A stretch of 64,000 nucleotides of DNA, taken from positions 4,800,001 to 4,864,000 of the forward strand of contig OZ241917.1 of the NCBI GenBank assembly GCA_965203805.1, given 5' to 3'. A model generated the notes under the pieces. It had not been told where the DNA came from. It saw nothing but the letters and a program-made list of their open reading frames with translations, and did not search any database. Shown here in pieces: positions 1 to 64,000 of the stretch. The number at the start of each line of letters is the position of its first letter. The stretch's first letter is position 1. Source of the stretch: Candidatus Latescibacterota bacterium (GTDB taxonomy: Bacteria; Latescibacterota; UBA2968; GCA-2709665). The translations under genes were made by a program, and so were the position numbers.

Positions 1-410
1 TTCAGATTTCCGCACAGACCCTGAAGACCATACGAAGCATCATGCTGGATGTCGTCGAGGATCCGTACGGCACAGGAAAACGCGCCAGGGTGGAAGGGGT
101 ACGGGTGGCGGGTAAGACCGGTACGGCACAAAATTCTCACGGTGAGGATCACGCCTGGTTCACCGCCCTTGCGCCGGCGCACTATCCGGAAATCGTGGTC
201 GCCGTTGTGGTCGAAAACGCGGGCCATGGCGGCGCGGTTGCCGCTCCGATCGCGGGGCGGGTTCTTGAGACGTACTTCGACCTGACGCGGCCGGAACAAA
301 AGACGGACATTCTCGTCGCCAAGCGCGTCGAGAACGAACAACCACCTGAAGCGAACGACTCCGAACCGGCCCCGGCGGGGAGCACAACGCCCGCGATCAT
401 CTTGAGATAA
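1..410 (+). CDS. mrdA: Penicillin-binding protein 2, C-terminal part (truncated by window edge)
   Basis: KTG transpeptidase motif (AGKTGTAQN), HAWF and GHGG..AAPI motifs; directly upstream of rodA. Confidence 0.9.
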   Translation, partial: QISAQTLKTIRSIMLDVVEDPYGTGKRARVEGVRVAGKTGTAQNSHGEDHAWFTALAPAHYPEIVVAVVVENAGHGGAVAAPIAGRVLETYFDLTRPEQKTDILVAKRVENEQPPEANDSEPAPAGSTTPAIILR

Positions 411-474
411 CCGGCGCCCAATTCACAAGTTCAAACCGGCATTGACCGAATTGAGTTAAATCAGGAATCTACGC

Positions 475-1695
475 GTGGTCCTATCCCGTCTCTTCAAACA
501 GGAATTCGATTTGCCGCTGTTGCTTTCGGTTGCCCTTGCCATGCTGTTCGGCATTGGTGCGATTTACAGCGCCACGTACAGCTGGGAACACGGCGCCGCC
601 AGCAGGATCTACGAAAGGCAGGTCATCTGGAGCGCGGTTGCCGTTGCCGCCCTGTTTCTCACCCTGTTCGTCCCGCCGAAATATTATTATGCCTTTGCAT
701 ATATTCTCTATGGCATCTCAATCTGTCTGCTGATTCTGGTTCTACTGTTCGGGGATCAACGCTGGTTCGATCTGGGTCCGTTTTATATGCAGCCGTCGGA
801 ACTGGCGAAAATAGCAACCATTCTTGCCCTGGCAAGGTACCTTTCGACGCGCAACCTCGACCTGGACCGGCCCCGCTCACTGGTCACGCCTTTTCTTCTG
901 GTCCTGCTACCGGCGGTTCTGGTATTCAAGCAGCCCGACCTGGGCACCGCGCTGGTGTTCATCTCCGTACTCCTGCCCATGTTCTATTGGGCCGGCATGA
1001 GGCCTGTCGTGCTGTTTTTTATGATTTCCCCATTCCTGAGCGTGATCTGCGCCTTCCACTACGCAGCGCTTGTTGTCCTGGTTCTGGCAATTGCGGGCGT
1101 TGTATTTCTGGTTCGACCGGGCCGGTTGATGGTTGGCGCTATTGTCGTGGTCAATCTCGCGGTCGCGGTCGGCGCGCCTTATCTCTGGGAGAACAAGCTG
1201 CACGACTATCAGCGCCGACGGATTCTGACCTTTTTGAATCCGGACATGGACAAACTGGGCGCGGGCTACCAGGTCATGCAATCCAAGGTGGCGATCGGTT
1301 CGGGCGGCCTCAACGGCAAAGGATACCTGCAGGGTACCCAGACCAGACTCTCCTTCCTTCCCGAACAACACACCGACTTTGTATTTTCCGTAATCGGCGA
1401 GGAGTTCGGATTCGCCGGCGCGACAATCGTACTCGCTATGTTTCTCCTGATCATCTGGCGCGCCATCCATATCGCGGGCCTTGCCAAGAGCCGTTTTTCG
1501 AGTCTCGTAGCCATTGGTCTGGCCGCCATGCTGACGTTTCACGTTTTTGTCAATATAGGCATGACCGTCGGCGTGGTGCCGGTTACCGGTCTGCCGCTGC
1601 CGTATTTCAGCTACGGCGGCTCTCAGCTCGTTGTCAATCTGATCCTCGCCGGACTGCTGCTCAACATCTATGCCTACAGGCACGAATATCATTAA
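475..1695 (+). CDS. rodA: Rod shape-determining protein RodA (SEDS family)
   Basis: QPSELAK, QPDLGTA, GSGG..GKG, FLPEQHTDF and VTGLPLP..SYGGS motifs; multi-TM protein following PBP2. Confidence 0.95.
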   Translation: MVLSRLFKQEFDLPLLLSVALAMLFGIGAIYSATYSWEHGAASRIYERQVIWSAVAVAALFLTLFVPPKYYYAFAYILYGISICLLILVLLFGDQRWFDLGPFYMQPSELAKIATILALARYLSTRNLDLDRPRSLVTPFLLVLLPAVLVFKQPDLGTALVFISVLLPMFYWAGMRPVVLFFMISPFLSVICAFHYAALVVLVLAIAGVVFLVRPGRLMVGAIVVVNLAVAVGAPYLWENKLHDYQRRRILTFLNPDMDKLGAGYQVMQSKVAIGSGGLNGKGYLQGTQTRLSFLPEQHTDFVFSVIGEEFGFAGATIVLAMFLLIIWRAIHIAGLAKSRFSSLVAIGLAAMLTFHVFVNIGMTVGVVPVTGLPLPYFSYGGSQLVVNLILAGLLLNIYAYRHEYH

Positions 1696-1724
1696 AGGGC
1701 GCCCGACATTCCTGTTTTCCGCAT

Positions 1725-1754
1725 GCAAAAGGCGACCGAAAGGTCGCCTTTTGC
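1725..1754. terminator. Bidirectional intrinsic terminator between convergent rodA and dnaE
   Basis: GCAAAAGGCGACC-GAAA-GGTCGCCTTTTGC, a perfect hairpin with A and T tracts. Confidence 0.8.
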
Positions 1755-1846
1755 GTTGTCCCTCGAGAGGCGTGCGCCTACGCCGGAAAATGAGAGCAGG
1801 TTTTCTGAAACGCCGGACGGCATCCGCACGTTGATCGTTCGCGCGC

Positions 1847-4800
1847 TCAGGACTTCTGGGATACCCAGGCGCGCCGTTCTCCCAGAAACGCGCCAATCTC
1901 CGAGAACAACGCGTCAGACGGCGACACGGTAAGCGCCCGGGATCGAATGACCTTTGTTTCTCCGTTGCCCAGTTCAAGGTGCAGATACACCGTGCACCCG
2001 CCCCGGTGACCCATCAGCAACGTCTTCAGCTGTTCCAGCGGCTCCGGGTCCAGCATCTCGGCTGGGAGTTTTACGTTCAGTGTGTCCGCAAGCGTCTCCC
2101 TCGCGTGCTCCATCGCCAGAACCTCTTCCACGACCAGCGACTGTCGCCCATTGCGTCCGGAAAGCCTGCCCTGTACCACCACCATCGCGTCGGCGACAAA
2201 CGCAGCCTTGACTTTTTCAAATGCATCGGGAAACACCACCAGATCCATGGCGCCATCGAGGTCCTCAATGGTGCCGAACGCCATCGGACGTCCGTTTCGA
2301 TCGGTATGCGATCTCGTTTCGGAAATCAGCCCCCCGAGTTTCACATCCGCACCCTCCGGCAATTCACCGGCATCCTGCGACGAACGGATGCCCAGCGCAA
2401 TCAGATCCGTGAGGTACCTTTCCAAAGGGTGCCCGGAGAGATAGAATCCAAGCATGTCCTTTTCGTGCGCGAGCCGCTCGGGCTCCGTCCACTCCGGCTC
2501 ATCGGGAAGTACATGGTTGTTGATTACTGCCGTCTGGTCCGCGAGGACTTCCATATCGAAGAGTGAAATCTGACGTCGCTGCCGCGCTGCCTGCGCGGAC
2601 TGGCCCGCGTCCAGAGCCCGGTCGAGACCCTCCAGGAGTTGCGCCCGATGCCCCGAAAGACAATCCATCGCTCCGGCCCGGATCAGGCTCTCGATGGCGC
2701 GGCGGTTTACCGCGCGCAAGTCCACGCGTTCACAGAACTCGAACAGGGAATGAAACGGTCCGTCGGTTTCACGCGCACCCACAATGGCCTCGACCGCACC
2801 GCGGCCCACGTTTCGTACGGCCGCCATCCCCATCCGAATCGCCGTTTCCGAAGCCACAAAGTCCACGTAGGAAGTGTTCACATCGGGCGGCAGGACCTCC
2901 AGCTTCATCCTCCGGCATTCTTCAATCACGACCACCATTCGTTCGATGTTGCCGATCTCGCCATTCAGGCTGGCAGCCATGTATTCCTGAGGATAATTCG
3001 CCTTGAGGAAGGCGTTCCGGTACGCCACAACCGCATATGCCGCGGCGTGTGCTTTAGGAAAGGCGTACCCGGCGAACACTTCGATATTGGCGAAGATTTT
3101 TTGCGCCAGTTTCCGGTCCACCCCGTGTGAATCGCATCCCCCGATGAACGCGTCTTTCTGTCGCGCCATCTCCTCGGGTTTCTTTTTGCCCATCGCATCG
3201 CGCAGGATATCGGCCTGCCCGAGACTGAACCCGGCCAGGACCTGCACACTCTGCATTACCTGTTCCTGGTAGACCATGATTCCATAGGTTTCTTTCAGGA
3301 TGGGTTCCAGCTTCGGATGGTCGTAGGCCACCTCTTGCTTCCCGTGCTTGCGCGCGATGAAATTCGGAATGTGTTGCATCGGCCCCGGGCGATAGAGCGC
3401 ATTCATGGCGATGATGTCATCGATACAGTCGGGCTTCAGCTGCACGAGGTATTCCCGCATTCCCGGGCTTTCGAACTGAAACACGCCCACGGTGTCGCCG
3501 CGACCGAACAGGTCAAGGGTTTTTCTGTCGTCTTCGGGAATTTTCTCAAGGTCGAATTCCGGCTCTTTCGTCCTGATCAGGTCCACAGTCTCGTCCGCAA
3601 GCGAAAGCTCCTTAAGGCCCAGAAAATCCATCTTCAGAAGCCCGATATCCTCGCAGGTCGGTCCGTCGAACTGGGTGGTCACCTTGCCGTCTCTAGGGGA
3701 CTTGTAAAGCGGCACGAACTTCGTCAGATCATCGGGTGCGATAATTACGGCCGCCGCGTGTACCGAAGCGTGACGCGCCAGTCCCTCCAGGGCCCGCGCG
3801 TGCCGGATCAACTGCGCCTCTCCGCCGCCGCCGTCGGCCATTTCCTTGAGTTCGGGCACCTGTTGTATCGCCTTGTCCAGTGTCATTTTCAGATCGTTGG
3901 GCACCAGCTTGGCGATACGATCGACCTCACCAAACGGCATATCGTGAACGCGGCCCACGTCGCGGATTGCCGCCTTCGCTTTCAATGTACCGAACGTGAT
4001 AATCTGGCAGACGTTGTTTTCTCCGTATTTTTCCGACACGTACCTGATCACCTGGTCGCGTTTCTTGTCGGAAAAATCGATATCGATATCCGGCAGACTC
4101 AGACGCTTCGGGTTCAGGAACCGCTCGAACAGCAGGTTGTATTTCATCGGATCCAGGTCGGTTATGCGCAGTGAATACGCCACCAGGCTACCGGCGCAGG
4201 AACCCCGCCCGGGCCCCACCGAGATTCCGTGTTCCTTCGCGTATTTGACATAGTCCCATACGATCAGGAAGTATCCGGCCAAGCCCATTTCCACGATAAG
4301 GTCAAGTTCGAATTCCAGGCGGTTCCGGAACTCCTGCGGCACGGAATCGAACCGACTGTGCAGGCCCTGCCGCGCCAGATGTTTGAGGTATTCGTCCGCC
4401 GTGGGGAATTTCGCGGGCAGCGGAAATTCCGGTGCGAGGTAATTCCCGAACGCGAATTCTATATTGCACTTCTCCGCGATCTCGAGAGTCCGCTCGAGCG
4501 CATGCGGCAGGTCCGAAAACAGCGAGTACATCTCGTCCGCTGTCTTGAAATAGACGTTTGTCGGATAACACATCCTGCCGGGGTCCTTCAGCGTCTTGCC
4601 AGTCTGTAGCGCCACGAGAACGGCGTGGGCCTCATGATCGTCGGCTCCCAGAAAATGGGAGTCGTTCGTCGCCACGAGCGGAACCCCCATTTCCGAGTGA
4701 ATCCGAATCAGCCCTTCGTTTATACGGGGCTCCCTGTCGATGCCGTGCCGCTGAATCTCCAGGTAGTAATCTTCGCCGAAAATATCCAGGTATTCTTCCA

Positions 4801-5281
4801 CCGCGGCCATGGCGGCAGGAACGCCTTCACGCTCGATCAGATGAGGCACCTCGCCGCTCACGCATCCGGAGAGGCAGACCAGGCCCTCCGAGTGTTCCCT
4901 CAACAGGTCCTTATCGATCCTCGGATGATAGTAGAACCCTTCCATGTAACCGGCGGAAACCAGCTTGACGAGGTTGGTATATCCGCGCGCGTTCTTCGCC
5001 AGCAGCACCAGGTGGTTCGAACCGCTGGGGACGCCCCGTGCCGGTTTTTTCTCCAACCTGCTTTCGATCGCGCAATAGACCTCGCATCCGATAATCGGCT
5101 TCACGTCCACCGCTTTCATGGCGCGATAAAAGTCCACGGCGCCGAAGAGATTACCGTGGTCGGTAATGGCTGCCGCGGGCATCCCGTATTCGGCGGCCCT
5201 CGCGGCGAGACTGTCAATCTTGCAGGCGCCATCCAGAAGGCTGTACATGCTGTGGCTGTGGAGGTGCACGAATTCGGCCAT
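1847..5281 (-). CDS. dnaE: DNA polymerase III alpha subunit
   Basis: PHP domain (HLHSHS.YSLLDG, TDHGN), GPGRGS, PDIDID and LLKMDFLG motifs, C-terminal OB fold; 1144 aa. Confidence 0.97.
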   Translation of the reverse strand: MAEFVHLHSHSMYSLLDGACKIDSLAARAAEYGMPAAAITDHGNLFGAVDFYRAMKAVDVKPIIGCEVYCAIESRLEKKPARGVPSGSNHLVLLAKNARGYTNLVKLVSAGYMEGFYYHPRIDKDLLREHSEGLVCLSGCVSGEVPHLIEREGVPAAMAAVEEYLDIFGEDYYLEIQRHGIDREPRINEGLIRIHSEMGVPLVATNDSHFLGADDHEAHAVLVALQTGKTLKDPGRMCYPTNVYFKTADEMYSLFSDLPHALERTLEIAEKCNIEFAFGNYLAPEFPLPAKFPTADEYLKHLARQGLHSRFDSVPQEFRNRLEFELDLIVEMGLAGYFLIVWDYVKYAKEHGISVGPGRGSCAGSLVAYSLRITDLDPMKYNLLFERFLNPKRLSLPDIDIDFSDKKRDQVIRYVSEKYGENNVCQIITFGTLKAKAAIRDVGRVHDMPFGEVDRIAKLVPNDLKMTLDKAIQQVPELKEMADGGGGEAQLIRHARALEGLARHASVHAAAVIIAPDDLTKFVPLYKSPRDGKVTTQFDGPTCEDIGLLKMDFLGLKELSLADETVDLIRTKEPEFDLEKIPEDDRKTLDLFGRGDTVGVFQFESPGMREYLVQLKPDCIDDIIAMNALYRPGPMQHIPNFIARKHGKQEVAYDHPKLEPILKETYGIMVYQEQVMQSVQVLAGFSLGQADILRDAMGKKKPEEMARQKDAFIGGCDSHGVDRKLAQKIFANIEVFAGYAFPKAHAAAYAVVAYRNAFLKANYPQEYMAASLNGEIGNIERMVVVIEECRRMKLEVLPPDVNTSYVDFVASETAIRMGMAAVRNVGRGAVEAIVGARETDGPFHSLFEFCERVDLRAVNRRAIESLIRAGAMDCLSGHRAQLLEGLDRALDAGQSAQAARQRRQISLFDMEVLADQTAVINNHVLPDEPEWTEPERLAHEKDMLGFYLSGHPLERYLTDLIALGIRSSQDAGELPEGADVKLGGLISETRSHTDRNGRPMAFGTIEDLDGAMDLVVFPDAFEKVKAAFVADAMVVVQGRLSGRNGRQSLVVEEVLAMEHARETLADTLNVKLPAEMLDPEPLEQLKTLLMGHRGGCTVYLHLELGNGETKVIRSRALTVSPSDALFSEIGAFLGERRAWVSQKS

Positions 5282-5623
5282 GGAGGGACGCTCCGAATGC
5301 GTTGTTCGAAAGAGCCTTGATAAGGAAAGAAATGCGCCGCCTGGGGAAAGCGGGGAACATCCGGGGGGATTGCGGAATTCAGATTCGCGCGGGCGTCGTT
5401 AACGCGGCCGGCACGGACTTCCCGGAAACGGAACAATCTTACTTCCGGCCCGCCCAAAAGTCAAGCGGCAGATTGACAGGACGCTGGACGGCCTGCAACC
5501 CGGAGGGAGCGGGCACGCGAAAAGGGCGTTTTCCGTTGAACTTTTGGCGCCATTGGGTTATTTTGTCTTGACTCCGGGAGTGGACGTGAACACGACCGCC
5601 CCGGACGGAGGCAACTGTTCTTT

Positions 5624-6904
5624 ATGTCCAATTCCCTTGAAATCCTCCCGCTCCGCCGTCCCGTCGACGCGGAGGTGTCGATCCCCGGCTCCAAGTCGTA
5701 CACCAACCGGGCGTTGTTGATCGCGGCGCTGGCCGACGGGCGGAGCCGTCTTACGGGCACACTCGAAAGCGATGACACGAGATATATGGGCGACGCGCTC
5801 TCAGCTCTCGGCGTCGACGTCCGGGTCGAAGCCGACGACACACTCATTGTCCATGGCACGGACGGCCGCATCCCCGTCTCGAATGCGAAACTCTTCGTTG
5901 GGAACTCCGGAACCGCCACACGGTTTCTCACGGCCTACCTCGCGCTGGGTAATGGCGCCTACACGCTGGATGGAGCGCAGCGCATGAGAGAGCGGCCGAT
6001 CCAGGACCTGATCGACAGCCTGGGACAGTTGGGGGTTCGTGCGCGGAGCCTGGCCGGAAACGGTTGCCCGCCTGTCGTCGTTGACGGATCGGGTCTTGAG
6101 GGCGGGCGCACCAGGATGCATGGAGACCGCAGCAGCCAGTATCTCTCCGCCCTTCTCATGGTCGCGCCGTATGCGCGGAAGGACGTTGAGATCCACGTTG
6201 CCGGCAACCTCGTATCCAGGCCCTACATCGACATGACCGTTCGCATCATGGGGGACTTCGGCGTCAGCGCCGTCGCGGAACACGATAACGTCTTCCGCGT
6301 GGAAGCGGGACAGCGATATGAAGCCGCCGAATATGACATCGAACCGGATGCCTCCAACGCATCTTATTTCTTCGCCGCGGCTGCGCTTACAGGCGGCCGG
6401 ATCAGGGTCCGCAACCTTTCCTCGCAGTCCGCGCAAGGGGACGTGGGATTCGTGGATGTACTGGGGCATATGGGCTGCACGGTCAGCAGCCGCCCGGATG
6501 GCATTGAAGTCCGAGGCCCCGAGAGGCTCTCCGGCATTGATGTCGACATGAACGCGATGCCCGACGTGGTTCAGACCCTTTGCGCCATCGCCCCTTTCGC
6601 CTCCGGGCCGGTCACGGCCCGTAACATCGCCAACCTGCGCATCAAGGAGACCGACCGCATCGCGGCAGTCGCGGCTGAGCTGACCAGACTGGGGGTCCGC
6701 GCAATCCCCCGGGCCGATTCGCTGACGGTCTATCCCGCCGAGCGCATCCGCCCTGCCGCCCTCGACACGTACGACGATCACCGGATGGCCATGAGCATGG
6801 CGTTGATCGGCCTGAAAGCGCCTGGTATCGCAATCCGGGAGCCCGGCTGCGTCGAAAAGTCCTTTCCGGCGTACTTTCAGTGCCTGGACGCGCTCAGGCA
6901 ATAG
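5624..6904 (+). CDS. aroA: 3-phosphoshikimate 1-carboxyvinyltransferase
   Basis: PGSKSYTNR, GNSGT..RF, SSQY, RIKETDR and DDHRMAM motifs. Confidence 0.96.
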   Translation: MSNSLEILPLRRPVDAEVSIPGSKSYTNRALLIAALADGRSRLTGTLESDDTRYMGDALSALGVDVRVEADDTLIVHGTDGRIPVSNAKLFVGNSGTATRFLTAYLALGNGAYTLDGAQRMRERPIQDLIDSLGQLGVRARSLAGNGCPPVVVDGSGLEGGRTRMHGDRSSQYLSALLMVAPYARKDVEIHVAGNLVSRPYIDMTVRIMGDFGVSAVAEHDNVFRVEAGQRYEAAEYDIEPDASNASYFFAAAALTGGRIRVRNLSSQSAQGDVGFVDVLGHMGCTVSSRPDGIEVRGPERLSGIDVDMNAMPDVVQTLCAIAPFASGPVTARNIANLRIKETDRIAAVAAELTRLGVRAIPRADSLTVYPAERIRPAALDTYDDHRMAMSMALIGLKAPGIAIREPGCVEKSFPAYFQCLDALRQ

Positions 6905-6931
6905 CACGAAAGCACAGGTCCTCCCATTCTC

Positions 6932-7807
6932 TCAGCGCCTACGCCTCCGGCCTTTTCCTCCTGTATCGTCTCCCCGGCGCGCCCGCTCGCGCTCCAGAAT
7001 TCTTTTCTTGATTGCCTGAAACCGGTGAGAATCCCTGACCAGGCCCGTTTTGGCGGGCAGACCACCGATCTGCGCCCGAACGTTCTCAAACCGCTCACTG
7101 CTGGGGGGATGGGTGGAGAAAAGCGCCTGCAACATCCCGGGCTCCTTCTCCCGCATCGCCATCAGCTTTTCGAAAAACGTGGCCATACCCTCCGGATCGA
7201 TGCCCGCCGCGTAGGTCGCGGCGACCGCGAACCGGTCCGCCTCGCGCTCCGCGTCGCGTCCGTATCTCAATTGTCCGACGCCCGTAGAAACAGCGGCGAC
7301 CTGTTTCAGCACGCGACGCTTCACTGACGCGTCCTCTCCGCCCAGGGTCGCGTCGATTACCACTGCGGCGCCAAACTGCCTGCTGATCGCCCGCGCGCCG
7401 TGTTTTCCATCCACGTGGCCGATTTCGTGGCCGACGACCCCTGCAAGTTCAGACTCATTCTCCGCGGTTGTAATCAGGCCCCGGTTCACGTACAGCCAAC
7501 CGCCCGGAAGCGCGAACGCATTTACATCATCCGTATCCACGACCTTGAAATAGTAGGTCAGGTCCGTGCGGCCGGAATGCCGAGCCAGCATCCGGCCAAG
7601 CTCGTGAATGTACGCGTTCACGACGGGGTCGTGGTAGAGCCTCAGGTCGCGCTCGATCTCCTGTGCCGCCTGCCGGCCGATCTCGACTTCCTGTTCTGTA
7701 CTCAATATATTGAATCGGCCCACCGCCGCGCAGGACACAATCGATACAGTCAGGCACACAGCGATCAGAGGACGCAAGTCAGGGTTTCGCATCATTTTCA
7801 GCATCAC
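6932..7807 (-). CDS. M48 family Zn metalloprotease, probable lipoprotein (BepA/YfgC-like)
   Basis: NAFALPGG, HEIGH zinc motif, EREAD and STHP motifs; lipobox-like IVSC. Confidence 0.88.
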   Translation of the reverse strand: MMLKMMRNPDLRPLIAVCLTVSIVSCAAVGRFNILSTEQEVEIGRQAAQEIERDLRLYHDPVVNAYIHELGRMLARHSGRTDLTYYFKVVDTDDVNAFALPGGWLYVNRGLITTAENESELAGVVGHEIGHVDGKHGARAISRQFGAAVVIDATLGGEDASVKRRVLKQVAAVSTGVGQLRYGRDAEREADRFAVAATYAAGIDPEGMATFFEKLMAMREKEPGMLQALFSTHPPSSERFENVRAQIGGLPAKTGLVRDSHRFQAIKKRILERERARRGDDTGGKGRRRRR

Positions 7808-8736
7808 CTGTCACGAGGCGAGGCGGGTCGCAAACCGTTATTCTCGACTTGCAGCGTTCCCCGGTTTCCATCCACGACAGCCGGGAGTCCGATTGGCAAA
7901 ACGCGCCGTCCGCGTCCGTGTCCGTACGGGAGTCCACAGAAGACCGGAGCGGCAACCGAAGTTGAAAAGTCGCGAAAAACGTCTTCCACGGTGCCTTCCT
8001 CTGCTCGTTCCGGTTCGCAGCCTTCGAACTGCCCGAATACCACACCGGCCGCGCGATCGAAGACACCCGCCATTCGGAGTTGCGTCAGCGTGCGGTCTAC
8101 CCGGTAGGGGGCCTCGTTCACGTCTTCCAGAAAGAGAAGCGCGCCATCGGTACTCGGCAGAAATCCGGTACCCGCGAGCGAGGCGACCACGGAGAGACAG
8201 CCGCCCATCAGTATCCCTTCCGCAGTTCGCCCACGTAGGGGCTCGATACCGGCGATTGCGTCGAAGCGCCCCGCCGTGAGTGCGTTCCAGAGAGATGTCT
8301 CCGTTGCTTCGGGCATTCCGGACGTCGCAACGTCTCCACACAACGTCACACCCGAGTAACTTACCATCCCGGTGCGGCGGTAAATGCCAAGTTGCAGCGC
8401 GGTCGTATCGCTGAACCCCACAATCGGCTTCGGAAACCTCCTGATCGACTCGTAGTCCAGCGATCCCAGTATCCGCGCGGCGCCGAATCCACCGCGGGAT
8501 ACAAAGATTGCCCGGACCTCGGGGTCGGCGAACATCGCGTTTATGTCCTTCGCCCTGGCCGGATCGTGCCCCGCCAGGTACCGGTCCCGATCGTAGACTG
8601 CCGAGCCGACGCGCACACGATACCCCCGTTCGCGCAGGTACCGAAGGCCCGGACGCAGTCGTTCCCGTTCGAACGATCCCGAAGGCGACACGACCCCAAT
8701 CAGATCACCACGTCGAATATAGGCTGGAACCACCAA
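7804..8736 (-). CDS. LD-carboxypeptidase (S66 family, LdcA-like); start uncertain
   Basis: SRGGFG, GFSD catalytic Ser, FLEDVNE and YGHG motifs. Confidence 0.88.
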   Translation of the reverse strand: MVVPAYIRRGDLIGVVSPSGSFERERLRPGLRYLRERGYRVRVGSAVYDRDRYLAGHDPARAKDINAMFADPEVRAIFVSRGGFGAARILGSLDYESIRRFPKPIVGFSDTTALQLGIYRRTGMVSYSGVTLCGDVATSGMPEATETSLWNALTAGRFDAIAGIEPLRGRTAEGILMGGCLSVVASLAGTGFLPSTDGALLFLEDVNEAPYRVDRTLTQLRMAGVFDRAAGVVFGQFEGCEPERAEEGTVEDVFRDFSTSVAAPVFCGLPYGHGRGRRVLPIGLPAVVDGNRGTLQVENNGLRPASPRDR

Positions 8737-8794
8737 TAGACCTTCCCATCTGCATTTCGTGCGCCGACGAAGGAGGGCGGCCCGCGTCGGCATC

Positions 8795-10159
8795 TCAGGG
8801 TGCGAACGATCTCAATATGCCGTTGGCAAAATCCGTTAACGTGTCGTCGCGCGCCCCCATGATTACCACCCGGTCGCCAGGGCCCGCTTCTTCCACAAAC
8901 CAGCGTGCGACGTCCTCGCGCTCGTTGAAAAACGTCGCCTGAATATCCCGGGCTGAAATCGCCTCGATCAGGTCCCGGGAAGAAATATCGCGCACCGCTG
9001 TTCCGCCCGCGTAAAAAATCTCGGGCATTGCGAGCACGTCCCGTCTCTCGAGCCCTTCCGAGAAGGCGGAGATCAGCCCGTCTTTGAGAAACCGCGTCGG
9101 CGCGAATCCGGTGGGCTGAAACATCACCAGCAACCGCCCGGGTTGTTCCTTGAGCGTGGAGAGTGTGGCAGCAATCTTGTCGGGGTTGTGCGCGAAATCA
9201 TCGATCACCGTCACACCGCCGGCCGTGCCCAGTACCTGAAGGCGCCGCCGGATGCCGGCAAAGGTCGCCAGCGCGTCGGCCGATTGTGGAACGGGTACGC
9301 CCAGTGCGCTGCAGGCGGCTACGGCGGCGGCGGCATTCGAGACATTGTGCCTGCCGGGCACCGCCAGGCGAAACACGACTTCATCGACTTCGAACGCCAC
9401 ACCGTCGGGCAATGGCCGGACCCGTTCCGCGCAGAACTGCGCACGCCGGTTTTCCACGCCAAATCCGATGCCCCCCACGCCCAATGCCATGGATGACTCA
9501 CAGTCCATGTTGATGACGGCAGCCCGGCGGGCTTTCCGCACGAATCCACGAAACATCCCGCACAGTTCCGGAAGCGGCTTGTGATCTTCAGAAATATTGG
9601 TCAGAACTGCAATGGAAGGCTCGTACAGGACAATCGTGCCGTCGCTTTCGTCCGCCTCGATCACATGCAGGCCCGGGTCGCCGCAGATGGCGTTCCCCGT
9701 CAGCGACGGCGACTCATTCAGGAGGGCGCCCCCGAGAATAGCGGTGGGATTCCGGCCCACGCGCTTCAGAATGTGACCGATCATGCCCGCAACCGTCGTT
9801 TTTCCGCTCGTGCCGCCAACGGCGATCCCCTCCGCTCGGTTGAACAGTTCCGCCAGCACCTCCGCACGCTTTCTGACGGGAATCCGCAGGCGCATCGCGG
9901 CCCGCACGTCGGGAATGTGTTCTTCCACCGCCGCCGACACGATCAGTTCGCCCACGGCTTTGTCCACGCCCGACCCATCCTGGGGGAATAGCGCGATGCC
10001 CCGCGCCCGGAGCTGTTCGAAGAGTTCCGGGTTCTGACCGCGGTCCCGGCTGCGGTCGGATCCGCGCACCGTGCGACCCTGGTGCCGCAGTACCTGCGCC
10101 AGCGCGCTCATCCCGCTTCCTCCGATCCCACAGAAAAAAACCGACTTCCCGGCCGTCAC
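8795..10159 (-). CDS. MurC/Mpl-like UDP-MurNAc amino-acid or peptide ligase
   Basis: GIGGSGMS, GTSGKTT, EADESD and DDFAHNP motifs; GTG start after AAAGGAG. Confidence 0.85.
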   Translation of the reverse strand: MTAGKSVFFCGIGGSGMSALAQVLRHQGRTVRGSDRSRDRGQNPELFEQLRARGIALFPQDGSGVDKAVGELIVSAAVEEHIPDVRAAMRLRIPVRKRAEVLAELFNRAEGIAVGGTSGKTTVAGMIGHILKRVGRNPTAILGGALLNESPSLTGNAICGDPGLHVIEADESDGTIVLYEPSIAVLTNISEDHKPLPELCGMFRGFVRKARRAAVINMDCESSMALGVGGIGFGVENRRAQFCAERVRPLPDGVAFEVDEVVFRLAVPGRHNVSNAAAAVAACSALGVPVPQSADALATFAGIRRRLQVLGTAGGVTVIDDFAHNPDKIAATLSTLKEQPGRLLVMFQPTGFAPTRFLKDGLISAFSEGLERRDVLAMPEIFYAGGTAVRDISSRDLIEAISARDIQATFFNEREDVARWFVEEAGPGDRVVIMGARDDTLTDFANGILRSFAP

Positions 10160-10370
10160 GCCGTCTCCTTTCACGGCAGCATGGAAACGCACGGTCCCAA
10201 CCATACTAAAGACCGGCGTGCTGAATGTCAAGTGAACAAGAAAATCAAGGGAAATCCGAAACGAGGGTCTCTCCGTCGTCCTTCAGCAGCCGGCAGCGTC
10301 GATCCGATCGTCCGCCGGACGAGAGAATCCGCGCGTCGGTTCCCGGATTCGAATCGCGAGCCTTCTTCCA

Positions 10371-10399
10371 TTGACACACCGACACGTGTACAGTATATT
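10371..10399 (+). promoter_or_regulatory. Sigma70-type promoter
   Basis: TTGACA-N17-TATATT upstream of the 10462 CDS. Confidence 0.65.
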
Positions 10400-10461
10400 T
10401 TCGACTTCTGGTTCTGAAGCGAATTTAGCACGACAACCTCCTATTATACAAGGAGTTCTAC

Positions 10462-11664
10462 ATGGGCGGCATGTTTCGTCACGTGCTGACCGACGTGGAA
10501 CGGGCGCTCTGGTCCGAATCCTGGTCCGTCGACGAGGATGCCCTGTCCCTCGGGACCGGATCCGCGTGGAGCGTGAGGAAGAGAACCCTTCAGGGGGGCC
10601 TTCAGGCGGGCGTCGACCTTATTGAAGTGGACAATGGCGTCTTCTCATTCTCTATCGTGCCGACACGCGGCATGGGAATCTGGAAGGGAGCCTACAGGGG
10701 CATCCCGATCGGATGGGATTCGCCGGTCCGCGAACTGGTCCATCCCGCGCACGTAGACGCCAACGATCGGGGCGGACTCGGCTGGCTGAAGGGCTTCAAC
10801 GAATGGATCGTTCGCTGCGGCCTGGAAAGCAACGGCGCGCCCACGAACGACGTGATCATCGACAATAACGGAAATGAAGCCACGGTATTTCTCCCATTGC
10901 ATGGGAAGATAGCAAACGTCCCTGCGCGTTTGGTGGAGGTATGTGTCGACCTGGCCCCACCGCATCGCATCACGGTTACGGGCGTTGTCGATGAAGCGAT
11001 GATGTTCGGTCCGGCGTTGCGGTTGACTACCCGTATATCCACGGTCCCGGGCGCAAACTGTTTCACGATTTCAGACCGGATTACCAACCTTAATGACAGG
11101 CCGGCCGAAATGCAGATGCTGTACCACTGCAACTACGGCCCCCCGTTGCTGGAAGAGGGCAGCGCTCTCGTGGCCCCAGCAAGGTCCGTATCGCCCAGAG
11201 ACGCCCGGGCGCAGAAGGATGCGTCCGCGCACGACAAGTTCGGCGCGCCGGAATCCGGGTTCGTCGAACAGGTCTATTTTTACGAATTGGCAGGAAAGCG
11301 GGGCAGCGGTCAGACGGTCGTGCTGCTCAAGAACGCCAGGGGAGACCTGGGGTCCAGCCTGCACTGCTCGCTCAAGCAACTGCCCTGCTTTACGCTCTGG
11401 AAAAACACGGCCGCGACCGAAGACGGATACGTCACCGGTCTGGAACCGGCGACCAACTACCCCAATCCCAAACCATTCGAGCGCAAGCATGGCCGTGTGC
11501 CGATGCTGGAAGCCGGCGAGACCCGTCGTATGGACCTTACGGTTGCCGTCCACGACAGCAGGAAGAAGGTCCGAACCGTGGAACGGGCCATCAAGCAGAT
11601 CCAGAAAACAGTGAAATCCAGAGTCTCCCGGACGCCCCTCAAAACGTTGTCCGATGCGGGTTAA
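10462..11664 (+). CDS. Aldose 1-epimerase-like protein (DUF4432 type)
   Basis: PTRGMGI, LHG.IAN, LYH.N.G and GLEPAT.YP motifs; AAGGAG RBS. Confidence 0.8.
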   Translation: MGGMFRHVLTDVERALWSESWSVDEDALSLGTGSAWSVRKRTLQGGLQAGVDLIEVDNGVFSFSIVPTRGMGIWKGAYRGIPIGWDSPVRELVHPAHVDANDRGGLGWLKGFNEWIVRCGLESNGAPTNDVIIDNNGNEATVFLPLHGKIANVPARLVEVCVDLAPPHRITVTGVVDEAMMFGPALRLTTRISTVPGANCFTISDRITNLNDRPAEMQMLYHCNYGPPLLEEGSALVAPARSVSPRDARAQKDASAHDKFGAPESGFVEQVYFYELAGKRGSGQTVVLLKNARGDLGSSLHCSLKQLPCFTLWKNTAATEDGYVTGLEPATNYPNPKPFERKHGRVPMLEAGETRRMDLTVAVHDSRKKVRTVERAIKQIQKTVKSRVSRTPLKTLSDAG

Positions 11665-11763
11665 AGCCGCAACATACCTGCGTTTCGGGAAACGGTCCCG
11701 GGGCGCGATTACGGTGACGGCGCCGGCGGCATCCGCAAGCCGTCAGATGGAATCAGCGAAAGG

Positions 11764-14700
11764 ATGACATTCGTGATTTCCACACCAACTTTCCAGGAGC
11801 TCATTCTTCGCCTCGAGCGCTACTGGGCGGACCGGGGTTGCGTCATCTGGCAGCCTTACAATGAAAAGGTGGGCGCCGGGACGATGAACCCCGCCACGGT
11901 CCTTCGTGTGCTCGGTCCGGAGTCCTGGAACGTGGCATACGTTGAACCCAGCTTCCGTCCGGACGACGGAAGATTCGGCGAGAACCCGAACCGGATGCAG
12001 ATGCACACGCAGTACCAGGTTATTCTCAAACCCGAGCCGGGCAACCCCCAGGAACTTTATCTGGATAGCCTGGAAGCGTTGGGTCTGGATCGGCGGCAGC
12101 ACGACATCCGTTTTGTGGAAGACAACTGGGAACAGCCCGCACTGGGCGCGTGGGGCCTGGGGTGGGAGGTCTGGCTCGACGGCCTGGAAATCACCCAGTT
12201 CACCTATTTCCAGCAGGCCGGAGGCCTGTCCCTGGACCCGGTGCCGGTCGAAATCACCTACGGAATGGAACGTATCGCAATGTATGTGCAGGATGTGCGC
12301 GAAGTCTGGCAGCTTCAATGGAACGAACAGGTCTCCTACGGCGACATTCTCAGACTGCAGGAAGTGGAATATTGCAACTATGAGTTCCACTCAGCTAACG
12401 TGGAACGTCTGCATACCATGTTCAGACTCTTCCATGACGAAGCCGCCGCCGCCATAGACCGCGGTCTTGTCATTCCCGCCCATGACTACGTGTTGCGGTG
12501 CTCTCACACCTTCAACCTGCTGGACACCCGCGGAGCCGTTGGCGTTACCGAGCGTGCGCGGTACTTCGCGCAGATCCGAGGACTCGCCACACAGGTGGCC
12601 GAAGGGTTCGCGCGACAGCGCGAAGCGACCGGGCACCCCCTCAAAAGGAAGACCGGAGCCGCGACTGCACCGAATGCGGTACCGGGCGCTGAACCGCTGG
12701 AGCGCGCCGACCTGCTGCTGGAGATCGGATCCGAGGAACTCCCGCCTCAGGACGTACGGTCGGGGATCGAACAGCTCGACGCGTCACTGCCCGAGCTTCT
12801 TCAGGAGCAGAGGCTGGAATATGACGACGTCCAAATAACCGGTACGCCCAGACGGCTTGTGGCCAGCGTCAGGAATCTCATTGGCCGGCAGCCAGACCGC
12901 AAACGCGAAGTACGCGGACCGGCCGTGAAGGCCGCTTACGACGACGAAGGAAACCCCACACGCGCCCTCGAGGGATTCTGCCGCGGCCAGGGCATCTCTC
13001 CAGGATCGGTGGAACACAGGCAAGACGACAAGGGAATCGAATACGTCTATGCCCGCCGTCACGAGCCCGGACGCCAAACACAGGAAATCCTGTCGGAAGT
13101 CCTTCCCGGACTGATTGCCGGCCTGAACTTTCCGAAAACAATGCGTTGGGACTCCGACGGCATCGCCTATCCCCGACCTCTACGCTGGATTGTCGCCCTG
13201 TTTGGAAACCGGATTGTCCCGTTTCCCTTCGCCCGGATCCGGAGTGGACGTGCCAGCCGCGGCCTCAGGCCCGCGGGCGATCCGCCAATCCAGGTGGAAT
13301 CCGCGGAAACCTATCATCCGCAAATGAAAGAACACGGCGTGATCGTCGACCGAGACCGGCGAAGAAAAGCCATCTGGAAGCAGGTCCTTGAAGAGGCGCG
13401 GGCGGCAGGCGGCAACGTAAGGGTAGATCCCGATCTGCTCGACGAAGTCACCGACCTGGTCGAGGCGCCGTTCGCGCTTTGCGGCGGCTTCGATGAAACC
13501 CACCTTGAACTGCCGCAGGAGGTCCTGGGCACCGTACTCAGGACATACCAGCGTTACTTCCCCATCGTACACCCGGATACCGGCCGGCTGTTACCCAGGT
13601 TCGTCGCCGTATCCAACGGCAAGCCGACGGATCCAGGCCCCGTCGTTCGCGGGAACGAGAATGTCGTTCGCGCCAGATTTGCGGACGCCGCCTTTTTCTA
13701 CAGGGAAGACGGTCGAAAACCCCTGGAAGACTACCTGCCACGGCTGGATACGCTTACCTACCAGGACGACCTTGGATCGGTCAGGGACAAGAGTGCGCGA
13801 ATCGAACAGCTTGTTTCCGTGGTTGCGCCGGAACTGGGGCTGACGGACGGTGGCACGAGCACGGCAGAGCGAGCGGCCCGGCTTTGCAAAGCCGATCTGG
13901 CCACCGGAATGGTTGTGGAGATGACGTCCCTTCAGGGTGTGATGGGGCGCTACTATGCCCTGTTGTCCAAAGAGACAGACGAAGTGGCCCTGGCCATTCA
14001 GGAACACTATCTTCCCCGGTTTCCCGGGGATATGCTGCCTGCAGGCGAATCCGGATTTGCGGTTTCCGTCGCCGACCGGCTGGACAGCCTGGCCGGCCTG
14101 TTCTGTGCCGGTATCAAGCCACGGTCCACCGCCGATCCCTACGGACTGAGGCGCGACGCGCTGGGCCTCCTCGCGTTGCTCATCGGGAAACGCCGCCACT
14201 TCTCCCTCAAGAAGGGCCTGGAGGCCGCGGCGTCGGGCCTCCCTGTCCGGATCGATGCAGATCGATTGAACGACGCATATGCGTTCATCCTGCGGCGCCT
14301 TGGCGTACAGTTGAAAGAGGAAGGCTTTCGCCACGACGTGGTCGAAGCGGCCCTTGGCGGCGGCTGCGACGATCCTTTCGGCCTTCGCAACATCGTTGAA
14401 GGCCTCGATCGAATGGTCCGTTCGGAAAATTGGACGGAAACGCTTCATGCGTACGCGCGCTGCAGACGCATTGTCCGCGACCTGGATGAAATCCATCCAT
14501 TGAATATAGACGCGGATCCGGCCCCGGCTTCCCGCAGCCTTCTCGAAAAGTGGCGGGACGCCCGCAACGTGATGGATGGCTGTGATGCCGGGATCGACAG
14601 GCTGGAAAGCGTGCTTGCCGATATGCGCGGGCCGATCAACACCTTCTTCGATGAAGTCATGGTGATGGATGAAGATCCGGTCCTGCGGGCGGCGCGCCTG

Positions 14701-14769
14701 GCGCTGGTGCAGCGTATCGCCTCTCTCGCCGACGGCGTTGCGGACCTGGGCAGGCTGGAGGGGTTTTAA
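11764..14769 (+). CDS. glyQS: Fused glycine--tRNA ligase alpha/beta
   Basis: GlyQ motifs ([33 protein letters not shown]) in frame with GlyS motifs ([25 protein letters not shown]). Confidence 0.95.
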
Positions 14770-14782
14770 GTCTACTACCATT

Positions 14783-15370
14783 ATGCCCATGCGCATCGTC
14801 ACGGGAAAACTCAAAGGCCGGACCATCCCGTTTGACGTCAGGAAATACGGTCGTGCCCGCGTAACGCCGGGGAGGGTCAAGGAGGCCGCGTTTACCGTTC
14901 TGGGCGCCCGCCTCGACCAACTTCATTTTCTCGATCTCTTTTCCTGTTCCGGGCAGATCGGCCTCGAGGCGTACAGCCGCGGGGCCCGGGTGCTTCTGAA
15001 CGAACCTGATCGTCGCCGGCGCCGCTTTATTTCGAGGCTGCTGAAAGACTGGGGTGTGGATCAACAGATCCGGCTGCTGGATCAGCCGGCGGAGACACTA
15101 CTGCCGCTCCTGGAGTCGGAACAGCGGCACTTTGACGTGATTTACCTGGATCCGCCGTACCGGCTGCAAATGGACGGCGTTCCGTTCGCCCTCGCCATCC
15201 TTGCCCGCCTGAGCGGCTCGATGCTCGTAGCTCCGTCGGGCCATGTCCTCATACAACACGTCGCGGAACTGGAGTTGCCCGTTGCGGTACGGGCTCTTGC
15301 GTTGCGCATTCGGAAGAACTACGGCAGTACTTCATTATCGGTGTACCAGAGGGTGGACCGCGGCGAGTAG
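14783..15370 (+). CDS. rsmD: 16S rRNA m2G966 methyltransferase RsmD-like
   Basis: MRIV.G..KGR, LDLFS.SG.IG.EA.SRGA and DPPY motifs. Confidence 0.85.
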   Translation: MPMRIVTGKLKGRTIPFDVRKYGRARVTPGRVKEAAFTVLGARLDQLHFLDLFSCSGQIGLEAYSRGARVLLNEPDRRRRRFISRLLKDWGVDQQIRLLDQPAETLLPLLESEQRHFDVIYLDPPYRLQMDGVPFALAILARLSGSMLVAPSGHVLIQHVAELELPVAVRALALRIRKNYGSTSLSVYQRVDRGE

Positions 15371-15391
15371 GCCTCAATCCGAAATATCCAT

Positions 15392-15420
15392 TTGCTTTGG
15401 TACGCCAACGTACGTATTTT
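15392..15420 (+). promoter_or_regulatory. Putative sigma70 promoter with a palindrome in the spacer
   Basis: TTGCTT-N17-TATTTT; the spacer contains GTACG-CCAA-CGTAC. Confidence 0.4.
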
Positions 15421-15458
15421 TCAGGTATCCAACCCCTATTCCGAAAGGAGTCGACCGC

Positions 15459-15737
15459 ATGGATACGATGCACGAGTCTATGGAATTCCGCCCCCGCGGC
15501 CGAACGCTTGCCATGGGCGGTATCCCCTGGCTGCCGCGGATCACGGACAAAGCCCGGGCCATGCTGCGCAACAATATCGGCGACTACGTCTACCCCTGAC
15601 CCGCCGACCAGAAGTTCCTGGAGGAACTCGGCATACCGGCAGAAAAGTTTACCCGAATCGTCTCGGAGTGCAAACTGGACGAGGAAGTCATCGAACGCGT
15701 CCGCCCCTATTTCGAGAAGTCCCGAAGTCGCCGATAA
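15459..15737 (+). CDS. DUF5069-like small protein with in-frame TGA (candidate selenocysteine at codon 47)
   Basis: AAGGAG RBS; reads ...GGIPWLPRITDKARAMLRNNIGDYVYP-TGA-PADQKFLEELGIPAEKF...SRR-TAA. The TGA at 15597-15599 aligns with the Cys of the family's Y.YPCP.D..FL motif. Confidence 0.8.
15603..15632 (+). promoter_or_regulatory. Putative bacterial SECIS element
   Basis: GCCGA-ccagaa-GTTCC-TGGA-GGAAC-TCGGC; the apical loop starts 19 nt after the TGA and has G at its 2nd position. Confidence 0.65.
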
Positions 15738-15744
15738 AACAGGA

Positions 15745-15782
15745 AAGCCGCCACGCGTTGCGCGGCGGCTTCGCACTTTTTT
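15745..15782 (+). terminator. Intrinsic terminator after the read-through stop
   Basis: AAGCCGCC..CGC..GCG..GGCGGCTT hairpin followed by a T run; lies after TAA 15735-15737, not after the TGA. Confidence 0.6.
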
Positions 15783-15797
15783 CTAACAATCTGAACG

Positions 15798-16733
15798 CTA
15801 ACGCCTCCCGCCTTCCGGCAATGCCTGCCTGGCCAGCGCCCTGATCTCGCCTGACCCCATCCGAAGCAATCCATCGATCCCGATCAAGTCGGCCGCGACG
15901 AGTTGCGGACATTCCTGGGCAGCCAGATCGTATGCTTCTTCGACATCGTAGTTGACCCCTCTGTACCTGTAGAGATGGCCCAGGCTGTCCAGCTGTCCAC
16001 TGCGTCTCAGCGAATTCGTGACACCCATCTTGAAGTAATATAACTGCCGGTCTCTCCTGTCTCCCCACCTCAAGGTATCCGGCTCCGGGACATCCGCCAT
16101 CGATCGGTCGAGTTCCGCCTGAAAGGCGTCGATCTGGCCGTCGACTATCTCCAGCAGCCCTCGAAGGACTTCCCTGCGAGCAGCTTCTCTTTCGTCCTGA
16201 AGCATATCCTGCAGCACCAGCGCTGCTTTTCCATAAAACACGTAACGTTCGCGCTTCCCCTCTCCGAACAGATCCATTTCAATAGCTTCGGCCTTTCGCG
16301 CCAGGGCCTCCAGGTCAAGGTAATCGTCGCCAACGCCGGCATAGTCGTCGTCCCCGCGCGCTACCTGAATGCCCACCAGAAAGGCCCGCTCGACAATATG
16401 CATCATATTTTCAGCCGAATCGAATATCCGCAATTTCCCGGACGTTCTTCTTTCCGTGCGTACCGGATCCGCGCCAGGTGTAAACCCCCGTCCGACCAGT
16501 ACCTGCTCGGCCTCTATTCCCAGACGGCCGAGCAGTTCACGGAGCACGCCGCTCAATACGGGTTGCCCCGCGGTCGGCAGGAATTCCCCCCGGCCTTCCA
16601 CGACGAGGTCCGCCATCTCGGACGCCAGCGCTTCGTCTCCCTCGGGATCGGCAATCTTTCGCCCGTCCCGTGCACGCGTCAGGCGGAAGACAATCACGAA
16701 TATCAACAGGACAGCCACGACGACATAGACCAT
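15798..16733 (-). CDS. Hypothetical N-terminally membrane-anchored protein
   Basis: 311-aa ORF with GGAGGA RBS and an N-terminal hydrophobic helix; no family recognised. Confidence 0.7.
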   Translation of the reverse strand: MVYVVVAVLLIFVIVFRLTRARDGRKIADPEGDEALASEMADLVVEGRGEFLPTAGQPVLSGVLRELLGRLGIEAEQVLVGRGFTPGADPVRTERRTSGKLRIFDSAENMMHIVERAFLVGIQVARGDDDYAGVGDDYLDLEALARKAEAIEMDLFGEGKRERYVFYGKAALVLQDMLQDEREAARREVLRGLLEIVDGQIDAFQAELDRSMADVPEPDTLRWGDRRDRQLYYFKMGVTNSLRRSGQLDSLGHLYRYRGVNYDVEEAYDLAAQECPQLVAADLIGIDGLLRMGSGEIRALARQALPEGGRR

Positions 16734-16861
16734 TTCCGGCGAATTCCTCCTATCTGTTCAACCTGCCCGTCGGAAGACAATTGGCAGGAAAATTGATACG
16801 TTGAAAAAAGGCAGGGAGACGTATTCTGTCCGTTCGATTCCAATAGTGGTATTGCCCGGTA

Positions 16862-18559
16862 CTACGCGCGGAACAGTTCTCCCATGCGCCGGCCCAGGAA
16901 CCGTCCGGCCAGAAAGAGGCTGAGCATGAGAAGCAGCATTCCGAGCATGCCCATTGCGCTGGCAATATACGGGCCATCCGCAATTCTGCCCATCAGCGCG
17001 TAGATTGCTTTGGTGATCGGGTAATATTGCGCCTTCAACGCAAGAATCAGACTGTCGCTGACCTCCAGCATCGCGAAAGAAAAACAGAGAATGGACCCGG
17101 CGACCAGATTCGCCAGAATAAGCGGGAACGTGATCTGCAATGTCGTCCGCAGGGGTGAGGCGCCTACGTTCCGGGCGGCCTCCTCGAGGGCGACGCTCGT
17201 TTGCTGGAATCCGGCGTAGGCCGATCTGACCATATATGGCAGCCGTCGCACGGCGTACGCGATGACAAGCAACGGCACGGGATTGTGTCTTGCATCCAGA
17301 AAGGTTCCGGAAAACCCGGCCAGATATCCGAAGGCCAGCACCGGGCCCGGCAGGGCCAGGGGCAGCATTGCTACCGTATCCAGCGCGCCCCTTCCGGGGA
17401 TGCGGGTCCGGGCAAGGAGCCAGGCGATCGCGATGCCGAGTACCACATCGCAGATTGTGCTGAGTGTACTCAACATCAGGCTCATTGTGACGCTGGGGCC
17501 GGCGATCGGATGCCGATAAACCAGCGGGTAGTATCTGCCGGTAATTTCCTGGGGCCAGATCGACATGAACCAGCGTTCGGAGATCGAAGTCAGCAAGACA
17601 CTCAGGTGAGGGATCAGCGCGATGGCCGTCAACGAAATCATGAGTGCGTAGATGAACGCGGTCATCCTGGCCGATGCCCGGCGGCTCGAGGATCCAACGT
17701 GTCCACGCGCGACCATTTCGTACCGCTTTCCGCCCATCAAGAGTTTGGAGAGGCAGAAAAACAGCACGGTCAGCAATAGCAGGAAAACCACAAGCGCGTA
17801 CGCCATGGGGTTCTCGTTGATGTCCGATATTGCATTGAAGATCTCGACCATAACCACCTGACGGTAGTTGAAAATCAGCGGTGTTCCCAGGTCCGTAAAT
17901 GCCCAGATGAAGACAATGATCGCGCCGGCGAAATATCCGGGCAACATCAGTGGAAACGTAACGGTTCGAAACAGCCTGAAACCGCGGGCGCCCATATTGC
18001 GGGCGGCCTCCTCGAGGCTGGGGTCAATATTCGCCAGCGCCGCCGCCACGTTCAGGAACATGATGGGATAAAGGTGCAACACCTGCAGAATGACCACTCC
18101 CGCGAAGCCGCCCCCGAACCAATCGACCGGTTGGTCGACGATTCCCAGTTCGAGCAACAACAGATTGATGGATCCGAATCGGGCGAACATCTGCTTCATC
18201 CCGATCGCGCCCACGAATGGCGGCAGGACCATGGGCACCAGGATCAGACCGTTGAGGACGTTTTTCCCCCTGAAGTCATACCGTACCAACAGGAACGCGA
18301 CAGGCAGGCTCAGGAGCGTCGTTGCGACCGTCGTGAACATGCCCAGACGAAAACTGTTCAGGATCATTTCTCTATAAACCGGATTGCCTGCCATCAACTC
18401 GAAGAATACGAGCGAGAGTTCTCCGTTCACCCACAGGGCACGCACAACGGCATACCAGAGCGGATAGAACAGGAAGCAGACGAAAAAGGCAAACAATCCC
18501 GCCAGAAACAGGATCCTTGGGCCGTTCAGGTCGTATCGATCAAGAAGCGCTGTCTTCAC
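16862..18559 (-). CDS. ABC transporter permease (FbpB-like, two BPD_transp_1 units)
   Basis: Two EAA loops (EEAARNMGA, EEAARNVGA); multi-TM. Confidence 0.9.
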   Translation of the reverse strand: MKTALLDRYDLNGPRILFLAGLFAFFVCFLFYPLWYAVVRALWVNGELSLVFFELMAGNPVYREMILNSFRLGMFTTVATTLLSLPVAFLLVRYDFRGKNVLNGLILVPMVLPPFVGAIGMKQMFARFGSINLLLLELGIVDQPVDWFGGGFAGVVILQVLHLYPIMFLNVAAALANIDPSLEEAARNMGARGFRLFRTVTFPLMLPGYFAGAIIVFIWAFTDLGTPLIFNYRQVVMVEIFNAISDINENPMAYALVVFLLLLTVLFFCLSKLLMGGKRYEMVARGHVGSSSRRASARMTAFIYALMISLTAIALIPHLSVLLTSISERWFMSIWPQEITGRYYPLVYRHPIAGPSVTMSLMLSTLSTICDVVLGIAIAWLLARTRIPGRGALDTVAMLPLALPGPVLAFGYLAGFSGTFLDARHNPVPLLVIAYAVRRLPYMVRSAYAGFQQTSVALEEAARNVGASPLRTTLQITFPLILANLVAGSILCFSFAMLEVSDSLILALKAQYYPITKAIYALMGRIADGPYIASAMGMLGMLLLMLSLFLAGRFLGRRMGELFRA

Positions 18560-19631
18560 CGTCGTCCTTCAGTATTGTAATCGCGTCCTGAGCGAACCGG
18601 ATGCTTACAAGATCGTCAGGAGATGCTTTCTGAACCAGCGGATGGCCGTCGGCCAGTTTCACCTGCGTCCCGCCGGGCAGGTCCAGGACATACTGTTCCG
18701 TTTCGCCCAGATAGACCGTGTCCCGGATCGTTCCAGTGACGACATGGTCTGCCTCGCCCGGCCGCCCTTCGAGGAAATCCATGGCTTCCGGACGGATGGC
18801 GCATAGCACGCGGTCTTCTCTCCGGATGCCGTCGTAGCCCTGCCGGCCGTACAGAATCCCGATGGGCGTCTCCACCCCGATCTTCTCGCCCAACTGAACG
18901 ACCCTTCCCGAAATCAGATTGATTTCGCCAATGAAATCCGCGACAAACCGGTTGGCCGGCTGTGAATACAATGTCCTTGGCGCCCCGGACTGCACGACGC
19001 GCCCCGCGTTCATCACGGCGATGCGGTCGGCCATCGCAAGCGCCTCTTTCTGATCATGCGTCACGTAAATCATGGTAATGCCAAGGCTTCGATGGAGTGC
19101 CTGGATCTGCTCGCGCATCTCCAGCCGCAGACGGGCATCGAGATTTGAGAGCGGTTCGTCCAGCAAGACCACGTCGGGTTCAATTACCAGGGCCCGTGCC
19201 AGCGCCACCCGCTGCTGCTGTCCGCCCGATAACTGGTTCGGGGACCGGTCCCGGTAGGCTTCCATCCGGACCATCTGTAACGCCCGATGGATCCGTTCAG
19301 TGCGTTTCCCATGGGTAACGTTGCGCATGGAAAGACCATACTCCACGTTTTGCCAGACCGTCATATGCGGCCACAGGGCGTAGTTCTGAAAGACCATTCC
19401 CGTGTTGCGCTTTTCGGGCGGTACGTCGGTTACGTCCCGATCGTCAAAAAACACGCGCCCGCGTTCCGGCCTGTAGAATCCGGCGATCGTTCTCAACAGG
19501 GTGGTTTTGCCGCATCCGGAGGGCCCCAGCAGGAAGAAGAACTCGCCTTTTTCGATTTCCAGATCGACGCGCTCAACCGCGACGACGCTGCCGAATCGCT
19601 TTGCGACGTCTTTCAGACGAACACGCACCAT
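18540..19631 (-). CDS. ABC transporter ATPase (FbpC/PotA-like, TOBE domain)
   Basis: GPSGCGKT, LSGGQQQR, LLDEPLSNLD and YVTHDQ motifs. Confidence 0.93.
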   Translation of the reverse strand: MVRVRLKDVAKRFGSVVAVERVDLEIEKGEFFFLLGPSGCGKTTLLRTIAGFYRPERGRVFFDDRDVTDVPPEKRNTGMVFQNYALWPHMTVWQNVEYGLSMRNVTHGKRTERIHRALQMVRMEAYRDRSPNQLSGGQQQRVALARALVIEPDVVLLDEPLSNLDARLRLEMREQIQALHRSLGITMIYVTHDQKEALAMADRIAVMNAGRVVQSGAPRTLYSQPANRFVADFIGEINLISGRVVQLGEKIGVETPIGILYGRQGYDGIRREDRVLCAIRPEAMDFLEGRPGEADHVVTGTIRDTVYLGETEQYVLDLPGGTQVKLADGHPLVQKASPDDLVSIRFAQDAITILKDDGEDSAS

Positions 19632-19865
19632 GGATCGCCCTCACGTCAGGAATCAAACTTGATTCGTCACGCTTCGGTGACGTTAATTCGAAGTTACGCA
19701 GGTTGATAGAGGCGACTTGACGCCGGATTTCCAGGAACCTTCAGGTCGCTGGACTTGAACGGAGAAAATGTCCATCCGGATGACCGCTTCGGCCCATTTC
19801 GAAAGGTTTCGTCGCGGCGCCGCATTGCGGTTTCTGTTGAATTAAGGTTAAGGACTCCGGGAGAA

Positions 19866-21314
19866 TTACGACGCCCGCCTTCGCGAGAACGAAGAACCCC
19901 GCAGGACCGTTCGCGGCGAGACATTGGACAGGTGGAGCACCATGGCGACCGCGAGGCCCAACGGGAACAGGAGCGTCACCCAGTCCAGAAGGCGCGTTTG
20001 AAACGGTTGCGGGGCTTCGCCGTATTTGTCGCGGGCGAACTCGGTCCAGGACGCAAGGGTCTTGTTGCGCAGTTCCGAGTCCCGCCAGCGGGCGCCCAGC
20101 CGGACGCAGGCTTCCTCGCTGACAGGTACTGCAGAAAGCCGGCGAACAATCCCCGGAGTAATGCCTTGTCCGATCGCCGTCTTCCAGGCGCCTCGCAGTT
20201 GTTCGTGGGAATCGATTACCATCGCCCCGATCAGATCGTTCAGCACGCGCCACCGTGCGGAAGCCATTTCGGAGTCATAGACGAGATCCGACGTCCACTC
20301 GAACGGGTTCAACGAAACGGCCGCTTCGTTGGTATACCGCCGGTAAAGATCGGGCAAAACCGTAAACCGGTTCAACGCGGTTTCCGCGGGGCCGCCCGGT
20401 ACACCTTTCTTCAGAAACCATAGTTTTTGTCCCGCATCCGACATGACAAACTCTACGAATATCCGCGCCGCATGCAGGTTCGGCGCGCCTTTGAGGATTG
20501 CCAACCCGTCAGGATTGACGATGGTCAGATTGTCGGGCATCGTGAACCCGATATTATCCGCACCCACCTGGCTGACCTGGGCCCAGGCATAGAAGTCGAT
20601 GGATAGACCGTAGGCCACTTCGCCGGCGGCGACATCCTTGGGCGCCTGGGCGCCGCCGGAGGCGAAGTTTCGGACATTGGCTCCCAGTGTGGTAATGACC
20701 TCCCATCCCCGTTCCCAACCGTATGCCTGGAGGATCAACTCATAGGCCATATGTACGCTTCCGCTGCTGCGCGGATCGCCCGACCCGACCCACGAAAACA
20801 GCCCCGGATCTCCCAGATCGGCCCAGGTCCGCGGAAGCGGCAGATCCAGAAGCTCGAGTACCGCTCGGTTGAAGACAATGCCGAAACCCGCCAGGGTGGC
20901 GCCGTACCAGCGGCATCCGGGATCGTAAAGCGGCACGCCGCCGATTCTTCGAGGCAAACGATCCATTAGCTCGTCCGGAAGGCAATGGGCCGAGAACAAG
21001 CCCATGTCGGCAAGTTCCATAAATGGATCCATGCCGCCGCCGAAGAAGATATCGATTCCGACGCCTGCCGGGGCGCGGTTGAACTCCGACTTGATGTATC
21101 TCAGGATCGAACTCGTGCCGCCACCGACATCCAGCCATTCCAGGACGATCTCCTGCCCGGTCAGCCTGGCATAGTGCGACCTGAAGGCCGCCTCGAATTC
21201 GTTCTGCACGCCGTCCGGATGCGGCGAGATCAGCACCAGCCGGTCCGTCGCGGCCGTCGTGATGACGGGATTGAGGGTACAGAAAAAAATCAACGTCAGG
21301 ATTCGGATCTTCAC
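19866..21314 (-). CDS. ABC substrate-binding protein (Fe3+/thiamine/polyamine class) with C-terminal hydrophobic segment
   Basis: Signal peptide; DIFFGGG, DPRSSGS and P.TW.DL motifs; first gene of the ABC cluster. Confidence 0.85.
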   Translation of the reverse strand: MKIRILTLIFFCTLNPVITTAATDRLVLISPHPDGVQNEFEAAFRSHYARLTGQEIVLEWLDVGGGTSSILRYIKSEFNRAPAGVGIDIFFGGGMDPFMELADMGLFSAHCLPDELMDRLPRRIGGVPLYDPGCRWYGATLAGFGIVFNRAVLELLDLPLPRTWADLGDPGLFSWVGSGDPRSSGSVHMAYELILQAYGWERGWEVITTLGANVRNFASGGAQAPKDVAAGEVAYGLSIDFYAWAQVSQVGADNIGFTMPDNLTIVNPDGLAILKGAPNLHAARIFVEFVMSDAGQKLWFLKKGVPGGPAETALNRFTVLPDLYRRYTNEAAVSLNPFEWTSDLVYDSEMASARWRVLNDLIGAMVIDSHEQLRGAWKTAIGQGITPGIVRRLSAVPVSEEACVRLGARWRDSELRNKTLASWTEFARDKYGEAPQPFQTRLLDWVTLLFPLGLAVAMVLHLSNVSPRTVLRGSSFSRRRAS

Positions 21315-21435
21315 GATTGGCTCATCGGTCTCGGTTCAATCGTTGGGATTTTATACCGCCATTGCGGTCGGAATAGTACCGCAGCCCCCCACCCATGTCA
21401 ATTTCTTTTTCCGTCTTTCGGCGGTGCGCACAACA

Positions 21436-21482
21436 AAAAACGCCCCAATCCAAAGGACTGAGACGCATGCGTCGGGCGTTTT
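21436..21482 (-). terminator. Probable terminator of the minus-strand secreted-protein operon
   Basis: AAAACGCCC...GGGCGTTTT inverted repeat just past the 21493 stop. Confidence 0.45.
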
Positions 21483-21492
21483 GACAGGCGAT

Positions 21493-22683
21493 TCAGGGGC
21501 CGATATCCTCAACGCTTCCGATCTTGTTTCCGGTAGGATCGGTAAACCAGATCCTGCCGATCCGATCAACTGTCAGCCGTCCGACGCCCGAGACCGATGA
21601 CGGCAGTTCAAGAATCCGAATGCTGGAAGCCTCGAGATCGAATCGGGCGATATATTCGGACTGGTCGCCCGCGTACCAGATTCGGCCGTTCGTGTCCGTT
21701 GCCAGCGAGGTTGGATCGGGCCCGTCTTCGGGCAACAAGTAGCTCACGAAATCTCCCGTCCCCAGCAGGTCCCACATGTGCAGCTGATAGGATTCCGTGG
21801 AAAACCATATCTGTCCGCCGGCATCCAGCACGAACTGCCTTATAGTCAGGTTCTGCGCGGGTACCGCGATCTCCACGATCTCCTTCGTTTCCGGATTCAT
21901 ACGGCCGAATTTCCCGGCGGCACGTTCCACAAATACCAGCACGCCTTCACTATCGGTTAGTATCTCATCCAGCCCCGCGGATGGTGTAAACACGGGATAC
22001 TCATCGAACCTGCTTCGATCCGGATCGAAGCGGCCGATCTGGTTGCCGGATTCCTGCGTGAACCAGAGAATCCCCTTTCGGTCGAAAACGAGGCCGCTGG
22101 GTCGGCTTCCCGGCGTGGGTACGGAATACATGCGGATTTCCTGGGAAATCGGATCGAGGCGGCCGATCGCGTTTGCAACGACATCCGTGAACCAGACAAT
22201 CCCGCGGCCGTCGACGACGAGCCGCGTGGGCCGCCCGCCGGGGGTCGGTAACGGATATTCGACGAATGTCTCGGTCGACGGATCGAACCGGCCGATCTGG
22301 TTGGTGCCCGTCTGCGCGAACCAGACTCGGCCCAGGGCATCCACAACGATATCCAGGGGCTGGCTGCCCAGCGTCGGCACCGCATAGATGTCCACGGACC
22401 CTAAAGCGACGTCGTCTGCCACGTGAGTAGGCACCACCGTATGCTGGGCTTTGTCGTAGAGGCGCGCGAAGATCAGAAAATCCTGAAGATCGACGATGTC
22501 GTCCCCGTTCAGGTCGAAGCGTGTATCCCCGGTACCGAATGCCTGCGCCAGAAGGATGAAATCCCCGAAGTCGATCACGTCGTTATTGTCGAAATCGATG
22601 TCGGTTGTGGACTGGGCGAACACGGTCGACAGAAGGATACCGACCAGGAGTGTCCAGACCGCTACTCTTGAAGGAATATTCAT
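21493..22683 (-). CDS. Secreted Vgb-like beta-propeller with N-terminal dockerin/EF-hand-like domain
   Basis: Signal peptide; DFDNNDVIDFGDF and DLNGDDIVDLQDF Ca-binding-type loops; repeated P....D..G..WF.....NxIGRFDP blades. Confidence 0.8.
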   Translation of the reverse strand: MNIPSRVAVWTLLVGILLSTVFAQSTTDIDFDNNDVIDFGDFILLAQAFGTGDTRFDLNGDDIVDLQDFLIFARLYDKAQHTVVPTHVADDVALGSVDIYAVPTLGSQPLDIVVDALGRVWFAQTGTNQIGRFDPSTETFVEYPLPTPGGRPTRLVVDGRGIVWFTDVVANAIGRLDPISQEIRMYSVPTPGSRPSGLVFDRKGILWFTQESGNQIGRFDPDRSRFDEYPVFTPSAGLDEILTDSEGVLVFVERAAGKFGRMNPETKEIVEIAVPAQNLTIRQFVLDAGGQIWFSTESYQLHMWDLLGTGDFVSYLLPEDGPDPTSLATDTNGRIWYAGDQSEYIARFDLEASSIRILELPSSVSGVGRLTVDRIGRIWFTDPTGNKIGSVEDIGP

Positions 22684-22729
22684 ATCTCTCGATCGCAGTC
22701 GTAATTGCGTCAATTGAACGACAAGCGGT

Positions 22730-24211
22730 TCAACCTGTTTCGATTTCCGTGCGGGCAAGTACAAATATGGCCCTGGCAGCTTCCAGGCGCAGGCCCGGTT
22801 CCGCGTCCGTCAGGAACGGGCGAAGCGTCGCCAACTGATTCAGGTCGCGCGACGTCGCCAATCCTCTCAACGCGGCAGCCTGAAGGATCGCTTCTTCGCT
22901 TTGTTCAAGGATCTCGTTCAGTGCCCTGGACGCCTGAACGTGCGAAATATTTCCAAGCGATTCAACGATCGCTTCCCGGATATCCAGCGACGCCTCCTGA
23001 TGAAATGCCCACAAAAGTGTATTGGCCGCCTCGGCGTCGTTGGTTTTGCCCAGAGCCTGCACAACGGCCCGGCGAACGGAAATATCCTCGTCTCGCGAAA
23101 GCGCATTCTTCAGAGCGGGGATCCGTCTGGCATCGCCGATGATTCCCAGAATTTCCGCGGCCCGCTTGCGAAACGGACGGTGCGCGCTCTTCAAATCGGG
23201 TTCCAGTTCCTCCGAAAGCTCAAGCCCATGACCGAGCTTTGCGAGCGACCAGGCCGCGATAAGCCGAAGCGGTTGATTCTCCTGGCTGTAGAAGGCGGAC
23301 CGCAGGAGGTCCACCGCCGTTGAGTCCTGAATCCAACCCAGTCCCTCGGCGGCCAGCAGCCTGTCCATCGCGTCGTCCTCTTCCAGCAGCTGCTTCTTGA
23401 GATAGGCGCCGATTTCCGTCGCGGACAGGCCTCCAAGCGCTTCGAAGCAGCGGATACGCAGGGACTGTTGCCAGCCTTTCTGTTTCGCCACCGTTTCGAG
23501 GTGGCCAATCGCTTCCGTCGTGCCATACGATTCGAGAGCTTCCAGCATGACCAGTGAAGTCGAGAGCTGTTTTGTTTTCTTCAGCGTATCGGCAACAGCG
23601 GACAAGCTTTGCAAATCTCCCAGCCGGGAGAGCGCCAATGCGGCGGAGGATCGTACGACCGGATCGGAATCTTCCCCAAATGCCCGACGCAGCGCCGGAA
23701 CCGTCGACGAGTTCCCCAGTTGACCCAGTGCGGCGGCCGCTTTGGACCGGACCATGCTCATCTGACCATTCCCCAGCGTTTCCGCGAGCCATGGACCCAT
23801 CGTATCGGGATTCAGACGTTCAAGCGCCGCCGCAACTTCCACTTTCACGAAAGCGCTTTCGGTTTTTTCGAACAGGCCGGTGAGTGCGTCGACGGCACCC
23901 GGACCCTTCAGTCTTCCGAGCGCTTCGGCTGCCCGAAGTACCACGATCTGATCAGGATGGTCGAGCAGAGCGAAAAACGCCGGTTGTGCATCCGCGCTGT
24001 CCAGACCGCCAAGGACCGTCACAGCCTCCGCGACCAGGGCGCCGTCCAGTTCGGCGTCGCGGACCAGGCCGAGTACCGTGTTCAACGCGTCTTTTTCGGC
24101 CCGTGCTACTTCCTGCGGGCCGACGCCGCAACTCCATGCCCCGACACAGACCAGAAGGATCCACCCAACTCGGGAAACCGGCCACCCCCGCCCTTGCATT
24201 GACTCACGCAT
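22730..24211 (-). CDS. HEAT/PBS-lyase repeat protein, probable lipoprotein
   Basis: Repeated VR..AA.ALG.LG units; lipobox-like AWSC. Confidence 0.82.
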   Translation of the reverse strand: MRESMQGRGWPVSRVGWILLVCVGAWSCGVGPQEVARAEKDALNTVLGLVRDAELDGALVAEAVTVLGGLDSADAQPAFFALLDHPDQIVVLRAAEALGRLKGPGAVDALTGLFEKTESAFVKVEVAAALERLNPDTMGPWLAETLGNGQMSMVRSKAAAALGQLGNSSTVPALRRAFGEDSDPVVRSSAALALSRLGDLQSLSAVADTLKKTKQLSTSLVMLEALESYGTTEAIGHLETVAKQKGWQQSLRIRCFEALGGLSATEIGAYLKKQLLEEDDAMDRLLAAEGLGWIQDSTAVDLLRSAFYSQENQPLRLIAAWSLAKLGHGLELSEELEPDLKSAHRPFRKRAAEILGIIGDARRIPALKNALSRDEDISVRRAVVQALGKTNDAEAANTLLWAFHQEASLDIREAIVESLGNISHVQASRALNEILEQSEEAILQAAALRGLATSRDLNQLATLRPFLTDAEPGLRLEAARAIFVLARTEIETG

Positions 24212-24213
24212 CC

Positions 24214-25599
24214 CTATTCGACTCCCACCACACAGCGAAACCCGATGTCGGACCGTCTTTCGTCGGTTTCGGCCCAGGCCGCGCCAGTACATTTCGCCCG
24301 TTTTTCATCGTCCAGCCACGAGCCGCCGTAGATCGCACGAAGTTTCCCCTTGTTTCCATACCATCCGTCCACCCATTCCCATACGTTGCCAACCATGTCC
24401 TTAACGCCATAAACGTTGGGGGCTCCCTTTGCCACTTCCGTTGCGCCTGCATCCCAGGACAGGCCCGTTCGGCCCCTGGTGGGATCGTAACGGGTGCCGT
24501 AGGAATAAATATCACCCTTGTCGCCCATGCATGCCGCAACCCACTCCTCAGACGTAGGCAGCCTCTTGCCGAGGGAACCGCAGAAAGCCCGGGCTTGTTC
24601 GTGCGTGATGCCGGTGGCCGGCATTTGAGGGGCGCCCGAAAATTCGTCCGGGCCGTAACTCGGATCGAAGGCCCTGAACGCCTTGACGCTGACTTCGTGG
24701 GGATCGATAAAGAAGGTCTTGAAAGCGGAAGTCTCGATTTTCCGCATGCCTGCGACTTTCCTGGCAAAAGCCGCTGCCACACGTTCCGCTTCGGCAGCAC
24801 GCGCCTGTTCCTCAGCAAGTTCGACCTCCCGGGCCGTTTTTGCCTTTGCTTCGATCTTGGCCCTTCGGGCCGCCTCAGCCGCCCTGATAGCGGCCTTGCG
24901 GCGCGCGGCTTCCCTCCGGACGCGCGCCTGAATTCTGCGCCGGGCTTCCGCCTCTGCGTCTGCCAGCCGAATCCGATCGGCATCCGTTAGAGATCGTGCG
25001 CACCGAAATCCGTAATTCAGCGACTTCAAATCGACTTTCGCCCGTCTGGCTGAGCCGCACCGCGTCAAACTGGGACCATCCGTCCAGGAACCGCCGTAGA
25101 CCTTCTGCATCCCGCGTTCCGCGCCGGCATCGTCCACCCACTCCCACACATTACCCGACATGTCATACAGCCCCGCCTTATTCTTTCCGAAGCTCATCAC
25201 CGCCTTGGGGCCGTCGGTCCAGTTCTTCCGGCCCACCCGCGCGAGGTTGGGGTCGAAGTTGTTCCCGTAGGCATAAGCCGATCCCTCGAGGCCGCCGCAG
25301 GCCACGACCCACTCGTCGGACGTCGGCAGGCGTTTACCCTGCGCCTCGCAATACGCTTTTGCCTGCGTGAACGAGATTGCCGTGGCCGGCATCTTCGCAT
25401 CCTCGAAATAGGTGTAAGCCGGGTGATAGTCCGGATCGAACGCCTTCATCTGCTCGACCGTCACTTCGTGCCTGCTCATATAGAATCGTTCCTGCCCGGA
25501 CTGCACGAGTACCATTTCATCTCCGGACGGCTGAGCGGGAACCGCCGCCGGAATGAACCCACCCGCGACCACTATCGCGAAATGTGCTAGCCACCGCAC
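24214..25599 (-). CDS. Secreted protein with two FGE-sulfatase (SUMF1/C-type-lectin fold) domains joined by an Ala/Arg/Glu coiled coil
   Basis: Two sets of HEV, KRLPT..EW, DM.GNVWEW, GGSW and GFRC motifs. Confidence 0.85.
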   Translation of the reverse strand: MRWLAHFAIVVAGGFIPAAVPAQPSGDEMVLVQSGQERFYMSRHEVTVEQMKAFDPDYHPAYTYFEDAKMPATAISFTQAKAYCEAQGKRLPTSDEWVVACGGLEGSAYAYGNNFDPNLARVGRKNWTDGPKAVMSFGKNKAGLYDMSGNVWEWVDDAGAERGMQKVYGGSWTDGPSLTRCGSARRAKVDLKSLNYGFRCARSLTDADRIRLADAEAEARRRIQARVRREAARRKAAIRAAEAARRAKIEAKAKTAREVELAEEQARAAEAERVAAAFARKVAGMRKIETSAFKTFFIDPHEVSVKAFRAFDPSYGPDEFSGAPQMPATGITHEQARAFCGSLGKRLPTSEEWVAACMGDKGDIYSYGTRYDPTRGRTGLSWDAGATEVAKGAPNVYGVKDMVGNVWEWVDGWYGNKGKLRAIYGGSWLDDEKRAKCTGAAWAETDERRSDIGFRCVVGVE

Positions 25600-25600
25600 C

Positions 25601-26596
25601 TCAAAATTCCCCGAGCAATTCCTGACGTTCGTCGCCTTCGCCAATAATCAGGCTGATGTCCCATTCGTATTGGCCGTTGGCCGGCGCCACGCCGCAGGCT
25701 TTCAATCCCCACGCGGTATCCAGGCGATCGACCTGCGATGTGGAGGGCTCCAGCGCCGCGTGGTGGAGGTTGTTCCATCCGCCTTCGTTTATCCACAAGC
25801 CCAGATGCGAGAGCTTTTTGGCCGGAAACAGGAAACCGATAAATTCCCCGTTCGGATAAACCAGCGCGCAGCGGCCCTGCTCCAGTCGCGTGGAAAAAAG
25901 CTTCTCGGCCTCTTTCGTACGACTGGACCGGATCGAGGACCGGTTATATTCCTTGTCCAGGGTCAGATCCGTTACTTTGGGCCAGACATGCGGTGTCATT
26001 GGCGGCCCGAGACGGTCTTCCGTACTCATATAGGAGACAACGTCGGTTCCGGAAGGCATCAGGACGCGCGAGCGGGTTTCCACCTTGAACAGCGGGTGGA
26101 ACGCATAGACGAACGGCATTTCAAAAGGGCTTTCATTCTGAACAGTGTAAGAAAACCGAATATACGGCTTTTCGCCGCGCGCCAGCGTTTCGAAGCGGAC
26201 CTCGCGTTTAAACACGTAGGGAAGCCGCACGCCTCTCACCCACATCTGCAGGCGTCCCTGTTTGAATTCGTACTCCCATGGAAGCGTCCATACCTCTCCA
26301 TGATCCGGAACCGGCGTACCCTCCCAGGGAAAAGCCGGATATGGACAGGCTTCGACTGTGGGGAAACACTCGTCCGCGCCGTCGCGTTCGTAATTCTCAA
26401 AGCGGTCCGCGTAGGCCCGGCGCCTGTAAGGTATGCTGGTGCGTGAAAGAAACTCACGTCCGGTTGCCTTATTGACGAGTGAGGTTATCTTGCCACCCAG
26501 TTCGGGTACCACAACGAGGGAGAAGAATTCGGTGTCGAGCTTTATTCCCGAAATGTCCGGCGTGAGCTCCACTTCTTCCAGCTTGGATTTATTCAT
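25601..26596 (-). CDS. Galactose mutarotase-like protein
   Basis: VPELGGKITSL, G.DECFPT, PDHGE.W, F.YAFHPLF and ALEP motifs. Confidence 0.72.
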   Translation of the reverse strand: MNKSKLEEVELTPDISGIKLDTEFFSLVVVPELGGKITSLVNKATGREFLSRTSIPYRRRAYADRFENYERDGADECFPTVEACPYPAFPWEGTPVPDHGEVWTLPWEYEFKQGRLQMWVRGVRLPYVFKREVRFETLARGEKPYIRFSYTVQNESPFEMPFVYAFHPLFKVETRSRVLMPSGTDVVSYMSTEDRLGPPMTPHVWPKVTDLTLDKEYNRSSIRSSRTKEAEKLFSTRLEQGRCALVYPNGEFIGFLFPAKKLSHLGLWINEGGWNNLHHAALEPSTSQVDRLDTAWGLKACGVAPANGQYEWDISLIIGEGDERQELLGEF

Positions 26597-26702
26597 GCTG
26601 TCGTATCCTTTTTCGTCGCATTAAGGACCGAACGGCCGGAGGTCATTCTCGGGGACACGTTGGTTTGACGCACTGCGCAGCGAACCTGTTCCACGAATCC
26701 TC

Positions 26703-27668
26703 CTACGGAGGTCGTACGGGAATCCTCTGGTGAACCAGACGGCCGATCTGTGCAACTCCGAGCAAATCGAAATACTCCCGATCGTCGTCTCGTGGGCGAA
26801 AGGGAACGTATTCAAGCATCCGCGCCAGTACGCTGTTTTGCTTGGCGACTTCCTCCGGTATGGGAATGTTGAGCCGCCTCATCACGGTCCTCATCCGTAC
26901 CCTTCCTTTACGTATCCATCCGCCGTCGTACGTGATGTCGAGCGATCCTTGCGCCGTGCGGATGATAGGGACCGGATGCTCGGCCAGTTTCAGGTCTCGC
27001 AGTGAGGTCTCGTATACTGCAATCTTGTAGGCATTCGGACTCCCATGCTCGTCGTATCCGTCCGGATAGAGCGGTTCCTCGGCCACCATCGTTCCCAGTC
27101 TTTCGTAGAGTTCCTCGGTGCCAAGCGCTGTCGCTTCCAGACTGTAGAGCGATTCCCTGCTTTCGACGTGGAAGATCTCCACGCGGAGATTCAGATGCAT
27201 CCCCTCGAACGGAGAAGACCAGCTGAAGCCGCCGAAATCGCCGATCCTGTGGCTGCGTTTTATATAGTAGTGCGCCACACACACGGCGTCCACGTTCCGG
27301 GCCCGGTCGATCACTTCTCCGAGTTGCAATCCGTTCCAGCCGCCCTGGTGTCTTACCTGATATCCTCTGGCTTGAAGCGCGGCGCGGATCGTTTCGTAGA
27401 GCCGGAGTTCGTACCGGGGCGGCATCCGAAACGGGTCCCCCTGCAACTGGCGGCTGAATCCCAACACGACTCGTCCGGCGTACCGGAGCCCGAGGTCCGG
27501 ATCCCGGTCCGACGCCAATACAATGAGGCCTATCCGTTCGGGCCGATAGCGCGCAAAGGCCGCCGCCGCCGAACTCGTGCCTTCGGCGAAAGCCTCCTTC
27601 CTTACTTCTCCGGACTCGCAAGGCGCCGCCACGATACACGATAACCCGAACAAAATCAAAAAACGCAC
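26703..27668 (-). CDS. Hypothetical exported protein
   Basis: 321-aa ORF in a minus-strand run; signal-peptide-like N-terminus. Confidence 0.6.
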   Translation of the reverse strand: MRFLILFGLSCIVAAPCESGEVRKEAFAEGTSSAAAAFARYRPERIGLIVLASDRDPDLGLRYAGRVVLGFSRQLQGDPFRMPPRYELRLYETIRAALQARGYQVRHQGGWNGLQLGEVIDRARNVDAVCVAHYYIKRSHRIGDFGGFSWSSPFEGMHLNLRVEIFHVESRESLYSLEATALGTEELYERLGTMVAEEPLYPDGYDEHGSPNAYKIAVYETSLRDLKLAEHPVPIIRTAQGSLDITYDGGWIRKGRVRMRTVMRRLNIPIPEEVAKQNSVLARMLEYVPFRPRDDDREYFDLLGVAQIGRLVHQRIPVRPP

Positions 27669-27682
27669 ACACGCCCCCGGTT

Positions 27683-29002
27683 TCAGTTGTTGTGCTTCAG
27701 GCCATCCAGCAATTCGAGCGTCGCGGATTTGATCAATCGTTCGCAGGCCGACGTTATCATCAAGGTGCCGTAATATCGAAACGCGTGATCAACCTCGTAT
27801 CCGCCCTCCGGAAACGCCCCCGCCGTCGGCACGTATCCGATGCATCCGTTGCTGTACGCCAGCGTAAACGTCTTTTCGAACGGCGCCGCCCGATCCATTT
27901 CCAGCTGATAGTCCACGAACATCTCGCCGGGATAAGCCACGAGCGCCGCCTCGCCGATGCGCATCGCCTGAATCTCGAACGCTTCCGGGCGGGGACGCCG
28001 GTTCCGCGCGGCGCGCAGATAGTCTTCCGCCCACTGGATCTGGCCGCGGTACTGACGAATGAGATAGCCGGTTGCGTCGGGTTCCTGCTCTGCCTGCCTT
28101 ACCCGTGTCTTCTGCTCCTCGAGCGCGCGTTCCGCCTCGTCTGCCGGCGGGATTCTAGTGGGCAGATGGATCACCTGGCTGGCTGCATCCAGTCGATTCG
28201 ACCGCAACGCTTCGGAGCCCCGGGCAGCGGCGACGGCTGCCTCGCCCAGCAGTTCGCCTTGCCGCATGGATGTCCGCAACGTGCCGTCCATCGGCGTACA
28301 GTTGATGTCGCCGCAACAGCCCTGCGCAAACATCGGCAGCGCGCCGTCCAATTCACGACGGATCGTCTGCGCCGCATATCCCGGAAATTCCGCGCTGAAT
28401 GCCAGGCCCCGCAGGTTGACGGGATGGGCCGCCGTCGCATATAGAAGCCCGAGTGCGGATCCCGACCGACGGTCGATGCGCAGCACGTCCACCCAGGGGG
28501 CTTCGGGGCCCTCCGGGTTGTGTCCGATCGTCATGCGTCCGTCTCGTACGGCGCGGCGGTTATGGGCGATCCTGACGGGAGCGCGTCCAATTCGAAGCGA
28601 AACGGCTTCAAGCCGGTCCGCGGCCATCCGGACGGCGCCTGCCACCTGCCGGCAAAGCACATCTTCGTATGCGCTGTCACGCAGGCCCATGCTGCGAAAC
28701 GACATCACCGTGGGGCCGGAATGAGAGTGCGATCCGTTCAACAACAGGGCAGAACCGGGTACTCCCGCCCCGCGATCGACCAGAATCCGTATCCGCTGAA
28801 CGAGGTCGGGCGCAAACGAAATCAGATCCGACGTTACGATCGCCAGTCGCGTGCGGCCGTCGTCGAGTACCAGCGCGCGTGCGAACAGGTTGTCGTAAAC
28901 CGTTTCTGCCGGCCCCGCCCGGTTTCCGAATCCGCACAGTGACATGCCGATTGGCGGCGTAATGTTGACCTCGGCAACGCCGGCCTTCAGTTCGTCCGCC
29001 AC
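27683..29002 (-). CDS. Neutral/alkaline ceramidase-like amidohydrolase
   Basis: ITPP.G, L.ARAL, SHSHSGP, QG..GD.N, PGE.F and GYVPT..F..GGYE motifs. Confidence 0.8.
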   Translation of the reverse strand: MADELKAGVAEVNITPPIGMSLCGFGNRAGPAETVYDNLFARALVLDDGRTRLAIVTSDLISFAPDLVQRIRILVDRGAGVPGSALLLNGSHSHSGPTVMSFRSMGLRDSAYEDVLCRQVAGAVRMAADRLEAVSLRIGRAPVRIAHNRRAVRDGRMTIGHNPEGPEAPWVDVLRIDRRSGSALGLLYATAAHPVNLRGLAFSAEFPGYAAQTIRRELDGALPMFAQGCCGDINCTPMDGTLRTSMRQGELLGEAAVAAARGSEALRSNRLDAASQVIHLPTRIPPADEAERALEEQKTRVRQAEQEPDATGYLIRQYRGQIQWAEDYLRAARNRRPRPEAFEIQAMRIGEAALVAYPGEMFVDYQLEMDRAAPFEKTFTLAYSNGCIGYVPTAGAFPEGGYEVDHAFRYYGTLMITSACERLIKSATLELLDGLKHNN

Positions 29003-29041
29003 GGGGACCTCCCAACCCGATCACGCAGACCGCTTATCCGG

Positions 29042-30073
29042 CTAAAACTGCCCGTTACGGGCTTCGTACTTGGTTGGCTTGCCAAGCGTCGGGCCACCAT
29101 TCATCACCCAGGCAGCCACCCATTCCATCATCTCGTCGGACGAGGTCCGGGGCAGTCCCATGAGATCGAACAACGCCCGGGAATTGCCCAGCAGGGCTGT
29201 CGGACGCTCCTCGCCCTCGAATGCCGGCGCCCGCCCCATCAGCGCGCCGAGCTTAAGCGCGACGTCTCGCACCTGCAGCAGATCGGGACCGGTCAGATTG
29301 AGCACCCGGGCGGGGCTCTCGCACAGCGGAAAGCTCCGTGCAAGATAGGCGTTCGCGTCGCCCTGCCAGATCTGGTTTACATATCCCATGTTCAGGTCGA
29401 TCGGTTGTCCGCTCCAAATCCTCTGGGCGATGTCCAGAAACACGCCGTAGCGCAACTCCGTTGCGTAGAACAACCGGATAACGGCGAGCGGCGTTCCGTT
29501 CCGCTCCGCGTAGTATGCCGCGAGCCGCTCGCCCCCGAGGCGGGACTGAGCGTATTCCCCGATCGGATCCAGCGGCGACGACTCCACGGAGCCGCCCGTG
29601 TCCGGAGAGACAAACCGGTAGACGTTCCCCGAGGACACATACACGATCCTGGCGTCTGGAAACCGCTGCATCACCTTTCCGGGAAGCAGTGCGTTCATGG
29701 CCCAGGTCAGGGGCTCGTTCCCGGTGGAACCGAATTTGTGTCCCGCCAGCAGGATAATGTGACCCGCGTCGGGCAGACCTCGCAGCGCATCGTCGTCAAT
29801 CAGGTCGCAGCGTACGGTCCGTATGCCGCGGGCTTCCAGGTAGTCCCGATCGGACGGATTGGAAAAACGCGAAACCCCGATGACGCCGCTGGCGCCCGAT
29901 CGCACCATAAGCTCGCCCAGCGTCAACCCCATCTTGCCGGCAATGCCCAGGATCATCACCTCGCCGTCGATTCCGGATACAGCCTCCTGCACCTCGGGAA
30001 TCGGTTGCGTCATCCGATCGACCAGCGCGGTTTCGTTCTCTATGGGATCAAAGGCAAACTTCGACAATTCCAT
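29042..30073 (-). CDS. NAD-dependent epimerase/dehydratase family protein
   Basis: G.AGKMG, G.KFGS, SSGNVY and GEYAQS motifs. Confidence 0.82.
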   Translation of the reverse strand: MELSKFAFDPIENETALVDRMTQPIPEVQEAVSGIDGEVMILGIAGKMGLTLGELMVRSGASGVIGVSRFSNPSDRDYLEARGIRTVRCDLIDDDALRGLPDAGHIILLAGHKFGSTGNEPLTWAMNALLPGKVMQRFPDARIVYVSSGNVYRFVSPDTGGSVESSPLDPIGEYAQSRLGGERLAAYYAERNGTPLAVIRLFYATELRYGVFLDIAQRIWSGQPIDLNMGYVNQIWQGDANAYLARSFPLCESPARVLNLTGPDLLQVRDVALKLGALMGRAPAFEGEERPTALLGNSRALFDLMGLPRTSSDEMMEWVAAWVMNGGPTLGKPTKYEARNGQF

Positions 30074-30365
30074 CGCCGTTCCCTCAGTTGCTGGACTCCC
30101 GCGCACACCGCGTCCGTCCAATAGACCGGCCGCAGGGGACGATGACGACATTTCGCCGACGCCGGTCGCAGTGAACCGCCCGGGCCGTTTCTCGATCCGA
30201 AGTCCTTTTCGTCCGCGGGCGGAAATTCATAAGAAGATATTTTAAATCAATGCACCATTTTATTAACAAAACTAACGTCTTGTAGACTAGACTATACAAT
30301 ATAGACCGTAAGTCCTTCTCATACAACCGAAATCTGGAGTGCGCATGCATGGGGAGGCAAAAGAG

Positions 30366-30394
30366 TTGACTTTGATTCGACAGAATCATACGTT
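30366..30394 (+). promoter_or_regulatory. Putative sigma70 promoter with operator-like palindrome
   Basis: TTGACT-N17-TACGTT; the spacer holds TGATTC-GACA-GAATCA; AT-rich upstream region. Confidence 0.5.
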
Positions 30395-30483
30395 AATTCA
30401 ATCCCGCGTTCCTGAGAAAGCCGGACTTCGGGTCCGGTGTGAAGGCAGGAATGCCCGTTTCCCGAGGGGACGGTATATCAGCT

Positions 30484-32247
30484 ATGGATTTCCTCGTCCG
30501 GTTCTACCGCATTCTGGAAGGTAAACGTCTTCTCGTCGCCCTAACCGTTGCGTGCGGACTCCTGTTTGCCGCCGCCAACCTTCTGCCACCGCTGCTCATC
30601 AGAGAACTCATCCGCTGGCTGACGGAAGGCGCCGCCGGCGCCGACCTGCTTCGGATCAGCCTGCTTCTTGCAGGGGTCTACCTTTTCAGGGGTGCAACCA
30701 GATACGGTTATGGGTTCTTTTCCCACATTGCCGCCTATCGCGTGATGCATGATCTGATGGTGAGGATTTACCGGCACCTGCAGAACCTTCCCCACCGGTT
30801 TTTCAACAGGCAGCGGACAGGAAATCTCATCTCAAGATCGATCAACGACGTCGAAGCCCTCGAAGACTTCGTGGCTCACGGCGTCCCTGAGACGGCGCTG
30901 GCTGCGATCATACCTCTTTCAATGACTGTTGTGCTGTTCACCCTGAACCCTGAGCTCGCCCTCATCACCCTGATCCCCATTCCGCTGACAACCTTCCTTG
31001 TATACCGTTACGTTTCAAAGGTACGCGCCCTCTGGAGCGCGGTACGGGCGCACCTTGCCGACCTGATCGCGCTTGTCCAGGACAGCTTCGCCGGCATTCC
31101 GGTAATCAAGTCATTCGCGCAGGAACACCGGCGCGCCCGCCTTGTCGAAGCCCAGAGCCGGAAGTTCAGGGACAGCAGCGTTACTGCCAACCGAATCTCG
31201 CTTCTACCCGCCGGCATCATCGAGGCCACCGGCGGAATCGGTATCGTTCTGGTGATCTGGAGCGGCGGCGAAATGGCGCTGGAAGGCGTGATTTCTGTTG
31301 CGGACCTCTTTGTATTCATCGTCTACATGGGGCATATATATCAGCCATTTCTACAACTCGCGTCATTTAACGACATCCTGCAGAAAGCGGCGGCGAGCAC
31401 CGACCGCGTTACCGATCTCCTCGCCGTTGAGTCGGACATCCGTGACGCCCCGGACGCCGTTACGCCGCAAGCCATGTCCTGGGACATCCGGTTCCAGGAC
31501 GTCACCTTCGGATACGATCCCGGGAATCCCGTGCTCTCCGGCGTCGACTTCCACGCAGACGAGGGAGAAATCATCGCACTTGTGGGGCCCACGGGCGCCG
31601 GAAAGACCACCGTTGTCAATCTGATCCCTCGCTTTTACGACCCGCAAAGCGGCGGTGTCTTCATCGGCGGGCACGACGTCCGCACCCTTCCACTGGCCTG
31701 CCTTCGCTCAGGGATCGCGACCGTGTTCCAGGACGTCTTTCTGTTCCATGCCACCGTGCGCGAGAATCTGCTCTTCGGCCGTCCGGACGCGACGGACCGG
31801 CAGGTCCGCGAAGCGGCGCGGGCGGCCAATGCGGAAGCGTTCATCCTGGATCTTCCCGATGGGTACGACACACTCGTCGGGGAGCGGGGCGTCCGGTTGT
31901 CCGGCGGGCAGAAACAGCGGCTTTCCATTGCCCGTGCCGTACTGAAAGACGCGCCGATCCTGATCCTTGACGAAGCCACGTCCTCTGTGGATGCCGAGAC
32001 CGAAATTCTCATTCAGGAAGCCATCGCGCGTCTGACGCGCCACCGCACCACGATTGTGATCGCGCACCGGTTATCGACCGTGCGAAATGCGGACAAGATT
32101 CTCGTCTGCGACGGCGGTCGAATTGTCGAGTCCGGCACCCACGAGAAGCTGATGGTTCAGGATGGCCTTTACACGCGCATGGTGCGGACCCAGGAGATTT
32201 CCCGCGGCTGGCGGATTCCCCAGGCCAGGGAAAACGCGGCCGACTGA
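30484..32247 (+). CDS. ABC exporter, fused TMD-NBD (MsbA/Sav1866-like)
   Basis: N-terminal TM helices; GPTGAGKT, LSGGQKQR, DEATSSVD and IAHRLST motifs. Confidence 0.92.
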   Translation: MDFLVRFYRILEGKRLLVALTVACGLLFAAANLLPPLLIRELIRWLTEGAAGADLLRISLLLAGVYLFRGATRYGYGFFSHIAAYRVMHDLMVRIYRHLQNLPHRFFNRQRTGNLISRSINDVEALEDFVAHGVPETALAAIIPLSMTVVLFTLNPELALITLIPIPLTTFLVYRYVSKVRALWSAVRAHLADLIALVQDSFAGIPVIKSFAQEHRRARLVEAQSRKFRDSSVTANRISLLPAGIIEATGGIGIVLVIWSGGEMALEGVISVADLFVFIVYMGHIYQPFLQLASFNDILQKAAASTDRVTDLLAVESDIRDAPDAVTPQAMSWDIRFQDVTFGYDPGNPVLSGVDFHADEGEIIALVGPTGAGKTTVVNLIPRFYDPQSGGVFIGGHDVRTLPLACLRSGIATVFQDVFLFHATVRENLLFGRPDATDRQVREAARAANAEAFILDLPDGYDTLVGERGVRLSGGQKQRLSIARAVLKDAPILILDEATSSVDAETEILIQEAIARLTRHRTTIVIAHRLSTVRNADKILVCDGGRIVESGTHEKLMVQDGLYTRMVRTQEISRGWRIPQARENAAD

Positions 32248-32365
32248 CCACCTGTCCCGAATTCGCGTTACCGATCCGGTAGTCACTCGAAGTAACGGAA
32301 AGAGATTGAGGGGGCGAACCGACGGATCGCCCCCTCTTCAGCCGCTGACGGCCTGGTGAAACCGC

Positions 32366-33364
32366 TCATTTCTCCCACACCGTCACGTCCGAGAATGCCG
32401 TTCGCGCTCTGTCGCGAGCGACGCGCTGCCCGTACGTGACGGAAGCGCGGAATCCGGCCTGAAAAAGGGCCGCCGCCTTCGGTTCGAACCCTGCGTCGCA
32501 ATAGGCCAGGTACCGGTCCGCTTCCGGAAGCGGCAATGCTTCCAGCAGTTCACAGGCGCGGTCCCAGAAACGCGGGTGGCAGTACACGTCTACCACGCAG
32601 CTTGAAGGCCACAGACTGTCGAAGGACCACATCGCCAGACCCGCCACGGCCGTCGTCTCCCGTTGTCGAAGCACGATCACGCGCGGGGGCCTTCCGTCCG
32701 CTTTTCGCGCTGCCGCATCGCGAATGAACGGAAGAAGCGGGCTTTCGGTGGATTGCCGTCCGAAAAGCCGCATGCCCGCACACCGCGTCACACCCGGAAA
32801 ATCACCGGCAAAAAGGGCCGTCGACGCCGGCCAGTCCCGCCAGTCCAGCCCGGCCGCATCCGCCTGTCCTTTCGCGAAATAATCCCTCTCGAATTCTTCC
32901 TTCGACGCCGTGTAGAATTCCATGTAGCCGCTTTGGGACTCCAGGCCTTCGAAGCCATGCGCCCGGTAGATGTGATAAGGGGGCGAGTCGAAGCCTGTCC
33001 CGAGGTAGAGCGCCTGCCCGCCTCGTCTTCTGAAATGATCCATTGTGATGCGCATCAGTTTCATCGCGGCCAGCTTCCGCCTGTCCTCCGGTCTCGTATA
33101 CACGTGTCCGAATATGCCTGCCCCCCGGGTTTCGACGGTGGTCATATTGGCAAACGGAATCCCGTTGCGATGCAGAACGTAGAAGTACGCCTCGACATCC
33201 AGGCGCTTCCGAAGCACCATCGTGTTTCCCCAGCGCCAGATCTCGCCCTTGTGCTCCAGCAACGCCTCGATCCGATCCGCCCAGTCCGGATCGGGTCCCT
33301 TCACAACGCCCGCATCCACGGATTCGCCGGATTTCAGTCTGATTGTATCAATGTGCTCGTACAT
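32366..33364 (-). CDS. GNAT-fold acetyltransferase-like protein
   Basis: HVYTRPEDRR motif-A-like segment and IY..HGF. Confidence 0.6.
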   Translation of the reverse strand: MYEHIDTIRLKSGESVDAGVVKGPDPDWADRIEALLEHKGEIWRWGNTMVLRKRLDVEAYFYVLHRNGIPFANMTTVETRGAGIFGHVYTRPEDRRKLAAMKLMRITMDHFRRRGGQALYLGTGFDSPPYHIYRAHGFEGLESQSGYMEFYTASKEEFERDYFAKGQADAAGLDWRDWPASTALFAGDFPGVTRCAGMRLFGRQSTESPLLPFIRDAAARKADGRPPRVIVLRQRETTAVAGLAMWSFDSLWPSSCVVDVYCHPRFWDRACELLEALPLPEADRYLAYCDAGFEPKAAALFQAGFRASVTYGQRVARDRARTAFSDVTVWEK

Positions 33365-33436
33365 CTCAATCCTCGTCTCCGGATCCGGACGCCGGAGTCC
33401 ATGCGGTCCGCCTGCCCGCGAATCGCGGAACCGGGA

Positions 33437-34951
33437 TTATCTCGCCCACTCCGGCAACCCTGTCAGCTCGATGCCCAGTGCCGGCCCGCCAAGTGCATAT
33501 ATGGCGCCCGCAATGATCGCGACCCCGGTCAGATTCAGGATCAACCCCATGCGGACCATATCCTTCATGCGAACACGGTCCGTGCCGAATACGATCGCAT
33601 TGGGCGGCGTAGCCACGGGCAGCATGAATGCGAAGGAGCAGGAAAGTGTGGCAGGGACCATCAACAGAAGGGGATTCACCTGTATCGCGACGCCCAGCCC
33701 CGCCAGAATGGGGAGAAACATCTCTGCCGTTGCGGTATTGGACGTCAACTCGGTCAGAAACGTAATCATCAGGCAAAGGACGGCCACCAGCAACATGGGA
33801 TGGACCGCGCTGAGCCCGGCCAGGCGATGCCCGAACCACATCGACAGACCCGAGTCCTTGAACCCCGTCGCCAGGGCGAAACCCCCACCGAAGAGCAGTA
33901 CGATATGCCATGGCAGCTTCGCCACCGTTTCCCGATCCAGGATCTTTTCCGCGGAAGCGCCGCGGGCGGGAACGAGAAAGAGCAGCAGCGCCATTCCCAT
34001 TGCGACCGTGCCGTCATTCAGAAACGCGCCGCCCGGAAACAGCCCCGACCACCCCGGGATTACCGTATCGCCGATCCGGATCTCGTTCCGGAAGAGCCAG
34101 AGGAGCGCCAGCAGCACGAAGTTCGCCAGAACGACCGCTTCCTCGTAAGAGAGCGGCCCCAGCGCTCTGTATTGATCCCGCAGAACACGCTGATCGAAAG
34201 TCTTCGCCTGCCTGCCGCCGGCGTGCAGATGACTCAACAGCAGCCACGCCAGAACAAGGAAGAACACGGAAACCGGAAATGCGAAGAGGAACCAGCCCGC
34301 GAACGAAATCTCCTGCGCACCAGGGAAGTGAATGTTCAGAATCCGGGCGAACGAGAGATTCGGCGGCGTACCCACCAGCGTTGCCACACCACCGATGGAT
34401 GCGCTGTACGCCACACCGAGAAACAGGCCGGTTGCAAATCGCCCCTGTTGCGTTCCCTCCTCCAGCTTCAACACCACCGCCAGGACGATCGGCACCATCA
34501 TCATCGTGGTTGCCGTATTGGAGATCCACATCGACAAAAAAGCCGTGGACACCATGAATCCCAGGAGAATCCGCCGCGGACGAACGCCGCACCACAGGAG
34601 CACGCGCAATGCGATCCGCCGATGCAGATTCCAGCGCTGCATGGCCAGCGCAACCATGAAACCGCCGATGAACAGCAGAATGACGTGGTTGAAATAGATA
34701 GGCGCGACCTTTTTGCCATCCATAATTCCGAACAGCGGGAACAACACGACCGGGAGCAGCGCGGTGGCCGCCAGCGGAACCGCTTCCGTCATCCACCATA
34801 CGGCCATCAGCAGGGCGACGGCCGCCGTCCTTGTCACGACCGGCCGGCCGGGATCCAGATCGAAGAACAGGAGAAGCCCGATTGCCAGAACCGGTCCCGC
34901 GATCAGCCCGATTTTCTGCATCCTCGTGCCGGAATGTCTCTGCAGATCCAT
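33437..34951 (-). CDS. SLC13/DASS di-/tricarboxylate:Na+ symporter
   Basis: SMWISNTAT, GTPPN, TELTSNTAT and LPVATPPNAI motifs. Confidence 0.92.
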   Translation of the reverse strand: MDLQRHSGTRMQKIGLIAGPVLAIGLLLFFDLDPGRPVVTRTAAVALLMAVWWMTEAVPLAATALLPVVLFPLFGIMDGKKVAPIYFNHVILLFIGGFMVALAMQRWNLHRRIALRVLLWCGVRPRRILLGFMVSTAFLSMWISNTATTMMMVPIVLAVVLKLEEGTQQGRFATGLFLGVAYSASIGGVATLVGTPPNLSFARILNIHFPGAQEISFAGWFLFAFPVSVFFLVLAWLLLSHLHAGGRQAKTFDQRVLRDQYRALGPLSYEEAVVLANFVLLALLWLFRNEIRIGDTVIPGWSGLFPGGAFLNDGTVAMGMALLLFLVPARGASAEKILDRETVAKLPWHIVLLFGGGFALATGFKDSGLSMWFGHRLAGLSAVHPMLLVAVLCLMITFLTELTSNTATAEMFLPILAGLGVAIQVNPLLLMVPATLSCSFAFMLPVATPPNAIVFGTDRVRMKDMVRMGLILNLTGVAIIAGAIYALGGPALGIELTGLPEWAR

Positions 34952-35031
34952 AGTCGCGCCCCCGATGGCCGGTGTTTCGCCAACGGCACAATATATGCAC
35001 GCGCCGCCACCGGAAAAGCGCAAAATGCCCA

Positions 35032-35060
35032 TTGACATCCCGCCTGCCTTGACCTACATT
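35032..35060 (+). promoter_or_regulatory. Sigma70-type promoter
   Basis: TTGACA-N17-TACATT upstream of the tandem oxidoreductases. Confidence 0.6.
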
Positions 35061-35121
35061 GCATCCCGCTCGATTTCTTATGATCGCGGCCAGTGGGGTT
35101 CAGCAAATACAGAGGCGGTGG

Positions 35122-36195
35122 ATGAAGAACGGGAAGTTCGGTTTCGGGATTATCGGCTGCGGAGTGATCGCCCCCACACATCGCCAGGCCATCGATGCCT
35201 GCGACGCGGCCGAACTCGTGGCGGTCTGCGATACCGACGAAAAGCAGGTCCGGTCGTTTCTCGCCGGCATGGACGGCGCTGCGGCGGGGATTCGCACGTA
35301 TTCAGACTATAGAGAACTGGTCCGGGACCGGAATGTGGACATCGTCAGCGTATGCACGCCCTCGGGGCTGCACTGGGAAGGCGTGACCGCAGCCGCGAGG
35401 GCCGGAAAGCACGTACTTTGCGAGAAGCCGCTCGAAATCGACGCCGGCCGCATGACCGACATGACGGCGGCCTGCCGCGAAGCCGGGGTGAAGCTCGGAT
35501 GCGTCTTCCAGAGCCGCACCAGTCCGGACATGATGAGGGCGCGCAAAGCCATTCAGGACGGCCTGCTGGGTCAGGTGATTCTGGCCGACGCCTATCTCAA
35601 GGACTACCGGTCTCACGCCTACTACCGGAGCGCGGGCTGGAGGGGCACCTGGTCGCTGGACGGCGGCGGCGCCCTCATGAACCAGGGCGTTCACGGCGTC
35701 GACCTTCTCCTCTGGCTTACGGGAAGCCCGGTTGAATCGGTATTCGCGCGGGCAGAGCATAAGGTGCGCGACATTGAAGTGGAAGACACGGCCGTGGCCA
35801 ATCTGAAATTCAGAAGCGGCGCGTTCGGCGCCCTCATCGGCACCACGTCGTGCAACCCCGGCGAAGCCCGCCGCATCGAGTTGCACGGAGACCGGGGCAC
35901 CATCACGGTAAGCGGCAGTTCGATTTCCCGCTGGGCGCACACCCGGGAAGAAGACGGCCGCGCCGAAGACACCGAACCGCCCAAAGCAATCGAAATCGAA
36001 GGCGCGGTGGCCGATCCCGGTGACATCGGCAGCGCCGGCCACGTCTACCTTGTGGAAGACCTTGTCCGGGCTATCCGGGAAGACCGCGACCCTTACGTTA
36101 CGGGCGAATCCGCCCGCGGCGCCATAGACCTCATCCTGGCGATCTACGAGTCCGCACGAACGGGCAGGGAAGTCGAAGTCCGGCACGAAGGCTGA
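35122..36195 (+). CDS. Gfo/Idh/MocA oxidoreductase
   Basis: GCGVIA, CTPSGLH, CEKP and GGGALMNQGVH motifs. Confidence 0.92.
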   Translation: MKNGKFGFGIIGCGVIAPTHRQAIDACDAAELVAVCDTDEKQVRSFLAGMDGAAAGIRTYSDYRELVRDRNVDIVSVCTPSGLHWEGVTAAARAGKHVLCEKPLEIDAGRMTDMTAACREAGVKLGCVFQSRTSPDMMRARKAIQDGLLGQVILADAYLKDYRSHAYYRSAGWRGTWSLDGGGALMNQGVHGVDLLLWLTGSPVESVFARAEHKVRDIEVEDTAVANLKFRSGAFGALIGTTSCNPGEARRIELHGDRGTITVSGSSISRWAHTREEDGRAEDTEPPKAIEIEGAVADPGDIGSAGHVYLVEDLVRAIREDRDPYVTGESARGAIDLILAIYESARTGREVEVRHEG

Positions 36196-36254
36196 ACCGG
36201 GCGGTCCCTGCGCGGCATGCCGTGCACCAACCCCGAAAAGGAACGATTCCCAAT

Positions 36255-37313
36255 ATGGCCAGACAGACCAAACTCGGCTGGGGCATCATTGGCGCCGGAA
36301 TGATCGCGGGTCATTTCAGGTCGGCAATCGACGCGTGCCCCAACGCGGAACTCGTTGCGGTCTGCAACTATAATGAGGAGAAGGGAAGGAAATTCGCGTT
36401 CGAGTCCGGCGGCATCCGGTTTTACAGACACTATCAGGACCTGGTCGCGGACCCGAATGTGCACATCGCCGGGATCTGCACCCCGTCCGGCATGCACGCG
36501 GACAACGTGATTGCGGCCGCCGGCGCCGGCGTGCATTCCCTTTGTGAGAAACCGCTGGACGTCACGCGTGAGAAAATGGATCGGATGATCGGAGCCTGTC
36601 GCGATGCCGGCGTCAAACTCGGCTGTATTTTTCAGAGTCGAACCAGCGACGAAGCGATAAGGGTGCGAAACGCCGTCAGGAACGGAGATCTGGGCAAACT
36701 GGTGCTGGCCGACGCCCTGTTGAAGAATTACCGCTCACAAGAGTACTACGACAGCGCCGGATGGCGGGGAACCTGGAAACACGACGGCGGCGGCGCGCTG
36801 ATGAACCAGGGGGTCCACGGCGTGGATCTCTTGTTGTGGCTGATCGACGACGACGTGGAATCCGTCTTCGCCCGCGCCGAACACAAGGTGCGCGACATCG
36901 AGGTGGAAGATACCGCCGTTGCCACCATCAAATACAGGAGCGGCGCGTTCGGAACGCTCATCGGCACCACTTCCTGCAATCCCGGAGAGGCGACGCGGCT
37001 TGAAATTCACGGTGATTCCGGGACCATCACCATGAGTGGTACCGAAATCACGCGCTGGGCCACCACCACCGAGGAAGACGGACGCGCGGTTGACGCGTTT
37101 CCACCAAGGCAGATCGGCGCGGCCGGGAACGTGGGGACCGCCAGCGCCGTCGCGCCCGGCCACGGCTTTCTGGTAGACGACATCACCCGCGCCGTCCTGG
37201 AAGACCGGGAGCCCCATATCCCGGGGGAGTCGGCGCGGAAGTCGGTGGACCTGATCCTGGCCATCTACGAATCCGCACGGACCGGACAGGAGATTTTCAT
37301 GGACTCGTGGTAG
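36255..37313 (+). CDS. Gfo/Idh/MocA oxidoreductase (tandem paralog)
   Basis: Same motifs; long segments nearly identical at protein level to 35122-36195. Confidence 0.92.
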   Translation: MARQTKLGWGIIGAGMIAGHFRSAIDACPNAELVAVCNYNEEKGRKFAFESGGIRFYRHYQDLVADPNVHIAGICTPSGMHADNVIAAAGAGVHSLCEKPLDVTREKMDRMIGACRDAGVKLGCIFQSRTSDEAIRVRNAVRNGDLGKLVLADALLKNYRSQEYYDSAGWRGTWKHDGGGALMNQGVHGVDLLLWLIDDDVESVFARAEHKVRDIEVEDTAVATIKYRSGAFGTLIGTTSCNPGEATRLEIHGDSGTITMSGTEITRWATTTEEDGRAVDAFPPRQIGAAGNVGTASAVAPGHGFLVDDITRAVLEDREPHIPGESARKSVDLILAIYESARTGQEIFMDSW

Positions 37314-37500
37314 GCGTCATGAACCAAGCGTCCTGTCCCAAAAATACCTCACCATTCTTCCGACGATACATCCCGTCTCGCTGCGTACCTCCCGCTCGCC
37401 GACCCTACCCATGTCGCCTGCTGGCGGACAAAACGCCTTTGGATCTAACCTACTGGGGGACAAGGGCTATATCTCTTCCATCATCTTTCATTTTCTCTTC

Positions 37501-37523
37501 GTCCTTTTTCTTGCACGCCCAAG
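37501..37523 (+). repeat. Left half of the palindromic repeat interrupted by IS110
   Basis: GTCCTTTTTCTTGCACGCCCAAG joined to 39142-39149 restores the hairpin GTCCTTTTTCTTG-CACGCC-CAAGGAAAGGAC. Confidence 0.75.
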
Positions 37524-37597
37524 AAAACGTCGTTGGCGCGCTTGGCGCCACTTGCGGTGGCAGGAACTGTGAGCAGAGCGTATCTTTGTCTTAGCGA

Positions 37598-37739
37598 CCG
37601 GGAGTCGAGGCCGTGTTCTAATTGGTGGATGATACCCCGTAAGAAAACGTGGTCCAGGGATCTGTGCGGACTTGAGATTGGTGACACCCTTGGGTGATCC
37701 CGTTTAGGAAAGTGATGTGACCGCCATCCCCCCTCCCGG
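37598..37739 (-). ncRNA. Putative IS110 bridge RNA, antisense to the recombinase
   Basis: Enclosed by a CCGGGAG/CTCCCGG 7-bp stem; carries guide-like matches to target (37706-37712, 37671-37676) and donor (37642-37650, 37618-37621), each pair separated by a hairpin. Confidence 0.7.
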
Positions 37740-37762
37740 AAACCCATAAGGAGGAGGACACC

Positions 37763-39133
37763 ATGGTTGGCAAAGGTACCCCCAGGAAGTCTCGGAAGCC
37801 AAAGGGTTTGTCCACGGTGCATACGCGTGCTGCCGGTGTTGACGTTGGATCCCGGTTTCACGTTGTTGCCGTGCCTGAGGATTTGTGTGCAGAACCCGTA
37901 CAAACGTATCAGAGTTTTACCGGCGACCTACACCGGTTAGGGGATTGGCTGGAGGCGGTTGGCATCACGACGGTGGCGATGGAATCGACCGGTATCTATT
38001 GGATTCCGCTATTTGAAATCCTCGAAGCCCGTGGCCTGGAAGTGTTATTGGTCAACGCAAGGGATGTGAAGCAGGTACCGGGTCGCAAAACCGACGTCAA
38101 CGATGCGCAGTGGCTCCAGCAGTTGCATCAATACGGGCTGTTGCGTGGTAGTTTTCGTCCAGCGCAAGAGGTGGCCACGTTGCGTGCGTATCTGCGTCAC
38201 CGTGAGGGATTGGTTTCCTATGCGGCCGCCCACATTCAACACATGCAGAAGGCGCTGATGCAGATGAACCTTCAGTTGCACCACGTGCTTTCTGACATTA
38301 CCGGTGTGACGGGTATGGCCATTATGCGGGCGATCGTGGCCGGCAACCACGACCCGCGCCAGTTGGCGAGTATGCGGGATAGACGCTGCAAAGCGCCGAT
38401 CGAAACCGTGGAAGCCGCCTTGACGGGACACTATCAGCCAGAGCACTTGTTTGCCCTGCGTCAGGCCATTGAGTTATATGATATCTACCAGGCCAAAATG
38501 GCCGAGTGTGACAAGGCCATTGAGGCTGCCTTGGCACGCCTGCATCCGGCCGAAGCGGTGTTGCCTGACAGTTCCACCCGGCCCAAGCCACGCCGTCGGA
38601 AGCCGAAGACCAACCAGCCTGGATTTGACATCCACACGGCCATGGTCACGCTGTTGGGCACGGATCTGACCCAGATCCACGGATTTGCACCCTATACGGT
38701 CTTGCGACTGGTCGGCGAGTGCGGCACCGATATGAGCCGGTGGCCCACAGCGAAGCATTTTACCTCGTGGCTCACGCTGTGTCCCGGCAGCAAGATCTCG
38801 GGGGGCAAGCTGCTTTGTTCCAGGACGCGGCGTTCGAACAATCGGGCAGCCACGGTCTTTCGCATGGCAGCGCTCAACGTCGGTAAGACCTCCACGGCCC
38901 TGGGCGCTTTCTATCGACGCTTGGCCGCACGCGCGGGCAGAGCCAAGGCCATCACCGCCACGGCACGTAAACTCGCCGTGTTGTTTTACAACACGTTACG
39001 TTATGGAATCGATTATTGCGATCCGGGCGTCGACGCTTACGAAACGCAACACCGCCAACGAATGCTCAACGGCCTGCGCCGACGCGCGAAAGCACTGGGG
39101 TACGACATCTCATTGGCTGCTTCCCCAACGTAG
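37763..39133 (+). CDS. IS110-family DEDD recombinase/transposase
   Basis: RuvC-like GVDVG, MESTG and KTDVND residues; Tnp-domain Ser in CPGSKISGGK; ATARKLA; GGAGGAGG RBS. Confidence 0.95.
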   Translation: MVGKGTPRKSRKPKGLSTVHTRAAGVDVGSRFHVVAVPEDLCAEPVQTYQSFTGDLHRLGDWLEAVGITTVAMESTGIYWIPLFEILEARGLEVLLVNARDVKQVPGRKTDVNDAQWLQQLHQYGLLRGSFRPAQEVATLRAYLRHREGLVSYAAAHIQHMQKALMQMNLQLHHVLSDITGVTGMAIMRAIVAGNHDPRQLASMRDRRCKAPIETVEAALTGHYQPEHLFALRQAIELYDIYQAKMAECDKAIEAALARLHPAEAVLPDSSTRPKPRRRKPKTNQPGFDIHTAMVTLLGTDLTQIHGFAPYTVLRLVGECGTDMSRWPTAKHFTSWLTLCPGSKISGGKLLCSRTRRSNNRAATVFRMAALNVGKTSTALGAFYRRLAARAGRAKAITATARKLAVLFYNTLRYGIDYCDPGVDAYETQHRQRMLNGLRRRAKALGYDISLAASPT

Positions 39134-39162
39134 TTCCTTAGGAAAGGACCAAAAAGAACGGC

Positions 39163-39243
39163 GCCTGCCTGCCGAGCAGGCTTCGGCGCAGGCAGGCCGC
39201 TCGGCGCCTGTCTGCGTGCGTGAGACAGCACGCACAGGCAGGC
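39163..39243. repeat. Two CCTGYCTGC...CAGGCAGG short palindromes
   Basis: 39163-39197 GCCTGCCTGC...GCAGGCAGGC and 39206-39243 GCCTGTCTGCGTGC...GCACGCACAGGCAGGC. Confidence 0.75.
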
Positions 39244-39471
39244 GGGGCCGGTTTTTCCGTGAACTACCTCAGTGGCGCCAATGGAAATTGGATGCCCTTT
39301 CACCGAAACCGCCCATCCCGAACGATGTTGCTGGACGGAGTAGCACGGAAAAACCCCTCCCTTCACCACCTTGCGGAAAGAAGGTCGTCCGGGGAGTTCT
39401 TCCTGGCGGATTCACGTGGGTCCGCCGTTTGTCTTTTGTCCTTGATTTAAGCCGACAGCTTTCGTCTGATC

Positions 39472-39748
39472 GCTAACGGCTGTCGTCATCATACAGGTAC
39501 CAATCGGTCTACAACGGTACGTCCCGACCGGAGAACTACCAGAGCAGAGCGCGCTGATCCGTCAAGCTACGCGGTTTGATTTGCTACTGATGGTGACAGG
39601 CCAGAGTATCCCGTGCATACTGTGAGGGTGTTCGCGCTGTGCATATGGCAGGCCCCGCGCCCAGCGGCGACTTTTGGTTCCTTTTGGTCGCTTCAAAAGG
39701 AACCCGCCGGAGGCAGGGAATTTGGGGAGATGTGGATGTTGAATTTGA
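39472..39748 (+). repeat. 277-bp non-coding repeat, copy A
   Basis: Gap-free inverted match to 52200-52476; contains the hairpin GTTCCTTTTG-GTCGCTT-CAAAAGGAAC. Confidence 0.9.
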
Positions 39749-39930
39749 CCTTCGTCTTATAGTTCAGGCTGACGGTTGACAACTTAGGGTTGATTGCTGG
39801 TTTTCTCCGGCCGAATTCAGGCAGCTTATTGCCGGGACGGAACACCGCGTCACGCAGACACATCGAAAGGAACAGCCGGTTGCGACACCCGCAGCCGGCT
39901 GTTCCCTTCGTTCCCCGATGTCGCGCGTCT

Positions 39931-41004
39931 TCAAGCGCGGCAATCTCCCACCGTCACAACCCTTCCCGTTTCCGCGGAGGCGTAGATCGCTTCCACCACC
40001 TCAACGGCGCGAAGTCCGTCCATGCCGGATATCCCGGGAGGTTTCCCGTCCAGAATCGCGTTGACCGTCGCGCTCAGATAGACCCGGCCCGAAACGCCGC
40101 CGTATCCCTCTACCGTCCCCGAGGCGATTCTCAACGTCGTCACCGGGCCATCCGGGAAATCGGGGTGGTCGCTCACCACGAAGACTTCGTCCGCCGTACC
40201 TCCCCAGGCCGGACTCCATGAAACCGTACCCAGGGTGCCTCGAAGGCCGATGAAGAGATCCCTGCCGGCGGGATAGGCCTTCGGTGCGGAATAACTGATG
40301 TCCAGCGTGGCTGTCGCGCCGCGATTGAATCTCACGATTCCGAAACTGTTGTCTTCAATGTCCAGGTGGTGCTGCTGATGGCTCACCATGCCGGTCGCCT
40401 GTCCGACCTCGTCCTGCAGGAACCATCTGAACAGATCGATCCAATGGGTTCCCAGGTTGTGCATCGGACCGCCCCCCGCGATCGCCCGTTGATTCAGCCA
40501 GGGTGAAATGCCATCATCCAGGTACCGAAGGGGGGAGCCCGCCGCGCAACGCCCCTCGAGCGCGACAATCTGTCCCAGCAAGCCGCTGTCCACGAGTTCC
40601 TTGATCTTTCTGGATGCCGGATGCGCGCGCCAGCAGTAGGGCGAAGTCAGCGCCACACCCGCCGCTTCCGTGGCCGCGATCATGCGCCGGATGCCCCCGG
40701 AAGTATCGGCCATCGGCTTCTCGACAATCACGTGCTTGCCGGCCTCCGCGGCCCGTTCCACCGCGTCTGGGCACTCGGCGTGCGGCAGCAGGATCACCGC
40801 GAGACCGATATCCTCCCGCGCGAGAAGCGCGTTGTAATCCTCGTACCCTTCGATCCCGGTCTGACCGCACACCCGCCTCAGATACACCGGATCCGCCTCC
40901 GCGACGGCCCGCACGTCCGTCCGGTCGATGGCGTCAAAATGCGGAAGATAGTCCATGGAATGAAGATGGTGAAATCCGATGATCCCGACGCCGAGCCTCT
41001 CCAT
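39931..41004 (-). CDS. Gfo/Idh/MocA oxidoreductase
   Basis: VGIIG, GKHVIVEKP, GGGPMHNLGTH and EDN motifs. Confidence 0.88.
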   Translation of the reverse strand: MERLGVGIIGFHHLHSMDYLPHFDAIDRTDVRAVAEADPVYLRRVCGQTGIEGYEDYNALLAREDIGLAVILLPHAECPDAVERAAEAGKHVIVEKPMADTSGGIRRMIAATEAAGVALTSPYCWRAHPASRKIKELVDSGLLGQIVALEGRCAAGSPLRYLDDGISPWLNQRAIAGGGPMHNLGTHWIDLFRWFLQDEVGQATGMVSHQQHHLDIEDNSFGIVRFNRGATATLDISYSAPKAYPAGRDLFIGLRGTLGTVSWSPAWGGTADEVFVVSDHPDFPDGPVTTLRIASGTVEGYGGVSGRVYLSATVNAILDGKPPGISGMDGLRAVEVVEAIYASAETGRVVTVGDCRA

Positions 41005-41068
41005 CGAATTGCATTCTCCTTTTCTGCCGGCCGCGGCTTTTCCACTCGCGACTCCCGGCGATAAACGT

Positions 41069-42370
41069 TCAGCCACACCAATCCACGATGGCGCGCGCGA
41101 GTACTTCGGCCCCGTCAGCCAGGCTTTGAACGGGGATCTGCTCCTGGCTGGAGTGGGCTACGCCCAGCGTTCCCGCGCCGATCACCACGGCGGGTACGCC
41201 AATCAGATTCGTGTAGAACCACGCATCGCACGACGCGGGCATCGCCCCCACCTCCGCGGCCTGTCCGCTGGCGAGGCAGGCCCGTTCCAGCGTGCGTACG
41301 ATGGGGTGATCGACAGGGACTTCGTTGCAATCGTGCCGGTACATGAACTCCATATCGAAATGGTCCGGGAGCCAGTCGCCTCCCTCGGCCTTCAACACCT
41401 CCTCCATCTCGCGCATCACCTCTTCTTTGGTGCGCGTGGGAAGGAATCCGAGAACGCCCTTGAACGTCGCCTTTCTCGGCGCCATTGCCGGCCAGTCCCC
41501 CGCCTCCAGCGTGCCAAACGTTATGGGCATGGGGTTGTCGTACGCGTCGTAGAGCGGGTGCCCCCGGGATTCCGCCAACAATCTGCCGTGATATCCCTCC
41601 AGAATTTCAATTGCCCGCATGGCTTCCTTCAGTGCGCTTACCGTACGCCCTGCCTGACCGCTGTGACCGGCCCGCCCGTAGACGTTTACCGTGAACCATA
41701 CGGCGCCGCGAATGGAAGGAAGGATCTTCAGTTCGGACGGCTCCAGCACCAGCGCCGCATCGGCGCGGTCGTCCCCTCGCACAAAAGCCAGCGTTCCGTT
41801 GCCGCCGCATTCCTCCTCGATTACCAGGTGACCGATCAGATCCCCCTTGAGCTCGATTCCCATCTCCTTGATCGCGGCGAGCGCCAGATAGAGCATGGCG
41901 GCCTGACCCTTGCAGTCGCACGCGCCCCGGCCGAAAACGACGCCGTTTTCAACGCGCCCGTCGAACGGCCGGTCCTGGCCCGACGATGCCGGCACGACGT
42001 CCAGGTGGGTATTCACGATCAACGACCGCCCCCCGCCGGTTCCATTTCTGACCACCCTCAGGTTCGGGCGATCCGCGTAGGTGATATCCGGCAGCCGGAA
42101 CGAATAGTCGGGGTCCTCCTGAATGGCGTCCGCAACCGGTACCAGCTCGCGTTCGTCCACCACCGCGTGCATTCGCGCGTGCAGCAGGCGCATCGCCTGT
42201 CCTTCGTCTCCGCGCACGGACGGAATGCGGATCAGATCGCGGAGCAGTCCGACGGCGTCTTCCCTGTGAGTCTCGATTGCCGCTCTCAATTGCCGATTAT
42301 CCAAGACCGCACTCCCCGGATCCGGCGCGCGCCTTCGCCCACTCCGGATCCTCAGTTGCAGGGACGGCAT
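41069..42370 (-). CDS. M20 family metallo-amidohydrolase (ArgE/DapE-like); true start probably near 42305
   Basis: NTHLDVVP, GRGACDCKG, IEEECGG and AHS..E motifs. Confidence 0.88.
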   Translation of the reverse strand: MPSLQLRIRSGRRRAPDPGSAVLDNRQLRAAIETHREDAVGLLRDLIRIPSVRGDEGQAMRLLHARMHAVVDERELVPVADAIQEDPDYSFRLPDITYADRPNLRVVRNGTGGGRSLIVNTHLDVVPASSGQDRPFDGRVENGVVFGRGACDCKGQAAMLYLALAAIKEMGIELKGDLIGHLVIEEECGGNGTLAFVRGDDRADAALVLEPSELKILPSIRGAVWFTVNVYGRAGHSGQAGRTVSALKEAMRAIEILEGYHGRLLAESRGHPLYDAYDNPMPITFGTLEAGDWPAMAPRKATFKGVLGFLPTRTKEEVMREMEEVLKAEGGDWLPDHFDMEFMYRHDCNEVPVDHPIVRTLERACLASGQAAEVGAMPASCDAWFYTNLIGVPAVVIGAGTLGVAHSSQEQIPVQSLADGAEVLARAIVDWCG

Positions 42371-42406
42371 GACCGGTCGTCCCGTTTCCGACAGGGTTCC
42401 GCCGGG

Positions 42407-43744
42407 TCACCCGGCGACTTCCTCCAGCGCACGGTCGAGGATGTCGATGCCCATCTCCGCCTCGCTTTCCGTAATCACCAGCGGCGGCGCGATCCGTACG
42501 ACATTTCCGTATAACCCGACCTTGCCGAGCAGAAGGCCGTGCGCTCCCGCCGTGAGCAGCACGTCGGACGTCAGGTCCGGCGCGGGCGTCTTCTCCTCTG
42601 GTTCCAGTACGAACTCCAGCCCGATCACGAGCCCCTGCCCGCGCACGTCGCCCAGAACCTCGTATTTCGTCATCAGTTCCCTGAGTCGCGCCATCATGTA
42701 GTCGCCCACGCGTTGCGCGTTTTCCGGCAGCATCTCCTCTTCCATCACGTCCAGGACAGCGTGGGACGCAGCGCTGGCCAGCGGATTGCCGCCGCAGGTG
42801 CTGGACATCTCACCGACCCCCATGCACTCGAAAATCGCGCTCTCGCCGGCAAGCGCGGACGCCGGCATTCCGCTGCCGATGCCCTTGCCGAGACAGACCA
42901 TATTCGGCCGCAGGTCCTCCCACTCCAGCGCAAACAGCTTTCCGGTGCGCCCGAACGACGATTGCACCTCATCCAGAATGAAGACCATCTCCCGCTCACG
43001 CGCCCACGCTTCCAGCCCCTTCAGCCACCCGGCCGGCGGAAAAATGAAACCCGCGCCGCCTTGATAGGGCTCTGTGATGACGGCGCCAACGTCGCCCGTG
43101 GACGTGGAATCGATGATGCGGTCCAGGTTTTCCAGGCAGCGTTGCGCGCACTCCTCTTCCGTTTCGCTATTGTAAAAATCCCGATAAAAGTAGGGAAACG
43201 GCGCCAGTATTCCACCCGGGAGTTGCGGGCCGAACGCGCGCTTCGTCTTCATATTTCCGGCCACGCTCATCGGTCCGTACGTGCGTCCGTGAAATCCCCC
43301 GTAGAACGAAAGCACCTCGTGCTTGCCCGTGAACCGTTTTGCGATGCGGATCGCCGCCTCCGTCGCTTCGGCTCCCGTTGTAAGCAGGAAGGTCTGATCG
43401 ATGTTCTCGGGCAACAGATCGGTCAGTCGTTTCGACAGCGTGACGCGTTCCGGCGTCGGAAACGAATAGCAGTTCATCAGTCTCCCGGCCTGTTCCCGTA
43501 TGCTCTCCACGTGGCGAGGGTGGGAATGCCCCAGATTGGTGACCAGCACGCCGGAGGTGAAGTCGAGAAACCGGTTGCCGTCCACGTCCCACACCCAGAC
43601 GCCCTCGCCGTGGTCCCATACCACCGGCACCTGATCGGCCATGCACGGCGGCTCGTATTCCCTGGAGACGTCGAGCAATTCGGCGGACCGGGGTCCCGGA
43701 ATTTTCCGCTTCTCCAATGTGATCGCGTTCGCCACCTGCGCCAT
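42407..43744 (-). CDS. Class III PLP aminotransferase (GabT/ArgD-like)
   Basis: TGAEATE, FHGRT, EPYQG, DEVQS.FGRTG and LGKGIG motifs. Confidence 0.92.
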   Translation of the reverse strand: MAQVANAITLEKRKIPGPRSAELLDVSREYEPPCMADQVPVVWDHGEGVWVWDVDGNRFLDFTSGVLVTNLGHSHPRHVESIREQAGRLMNCYSFPTPERVTLSKRLTDLLPENIDQTFLLTTGAEATEAAIRIAKRFTGKHEVLSFYGGFHGRTYGPMSVAGNMKTKRAFGPQLPGGILAPFPYFYRDFYNSETEEECAQRCLENLDRIIDSTSTGDVGAVITEPYQGGAGFIFPPAGWLKGLEAWAREREMVFILDEVQSSFGRTGKLFALEWEDLRPNMVCLGKGIGSGMPASALAGESAIFECMGVGEMSSTCGGNPLASAASHAVLDVMEEEMLPENAQRVGDYMMARLRELMTKYEVLGDVRGQGLVIGLEFVLEPEEKTPAPDLTSDVLLTAGAHGLLLGKVGLYGNVVRIAPPLVITESEAEMGIDILDRALEEVAG

Positions 43745-43779
43745 ATCAGATCTCCCGACAGGTTGATGCGCCCGTAAGC

Positions 43780-44769
43780 TTATGCCAGTTCCTTGTTGAT
43801 CAGAAACCGCGGCGGACGCCCGTCGATAAACCGCACAAAGTCCTCCATCACCTTCTCACGCATGCTCCAGTTCGCCTCTTCGGAATACCACGCCAGATGC
43901 GGCGCAAGGAGCGCACTCTCCAGGTTGAACAGGTCCATTTCCGGATCGGGCGGTTCCTGCTCGTACACATCGATGGCGGCGCCCGCGATCCAGCCCTCCC
44001 TCAGCGCACGGGCAAGCGCGTCCGCGTCCACCAGACCTCCCCTGGCGGTATTCACCAGATAGGCGTGGGACTTCATCGCCCGAAGTTCCCTTTCGCCGAT
44101 GAGATGATACGAATCTTCGTCGAGCGACGCGTGAACCGTGACCATATCCGCTTCTCTGAGCACCGTGTCGAGGTCCACGACCTGCACACCCAGTTCCTTC
44201 CGGCGTTCTGCGGAAAGATACGGATCGCAGACCAGGACGTTCACGTCGAACCCCGCCAGTTTACGCAGCGTGAGGCTCCCGATACGCCCGCATCCGATAA
44301 TGCCGACGGTCTTTCCCTTGACGGAATAGACGGGATATACCTCGGTAAAGTCCCATATCCCGTTTCGGCTCGACGCCTCCAGAATTCTCCGACCCACATT
44401 CAGCTTCCGCCAGCCCGACAGCATCAGCGTGATGGCGTGTTCGGCCACCTCGTCCGAACAGTAGTCCGGCTCGTAGGCGACCCGGATTCCTTTTCTCGTC
44501 GCCGCGCTCACGTCCACGTTGTCGTATCCGACGCCGTGCCTCAGGATCAGCCTGCACCGTTCCAGTTGATCGATCACGCTCGCGGTCATCTTTACCATAT
44601 TTACCAGAATCATATCCGCGTCGACGATCTTTTCGACGAGATCGGGCTCGGACCTGAACTTCAGCTGATGATATTCGAAGGTGACATGCCCGTATTTGCC
44701 GAGTTCTTCCTCTTCCCATTTCAGATCGGGCTCGATATAGTCGGTAACCACAATCTTGATCGGCTCCAT
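43780..44769 (-). CDS. D-2-hydroxyacid dehydrogenase
   Basis: GVGYDNVD, GCGRIG, NTARG, DVYEQEP and PHLAW motifs. Confidence 0.92.
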   Translation of the reverse strand: MEPIKIVVTDYIEPDLKWEEEELGKYGHVTFEYHQLKFRSEPDLVEKIVDADMILVNMVKMTASVIDQLERCRLILRHGVGYDNVDVSAATRKGIRVAYEPDYCSDEVAEHAITLMLSGWRKLNVGRRILEASSRNGIWDFTEVYPVYSVKGKTVGIIGCGRIGSLTLRKLAGFDVNVLVCDPYLSAERRKELGVQVVDLDTVLREADMVTVHASLDEDSYHLIGERELRAMKSHAYLVNTARGGLVDADALARALREGWIAGAAIDVYEQEPPDPEMDLFNLESALLAPHLAWYSEEANWSMREKVMEDFVRFIDGRPPRFLINKELA

Positions 44770-44788
44770 AGAACACTCCTGAGAATAG

Positions 44789-44903
44789 CAGTCCGTTGAA
44801 AAAGTCGCTCCGCAGGCGAGACCGAGTCATTGTGGCCGAAAACAACGCCGTTACTCGGTCACAAGGGCCGGACGCAGCCCGGATGGACTTTATCAACGGG
44901 CTG
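44789..44903. mobile_element. 115-bp MITE with 18-bp imperfect TIRs and ATAG target-site duplication
   Basis: CAGTCCGTTGAAAAAGTC ... GACTTTATCAACGGGCTG (16/18 complementary); ATAG at 44785-44788 and 44904-44907. Confidence 0.85.
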
Positions 44904-44917
44904 ATAGAGACGCGGGT

Positions 44918-45961
44918 TCACCCGCCAAAAGGCAGCGCCACGGGATTGCCCGTCCTCGCCGATTCGTAGATCGCCAGGATAATCTCGATCGCCCGCTTCG
45001 ATTCCGGTCCATCGATTTCCGGCTCGCCGCCTTCATTCAGAATACGAACCATCTCCGCTATCTGCGCCTTGTGCCCCTCCGTGCCGAACGTCCTGGAATC
45101 CGATGCCGCCCTGGCGACGTCGGTCGTGTCCGCCGCGGCCTCCTCCACACTTTCGCCCGCCACGTCCCACCTGGTTATCTGGTCCGCTTCCACTACTATC
45201 GTACCCCGATCGCCGGAGAACTCCATGCGGGCGGGCAACCCGGGATACGCCGCTGACGACGCTTCGATCACACCCAGCGCTCCGTTCTCGTATTCCAGTG
45301 TGGCAACCACGGTGTCCTCCACTTCGATATCGTGGATTAACGTGCCCATCCTGGCGTAGACGCGCTTGACCGGTCCCATGATCCACTGGATCAGGTCCAC
45401 CGTGTGGCTGCCCTGCGTCATCAGCGCCCCGCCGCCCTCCATCGCCCAGTCGCCCCGCCAATCGTCCGCATCGTAGTAGGCCTGTGGCCGAAACCACTTG
45501 ATATAGGCGTCGGCCAGAACCATCCTGCCGAGTGCGCCGGATTGAACCGCGGTTCGCACCCGGTTGACGGCCTCCCCGTACCGCAATTGGAATACCCCCA
45601 TGAGTTTCACCCCTGCGTCTCCGGCCGCACTGATAATGCGATCCATATTCTGAATCGACACATCGAGGGGCTTTTCCACGATCAGGTGCTTTCCCGCCGC
45701 CGCTGCATCCGTGACGATTGGAATGCGGACGCCGCTGGGCGTGCAAATACAGACCACATCCACTTCCGGCCGGCGGAAAACGGCTTCGTGGTCGGTAAAC
45801 CAGGGGACGCCGTGCGCTTCTCCGGCGGACCGGGCGCGCGATTCGCTGCGGCTGTACACCGCGACAAGCTCCGCCCCTTCGGTATCCTGCACGGCGCCAA
45901 TGTGATAATCCGCCACCACACCGCATCCGATCATTGCAAAACCGACGGTCCGATCACCCAT
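44918..45961 (-). CDS. Gfo/Idh/MocA oxidoreductase
   Basis: GCGVVA, CTPSG, VEKP and GGGALMTQGSH motifs. Confidence 0.9.
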   Translation of the reverse strand: MGDRTVGFAMIGCGVVADYHIGAVQDTEGAELVAVYSRSESRARSAGEAHGVPWFTDHEAVFRRPEVDVVCICTPSGVRIPIVTDAAAAGKHLIVEKPLDVSIQNMDRIISAAGDAGVKLMGVFQLRYGEAVNRVRTAVQSGALGRMVLADAYIKWFRPQAYYDADDWRGDWAMEGGGALMTQGSHTVDLIQWIMGPVKRVYARMGTLIHDIEVEDTVVATLEYENGALGVIEASSAAYPGLPARMEFSGDRGTIVVEADQITRWDVAGESVEEAAADTTDVARAASDSRTFGTEGHKAQIAEMVRILNEGGEPEIDGPESKRAIEIILAIYESARTGNPVALPFGG

Positions 45962-46188
45962 AGACGAATCCTCCCGGACAATACCTTCAACATGTATGGA
46001 AATACCCGAATTGACGGCGCGTGTCCGGCGGCGCTGCGCCACATCCGGTGCTTCGGGGCTTGCCCGAAGGCCGCGTGCGGTGTATCTTTTTCGGGCCTTG
46101 CGACCGTCACGCCCGCGGGCTTCTGCGACTCCCGGTTTCCTGACGCTGCGTTGCGAAAGACGCCTTCACCTGCGGAGGACATGACCAG

Positions 46189-47016
46189 ATGGAATACGTG
46201 CATCCCGAACTTCTGGACGGCAAAGTCGCGTGGGTCACGGCTTCCGCGCGAGGCCTGGGACGGGCGATTGCGGAACGTCTCGCCCGTTGCGGCGCTTCGT
46301 TGGTCGTCCACGCAAGGTCCGACCGGACGGCCGCCGAGTTCAACGAAGCCCCGTCGACGACGCACGTGGCCCGGGAAATCCGGAGAGCGGGCCACGCCGT
46401 GATCACCGTATTCGCGGACGTCTCGGACCCCGGACAGGTGCAGGCGGCGGTCGAACGCATCGAGAGCGAACTCGGCCCCATCGACATTCTGGTGAACAAT
46501 GCCGGCGGCGACATCGCGGCGGCGGGCGGAAAACCGAAGCCCAACGATACGCTCGACATCCCGCTGGAAGACGTGGAAGCCGTGTTCAAGAGGAATTTCG
46601 ACACAACCTTGCATTGCTGCCGCGCCGTTGTACCGGGCATGATTCAGCGCGGGGGAGGCAGAATCGTCAATATCGGCTCGGTGGACAGCTTCACCGGCGC
46701 GCCCGGCGGAGGCCCCGTGTACGCCACGGCCAAAGCGGCGCAAACCCATTATACCCGCTGCCTGGCCGCTCAGCTTCGGGAACACAACATCACCGTGAAC
46801 ATGGTTGCGCCGGGCGACTCCCCGAGCGGTCGCTTTATCGCCACGGGTCAGGCCGACCCGGAATATCTGAACGCAATGAACCGGCCCACGCTGATCCGAT
46901 ACGCGTATCCGGATGAGATCGCGCGGGCCGTGCAATTCTTCGTCTCACCGCTGGCAAGCTTCGTGAGCGGGCAGATCCTCCGCGTGGACGGCGGCGCGCA
47001 GCTCTCGCCGGCGTAG
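46189..47016 (+). CDS. SDR family oxidoreductase
   Basis: TASARGLG, LVNNAG, YATAK and SGQ.LRVDGG motifs. Confidence 0.9.
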   Translation: MEYVHPELLDGKVAWVTASARGLGRAIAERLARCGASLVVHARSDRTAAEFNEAPSTTHVAREIRRAGHAVITVFADVSDPGQVQAAVERIESELGPIDILVNNAGGDIAAAGGKPKPNDTLDIPLEDVEAVFKRNFDTTLHCCRAVVPGMIQRGGGRIVNIGSVDSFTGAPGGGPVYATAKAAQTHYTRCLAAQLREHNITVNMVAPGDSPSGRFIATGQADPEYLNAMNRPTLIRYAYPDEIARAVQFFVSPLASFVSGQILRVDGGAQLSPA

Positions 47017-47037
47017 TCCGCCTTGCGACCACGCCCG

Positions 47038-47634
47038 TCAGCGCCTGTCCAGTTCCGCCCGGTATTCCTCCGGCGTATCGATATCCCGCAACACCCCTCC
47101 ATCGTCCACCGCGACCTCGAGCGTGTCGTCCGGGTGCCCCCGCATGACGGGTTTCAGCCCGTCCTCCCCCGTTAGAGATCGGATTTCAGGGAAATAACGA
47201 CCCAGATCCACCAGGGCCGGATGTCCCCGTTTGCCCCGGTACACCGGAACGACGATCCCCTTATTTCCGTTCCGATACGCCGCCGCCACCTTCCTGACCA
47301 CGCGCTCTCGGATGTGCGGCTGGTCGCCCAGGGCGATTAACGCTGCATCGGCCGTTTCTTGCAGGGCGGAAAGCCCGCACATGATACTCGAAAACATCCC
47401 CTCACGGTAGTCGGGATTCGTTTGAAACAGGACGGGCCGCTCCCCCAGACTTGCACGTACGGCATCCGCCTTGTGGCCGAGCACCACCAGGATGTCGTCC
47501 AGTTCGGCCTCCAGCAGCGTATCGACCACGGCCTGAAGTACCGTCTTTCCGCCGAACGGCAACAACTGTTTGGGAGACCCCATGCGTGTCGACAACCCCG
47601 CGGCCGGCACGAGTGCGCATATACGTTTTGTCAT
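47038..47634 (-). CDS. Nucleotidyltransferase (MocA/YgfJ-like)
   Basis: AAG.STRMG.PKQLL, LGDQP, RGHP and DIDTPE motifs. Confidence 0.85.
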   Translation of the reverse strand: MTKRICALVPAAGLSTRMGSPKQLLPFGGKTVLQAVVDTLLEAELDDILVVLGHKADAVRASLGERPVLFQTNPDYREGMFSSIMCGLSALQETADAALIALGDQPHIRERVVRKVAAAYRNGNKGIVVPVYRGKRGHPALVDLGRYFPEIRSLTGEDGLKPVMRGHPDDTLEVAVDDGGVLRDIDTPEEYRAELDRR

Positions 47635-47888
47635 CTGGTTATCAAGTATAATAAAAAACCTGCGCGGAGACCACAACTTCTGACCGGCTGCGGGACAGGA
47701 CGGGCGCATCCTGCAGATCCGCATTTAAAACAACCACTTAATCGTCACCTTTCAAGGCAGGCCGCCGGGAGGCCGTTCCGGATCGCATTCCCGCGAATGC
47801 GATAACGCCGACGCGGCGCTCTTTCGTGCTTAATCATTCATAAAAATAATAAAAACAAATAATTAATTTGTCCATTTTACGCTTTGCC

Positions 47889-47916
47889 TTGACTTTTTTC
47901 CATTAAATAGTACATT
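47889..47916 (+). promoter_or_regulatory. Putative sigma70 promoter with AT-rich UP region
   Basis: TTGACT-N16-TACATT preceded by an A/T-rich tract at 47830-47880. Confidence 0.5.
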
Positions 47917-47983
47917 ACATCCTTTTGAAAGGAACAGGGGGTCGAATTCCGCACGTCCTCAGCCTCCGGAGAAGGCATTTCAG

Positions 47984-48229
47984 GTGCTCTGTGAAACGTG
48001 TGAAAAGCGTCCCGCCACACGGATCTCCACCCGGATAGTCAATGGCGGGAAACAGATCACGTATCGTTGCGAAGTCTGCGAATCGCTACCGGAAGCCGGG
48101 TCGCAACCTCGCCTGGAACGCCCGTGCGAACGTTGCAGGAAGAAAGAGGGCGTTGTCAAGCTTACCCGACTCGCCGAACGATATCGAACCGTAACCTATC
48201 TTTGTGAAACCTGCGCGGCCGGGCCGTGA
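47984..48229 (+). CDS. Small protein with four CxxC motifs, resembling a duplicated McsA N-terminal metal-binding module
   Basis: MLCETCEKRPAT...IVNG....YRCEVC and CERC...LT.......YLCETCA; GGAG RBS. Confidence 0.72.
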   Translation: MLCETCEKRPATRISTRIVNGGKQITYRCEVCESLPEAGSQPRLERPCERCRKKEGVVKLTRLAERYRTVTYLCETCAAGP

Positions 48230-48310
48230 TCTCCTGCCCCGGGAATATGTCACCGAGCTTCCCGTGATTCATCATCCCGCCGCCGCGCCGTTGAATAACC
48301 GGACAGCCGC

Positions 48311-51300
48311 ATGATGGATACCAGCACATTCCTGAATCCTCCTGCCCCCTATCGAATTCTGCCGACCTGGACATGGAACAGCACGGTCGAAGACGGAGAA
48401 ATCGTGCGTCAGATCCGGGAGATGGGTGAAAAGGGTCTGGGCGGTTTCTGCCTGTCCGCGGGGCCGGGGCTTCGCATTCCGTACCTTTCCAGAATCTGGT
48501 TCGACCGGGTTCGGGTGGCCGTGGAAACCGCCCGCGAGGTCGGACTTCAGGTCTGGCTGCACGACGAATATCCCCATCCCCACAGCATCAGCGGCGTTCA
48601 GGTATCGTTAGGCTACCCGCAGTATCGGGCCCAACATCTTACGTTTGACGAAATCACGGTCCAGGGTGGGCAGCAGGTCGACATGGAGCTTCCATGGGGC
48701 ACCGTATTACGCGCGCTGGCCGTTCCGCTGAAACGCGACCGGTGCCTCTGGGAGGACGTCGCGGATATCGGTGAAAATATCGGTGCGAATCAACGCCAGG
48801 AAATATACCGCGAGCACCCGGAAGACGCGGTTTACCACAACAAACGGTTTCTTGCCCGCGACCTCACGCACCGCCTGTTCTGGAAGGCTCCGCCGGGACG
48901 CTGGAGAGTGCTTGTTTTCATCCAGCGGGAAAACGAAGCGGCGCAACCCCATGGAATCCACTTCGATCCGTTCAACGCGGATGCCGTCGCCTGTTTTCTG
49001 GAGACCACGCACGGAAGGTACGCCAAGGGGCTGGCAGACGATTTCGGCCGCGTGATTCAGGGCATTTTTACCACCGAGACGTTTTCTACTCCCGGCAGAT
49101 GGCCGTGGTCTCCGACATTGCCCCGGGTATTCAAGGACCGGAACCGGTACGACCTGCTCAAATGCCTCCCGGCGCTGATGACCTATTTCGGCCCGAACAC
49201 GGCCCGGATCCGGTACGACTACTTCCAGACGCTGAGTGAGATGCTCAGGGACAACTTCCATAAACCCTTCGAGAGGTGGTGCGCGAAACGCAACGTGCTG
49301 CACGCGGCCGACGTCACCGTCTTCAGGAACGCCCACCGGCGCAACGTACATATTCCCGGTACGTGCGGAGGCGGCGAAAAGGTTGGCGGGTTCAGAGACG
49401 GGGACGCGCACGCCGCCTCGTATCGCCGGAACCCCAGGTTCTCCGTTTCGGAGAACGACGGGGGTCGCGCGTTTAACACGTGCTTCCAGGGTACCGGCTG
49501 GTCTCTGACGCTCCAGGATATGAAGTGGACGATCGACCGGATGGGCGCTCTCGGCGCGAATCTCTTTCACGCTCGGGGATTGTCTTACACCCTCGACGGA
49601 CTGCGCAAGCACGACAGTCCGCCCTCGATTTTCCATCAGAACCCGTACTGGAAACATTTCCGACTTCTGGCAGACTACGCCGGCCGCCTATCCTATGTCC
49701 TCAGCCAGGGACGCCGGAGGGCCAATCTGGCACTTCTGGATCCGGTGACGAGCCTCTGGGCGCACCTGGGCAGTCCTGGCCTCGGTTGGGAATATATCGG
49801 ATACGACGAGGATGAGGCCAAGCTGACCCGGCGGCTTGCCACAGATTGGGCGTACCTGATAGAGTCCCTATGCCGGATGCAGCGCGACTTCGACTCCCTG
49901 GATCCGGAAACCCTCGCGGTGGCGCGCGTCGCCGGAAACCGGCTGCAGATTGACGGCGCCGGCTACGACGTACTCATCCTTCCGCCCATTACAAACCTGG
50001 AGCGCGACGCGTTCGAACGCATCAGGCAATTCATCAATGCCGGCGGCAGAGTCATCTGTCTCGGCCTGCTTCCGATCGAAGACATCCAGGAGGGTCCATC
50101 GGTTGTCGAGGCTTTCTCCCGCCTGACCGATATGGAGCCCGGCAGAATGAGGCGGGACTATATCGGCCACGAACTTGGCGTACATCTCATTCAGCGGGGA
50201 AACCTCTACTTCATTCGTACGGGTGGTTCCGTGGAAAAGAACCGCGGTGCGCGTATGCTGGGCGATCTGCTCCACCGGATCCTTCCGCCGGACGTGAACG
50301 TCGAGACCGACAAGAAGCACGGTTCGGCGATATTGGCGCAGAGACGAGAGACGGCAAACGAAGATCTGTTTTTCTTTGCCAATACCGACCGGACCGCCTT
50401 CACGTCCCGGATCACCCTCGTGGTTCCGCCTCACAGGCGAAAGGTGGAACGGTGGGACCTGGAAACCGGCAGGCGTACCCCATTGCCCGTGAAGCGCGAA
50501 GGCGACCAGGTCAGGCTCAACGTCACCTTCGAACGTTTGCAGTCCCATCTGATCGTCGCGTCAGAAGACAAACCGCAGCCTCCCGCCGAATCGGAAACGG
50601 CGGCCGTTTTACGTCCCGACGGAAACGACCCGTGGAAAGTCGATCCCGAAGAGGACAACTGCCTTCGCCTGGACAGGTTCCAGATGCAACTCGATCCCCA
50701 GAACAAGGGGATCGAGCAGGGCTGGCACAAACCGGGCTACAGGGACAATCGCTGGACGTCCGTAACCCCCAAGCCGGTTGTCGACCAGATCGGAGACCTG
50801 TCGTCTCTTTCCGGACTGCCCTTCACGTTTAATAGCGGCGGACCGGGCAAGACCGCCGGTCCCGGTATCGAATTCCCCCTGGTCTGCTGGTTCAGAACGG
50901 CATTTTCCGCTGACGTCGTGCCGTCCAAACTGTCCCTGGTCATGGACCGCAGCGCCATTCTGGGCAATTACCAGATCTATCTGAACGGCGTCCGACTGCC
51001 TGGCAAGGCTTTTCGTCCCACTTTCAGGTACGACCACAACAACGTCACTTGTGCGGTGGTGCGCCGCGCTACGACGGGAAGGAACGTGCTGGCCATCCGC
51101 GTGGAACTGGACGAGCTCAACCAGGGCCTCGTCGACGCCTTTTATCTGTTCGGAAAATTCGGAGTGAGGCGCTGGCTCAACCACTATTTGCGAATGGTTG
51201 CCCCGGTCGACCGTGGTTTCCCGGGTGAGCTCGACGAGCAGAAGATGCCGTATTACGCGGGCACGGTCGTGTACACGAAGGATATGACGTTTGCCGAACT

Positions 51301-51553
51301 TCCCGAGACCGAACAGTTCGTTTTTTCGCTCGAGGAGGAACTCAAGGACGTTTCCGATATCGTAGAGGTGGTCATCAACGGCCGCTCCCTGGGGACAAGG
51401 GCCTGGGCGCCCTACAAGTGGACGGCCGGAACCGAATGGCTGAAACCGGGAAAGAACCGAATCGTGGTCCGGATGACCAACACCCTTTCCCGGCTGCTCA
51501 CCGGCTGTGAATTCGAGACCCGAACCCACTCTCTGGAACCCGTCAAACTATAG
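48311..51553 (+). CDS. Large glycoside hydrolase-like protein (GH106/alpha-rhamnosidase-like)
   Basis: WTWN, G.GGF, YLS..WF, WLHDE and PPS.F.Q.PYW motifs; C-terminal sugar-binding domain (G.RAWAPY, G.NRI.V..TNTL). Confidence 0.75.
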   Translation: MMDTSTFLNPPAPYRILPTWTWNSTVEDGEIVRQIREMGEKGLGGFCLSAGPGLRIPYLSRIWFDRVRVAVETAREVGLQVWLHDEYPHPHSISGVQVSLGYPQYRAQHLTFDEITVQGGQQVDMELPWGTVLRALAVPLKRDRCLWEDVADIGENIGANQRQEIYREHPEDAVYHNKRFLARDLTHRLFWKAPPGRWRVLVFIQRENEAAQPHGIHFDPFNADAVACFLETTHGRYAKGLADDFGRVIQGIFTTETFSTPGRWPWSPTLPRVFKDRNRYDLLKCLPALMTYFGPNTARIRYDYFQTLSEMLRDNFHKPFERWCAKRNVLHAADVTVFRNAHRRNVHIPGTCGGGEKVGGFRDGDAHAASYRRNPRFSVSENDGGRAFNTCFQGTGWSLTLQDMKWTIDRMGALGANLFHARGLSYTLDGLRKHDSPPSIFHQNPYWKHFRLLADYAGRLSYVLSQGRRRANLALLDPVTSLWAHLGSPGLGWEYIGYDEDEAKLTRRLATDWAYLIESLCRMQRDFDSLDPETLAVARVAGNRLQIDGAGYDVLILPPITNLERDAFERIRQFINAGGRVICLGLLPIEDIQEGPSVVEAFSRLTDMEPGRMRRDYIGHELGVHLIQRGNLYFIRTGGSVEKNRGARMLGDLLHRILPPDVNVETDKKHGSAILAQRRETANEDLFFFANTDRTAFTSRITLVVPPHRRKVERWDLETGRRTPLPVKREGDQVRLNVTFERLQSHLIVASEDKPQPPAESETAAVLRPDGNDPWKVDPEEDNCLRLDRFQMQLDPQNKGIEQGWHKPGYRDNRWTSVTPKPVVDQIGDLSSLSGLPFTFNSGGPGKTAGPGIEFPLVCWFRTAFSADVVPSKLSLVMDRSAILGNYQIYLNGVRLPGKAFRPTFRYDHNNVTCAVVRRATTGRNVLAIRVELDELNQGLVDAFYLFGKFGVRRWLNHYLRMVAPVDRGFPGELDEQKMPYYAGTVVYTKDMTFAELPETEQFVFSLEEELKDVSDIVEVVINGRSLGTRAWAPYKWTAGTEWLKPGKNRIVVRMTNTLSRLLTGCEFETRTHSLEPVKL

Positions 51554-51652
51554 GTAACCGAGGCCGGCCGGCGCGGACGCACGCCCTCACCGGAGGAACC
51601 GGATGCGCCGTTGACCCCCGCTGCCGGCGTCATAAATACCGTATCGGGCAAG

Positions 51653-51686
51653 AAAAAAAGCGGCCTCACGTTGAGGTCGCTTTTTC
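51653..51686. terminator. Intrinsic terminator
   Basis: AAAAAGCGGCCTCA-CGT-TGAGGTCGCTTTTT hairpin. Confidence 0.7.
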
Positions 51687-51873
51687 GTATAATACGAACG
51701 GTGAGATTCACCGAACGCCAATGCGCCGCGGTCGGGAGGAAATGCAGGCGGGAGGGTTGTCCTGTCAGAGAGTCGTCCGCTCCGTTCGTGCGTGAAGCGA
51801 GAACCGGCCGCATTCAAGCGGCGCCGTTCGTTGTCACTGATCTCGGCAGATGTCATTTCAAATGGAGATAAAT

Positions 51874-52137
51874 ATGAAAAAGGGATGGATCGCAGCTGGC
51901 GTGGCGGCGGCACTGCAGGGATTTCTTCTGGTGGCGGCGGGTGTCATCTTCGCCGCCCTGTTCCTCATCAAGATCCTCTGGGCGTGGACGATTCCCGATC
52001 TGTTTCCCGGTGCAGTGGAACAGGGACTCATCGCGGGGGAAATCTCCTGGTTTGCATCCCTCAAGCTCGCGCTGTTTCTCGGAATCCTGTCGGCGATAAT
52101 CGGGGGAGGAAACGTGTCTACGTCGGTTTCGAGGTGA
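51874..52137 (+). CDS. Small membrane protein
   Basis: GGAG RBS; two hydrophobic segments; WAWTIPDLFPGAV motif. Confidence 0.7.
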   Translation: MKKGWIAAGVAAALQGFLLVAAGVIFAALFLIKILWAWTIPDLFPGAVEQGLIAGEISWFASLKLALFLGILSAIIGGGNVSTSVSR

Positions 52138-52199
52138 GAGTCACGCAAAGCAGCGATCAGCTAAAGGCGTTAGCTTTAACTAAGAGACAATAGTCAACT

Positions 52200-52476
52200 T
52201 CAAATTCAAGATCCACATCTCCCCAAATTCCCTGCCTACGGCGTGTTCCTTTTGAAGCGACCAAAAGGAACCAAAAGTCGCCGCTGGGCGCGGGGCCTGC
52301 CATATGCACAGCGCGAACACCCTCACAGGATGCACAGGATCCTCTGCCCTGACACCCTCAGTGGAACATCGAACAATGTCGATCGACGGATCAGCGCGCT
52401 CTGCTCTGGTAGCCCTCCGGTCAGGATGTCATTTCGTAGACCGATCGGCGACTGAATGATGAGGACAGCCGTCAGC
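52200..52476 (-). repeat. 277-bp non-coding repeat, copy B (inverted relative to copy A)
   Basis: Reverse complement aligns without gaps to 39472-39748. Confidence 0.9.
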
Positions 52477-52541
52477 TTGAACCAGGAGATCAATCAGTGG
52501 ACGTGTGCGCCGTAAATCGGCAGAACCCTGAATGGCGCACG

Positions 52542-52562
52542 CCTCTCCCGTGGGGAGAGGGG
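52542..52562. repeat. Short REP-like palindrome
   Basis: CCTCTCCC-GTG-GGGAGAGG. Confidence 0.5.
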
Positions 52563-52632
52563 GAGCACAGCGAAATGCCTTCAAGTGATTACAGTATTTG
52601 ATATGATTGATGATACGTGATCGGATACCCAG

Positions 52633-53385
52633 ATGAAATTCGACGACGGGTCGTACTACAAGGCATACGATCACAACTATCGCGTCGCCTATGAAGAAGG
52701 ATTGACGTACCTTGGCGAAGGGGGATCGCAGAAGGCCGCCCTTGAGCGTCTGGAGGGAATGGTCCGAAGAATCCCGCATTCGCCGACGGAAACAGAGATT
52801 CTTGACCTGGGATGCGGAGATGGCACGGTAGGAATTTTTCTGGCCGGACTGGGATACCGGTACCTGGGTATCGACATCTCGGAGGCTGCAATCGAACGCG
52901 CGAGTCAGCGGTCTGCCGAAGCCGGCGCGGATGCGGGATTCCGGGTAGCGAATGTGCTGGATACGGATACGTTGCCGGCCGACGGATTCGACATCATTCT
53001 CGACTTCTATTGCTTCCACATGCTGGTTGTCGACGCCCACCGGAAAAACTACCTGAGAAACGTCAGACGGGCCATGCGGGACGGAGGATATTTCATCCTC
53101 TTCGGCTCGCACGACCCGGAGGCGTACGAGGGCCCGGTGGATTCGTTCGCCGAATTCTGCAAACAAACGGGCGCCAACACGTCCGGCGTCCCTCTTCAGA
53201 AACGTAGGGGAAACCGTTGGCAGGACGTGAAAAGCAGGAGCGTATTCCTGATGGGGCGCTCGCGCAGCCTGAAGGGCTATCGGGAGGAACTGACCGCGGC
53301 GGGTTTCAGGATCCTGTATCATACGACGTATCGCTATCCCCCTGCCGCGGGCTTCCTGATGCAAAGGGAACGGCAAGCGTCTTGA
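52633..53385 (+). CDS. Class I SAM-dependent methyltransferase
   Basis: LDLGCGDG, GIDISE.AI and FDIILD..CFH motifs. Confidence 0.9.
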   Translation: MKFDDGSYYKAYDHNYRVAYEEGLTYLGEGGSQKAALERLEGMVRRIPHSPTETEILDLGCGDGTVGIFLAGLGYRYLGIDISEAAIERASQRSAEAGADAGFRVANVLDTDTLPADGFDIILDFYCFHMLVVDAHRKNYLRNVRRAMRDGGYFILFGSHDPEAYEGPVDSFAEFCKQTGANTSGVPLQKRRGNRWQDVKSRSVFLMGRSRSLKGYREELTAAGFRILYHTTYRYPPAAGFLMQRERQAS

Positions 53386-53496
53386 ATGGCAGATGGATTC
53401 AAGCGGAGTGATTCCATGAAAAATCTCGGCGTCGGCTGCTCACGGTGTTACTTGAGGTAACGCATTCACCTCTTCCTTCAGGCACTGAGGAATGGC

Positions 53497-53925
53497 ATGC
53501 CTGAGCGCGACTACAGTCTTACGTGGTACCACGGCTCTCAGCAAGCGTTGACAGAACTTCGCGTTGGAAGTTCGATCACGCGGGTCCGCGACCTGGCAAA
53601 GGCGTTTTCTCACCGGCCGACGCTTGTCTGTATGTCTGATCCGGGCGAGTCGATTTCTCTCAAGATTACGGTTACGCACAACGGCGTCACGCCGGGTTTT
53701 CTCTATGCTGTTTCCGAGCAGATCGACCCGCGGGATATCTATCCGCATCCTCACCCGGTGAATGCCGATCGTTGGGAGTGGCTGACCCGGCGGGAACTGA
53801 AGCTGCAGTTCATCGAAAAGACCATCGTGACGGACCGGGAACGCCTGACCGACGAAGAAATCTCAGACCTCAGGCGGAAGCAGAAGGAACGTGGCGAGGA
53901 GACGTTTTTGGAGCGGTCAGATTGA
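53497..53925 (+). CDS. Hypothetical protein, possibly ADP-ribosyltransferase fold (Arr-like)
   Basis: N-terminal WYHGS..L..LR.GS, G.LY.V and a late EWL.R..L strand; GAGG RBS. Confidence 0.5.
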   Translation: MPERDYSLTWYHGSQQALTELRVGSSITRVRDLAKAFSHRPTLVCMSDPGESISLKITVTHNGVTPGFLYAVSEQIDPRDIYPHPHPVNADRWEWLTRRELKLQFIEKTIVTDRERLTDEEISDLRRKQKERGEETFLERSD

Positions 53926-54017
53926 AATGTTGCGAAAAACGGATTCGATGCAATTCCCTGATAGCCGCGGAGTTCGTGAAGTTGGAAACTTCAGGTCAAT
54001 TTGGGGTGTCATCTCCT

Positions 54018-54336
54018 ATGCCGTGTGTTTACATTGAAACTACTATAGTCAGTTATCTGACGGCGCGCCAGTCTCAGAGTCTGCTGGTAGCAGCCTGGCA
54101 AGACGTGACGGTCACGTGGTGGAGTTACCAGCGACAGGATTTCGATCTTTGCACGTCGGCCCTCGTCATTGAGGAAGCCAGCCGCGGCGATCAGGAAGCG
54201 GCAGCACGCAGAATAGCACATCGACAATGCGCTGATCAAACCGCAGTTTCGGGCAATATGCCTAAAACATGGGTATCCCAGCCCCGAAATCTGTACCCCC
54301 CAGGAGATGGTCGGAGGTCTGCCCGATGAAAGATGA
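54018..54336 (+). pseudogene. PIN-domain (VapC-like) toxin with internal deletion and frameshift
   Basis: N-terminus VYIETTIVSYLTAR...EEASRGD..AA.RR; the C-terminus HIDNA...ICTPQEM resumes in another frame at 54217; the central part is missing. Confidence 0.78.
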
Positions 54337-54508
54337 AGTCATCGTCGCCCTGTGGAAGATCAAAGAGGAAATCGCACGGGAGCACGAATATGACGTGGAC
54401 CGTCTGGGCGCAATGGTCCGCGAAAAAGAGCGTGAGTACGCGTACAGAGTCGTAGACCGGGCACGTTCGAAGAAATCGGATACGTGCCAGGATTCCGGAG
54501 ATTCGTAA
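54326..54508 (+). CDS. Small protein, probable antitoxin partner of the PIN gene
   Basis: MKDEVI..LWKIKEEIAREHEYDVDRL; GGAGG RBS; overlaps the PIN stop. Confidence 0.65.
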   Translation: MKDEVIVALWKIKEEIAREHEYDVDRLGAMVREKEREYAYRVVDRARSKKSDTCQDSGDS

Positions 54509-54656
54509 TACAAACGTCACTCATCACGCGATCGCCGTAACAGCTTGAACCGCGTTTGACCTCATACTTTCGACATCCACAATTTGGCGATCTGGATCAT
54601 GCGTGGCGTAGGCATGGCCTTTCGCGATCCGGCCGCGCGGGCCGGTGGAGGTTGCG

Positions 54657-55739
54657 ATGAGACGGTCTCTGGCATTGGTTCTTCTCTGGGCGTTCTCGGC
54701 GCTGGCGGCGGCTGGAGCGTCCGCCTGCGACAGCGATACGGGGACCGCCGGGTCCTACGCATCCCGCGCCGGCGCCGTTCTGGGGACGTACCGCCCGGCG
54801 CCGCCGGACCGCTCGCCGGAGACCATGGCGCGCGCGGCGGCCCGCTTCCTGGGTTCGCTGAACGAGGCGCAGAGCCAGGCCGCGCGCCACGGCCTGGCGA
54901 GCCCCGAGAGACGCAGGTGGACCAACGCCCCAGTTCGCGGGCCGGCCGGCGGCGTCGCGCTGGGCGACCTGGACAACGACCAGCTTCGCGCCTTCTCGGA
55001 CCTTCTGGCGGCGCTGCTCAGCGCGAAGGGCTACGCCAAGGTACGGGACGTCATGCTGGGGGACGACCTGCGCGCCGTTATCGACGGCGAGCCGAATGAG
55101 GGGGTGGGGATCGAGGCCTTCCGCTTCGTCCTGTTCGGGGAACCCTCGGCGGCGTCGCGATGGGCGGTGCAGCTCGACGGGCATCATGTCGCGCTCAACG
55201 TCACGCTCGATGGCGACGCCTATTCCCTGTCGCCGAGCTTCATCGGCACCTACCCGCAGGCGTTCACCGTGGCGGGCGTGAAGTTGCGGCCGCTGGGCGC
55301 GGAGACGGATCTCGCGCACAGTCTGGCCGGCAGCCTGACGCCGGAGCAGCGCGCGCTGGCGGTGATTGCCGACCGGCGCGGCGCGCTCCGAGTCGGGCCC
55401 GGCCGGGACGGCGTCGTCCCGGAGCCCGTCGGCATACCCGGTAGACTGCTGGACGGGACTCAGAGGGAGAAACTCGTCGCCCTCGCCTCGCAGTGGTTCG
55501 ACCTCATGCCGCCGGACCCTGCGCGGGCGCACAAGGCGCGGTTTCTCGACGGGCTGGGCGAGACCCGGTTTGCCTGGAGCGGCCCGCTCGCGGCCGGGAG
55601 CGACGTCTCTTGGGCCATACAGGGGCCGTCGATAGTCATCGAGTATGCGAACGACGCGCGGGGCGGCGCCGACGCCGGCAATCCCGCGGATCACGTGCAC
55701 TCCGTCTATCGGGACCTCGACCGAAACCTGGGGCTGTAG
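54657..55739 (+). CDS. DUF3500-like exported protein
   Basis: Signal peptide; WTNAP..G, LS..GY.K, FG.P, W.VQ.DGHH..LN, IQGP...IEY and H.HSVYRD motifs. Confidence 0.75.
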   Translation: MRRSLALVLLWAFSALAAAGASACDSDTGTAGSYASRAGAVLGTYRPAPPDRSPETMARAAARFLGSLNEAQSQAARHGLASPERRRWTNAPVRGPAGGVALGDLDNDQLRAFSDLLAALLSAKGYAKVRDVMLGDDLRAVIDGEPNEGVGIEAFRFVLFGEPSAASRWAVQLDGHHVALNVTLDGDAYSLSPSFIGTYPQAFTVAGVKLRPLGAETDLAHSLAGSLTPEQRALAVIADRRGALRVGPGRDGVVPEPVGIPGRLLDGTQREKLVALASQWFDLMPPDPARAHKARFLDGLGETRFAWSGPLAAGSDVSWAIQGPSIVIEYANDARGGADAGNPADHVHSVYRDLDRNLGL

Positions 55740-55798
55740 GCCGGGCGGCGGCAGTCCTTCCCGCCTTGACGGGAAACCGATCGGAAAACGGTACGACG

Positions 55799-56053
55799 AT
55801 GACGAAATCGCCCGCCAGAGCCTTGCACAAGCACATCCGCATCGTTCCCGAGCAGTGGCGCCGCATCGAGAGCGCCGCCGCGGGCACCGTCTGCTTGTCC
55901 AACCAGCTTCTTGTTGAGCTCGCGATGGAGGCGCTCGACCGCCGCGAATCGCTCGGCCCGGACGCGGGCCGTGTCGGCGGGGGGTCGCAGGCGAGACCGT
56001 CGAACACGCGCACGACGGCGTGGGTGAGCGGAACGAATTCCTTCAAGCGTTAG
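55799..56053 (+). pseudogene. Probable truncated ribbon-helix-helix-like DNA-binding protein fragment
   Basis: HKHIRI.PEQW.RIE.AA......NQLLVELAMEALDRRE, followed by low-complexity sequence. Confidence 0.4.
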
Positions 56054-56136
56054 TCGGACGTGCAAGATTCATCGAGCCTGCTCTACGCTCAGTGACGTAT
56101 ATTTCAGCCCCAACCATACCTGGAGGTACGTGATTC

Positions 56137-56544
56137 ATGACCCCATGGAAGATCAACCTGGACGATGTGCCTGAAGAACATCAGGAATGGACGTGGAAGA
56201 CCGGAAAGTACGAACGCTATCGCCGGCATGTCTCCGTCGCCCTTGGAAACACCCCGGAAACGCCGCATCCGTTCGACGTGGAACTGACGCGTCTGCCCCC
56301 GGGCGCGCGTCCGTGTCCCGTGCACTCGCACGACCGGATGTGGGAGTTCTTCATCGTCGTATCGGGCCGCGCCGTGGTGGACCGCGACGGGGAATCCACC
56401 GAAGCCGTCGCCGGAGACTGCTTCATGCAGCCGGCCTGCACGCGGCACCGGATCCGGAACGCCAGCGACACGGAAGACCTGGTCTTCTACGTGATCGCGA
56501 ACGACCCCGGCGTTCCCATTGTGAGCCGCAAATACGAGGTCTGA
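56137..56544 (+). CDS. Cupin domain protein
   Basis: P.HSH....EFF.VVSG, GD and H.IRN motifs; GGAGG RBS. Confidence 0.88.
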   Translation: MTPWKINLDDVPEEHQEWTWKTGKYERYRRHVSVALGNTPETPHPFDVELTRLPPGARPCPVHSHDRMWEFFIVVSGRAVVDRDGESTEAVAGDCFMQPACTRHRIRNASDTEDLVFYVIANDPGVPIVSRKYEV

Positions 56545-56711
56545 TCGGAGGGGCGAACCGCACGGTCCGCCCGCCGCTGTCATCCGCCACGAACGCCGCG
56601 CCCGGAGCTACGCCCGGTCCGTCGACGGGTCTCCGCGTACTTCCTCGTCGCTGAATCCCCTCCTCCGCTCGTGTCGGGTATTCGTTTGCATTCATCGCCA
56701 GGGGATCAGAA

Positions 56712-57599
56712 TTGGGGTTCTCCATCTCCGCCGGTGAGATCTTCGGACTGACGTGCTCGTTCGTCTGGGCGCTGAACAGCCTGATGGTGCGCACGCAGTC
56801 ACAGGCCATCCCGCCGGCGATGATGAACGGCATCCGGTGCGCCGTCGCCACCGTCTTCTTCTGGGCGCTGCTCCCGTTCGGCCCCCCGCTGTCCAGCTAC
56901 GCCCACGTTACCGGCACGGAATGGGCGCTCCTGGTGGGCGGGCTGCTGATCGGCATGGCCATGGGCGAAACGATGTACCTTGCGGCGATCAGGGAGATCG
57001 GCGTTTCTCGCGCAATGGCGCTGTCCGGGACTTTCCCGCTGTCCACGTTCTTCTTCGAGTGGGCCCTGCTGCAGAATCCGTTCAGCCGGCGATTCTTTCT
57101 CGGGATCTGCCTCGTGGCGCTGGGTGTGCTCTTTCTGTCGAGCCGGGCCCGGCAGCCGGCCGGCGAGCGGCCCGACCGGCTGGCGCTGGGCGTATTCCTC
57201 GCGCTGTTCGCCTGTCTGTTATGGGGCCTGAGCACGGTCATGCTCAAACCGGCGATCGCCCACATGACGTCGGTGCAGGCCAACAGCGTCCGCGTGCCGC
57301 TTACCGCCGCGGTGCTCTTTCTGGTCCGGGCGTGGGCGGGCCCGGTGATGCGCATCCGGGAAATCGACCGGCGGGCGCTGTTGATCGTGGCCGCCAGCGG
57401 CATCGTCGGCGTGGGCGCCGGATCCCTGTTCTACGTGATGGCGATCGACCGCATCGGTCCCGCGAAGATGGCCACCCTGGCGTCCGTCTCTCCCGTCATC
57501 GGGATGCTGATGGCGGTTATCTTTCTCAAGGAAAAGCTGACGCTGCGGCTGGTGGGTGGCGTGGTGCTGTGTGTGGCGGGGGTGTGGATGGTCCTGTGA
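56712..57599 (+). CDS. DMT/EamA family transporter
   Basis: Two EamA-like repeats of about 10 TM in total; FLKEKL near the C-terminus. Confidence 0.88.
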   Translation: MGFSISAGEIFGLTCSFVWALNSLMVRTQSQAIPPAMMNGIRCAVATVFFWALLPFGPPLSSYAHVTGTEWALLVGGLLIGMAMGETMYLAAIREIGVSRAMALSGTFPLSTFFFEWALLQNPFSRRFFLGICLVALGVLFLSSRARQPAGERPDRLALGVFLALFACLLWGLSTVMLKPAIAHMTSVQANSVRVPLTAAVLFLVRAWAGPVMRIREIDRRALLIVAASGIVGVGAGSLFYVMAIDRIGPAKMATLASVSPVIGMLMAVIFLKEKLTLRLVGGVVLCVAGVWMVL

Positions 57600-57616
57600 C
57601 GTACGGGTCCGATGTG

Positions 57617-57640
57617 TATACACACACTTGTGTGTGTATA
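57617..57640. promoter_or_regulatory. Perfect palindrome, operator-like
   Basis: TATACACACAC-TT-GTGTGTGTATA. Confidence 0.45.
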
Positions 57641-57698
57641 TTTCGCCGTCCTCCACACATCGTTGATAACGGCACGTTTGTCGAAATTGGCTGGAGAC

Positions 57699-58433
57699 GT
57701 GAGGGACAGGTCTATGATTCGCGCTATTCTGGACGGTCTGTTTACCCGGGAATTGCTGGACGCACACCCGGATGAATGGGGTACCGCCGATTTTTGCGAC
57801 CATCCGGCGGCGGCGGGGTACTCGACCACGATAACGCCGGAAGTGATACGTACGGCAACCGATCGAGGCGTAGACCTGATTGTCACCCACCATGATGCCT
57901 GGGATTTCATGTTCGAGCAGCGGGAGCAGGTCCAATCTCTATTGAAAGAAAGCGGAATCACGCACGTGTGGGCGCACCTCCCGCTCGACCTCGCGGACTT
58001 CGGGACCTCGGCGACGCTGCTGTCGGAAATGGGCTGCGCGCCGGTGGCGGTTATGCAGCACGCGGAGGTAAGGGTGGGCGAACTTGCCGAACCCGAACCT
58101 CTGAACGCGGTGCGCGTGAGACTCAGCGGATTGTTATCGGAGGAACCCTGCCGGGTACAGGATGCGGATCGGGCGGTGAGGAGAGTAGCTGTGGCAACCG
58201 GCGCGGGAATCTATACCACGCTTGTACGGGATGCGTTGCAATACGATATCGACCTGTACGTCACGGGGGAGACGAACCTCTATCTGCTCGAGTACGCGAA
58301 ATACAAAAACGTCAACGTGCTCGTGTACTCGCATAACTACACGGAGTTACCCGGCGTACGGGCCTTCGCCGAAAGAATCGCCGGCGCTCTCGGGCTCGAG
58401 CTGAAGGGGCATCTGGGGGATTCTCATTTTTAG
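57699..58433 (+). CDS. Nif3-like dinuclear metal-centre protein
   Basis: LIVTHH, AHLPLD, VA..TGAG, D.YVTGE and HNYTE motifs. Confidence 0.85.
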   Translation: MRDRSMIRAILDGLFTRELLDAHPDEWGTADFCDHPAAAGYSTTITPEVIRTATDRGVDLIVTHHDAWDFMFEQREQVQSLLKESGITHVWAHLPLDLADFGTSATLLSEMGCAPVAVMQHAEVRVGELAEPEPLNAVRVRLSGLLSEEPCRVQDADRAVRRVAVATGAGIYTTLVRDALQYDIDLYVTGETNLYLLEYAKYKNVNVLVYSHNYTELPGVRAFAERIAGALGLELKGHLGDSHF

Positions 58434-59099
58434 ACTCTCGAATCGCCGCGTTTCAGAACAAGAACCAACTCCGCGCCTGAATTCCGTTTCGCCGGGGAGA
58501 ATTCCAATTTCGGTAACCAGCTGAACGTCGACGCGTTCAGGAGAATGTGCGATGTCGAGATCGAAGCTAATGGTAGTCGGATACGGCGGGATGGGCCGAA
58601 AATTCTCGAAAGTCTTCACCGAAACCTTCTCGATCTCGTGGACCACCTCCGAAACAACACACCGGCCACTTATTGGGAGAGCCAGGTCTGCAATCCGTTT
58701 ACCAGTCGGCTGCGACGCCGGTTGGTCGAGTCCATGGGGCAATACGCCGATCGGTTGGATCGGGGCGAGTTTCCGTTTGAGTCCGAGCTGTCCGGCAGGT
58801 CGAGTTGACTCGCGCTCTTGCGGATTGATAGAAATAGTTCGGCTGCGATCACATTACGGAGTTATCTTTAACTTACGACACGGAATCTGTTGAGCCGAGT
58901 GAGAGCCAACAGCGACAGGCGAAATACTACTGTAAAGTGATGAAAGTCAAATTTTCAGTTGTGAATTGCCATGATGCCGGTTTCGAGGTAAATTTGCCGA
59001 ACTCGCAGTCTTCGAAGGCGATGTGTAGTCCTGGCCAGATTTGCCAGGTGTGTCCCGCGTCGTAGCCGACCTGGACAAACTCCCAGTCTGGAGACATCA

Positions 59100-59318
59100 A
59101 TGGAATGCACTTACATCAGTCGCGATTCGGAAATCATGAGTGGGGCACTCTGTTTTACAGGGACTCGCGTACCGGTTCAGAATTTATTCGACTACCTTGC
59201 GGGGACCTCCTCGCTTGACGATTTCCTGGAGGACTTTCCCTCGGTTTCGCGCGAAGCCGCGGTAGCTGTACTCGAGGCCGCGAAAGCACACCTCTTTGCT
59301 GATGCGTCTACTGCTTGA
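59100..59318 (+). CDS. DUF433 antitoxin
   Basis: IMSG..CF.GTRVPV..LFDYL and FLEDFPSVSRE motifs. Confidence 0.9.
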   Translation: MECTYISRDSEIMSGALCFTGTRVPVQNLFDYLAGTSSLDDFLEDFPSVSREAAVAVLEAAKAHLFADASTA

Positions 59319-59622
59319 CGAATCCGTACCGCGGAACCTGCGGCGATTCCTACCCGATCATACAGTACGAACAGTGATTGAGATGCAGTGGGGTGGAATC
59401 ACGAACGGTGAGGTACTCCGACTTGCCGCGTCCGAATTTGATGCGTTTATCACCGTTGACAAGAATCTTCGGTACCAACAGAACCTATCCAACCTTCCCA
59501 TCGCGGTCGTAGTCCTGCACGCGCGCTCGAACGAGCTTCAGTTCCTGACGCCGCTCCTGCCTGAGTTGAAAGAAACCCTGTTTTCGCTGAAGCCACGCTG
59601 TCTCGTGCAAGTCGGGGCATAA
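59302..59622 (+). CDS. DUF5615 PIN-like toxin
   Basis: MRLLLDES.P, W.G..NG and F.TVDKNL.YQQN motifs; overlaps DUF433. Confidence 0.88.
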   Translation: MRLLLDESVPRNLRRFLPDHTVRTVIEMQWGGITNGEVLRLAASEFDAFITVDKNLRYQQNLSNLPIAVVVLHARSNELQFLTPLLPELKETLFSLKPRCLVQVGA

Positions 59623-59652
59623 CCAGCATCTTCAATTATCCCATTTGCGATA

Positions 59653-60141
59653 ATGAAAATAAGCCTCGCAGTCAAAACCCGGCGCGCCGTCAAGACGGAC
59701 GTCCCGGCGCTTATTGACCTGGCGCAGCGGTCCTGGCTTTCCGGCAACTGCGAACTCGCCCCGATCGACGCGGTACGGGACTGGATGGAAGCGGACCTCG
59801 AGACGAAGCGATATCCGGAGATATGGCCGAACGTCACGGTTGCGGAGCACCGGTCACGAATCCTGGGCCTCGCGTATGCCGACGGCCGGGAGGTCGCGGA
59901 ACTGTGGGTTCACCCTTCATTTCAGCGGCGGAGCATCGGGAGCAGGTTGTTGCAGGCCTGCGAGCAGGAAATACTCCGCGCGGGTTACGACACCTCGAGA
60001 CTGCAGTACTCGGAGTATAACGTGGCTGCTCCACACTTCTACCGTGCTCGCGGATACGTGGAGGTGAGCAGGTCGCGGGGCAGACTTCCATCCGGAGTGG
60101 AACGGGACATCATTGTCATGGAAAAAAGGCTGAACGCCTGA
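59653..60141 (+). CDS. GNAT family acetyltransferase
   Basis: LWVHPSFQRRSIGSRLL and N..A..FY...GY motifs. Confidence 0.88.
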   Translation: MKISLAVKTRRAVKTDVPALIDLAQRSWLSGNCELAPIDAVRDWMEADLETKRYPEIWPNVTVAEHRSRILGLAYADGREVAELWVHPSFQRRSIGSRLLQACEQEILRAGYDTSRLQYSEYNVAAPHFYRARGYVEVSRSRGRLPSGVERDIIVMEKRLNA

Positions 60142-60231
60142 AAGACTCACGCGCCGTTCGCGGCAGATTCACCGGCGCTGCCTCCCGGATAACGCAGTGC
60201 GATTCAGCGTCCAGGATAAAGGACCCGACCT

Positions 60232-60278
60232 ATGAAAGTCAAGGCGATCGACTTCGTGATTTCCCACGTGTCGGATCC
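60232..60278 (+). pseudogene. 5' stub of a VOC/glyoxalase-family gene
   Basis: AAGGA RBS then MKVKAIDFVISHVSD, resembling the first VOC strand; the frame then runs into the antisense of the trmJ-like gene. Confidence 0.5.
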
Positions 60279-60305
60279 TCCTCATGTTGTCGGCGGGCGC
60301 CCTGA

Positions 60306-61064
60306 TCATCCGTCTTCGTTCGATTTGTGTACAGCGACGAATTTGTCGATCTGGCGGAAGATTCTGTGCAGGGTGGCGACGTCGCGCCGGTCCATGGACA
60401 GGCGGCCGAAGAGGCGCCGGATGGACCTCGGGAAGGCCTTGGGCATGTAGTCGGCCGGAAAGCCGAGTTTGTCCAGGCCGGACGCGATGTGGGCGTAGAG
60501 GGACTCCATTTCTTCGAAGGACGGACGGTCCAGTTCCGGCTCTTCGCGGGGTTCCGCGGCCGCACGGAAGAGTTCATACCCGAAGATGAGCACGGCCTGG
60601 GAGAGGTTCAGCGAAGGATACCTGTGGGCCGTGGGAATATTGGCGACGATACTGCATAGCCGCATTTCATTGTTGGTGAGTCCGTTTTCCTCCCGCCCGA
60701 AGACAAGGGCGGCCTCATTGCCTCCGGGCAGGGAAACCAGTTTCTCCGCCGCGTGCCGGGGCCCGTACATGACGTCGAAGTGCTCCCGTTTCCTGTGGGT
60801 CGTGCCGACGGAGAGCACAGTGCCGGAGAGGGCTTCTTCGAGCGATTCGCAGACGGTGGCGCCATAGAGTACGTCGCCCGAGCCGTGCGCCATCTTTCGG
60901 GCGTCTCCGCACGTGTGGTCGGGCGGGTCAACGAGGTAGAGCCTCGAGAGTCCCATGTTCTTCATGGCGCGCGCCACCGAACCGACGTTGCCCGGCTCCT
61001 TGGCGCCAGCCAGAACAACGCGGATGCGGTCGAGCGCTTCCGGTGCGGTCGATTGTTGCCGCAT
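60306..61064 (-). CDS. TrmJ/LasT family SPOUT RNA methyltransferase
   Basis: PGNVGSVARAMKNMG, VFGRE..GL.N.E and SLNLSQAV motifs; AAGGAG RBS. Confidence 0.9.
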   Translation of the reverse strand: MRQQSTAPEALDRIRVVLAGAKEPGNVGSVARAMKNMGLSRLYLVDPPDHTCGDARKMAHGSGDVLYGATVCESLEEALSGTVLSVGTTHRKREHFDVMYGPRHAAEKLVSLPGGNEAALVFGREENGLTNNEMRLCSIVANIPTAHRYPSLNLSQAVLIFGYELFRAAAEPREEPELDRPSFEEMESLYAHIASGLDKLGFPADYMPKAFPRSIRRLFGRLSMDRRDVATLHRIFRQIDKFVAVHKSNEDG

Positions 61065-61168
61065 CTGTTGCTCCTTGTCTGATTGCATTACCGGCGCCCG
61101 TACTCTGAAGGCGCGCTCTGAAGACCGGTCCCCCGGGTCACCGTCGCAGCGTCGGGCCCGCCGGTCGA

Positions 61169-62383
61169 CTATTGACTCAACAGGCGTTTCCATCCCCTGG
61201 GAACGGCATTGGTTTCGAGCAGCATCAGCACCGCCTGCCGCTGCGCGGTCTCCAGGCTGTCGTCTCGGGCTTCCCAATAGGCGGCGCCGCGCCGGGTCGC
61301 GTCGGGGCGCATCGAAAAAGCCTCCCGGCTGAAGACGGAATCGTGAAGCGCGGGGTTCAGCGAATAGCCGCCAATGCGCGTCGTCTGTTCGGCCATGGCG
61401 CCTGTTCCGGTGGTAATGCGCACGGTTTGCAGGACCGGCAGCCAGTACCGGTCGTAGTACAGCGCGTTTTGCTGATAGGTGCGCAATTCTTCGACGCCGA
61501 GCGGTTTTCGTCCCCTCTTGTTCAGCCGCAGGTCGTAGCCCACCAGTGAGAAGTCGTCTGCGGAAATCCAGATCGCCCCTTCAAGTCCGGGGCGTTTCTT
61601 CTTTCTCGGCTCGACGCGAATCCTGTGCACCGCCACGTCACCCATCTGTACGGTTCCGGTCAGACGATAGCGGTAATTCTCCCGGGCGTCGGATGCCAGC
61701 GGAAGCGGACCCACGTCGAAATCGCGGCCATTGAGGCGGCCGCTGCGGATATTGACGATTACGCCGGGATGCATGCCGAACTGCTGCGCAGGCGCGTGAC
61801 GCGACCGGTACGCCGTAATGACCTGGACGATCTCTCCCGGATTCCGATAGTACCCCCGGCCGTCGTAATCGATTCGCGCGAGGATGTTCGAACCGCCGCT
61901 GCCGCCGCCAAACAGAGTCTGGGTGCCGCGTAATGCGAAGCGATGCGTTTGGAGATCCGCGTAGCGCGTGTGGAAGACGTTTTCGCGGGGTTCCCGGCCT
62001 ATTTTTTCGAGGAGCGCCTTGAGGGACGGTCGCGGAAGGTCAACGTGTGACTTGAGGGTAATGGGAGACGGGGAGAGCAGGACGTCCAGCTGGGTCTCCG
62101 GAGTCGCGGCCGAGTCAATTTCCCGCAGTGAGGTCCGATAGCCCACCAGGGAGACCCGGAGACGGATCGGGCCCGCGGGCAGGTCGGAGACCGCGAATCG
62201 GCCATGGAGGTCCGTATGGTCTCCCCGCCTGAGTTCCGGCAGGACAACCGTGGCGTAGGGAAGCGGCGCGCGCGTGGCACTGTCTCTCACGGTGCCGATC
62301 AGGGTGGCCGTATGCGAGGACGCCTGAAGGATGTGCAACGCGACAAAGCCGGCGATGACGTTAGAAAAATGCCGTACGGACAT
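61169..62383 (-). CDS. Exported protein with carboxypeptidase-regulatory-like N-terminal domain
   Basis: G.VRD..T..PLPYA.V, TD..G.F and S.VGY motifs; C-terminal G.IWI...D and YWLP. Confidence 0.72.
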   Translation of the reverse strand: MSVRHFSNVIAGFVALHILQASSHTATLIGTVRDSATRAPLPYATVVLPELRRGDHTDLHGRFAVSDLPAGPIRLRVSLVGYRTSLREIDSAATPETQLDVLLSPSPITLKSHVDLPRPSLKALLEKIGREPRENVFHTRYADLQTHRFALRGTQTLFGGGSGGSNILARIDYDGRGYYRNPGEIVQVITAYRSRHAPAQQFGMHPGVIVNIRSGRLNGRDFDVGPLPLASDARENYRYRLTGTVQMGDVAVHRIRVEPRKKKRPGLEGAIWISADDFSLVGYDLRLNKRGRKPLGVEELRTYQQNALYYDRYWLPVLQTVRITTGTGAMAEQTTRIGGYSLNPALHDSVFSREAFSMRPDATRRGAAYWEARDDSLETAQRQAVLMLLETNAVPRGWKRLLSQ

Positions 62384-63524
62384 CAGCCAGTGCCTGAATG
62401 AGACGGTTGATTTCTTCCTCTCCGTGGTCGGCCATGAGCGTGAGGCGAAGTCGGCTCTCGCCCTCCGGCACTGTCGGAGGCCGGATGCCGCTGAGATAGA
62501 TCCCTTCCTCGAAGAGATGGTCCGAAATTGCCATCGTGCGCTTCGCGTCGCCGATTAGAACGGGAATGATCTGGGATTCGGAGCCCATGAGATCGAAGTC
62601 GAGGTCGCGCAAGGCGCCCTGAACGGTTCGGACGTTTCGCCAGAGGTCGTCTCGCAGGTCCGGCCGTGATTCGACGAGTCCCAAAGCGGCTGAGGCGGCG
62701 GCGCAGGCGTCGGGTGGCGGGGCCGAAGTGTAGATGAAGGCCGGCGCCCGATTGATCAGCAGGTCGATGAGTTCCGCGTTTCCGGCGACGAATCCGCCAC
62801 AGGCGCCGAGGGCCTTGCTGCCGGAGGTCGTCAGAACGTCGATACCCTGTGTGATGCCGAAATGGTCGTGTATTCCGCGGCCGGAAGCGCCCAGGACGCC
62901 GGTTCCATGGGCGTCGTCAACCATGAGGATGGCCTTGTGCCGGTTCGCTGCGTCCACCAGTTCGGGGAGCGGGGCAAGGTCGCCGTCCATGCTGAACAGC
63001 CCGTCGGTGACGATCAGCCGGCGCCGGTAATCGATCCGCGACCGGAGAAGCTTGTCCAAATGGTCGACGTCCCGGTGGCGATAGACGAAGGTTTCTGCGC
63101 GGGAGAGCCGGCAGGCGTCGATGATGCTTCGATGGTTCAGGCGGTCGCTGAAAACCGCATCTTCCTCGCCTGCAAGCGCGCTAACCGCTCCCAGGTTCGC
63201 CATATAGCCGGTGGGAAAGCAGAGGGCCGATTCGGTTCCCAGGAATCGGGCCACCCTGTCTTCCAGCGTCCGATGCGGTTCCATATTTCCTGAAATCAGG
63301 CGGGAGGCCGCCGCGCTCAGCCCGTACGTGCGCAGGGCAGCGTCCGCGTCTTCCTTAAGTGCAGGGTGATTTGCAAGCCCGAGATAGTTATTGGAACAGA
63401 AGAGGAGACGTTCCTTGCCGTCGATGCGGACCCTGGGACCCTGCGCTCCTTCCACCAGATGAAGGCTGCGGTACAGTCCGCGTGATTTCAGGTTGTTCAA
63501 CTCTGTGTCGAGATGAGGAAGCAC
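62361..63524 (-). CDS. bioF: 8-amino-7-oxononanoate synthase
   Basis: SNNYLGL, SRLISG, GYMANLG, D.LNH.SI, FSMDGD, DDAHG, SKALG and IRPPTVP motifs. Confidence 0.88.
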   Translation of the reverse strand: MLPHLDTELNNLKSRGLYRSLHLVEGAQGPRVRIDGKERLLFCSNNYLGLANHPALKEDADAALRTYGLSAAASRLISGNMEPHRTLEDRVARFLGTESALCFPTGYMANLGAVSALAGEEDAVFSDRLNHRSIIDACRLSRAETFVYRHRDVDHLDKLLRSRIDYRRRLIVTDGLFSMDGDLAPLPELVDAANRHKAILMVDDAHGTGVLGASGRGIHDHFGITQGIDVLTTSGSKALGACGGFVAGNAELIDLLINRAPAFIYTSAPPPDACAAASAALGLVESRPDLRDDLWRNVRTVQGALRDLDFDLMGSESQIIPVLIGDAKRTMAISDHLFEEGIYLSGIRPPTVPEGESRLRLTLMADHGEEEINRLIQALADVRTAFF

Positions 63525-63628
63525 TGGACGGGCACCGGTACGCGAGGCAGTTCAGGGACACGAAACTCGGACGGAAATTATGGAAATCCCCCGGGAATGT
63601 CAAGCAGGTGGCGGAGAATGGTACGGGT

Positions 63629-63656
63629 TTGACAAAAGGGTTCGTTCGCTTATATT
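63629..63656 (+). promoter_or_regulatory. Sigma70 promoter, back-to-back with a minus-strand TTGACA at 63598-63603
   Basis: TTGACA-N16-TATATT toward lnt; opposite TTGACA-N17-TAATTT toward bioF. Confidence 0.55.
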
Positions 63657-63794
63657 CTTAGCGGGTTTTCGTGGCAGGGTTCAACCGGACCGGTTGGCGG
63701 GACTCGCTGCTTGCGGCCAACCGGTTTTTCCGTCCCGTAACATGACAACCCTGCCGCCCGGGAAGCGGCGCAAGGGTTTGGAGGAACCGGAATC

Positions 63795-64000
63795 ATGGCG
63801 GAGGCACGGCAGGGCGCAGACTGGAAATGGATGGCGCTGTTTCCCGCGGTTTCGGGCCTTATCCTCGGCGCGGCATTTCCGCCTCTGCCTCTGGGTTTTC
63901 TGTCTTATGTCGCGCTGATCCCGCTGCTGCTTGCGGCGGAGCAGGTGCGCGGCAGGGCGGCTTTCGCCGCAGGGTTCGTTCAGGGGATCTTCTTTTACGG
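63795..64000 (+). CDS. lnt: Apolipoprotein N-acyltransferase, N-terminal part (truncated by window edge)
   Basis: GGAGG RBS; MAEARQ...SGLILGAAFPP.PLGFLSYVALIPLL....AF.AGF..G.FFY, typical of the Lnt N-terminus. Confidence 0.75.
   Translation, partial: MAEARQGADWKWMALFPAVSGLILGAAFPPLPLGFLSYVALIPLLLAAEQVRGRAAFAAGFVQGIFFY

Follow-up and report, generated by a model that had tools for sequence, protein, structure and literature searches.

An IS110-family insertion sequence with a probable sense-strand bridge RNA and an AA core in a Latescibacterota genome

The element and the host repeat in which it sits

The window analysed here, a stretch of 64,000 nucleotides from a Candidatus Latescibacterota genome, contains an insertion sequence of 1617 bp when one copy of its AA core is counted (about 37526-39142; body 1615 bp). 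As originally predicted, it belongs to the IS110 family: its recombinase matches PF01548 (E = 1.3e-19, residues 24-168) and PF02371 (E = 3.8e-11, residues 302-384), there are neither terminal inverted repeats nor a long target duplication, and a short core is seen at both junctions and in the empty site. Searches of the 5.87 Mb genome return a single match each for the recombinase and the bridge RNA and, at the DNA level, a single full-length match, and the element is therefore single-copy. Its main landmarks are the following.

37400-37525, plus strand: left flank, a portion of a multi-copy REP-like repeat of the host
37526-37527, plus strand: AA core, left copy; the flank matches overlap by these 2 bases
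37528-39142, plus strand: element body, single-copy and of the IS110 family
37528-37536, plus strand: left-end CGTCGTTGG, forming an imperfect subterminal inverted repeat (7/9) with 39125-39133
37748-37757, plus strand: Shine-Dalgarno-like AAGGAGGAGG preceding the recombinase start codon
37763-39133, plus strand: recombinase gene (ORF and Pfam), 456 aa, with DEDD RuvC-like and Tnp domains
39134-39142, plus strand: right end TTCCTTAGG, the 9 bp past the stop codon
39143-39144, plus strand: right copy of the AA core, placed by the empty sites and a contig joint
39145-39300, plus strand: right flank, beginning with the right target AGGACC..., then the remaining host repeat with G+C-rich hairpins

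The left non-coding end, upstream of the recombinase gene, is 235 nt long (37528-37762), and relatives carry GGAGG-like motifs at the same place before the recombinase start. The subterminal inverted repeat is weak family-wide, with a mean of 2.9/7 at the best register. All 8000 protein relatives scored lie at E <= 1e-30, their database names being limited to 'transposase' or 'IS110 family transposase', and relatives on Streptomyces plasmids share about 33% identity; a phmmer search of solved structures with the recombinase gave no PDB chain at E <= 0.01. The family alignment used below comprises 153 loci, the helix counts 123 distinct relatives and the promoter count 121 distinct relatives. 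Most relatives target the A-run between orfA and orfB of IS3-family elements, such A-runs being the frameshift site of IS3 elements. The window copy, unlike most of its relatives, has been retargeted to a hairpin repeat of its host.

This REP-like repeat bears on the ends of the element. The left flank holds the left arm and the loop of a hairpin, GTCCTTTTTCTTG-N6-CAAGAAAAAGGAC, together with the left target CCCAAGAA. Twelve other copies of the repeat extend to the junction in the same genome, and all twelve read ...CGCCCAAGAAAAAGGACC..., with 5 A where the occupied site has 4 + 3. The left flank thus runs to 37527 and the right flank starts at 39143, with a 2-base AA overlap between them. The junctions quoted in the original prediction, cccaag/aaaacgtcg (around 37518-37532) and ccttag/gaaaggacc (around 39136-39149), are both present in the DNA; the element boundaries drawn from them have to be moved. 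The AG/CT core assigned to them is contradicted by the 12/12 empty copies and by a contig joint, all of which show AA, and AG is missing from the left junctions of relatives. Likewise, the target that had been proposed, tcctttcCTtggg, is not seen and would differ from every one of the 12 empty copies by both a substitution and an indel.

The contig joint, found in two public runs, connects 37525 to 39143 and skips 1617 bases, with 2 ambiguous bases. Its sides are just 20-23 bases long and therefore represent repeat copies rather than an empty allele of the window locus; the contigs of 4 public runs yielded such short repeat-copy joints only, and no empty allele of the locus. Near-identical copies of the element are present in the public run of another organism.

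Relatives place the core at the same position. Their right junctions have AA after TTAGG in 145/150 cases and read TTTCTTAGG in 132/150. Paralogous empty sites of locus L070 give the same donor junction with two A, as do L065 and L022, judged by the reading frames of their IS3 orfA flanks. An AA directly after TTAGG is the sole placement that fits the window empties, the L070 empties and the IS3 orfA frames. For another locus, L040, the 7 empty sites found are one base longer than an AA core predicts, unless an AC core is admitted in the target, and tandem copies in three genomes read TTAGG-AAA-C, one A beyond the donor junction adopted here. A first pattern search of 5 genomes for empty IS3 sites gave none. 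A GG/GC core just before the A's, first hinted at by two right junctions of the form TTAGC/CCGG (L052/L056), was rejected since AA fits, and a TG core was considered for L040 and rejected as well.

A two-loop RNA in the left end

Between the left terminus and the recombinase gene lie a promoter-like motif and a conserved structure, whose parts are listed here as modelled on the plus strand.

37558-37586, plus strand: promoter-like TGGCAG-N17-TATCTT; its -10 box TATCTT (37581-37586) lies 10 nt before the first base of the RNA model
37597-37740, plus strand: putative bridge RNA with predicted ends; P1 closes it around two stem-loops that each contain an internal loop
37598-37604, plus strand: 5' strand of P1, pairing with 37733-37739 (Watson-Crick 694, G-U 71, A-C 37 over 7 pairs in 123 sequences)
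37609-37613, plus strand: 5' strand of P2, GGCCG, pairing with UGGUC at 37650-37654; folded by RNAalifold on the plus strand only
37615-37619, plus strand: candidate right target guide GUUCU, 5' side of loop 1
37640-37648, plus strand: candidate left target guide UAAGAAAA, 3' side of loop 1; equals the left flank plus AA (37520-37527) with U for C at the first position
37657-37669, plus strand: 5' strand of P4, the outer stem of the donor loop, pairing with 37721-37730 (Watson-Crick 1093, G-U 60, A-C 15)
37670-37679, plus strand: 5' side of loop 2, ACUUGAGAUU, where the right donor guide is expected by position
37703-37710, plus strand: candidate left donor guide UUUAGGAA, 3' side of loop 2; equals CTTAGG + AA (39136-39144) with U for C at the first position

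That CCGGGAG (37598-37604) and CTCCCGG (37733-37739) form a stem closing a two-loop guide RNA had been proposed from the window alone, and the proposal is borne out by the relatives, in which this stem covaries: pair 37601/37736 of P1 is GC in 75, AU in 31, GU in 9 and AC in 5 of the 123 distinct relatives. In P4, pair 37660/37727 alternates between AU (61) and GC (56). Read on the plus strand, the five helices add up to 3696 Watson-Crick, 369 G-U, 66 A-C and 167 other combinations, and RNAalifold finds compensatory changes in 17/29 predicted pairs. An Rfam search returned nothing relevant (best E = 4.3), and single-sequence folding of the left end is uninformative (z = +1.07 on the plus and +0.70 on the minus strand).

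The loops contain copies of both junctions, as noticed originally. All quoted strings are present (AGGAAAGTG at 37706-37714, CTTGAG at 37671-37676, AGAAAACGT at 37642-37650 and CTAA at 37618-37621), and the matches exceed shuffled expectation. In 64 kb, AAGAAAACGT is present at two places, the left junction (37521-37530) and loop 1 (37641-37650), against 0.09 expected (1/100 shuffles reach 2); TTAGGAAAG has three occurrences, one in loop 2 (37704-37712), one at the right junction (39138-39146) and one elsewhere (3054), against 0.15 expected, and 0/100 shuffles reach 3.

Loop 1 follows the target. Its left guide agrees with the left junction at 9/9 positions in L070, L138/L033 and L040 and at 8/9 in the window and L046; the best match averages 7.76/9 over the family, compared with 6.98 +/- 0.09 after guides have been reassigned to other elements. 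RNA positions 45-48 covary along a diagonal with left-flank positions 10-13, and the loop-1 segment, the complement of ACGUUUUCU, varies together with the left flank across at least 9 different target classes. Mismatches of the left guide are wobble-compatible in 41 cases on the plus strand versus 22 on the minus strand. As this guide repeats the left flank followed by AA, it would pair with the bottom strand; the next base is C, with which the element itself begins. On the 5' side of the loop, pairing of GUUCU and its counterparts is imperfect, with a family mean of 3.42/5, compared with 2.91 +/- 0.07 in shuffles, 0/2000 of which reach 3.42. RNA position 21 covaries with right-flank position 5, the two being complementary in a fraction of 0.68, and the wobbles of the right guide (G-U 59 vs A-C 39) show a modest plus-strand bias. 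One and the same loop therefore has two segments that covary with the left and the right target flanks.

In loop 2, in contrast, the 3' segment, the complement of CACUUUCCU, does not vary among relatives whose targets differ, and it is identical to TTAGG + AA, the conserved right end; being invariant, this match taken alone cannot show pairing. When the loop is compared with the joined ends, the left donor half is matched and the right half finds no match. Between the 5' side of the loop and the first 20 nt of the left end, neither complementarity nor covariation is seen. No right-donor diagonal emerges when RNA columns are compared with the two element ends by mutual information, and all 5-mers of RNA positions 60-84 and 106-125 pair poorly with left-end positions 1-20 (2.1-2.8/5).

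These patterns reverse the loop assignment made originally. The supposed donor guide ACGUUUUCU has a complement that follows the left flank, whereas the complement of the supposed target guide CACUUUCCU does not vary; the predicted covariation of guides with flanks in homologs is thus found in loop 1 and absent from the supposed target guide. Nor does the right target guide proposed then, CUCAAG, behave as one, the segment in which it lies (CTTGAGAT) being common to L021 and L029, whose targets are unrelated.

Strand, rival readings and proposed mechanism

The original prediction took the guide RNA to be antisense to the recombinase gene, read from 37739 to 37598 on the minus strand with target loop, then donor loop, a CT core and left guides of 9 nt. 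Either strand allows the stems to form, and the minus-strand alignment does fold with RNAalifold (62 of the 123 sequences), at -22.1 kcal/mol with 23 pairs; the plus strand reaches -31.19 kcal/mol with 29 pairs, and the minus fold lacks P2. Pair 37610/37653 of P2 is GU in 83, GC in 20, AU in 18, UU in 2 and AC in 0 of the 123 relatives: on the minus strand the 83 would be A-C mismatches. By sequence criteria this pair decides the strand in favour of plus. In every variable helix G-U outnumbers A-C when read on the plus strand, with a moderate bias in P1 (71 vs 37). Promoter motifs point the same way. A TANNNT box lies 3-18 nt upstream of the RNA in 106/121 distinct relatives on the plus strand (shuffles 11.8 +/- 3.2); on the minus strand the figure is 9/121, below the shuffles (19.6 +/- 4.0). 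A generic sigma-70 scan does not list the plus-strand TGGCAG-N17-TATCTT among its matches and does find one on the minus strand (TGGACC-16-TATCAT, 37656->37629; 1 against 0.3 expected in shuffles), but this match lies within the structure and would start transcription inside the RNA, past both long guides. Furthermore, the antisense reading was built on an IS621-like geometry said to work on the minus strand only. In IS621 the target loop comes ahead of the donor loop, and the core lies at the 3' end of either guide (PMC11208160); with an AA core the minus-strand guides would meet the crossover with their 5' ends, which is the opposite. Together with the contradicted core and the inverted loops, the helices, RNAalifold, the -10 box and the guide wobbles all favour plus, and an antisense guide RNA is very improbable. 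Among 6 listed public runs, none is recorded as RNA. No description of an antisense bridge RNA was found in the accessible text of the bridge-RNA and seekRNA reports cited here and of 10.1101/2024.06.21.599552 and 10.64898/2026.10.21.760802.

Transcription could also proceed from both strands, a sense guide RNA being accompanied by a minus-strand transcript over the left end that regulates either this guide or the translation of the recombinase. In other IS families transposases are commonly under antisense control, RNA-OUT being the antisense regulator in IS10, and the minus-strand sigma-70-like match would supply a start. However, this match overlaps bases conserved for structure (the 3' strand of P2 and the loop-1 hairpin), so its retention cannot be distinguished from structural conservation, and we regard such a regulator as unlikely. 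The original prediction had in turn assigned the regulatory, complementary RNA to the plus-strand promoter; the conservation of the -10 box fits a promoter of the bridge RNA instead, and the box is probably best read as that RNA's own, internal promoter. Finally, the structure might have no guide function and instead control translation or bind a protein, as a 5'-UTR or DNA element, with junction matches that merely mirror the element ends. The invariant right-end match of loop 2 and the failure to find a right donor guide would suit this idea. Against it, loop 1 tracks both flanks over independent target classes as base pairing predicts, wobbles included, and guide RNAs have been proven experimentally in the same protein family (PMC11208160, PMC11187229); of the readings considered it is the least credible.

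What lies in the window is thus, in all likelihood, an IS110-family insertion sequence whose left end carries a bridge RNA with a target and a donor loop and which exchanges strands at an AA core; that the RNA is encoded on the strand of the recombinase gene is, from comparative sequence data, equally probable. By analogy with IS621 and ISEc21, for transcription and RNA ends as for the circle and the chemistry, the cycle may be pictured as follows. The bridge RNA (about 37597-37740) would probably start at the internal promoter with the -10 box TATCTT. Loop 1 would read the target, its 3' side UAAGAAAA pairing with the bottom strand, while loop 2 would read the element's own joined ends by means of its 3' side UUUAGGAA (TTAGG + AA). 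The recombinase would then exchange strands at the AA core between the circle ...CCTTAGG-AA-CGTCG... and the target ...CCCAAGAA-AA-AGGACC....

The element is a fairly ordinary IS110 member with an unusual order of guides inside its loops. Somewhat speculatively, the very large recombinase family to which it belongs may use an as yet undescribed bridge-RNA architecture that combines four features, a combination we consider possible rather than probable. The RNA may lie in the left end as in the IS110 group while each loop keeps the guide order of IS1111, in effect the IS621 loop circularly permuted; both loops may be tied together by a closing stem; a base-paired right donor guide may be dispensed with; and the 'handshake' bases may adjoin the left guides, giving the long guides a closer fit to the integrated junctions than to the substrates. 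The left guide of the window matches its left junction over 10 bases. Were the joint reading true, this fit to integrated junctions could bias the reaction forward or serve excision. The architecture may already be shown in Fig. 6d and Extended Data Fig. 10c of PMC11208160 and in Fig. S12 of 10.64898/2026.10.21.760802.

An antisense bridge RNA would have meant a new subtype of programmable recombinase, and the evidence against it spares a bench test on the wrong strand. The useful remainder is a natural bridge system that is cleanly delimited and has an AA core and a target loop that can be read, in a family large enough (153 loci aligned) for guide changes to be read against known targets. 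Moreover, the order of guides within a loop can depart from that of IS621 even with an upstream RNA, which matters for guide prediction from position only.

Comparison with known bridge and seekRNA systems

As far as the accessible text of the cited reports goes, the window element shares its overall plan with IS621 (PMC11208160, PMC11208158): a DEDD plus Tnp recombinase and an RNA in a long left end, here on the sense strand according to the sequence evidence. The target loop precedes the donor loop and the 3' ends of both guides lie at a 2-base core, one guide reproducing the left flank and the core and one being complementary to the right flank (PMC11208160); both elements are, in addition, inserted into a repetitive palindromic element (PMC11208160). 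The differences lie in the details. The core is AA instead of CT, and in the window the right guide (37615-37619) comes before the left guide (37640-37647), so that its loops put the top-strand guide 5' and the long bottom-strand guide 3', reversing the order described for IS621 (PMC11208160). The recombinase, of 456 aa, matches no solved chain by phmmer. The two stem-loops are joined by a closing stem P1, and the predicted promoter seems to lie inside the element instead of arising across the circle junction. The right donor guide is not recognised in the window RNA. The base after the core in the long guides matches the other partner, whereas the handshake bases of IS621 adjoin the right guides (PMC11208158).

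The IS1111 seekRNAs of ISEc11, ISPa11 and ISKpn4 (PMC11187229) resemble the window RNA in having the segment complementary to the top strand 5' of the bottom-strand one. These elements also have subterminal inverted repeats, of 7-17 bp, to which the weak repeat of the window copy (7/9) may be compared (PMC11187229). Unlike in the window, however, the non-coding region of IS1111 elements lies downstream of the transposase gene and the transposase measures 330-350 aa (PMC11187229); the right end of the window element is just 9 bp long, and the inverted repeat is weak across its family.

With ISEc21, a seekRNA element of the IS110 family (PMC11187229), the window element shares an upstream non-coding region, and its relatives likewise target IS3-family transposase genes. 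ISEc21 targets the DDE codons, whereas the relatives of the window element use the orfA-orfB A-run; its bottom-strand match lies 5' of the top-strand match and not 3' as in the window RNA, and its transposase has 358 aa (PMC11187229). No description of guide order in the long-transposase IS110 subgroup was found in the accessible text of PMC11187229 and the related bridge-RNA literature. The window element resembles this subgroup, around IS110 itself (395-455 aa; PMC11187229), in transposase length and in its upstream non-coding region.

The element, its core and its host repeat

The predicted IS110 element and its readable bridge RNA are borne out: the recombinase ORF carries PF01548 (E = 1.3e-19) and PF02371 (E = 3.8e-11), both Pfam domains of IS110-family recombinases, and a two-loop RNA is found family-wide. 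About 235 non-coding bases lie upstream of the ORF and only 9 follow its stop codon. Element, recombinase family and bridge RNA are each present in single copy in the 5.87-Mb, one-contig genome. An element copy with 38 differences in 1637 bases (about 97.7 % identity) occurs in public sequencing runs of another organism (X5 record 20, X4 records 10-11); at least one contig with such a copy runs on into a different left flank, which indicates present or past mobility of the element between sites or hosts.

The flanks of the element are part of a multi-copy host repeat, with 75 BLAST matches to its right part and 17 to its left part.

Element and flanks (window positions)
37400-37527 and 39143-39300: host repeat around the element, at least 12 other copies in the genome (e.g., G000:C1:2607833-2608101)
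37763-39133, plus strand: recombinase ORF, 456 aa

Twelve other repeat copies extend to the insertion point, and each reads ...GTCCTTTTTCTTGTACGCCCAAGAAAAAGGACCAAAAAGAACGG, the empty-site sequence being the hairpin GTCCTTTTTCTTG / CAAGAAAAAGGAC. In the layout of the repeat family, G+C-rich hairpins and a T-run come after the hairpin GTCCTTTTTCTTG-N6-CAAGAAAAAGGAC. At the occupied site, cccaagaaaa is followed by CGTCG... on the left, and ...CCTTAGG by aaaggacc on the right. Since four plus three A's are thus present in the occupied site versus five in the empty ones, the overlap comprises two bases, AA, and the element extends from 37528 to 39142 plus one AA (1617 bp in total), not between the boundaries claimed originally. 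The AG core of the original prediction, which calls for the target cccaAGgaaagg, was rejected: the AA overlap is seen in 12/12 empty copies and this target in none. The strings, junction matches and closing stem described there are real, but junctions and core were off by 2-4 bases.

The joint 37525->39143 (1617 bases skipped, 2 ambiguous) also occurs in contigs of two public runs; as the contig sides at the joint measure only 20-23 bases, these are repeat copies rather than an empty allele of this locus. In the relative L070, three plus three A's in the occupied site versus AAAA in paralogous empties give the same two-A donor junction, and in L065 and L022 both IS3 flanks are in frame only with two A's at this junction. 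Head-to-tail tandem copies of related elements in three genomes (L049:2840-2860; L079 and L080, ~2830-2845; L088:2870-2890) show the junction TTAGG-AAA-C, one A above that deduced from empties. L052 and L056, two copies in one genome, have right ends reading TTAGC followed by CCGG, not TTAGG followed by AA, and left flanks ending in ...GGGC and ...TAGC, respectively, which suggests a different crossover or off-target recombination.

Relatives and their insertion sites

Protein-guided scans yielded relatives at 80 genome and 80 metagenome loci, 61-75 % identical and from many phyla; all 8000 scored candidates of the word-indexed protein search had E <= 1e-30. Of 150 loci, 132 end on the right in TTTCTTAGG and 145 have AA next; the left end starts with C after an A-run. 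The majority are inserted in an A-run with an HTH_Tnp_1 ORF on one side and an HTH_21/rve ORF in the -1 frame on the other (e.g., flanks L065:959-1258 and 2839-3738, L022:972-1271 and 2896-3795; ~150 right junctions). Judged from these flanking ORFs, most relatives interrupt IS3-family elements between orfA and orfB, where the programmed frameshift of those elements lies, so that one insertion sequence family specialises in splitting another. A 61 %-identical relative, L195 (NZ_CP117476.1 122076-123416), adjoins IS66-family genes on Citrobacter and Enterobacter plasmids, so that the family is also present in well-studied enterobacteria.

Structure and strand of the bridge RNA

The 5' region of the element is strongly conserved among relatives: its HMM gives a near-full match in plus orientation in 154/161 loci and no match in minus orientation. 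The 153 loci extracted for the RNA alignment correspond to 123 distinct sequences, which fold into a closing stem and two stem-loops.

Bridge RNA features (window copy)
37581-37586, plus strand: -10-like box TATCTT
37598-37604 / 37733-37739: closing stem P1
37609-37613 / 37650-37654: P2 of stem-loop 1, then internal loop and hairpin P3
37657-37669 / 37721-37730: P4 of stem-loop 2, then internal loop and hairpin P5
37615-37619, plus strand: right target guide GUUCU, loop 1 5' side
37640-37648, plus strand: left target guide UAAGAAAAC, loop 1 3' side
37703-37710, plus strand: left donor guide UUUAGGAA, loop 2 3' side

The inner hairpins (37624-37638 and 37680-37701) start with UGGUGA... and end with ...GAUCCCG or AUACCCCG, by eye reminiscent of tandem G-A pairs in kink-turn-like motifs.

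The original prediction placed the guide RNA antisense to the recombinase. The helices can form on both strands, but what pairs as G-U on one turns into an A-C mismatch when read on its complement. Over 35 pairs in 123 sequences, there are 3696 Watson-Crick, 369 G-U, 66 A-C and 167 other combinations.

G-U (plus strand) versus A-C (G-U on the minus strand), by helix
P1: 71 versus 37
P2: 211 versus 2
P4: 60 versus 15
P5: 26 versus 7

The pair 37610/37653 (G-U 83, G-C 20, A-U 18, U-U 2, A-C 0) would mismatch on the minus strand in two thirds of the family. RNAalifold (62/123 sequences) gives -31.19 kcal/mol and 29 pairs, P2 included, for the plus strand versus -22.1 kcal/mol and 23 pairs, P2 lost, for the minus strand. 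A TANNNT box lies 3-18 nt upstream of the RNA end in 106/121 relatives on the plus strand (shuffles 11.8 +/- 3.2) versus 9/121 on the minus strand (shuffles 19.6 +/- 4.0); in the window it is the TATCTT of the weak plus-strand promoter proposed earlier. Guide wobbles lean the same way (wobble-compatible left-guide mismatches, 41 plus versus 22 minus; right-guide pairs, 59 G-U versus 39 A-C). Moreover, with an AA core, the guides of a minus-strand RNA would face the crossover with their 5' ends. Against the plus strand counts a generic promoter scan, whose sole match is on the minus strand (37656->37629), within the RNA structure. On balance, the comparison of relatives favours a bridge RNA encoded on the plus strand, sense to the recombinase, against the antisense reading; the minus strand looked canonical because the sides within each loop are exchanged.

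Guides and comparison with known systems

The loop assignment made initially is reversed. The left target guide varies with the left flank, matching the left junction at 9/9 positions in L070, L138/L033 and L040, 8/9 in the window, L046 and L053, and 7/9 in L039, L130 and L176. Guides match on average at 7.76/9 positions in 101 distinct guide-junction pairs, versus 6.98 +/- 0.09 (maximum 7.26) when guides are dealt to other elements. The right target guide can pair with the five bases that follow the AA core (AGGAC in the window copy, opposite GUUCU with one U-G); its mean over 100 distinct pairs, 3.42/5 versus 2.91 +/- 0.07, was reached by 0/2000 shuffles. Mutual information between guides and flanks shows the expected diagonals. 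The covariation proposed as a check therefore exists in loop 1, which tracks both target flanks, but the supposed target guide, in loop 2, does not vary and has the sequence of the right end plus AA; hence loop 1 reads the target and loop 2 the donor. CUCAAG, previously read as the right target guide, lies in a segment common to relatives with other targets. No right donor guide was found by mutual information or by a 5-mer scan against left-end positions 1-20.

In the left target guide, the core is followed by C (37648; alignment RNA position 52), the same as the element's first base; the corresponding base of the left donor guide (37711; position 115) covaries with the first flank base (G/G 7/10, A/A 100/117). 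As each matches the other recombination partner, the long guides fit the integrated junctions best; in the window, the 10-mer AAGAAAACGT is confined to the left junction and loop 1. By analogy, these post-core bases resemble handshake bases, which would be placed here beside the left guides, whereas those of IS621 adjoin the right guides (PMC11208158). IS621 agrees with the plus-strand RNA in partners, loop order and polarity (each guide has its 3' end at the core) but has the two sides of each loop the other way round. The seekRNA paper (PMC11187229) describes for IS1111-family elements a top-strand match 5' of the bottom-strand match, the order found here, and for ISEc21, whose RNA lies upstream, the opposite order. 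Bridge RNA structures vary widely according to published surveys (PMC11208160; 10.64898/2026.10.21.760802), and the within-loop guide order of the window element is possibly a new variant relative to the published texts, the figures and supplements of which may show the same architecture.
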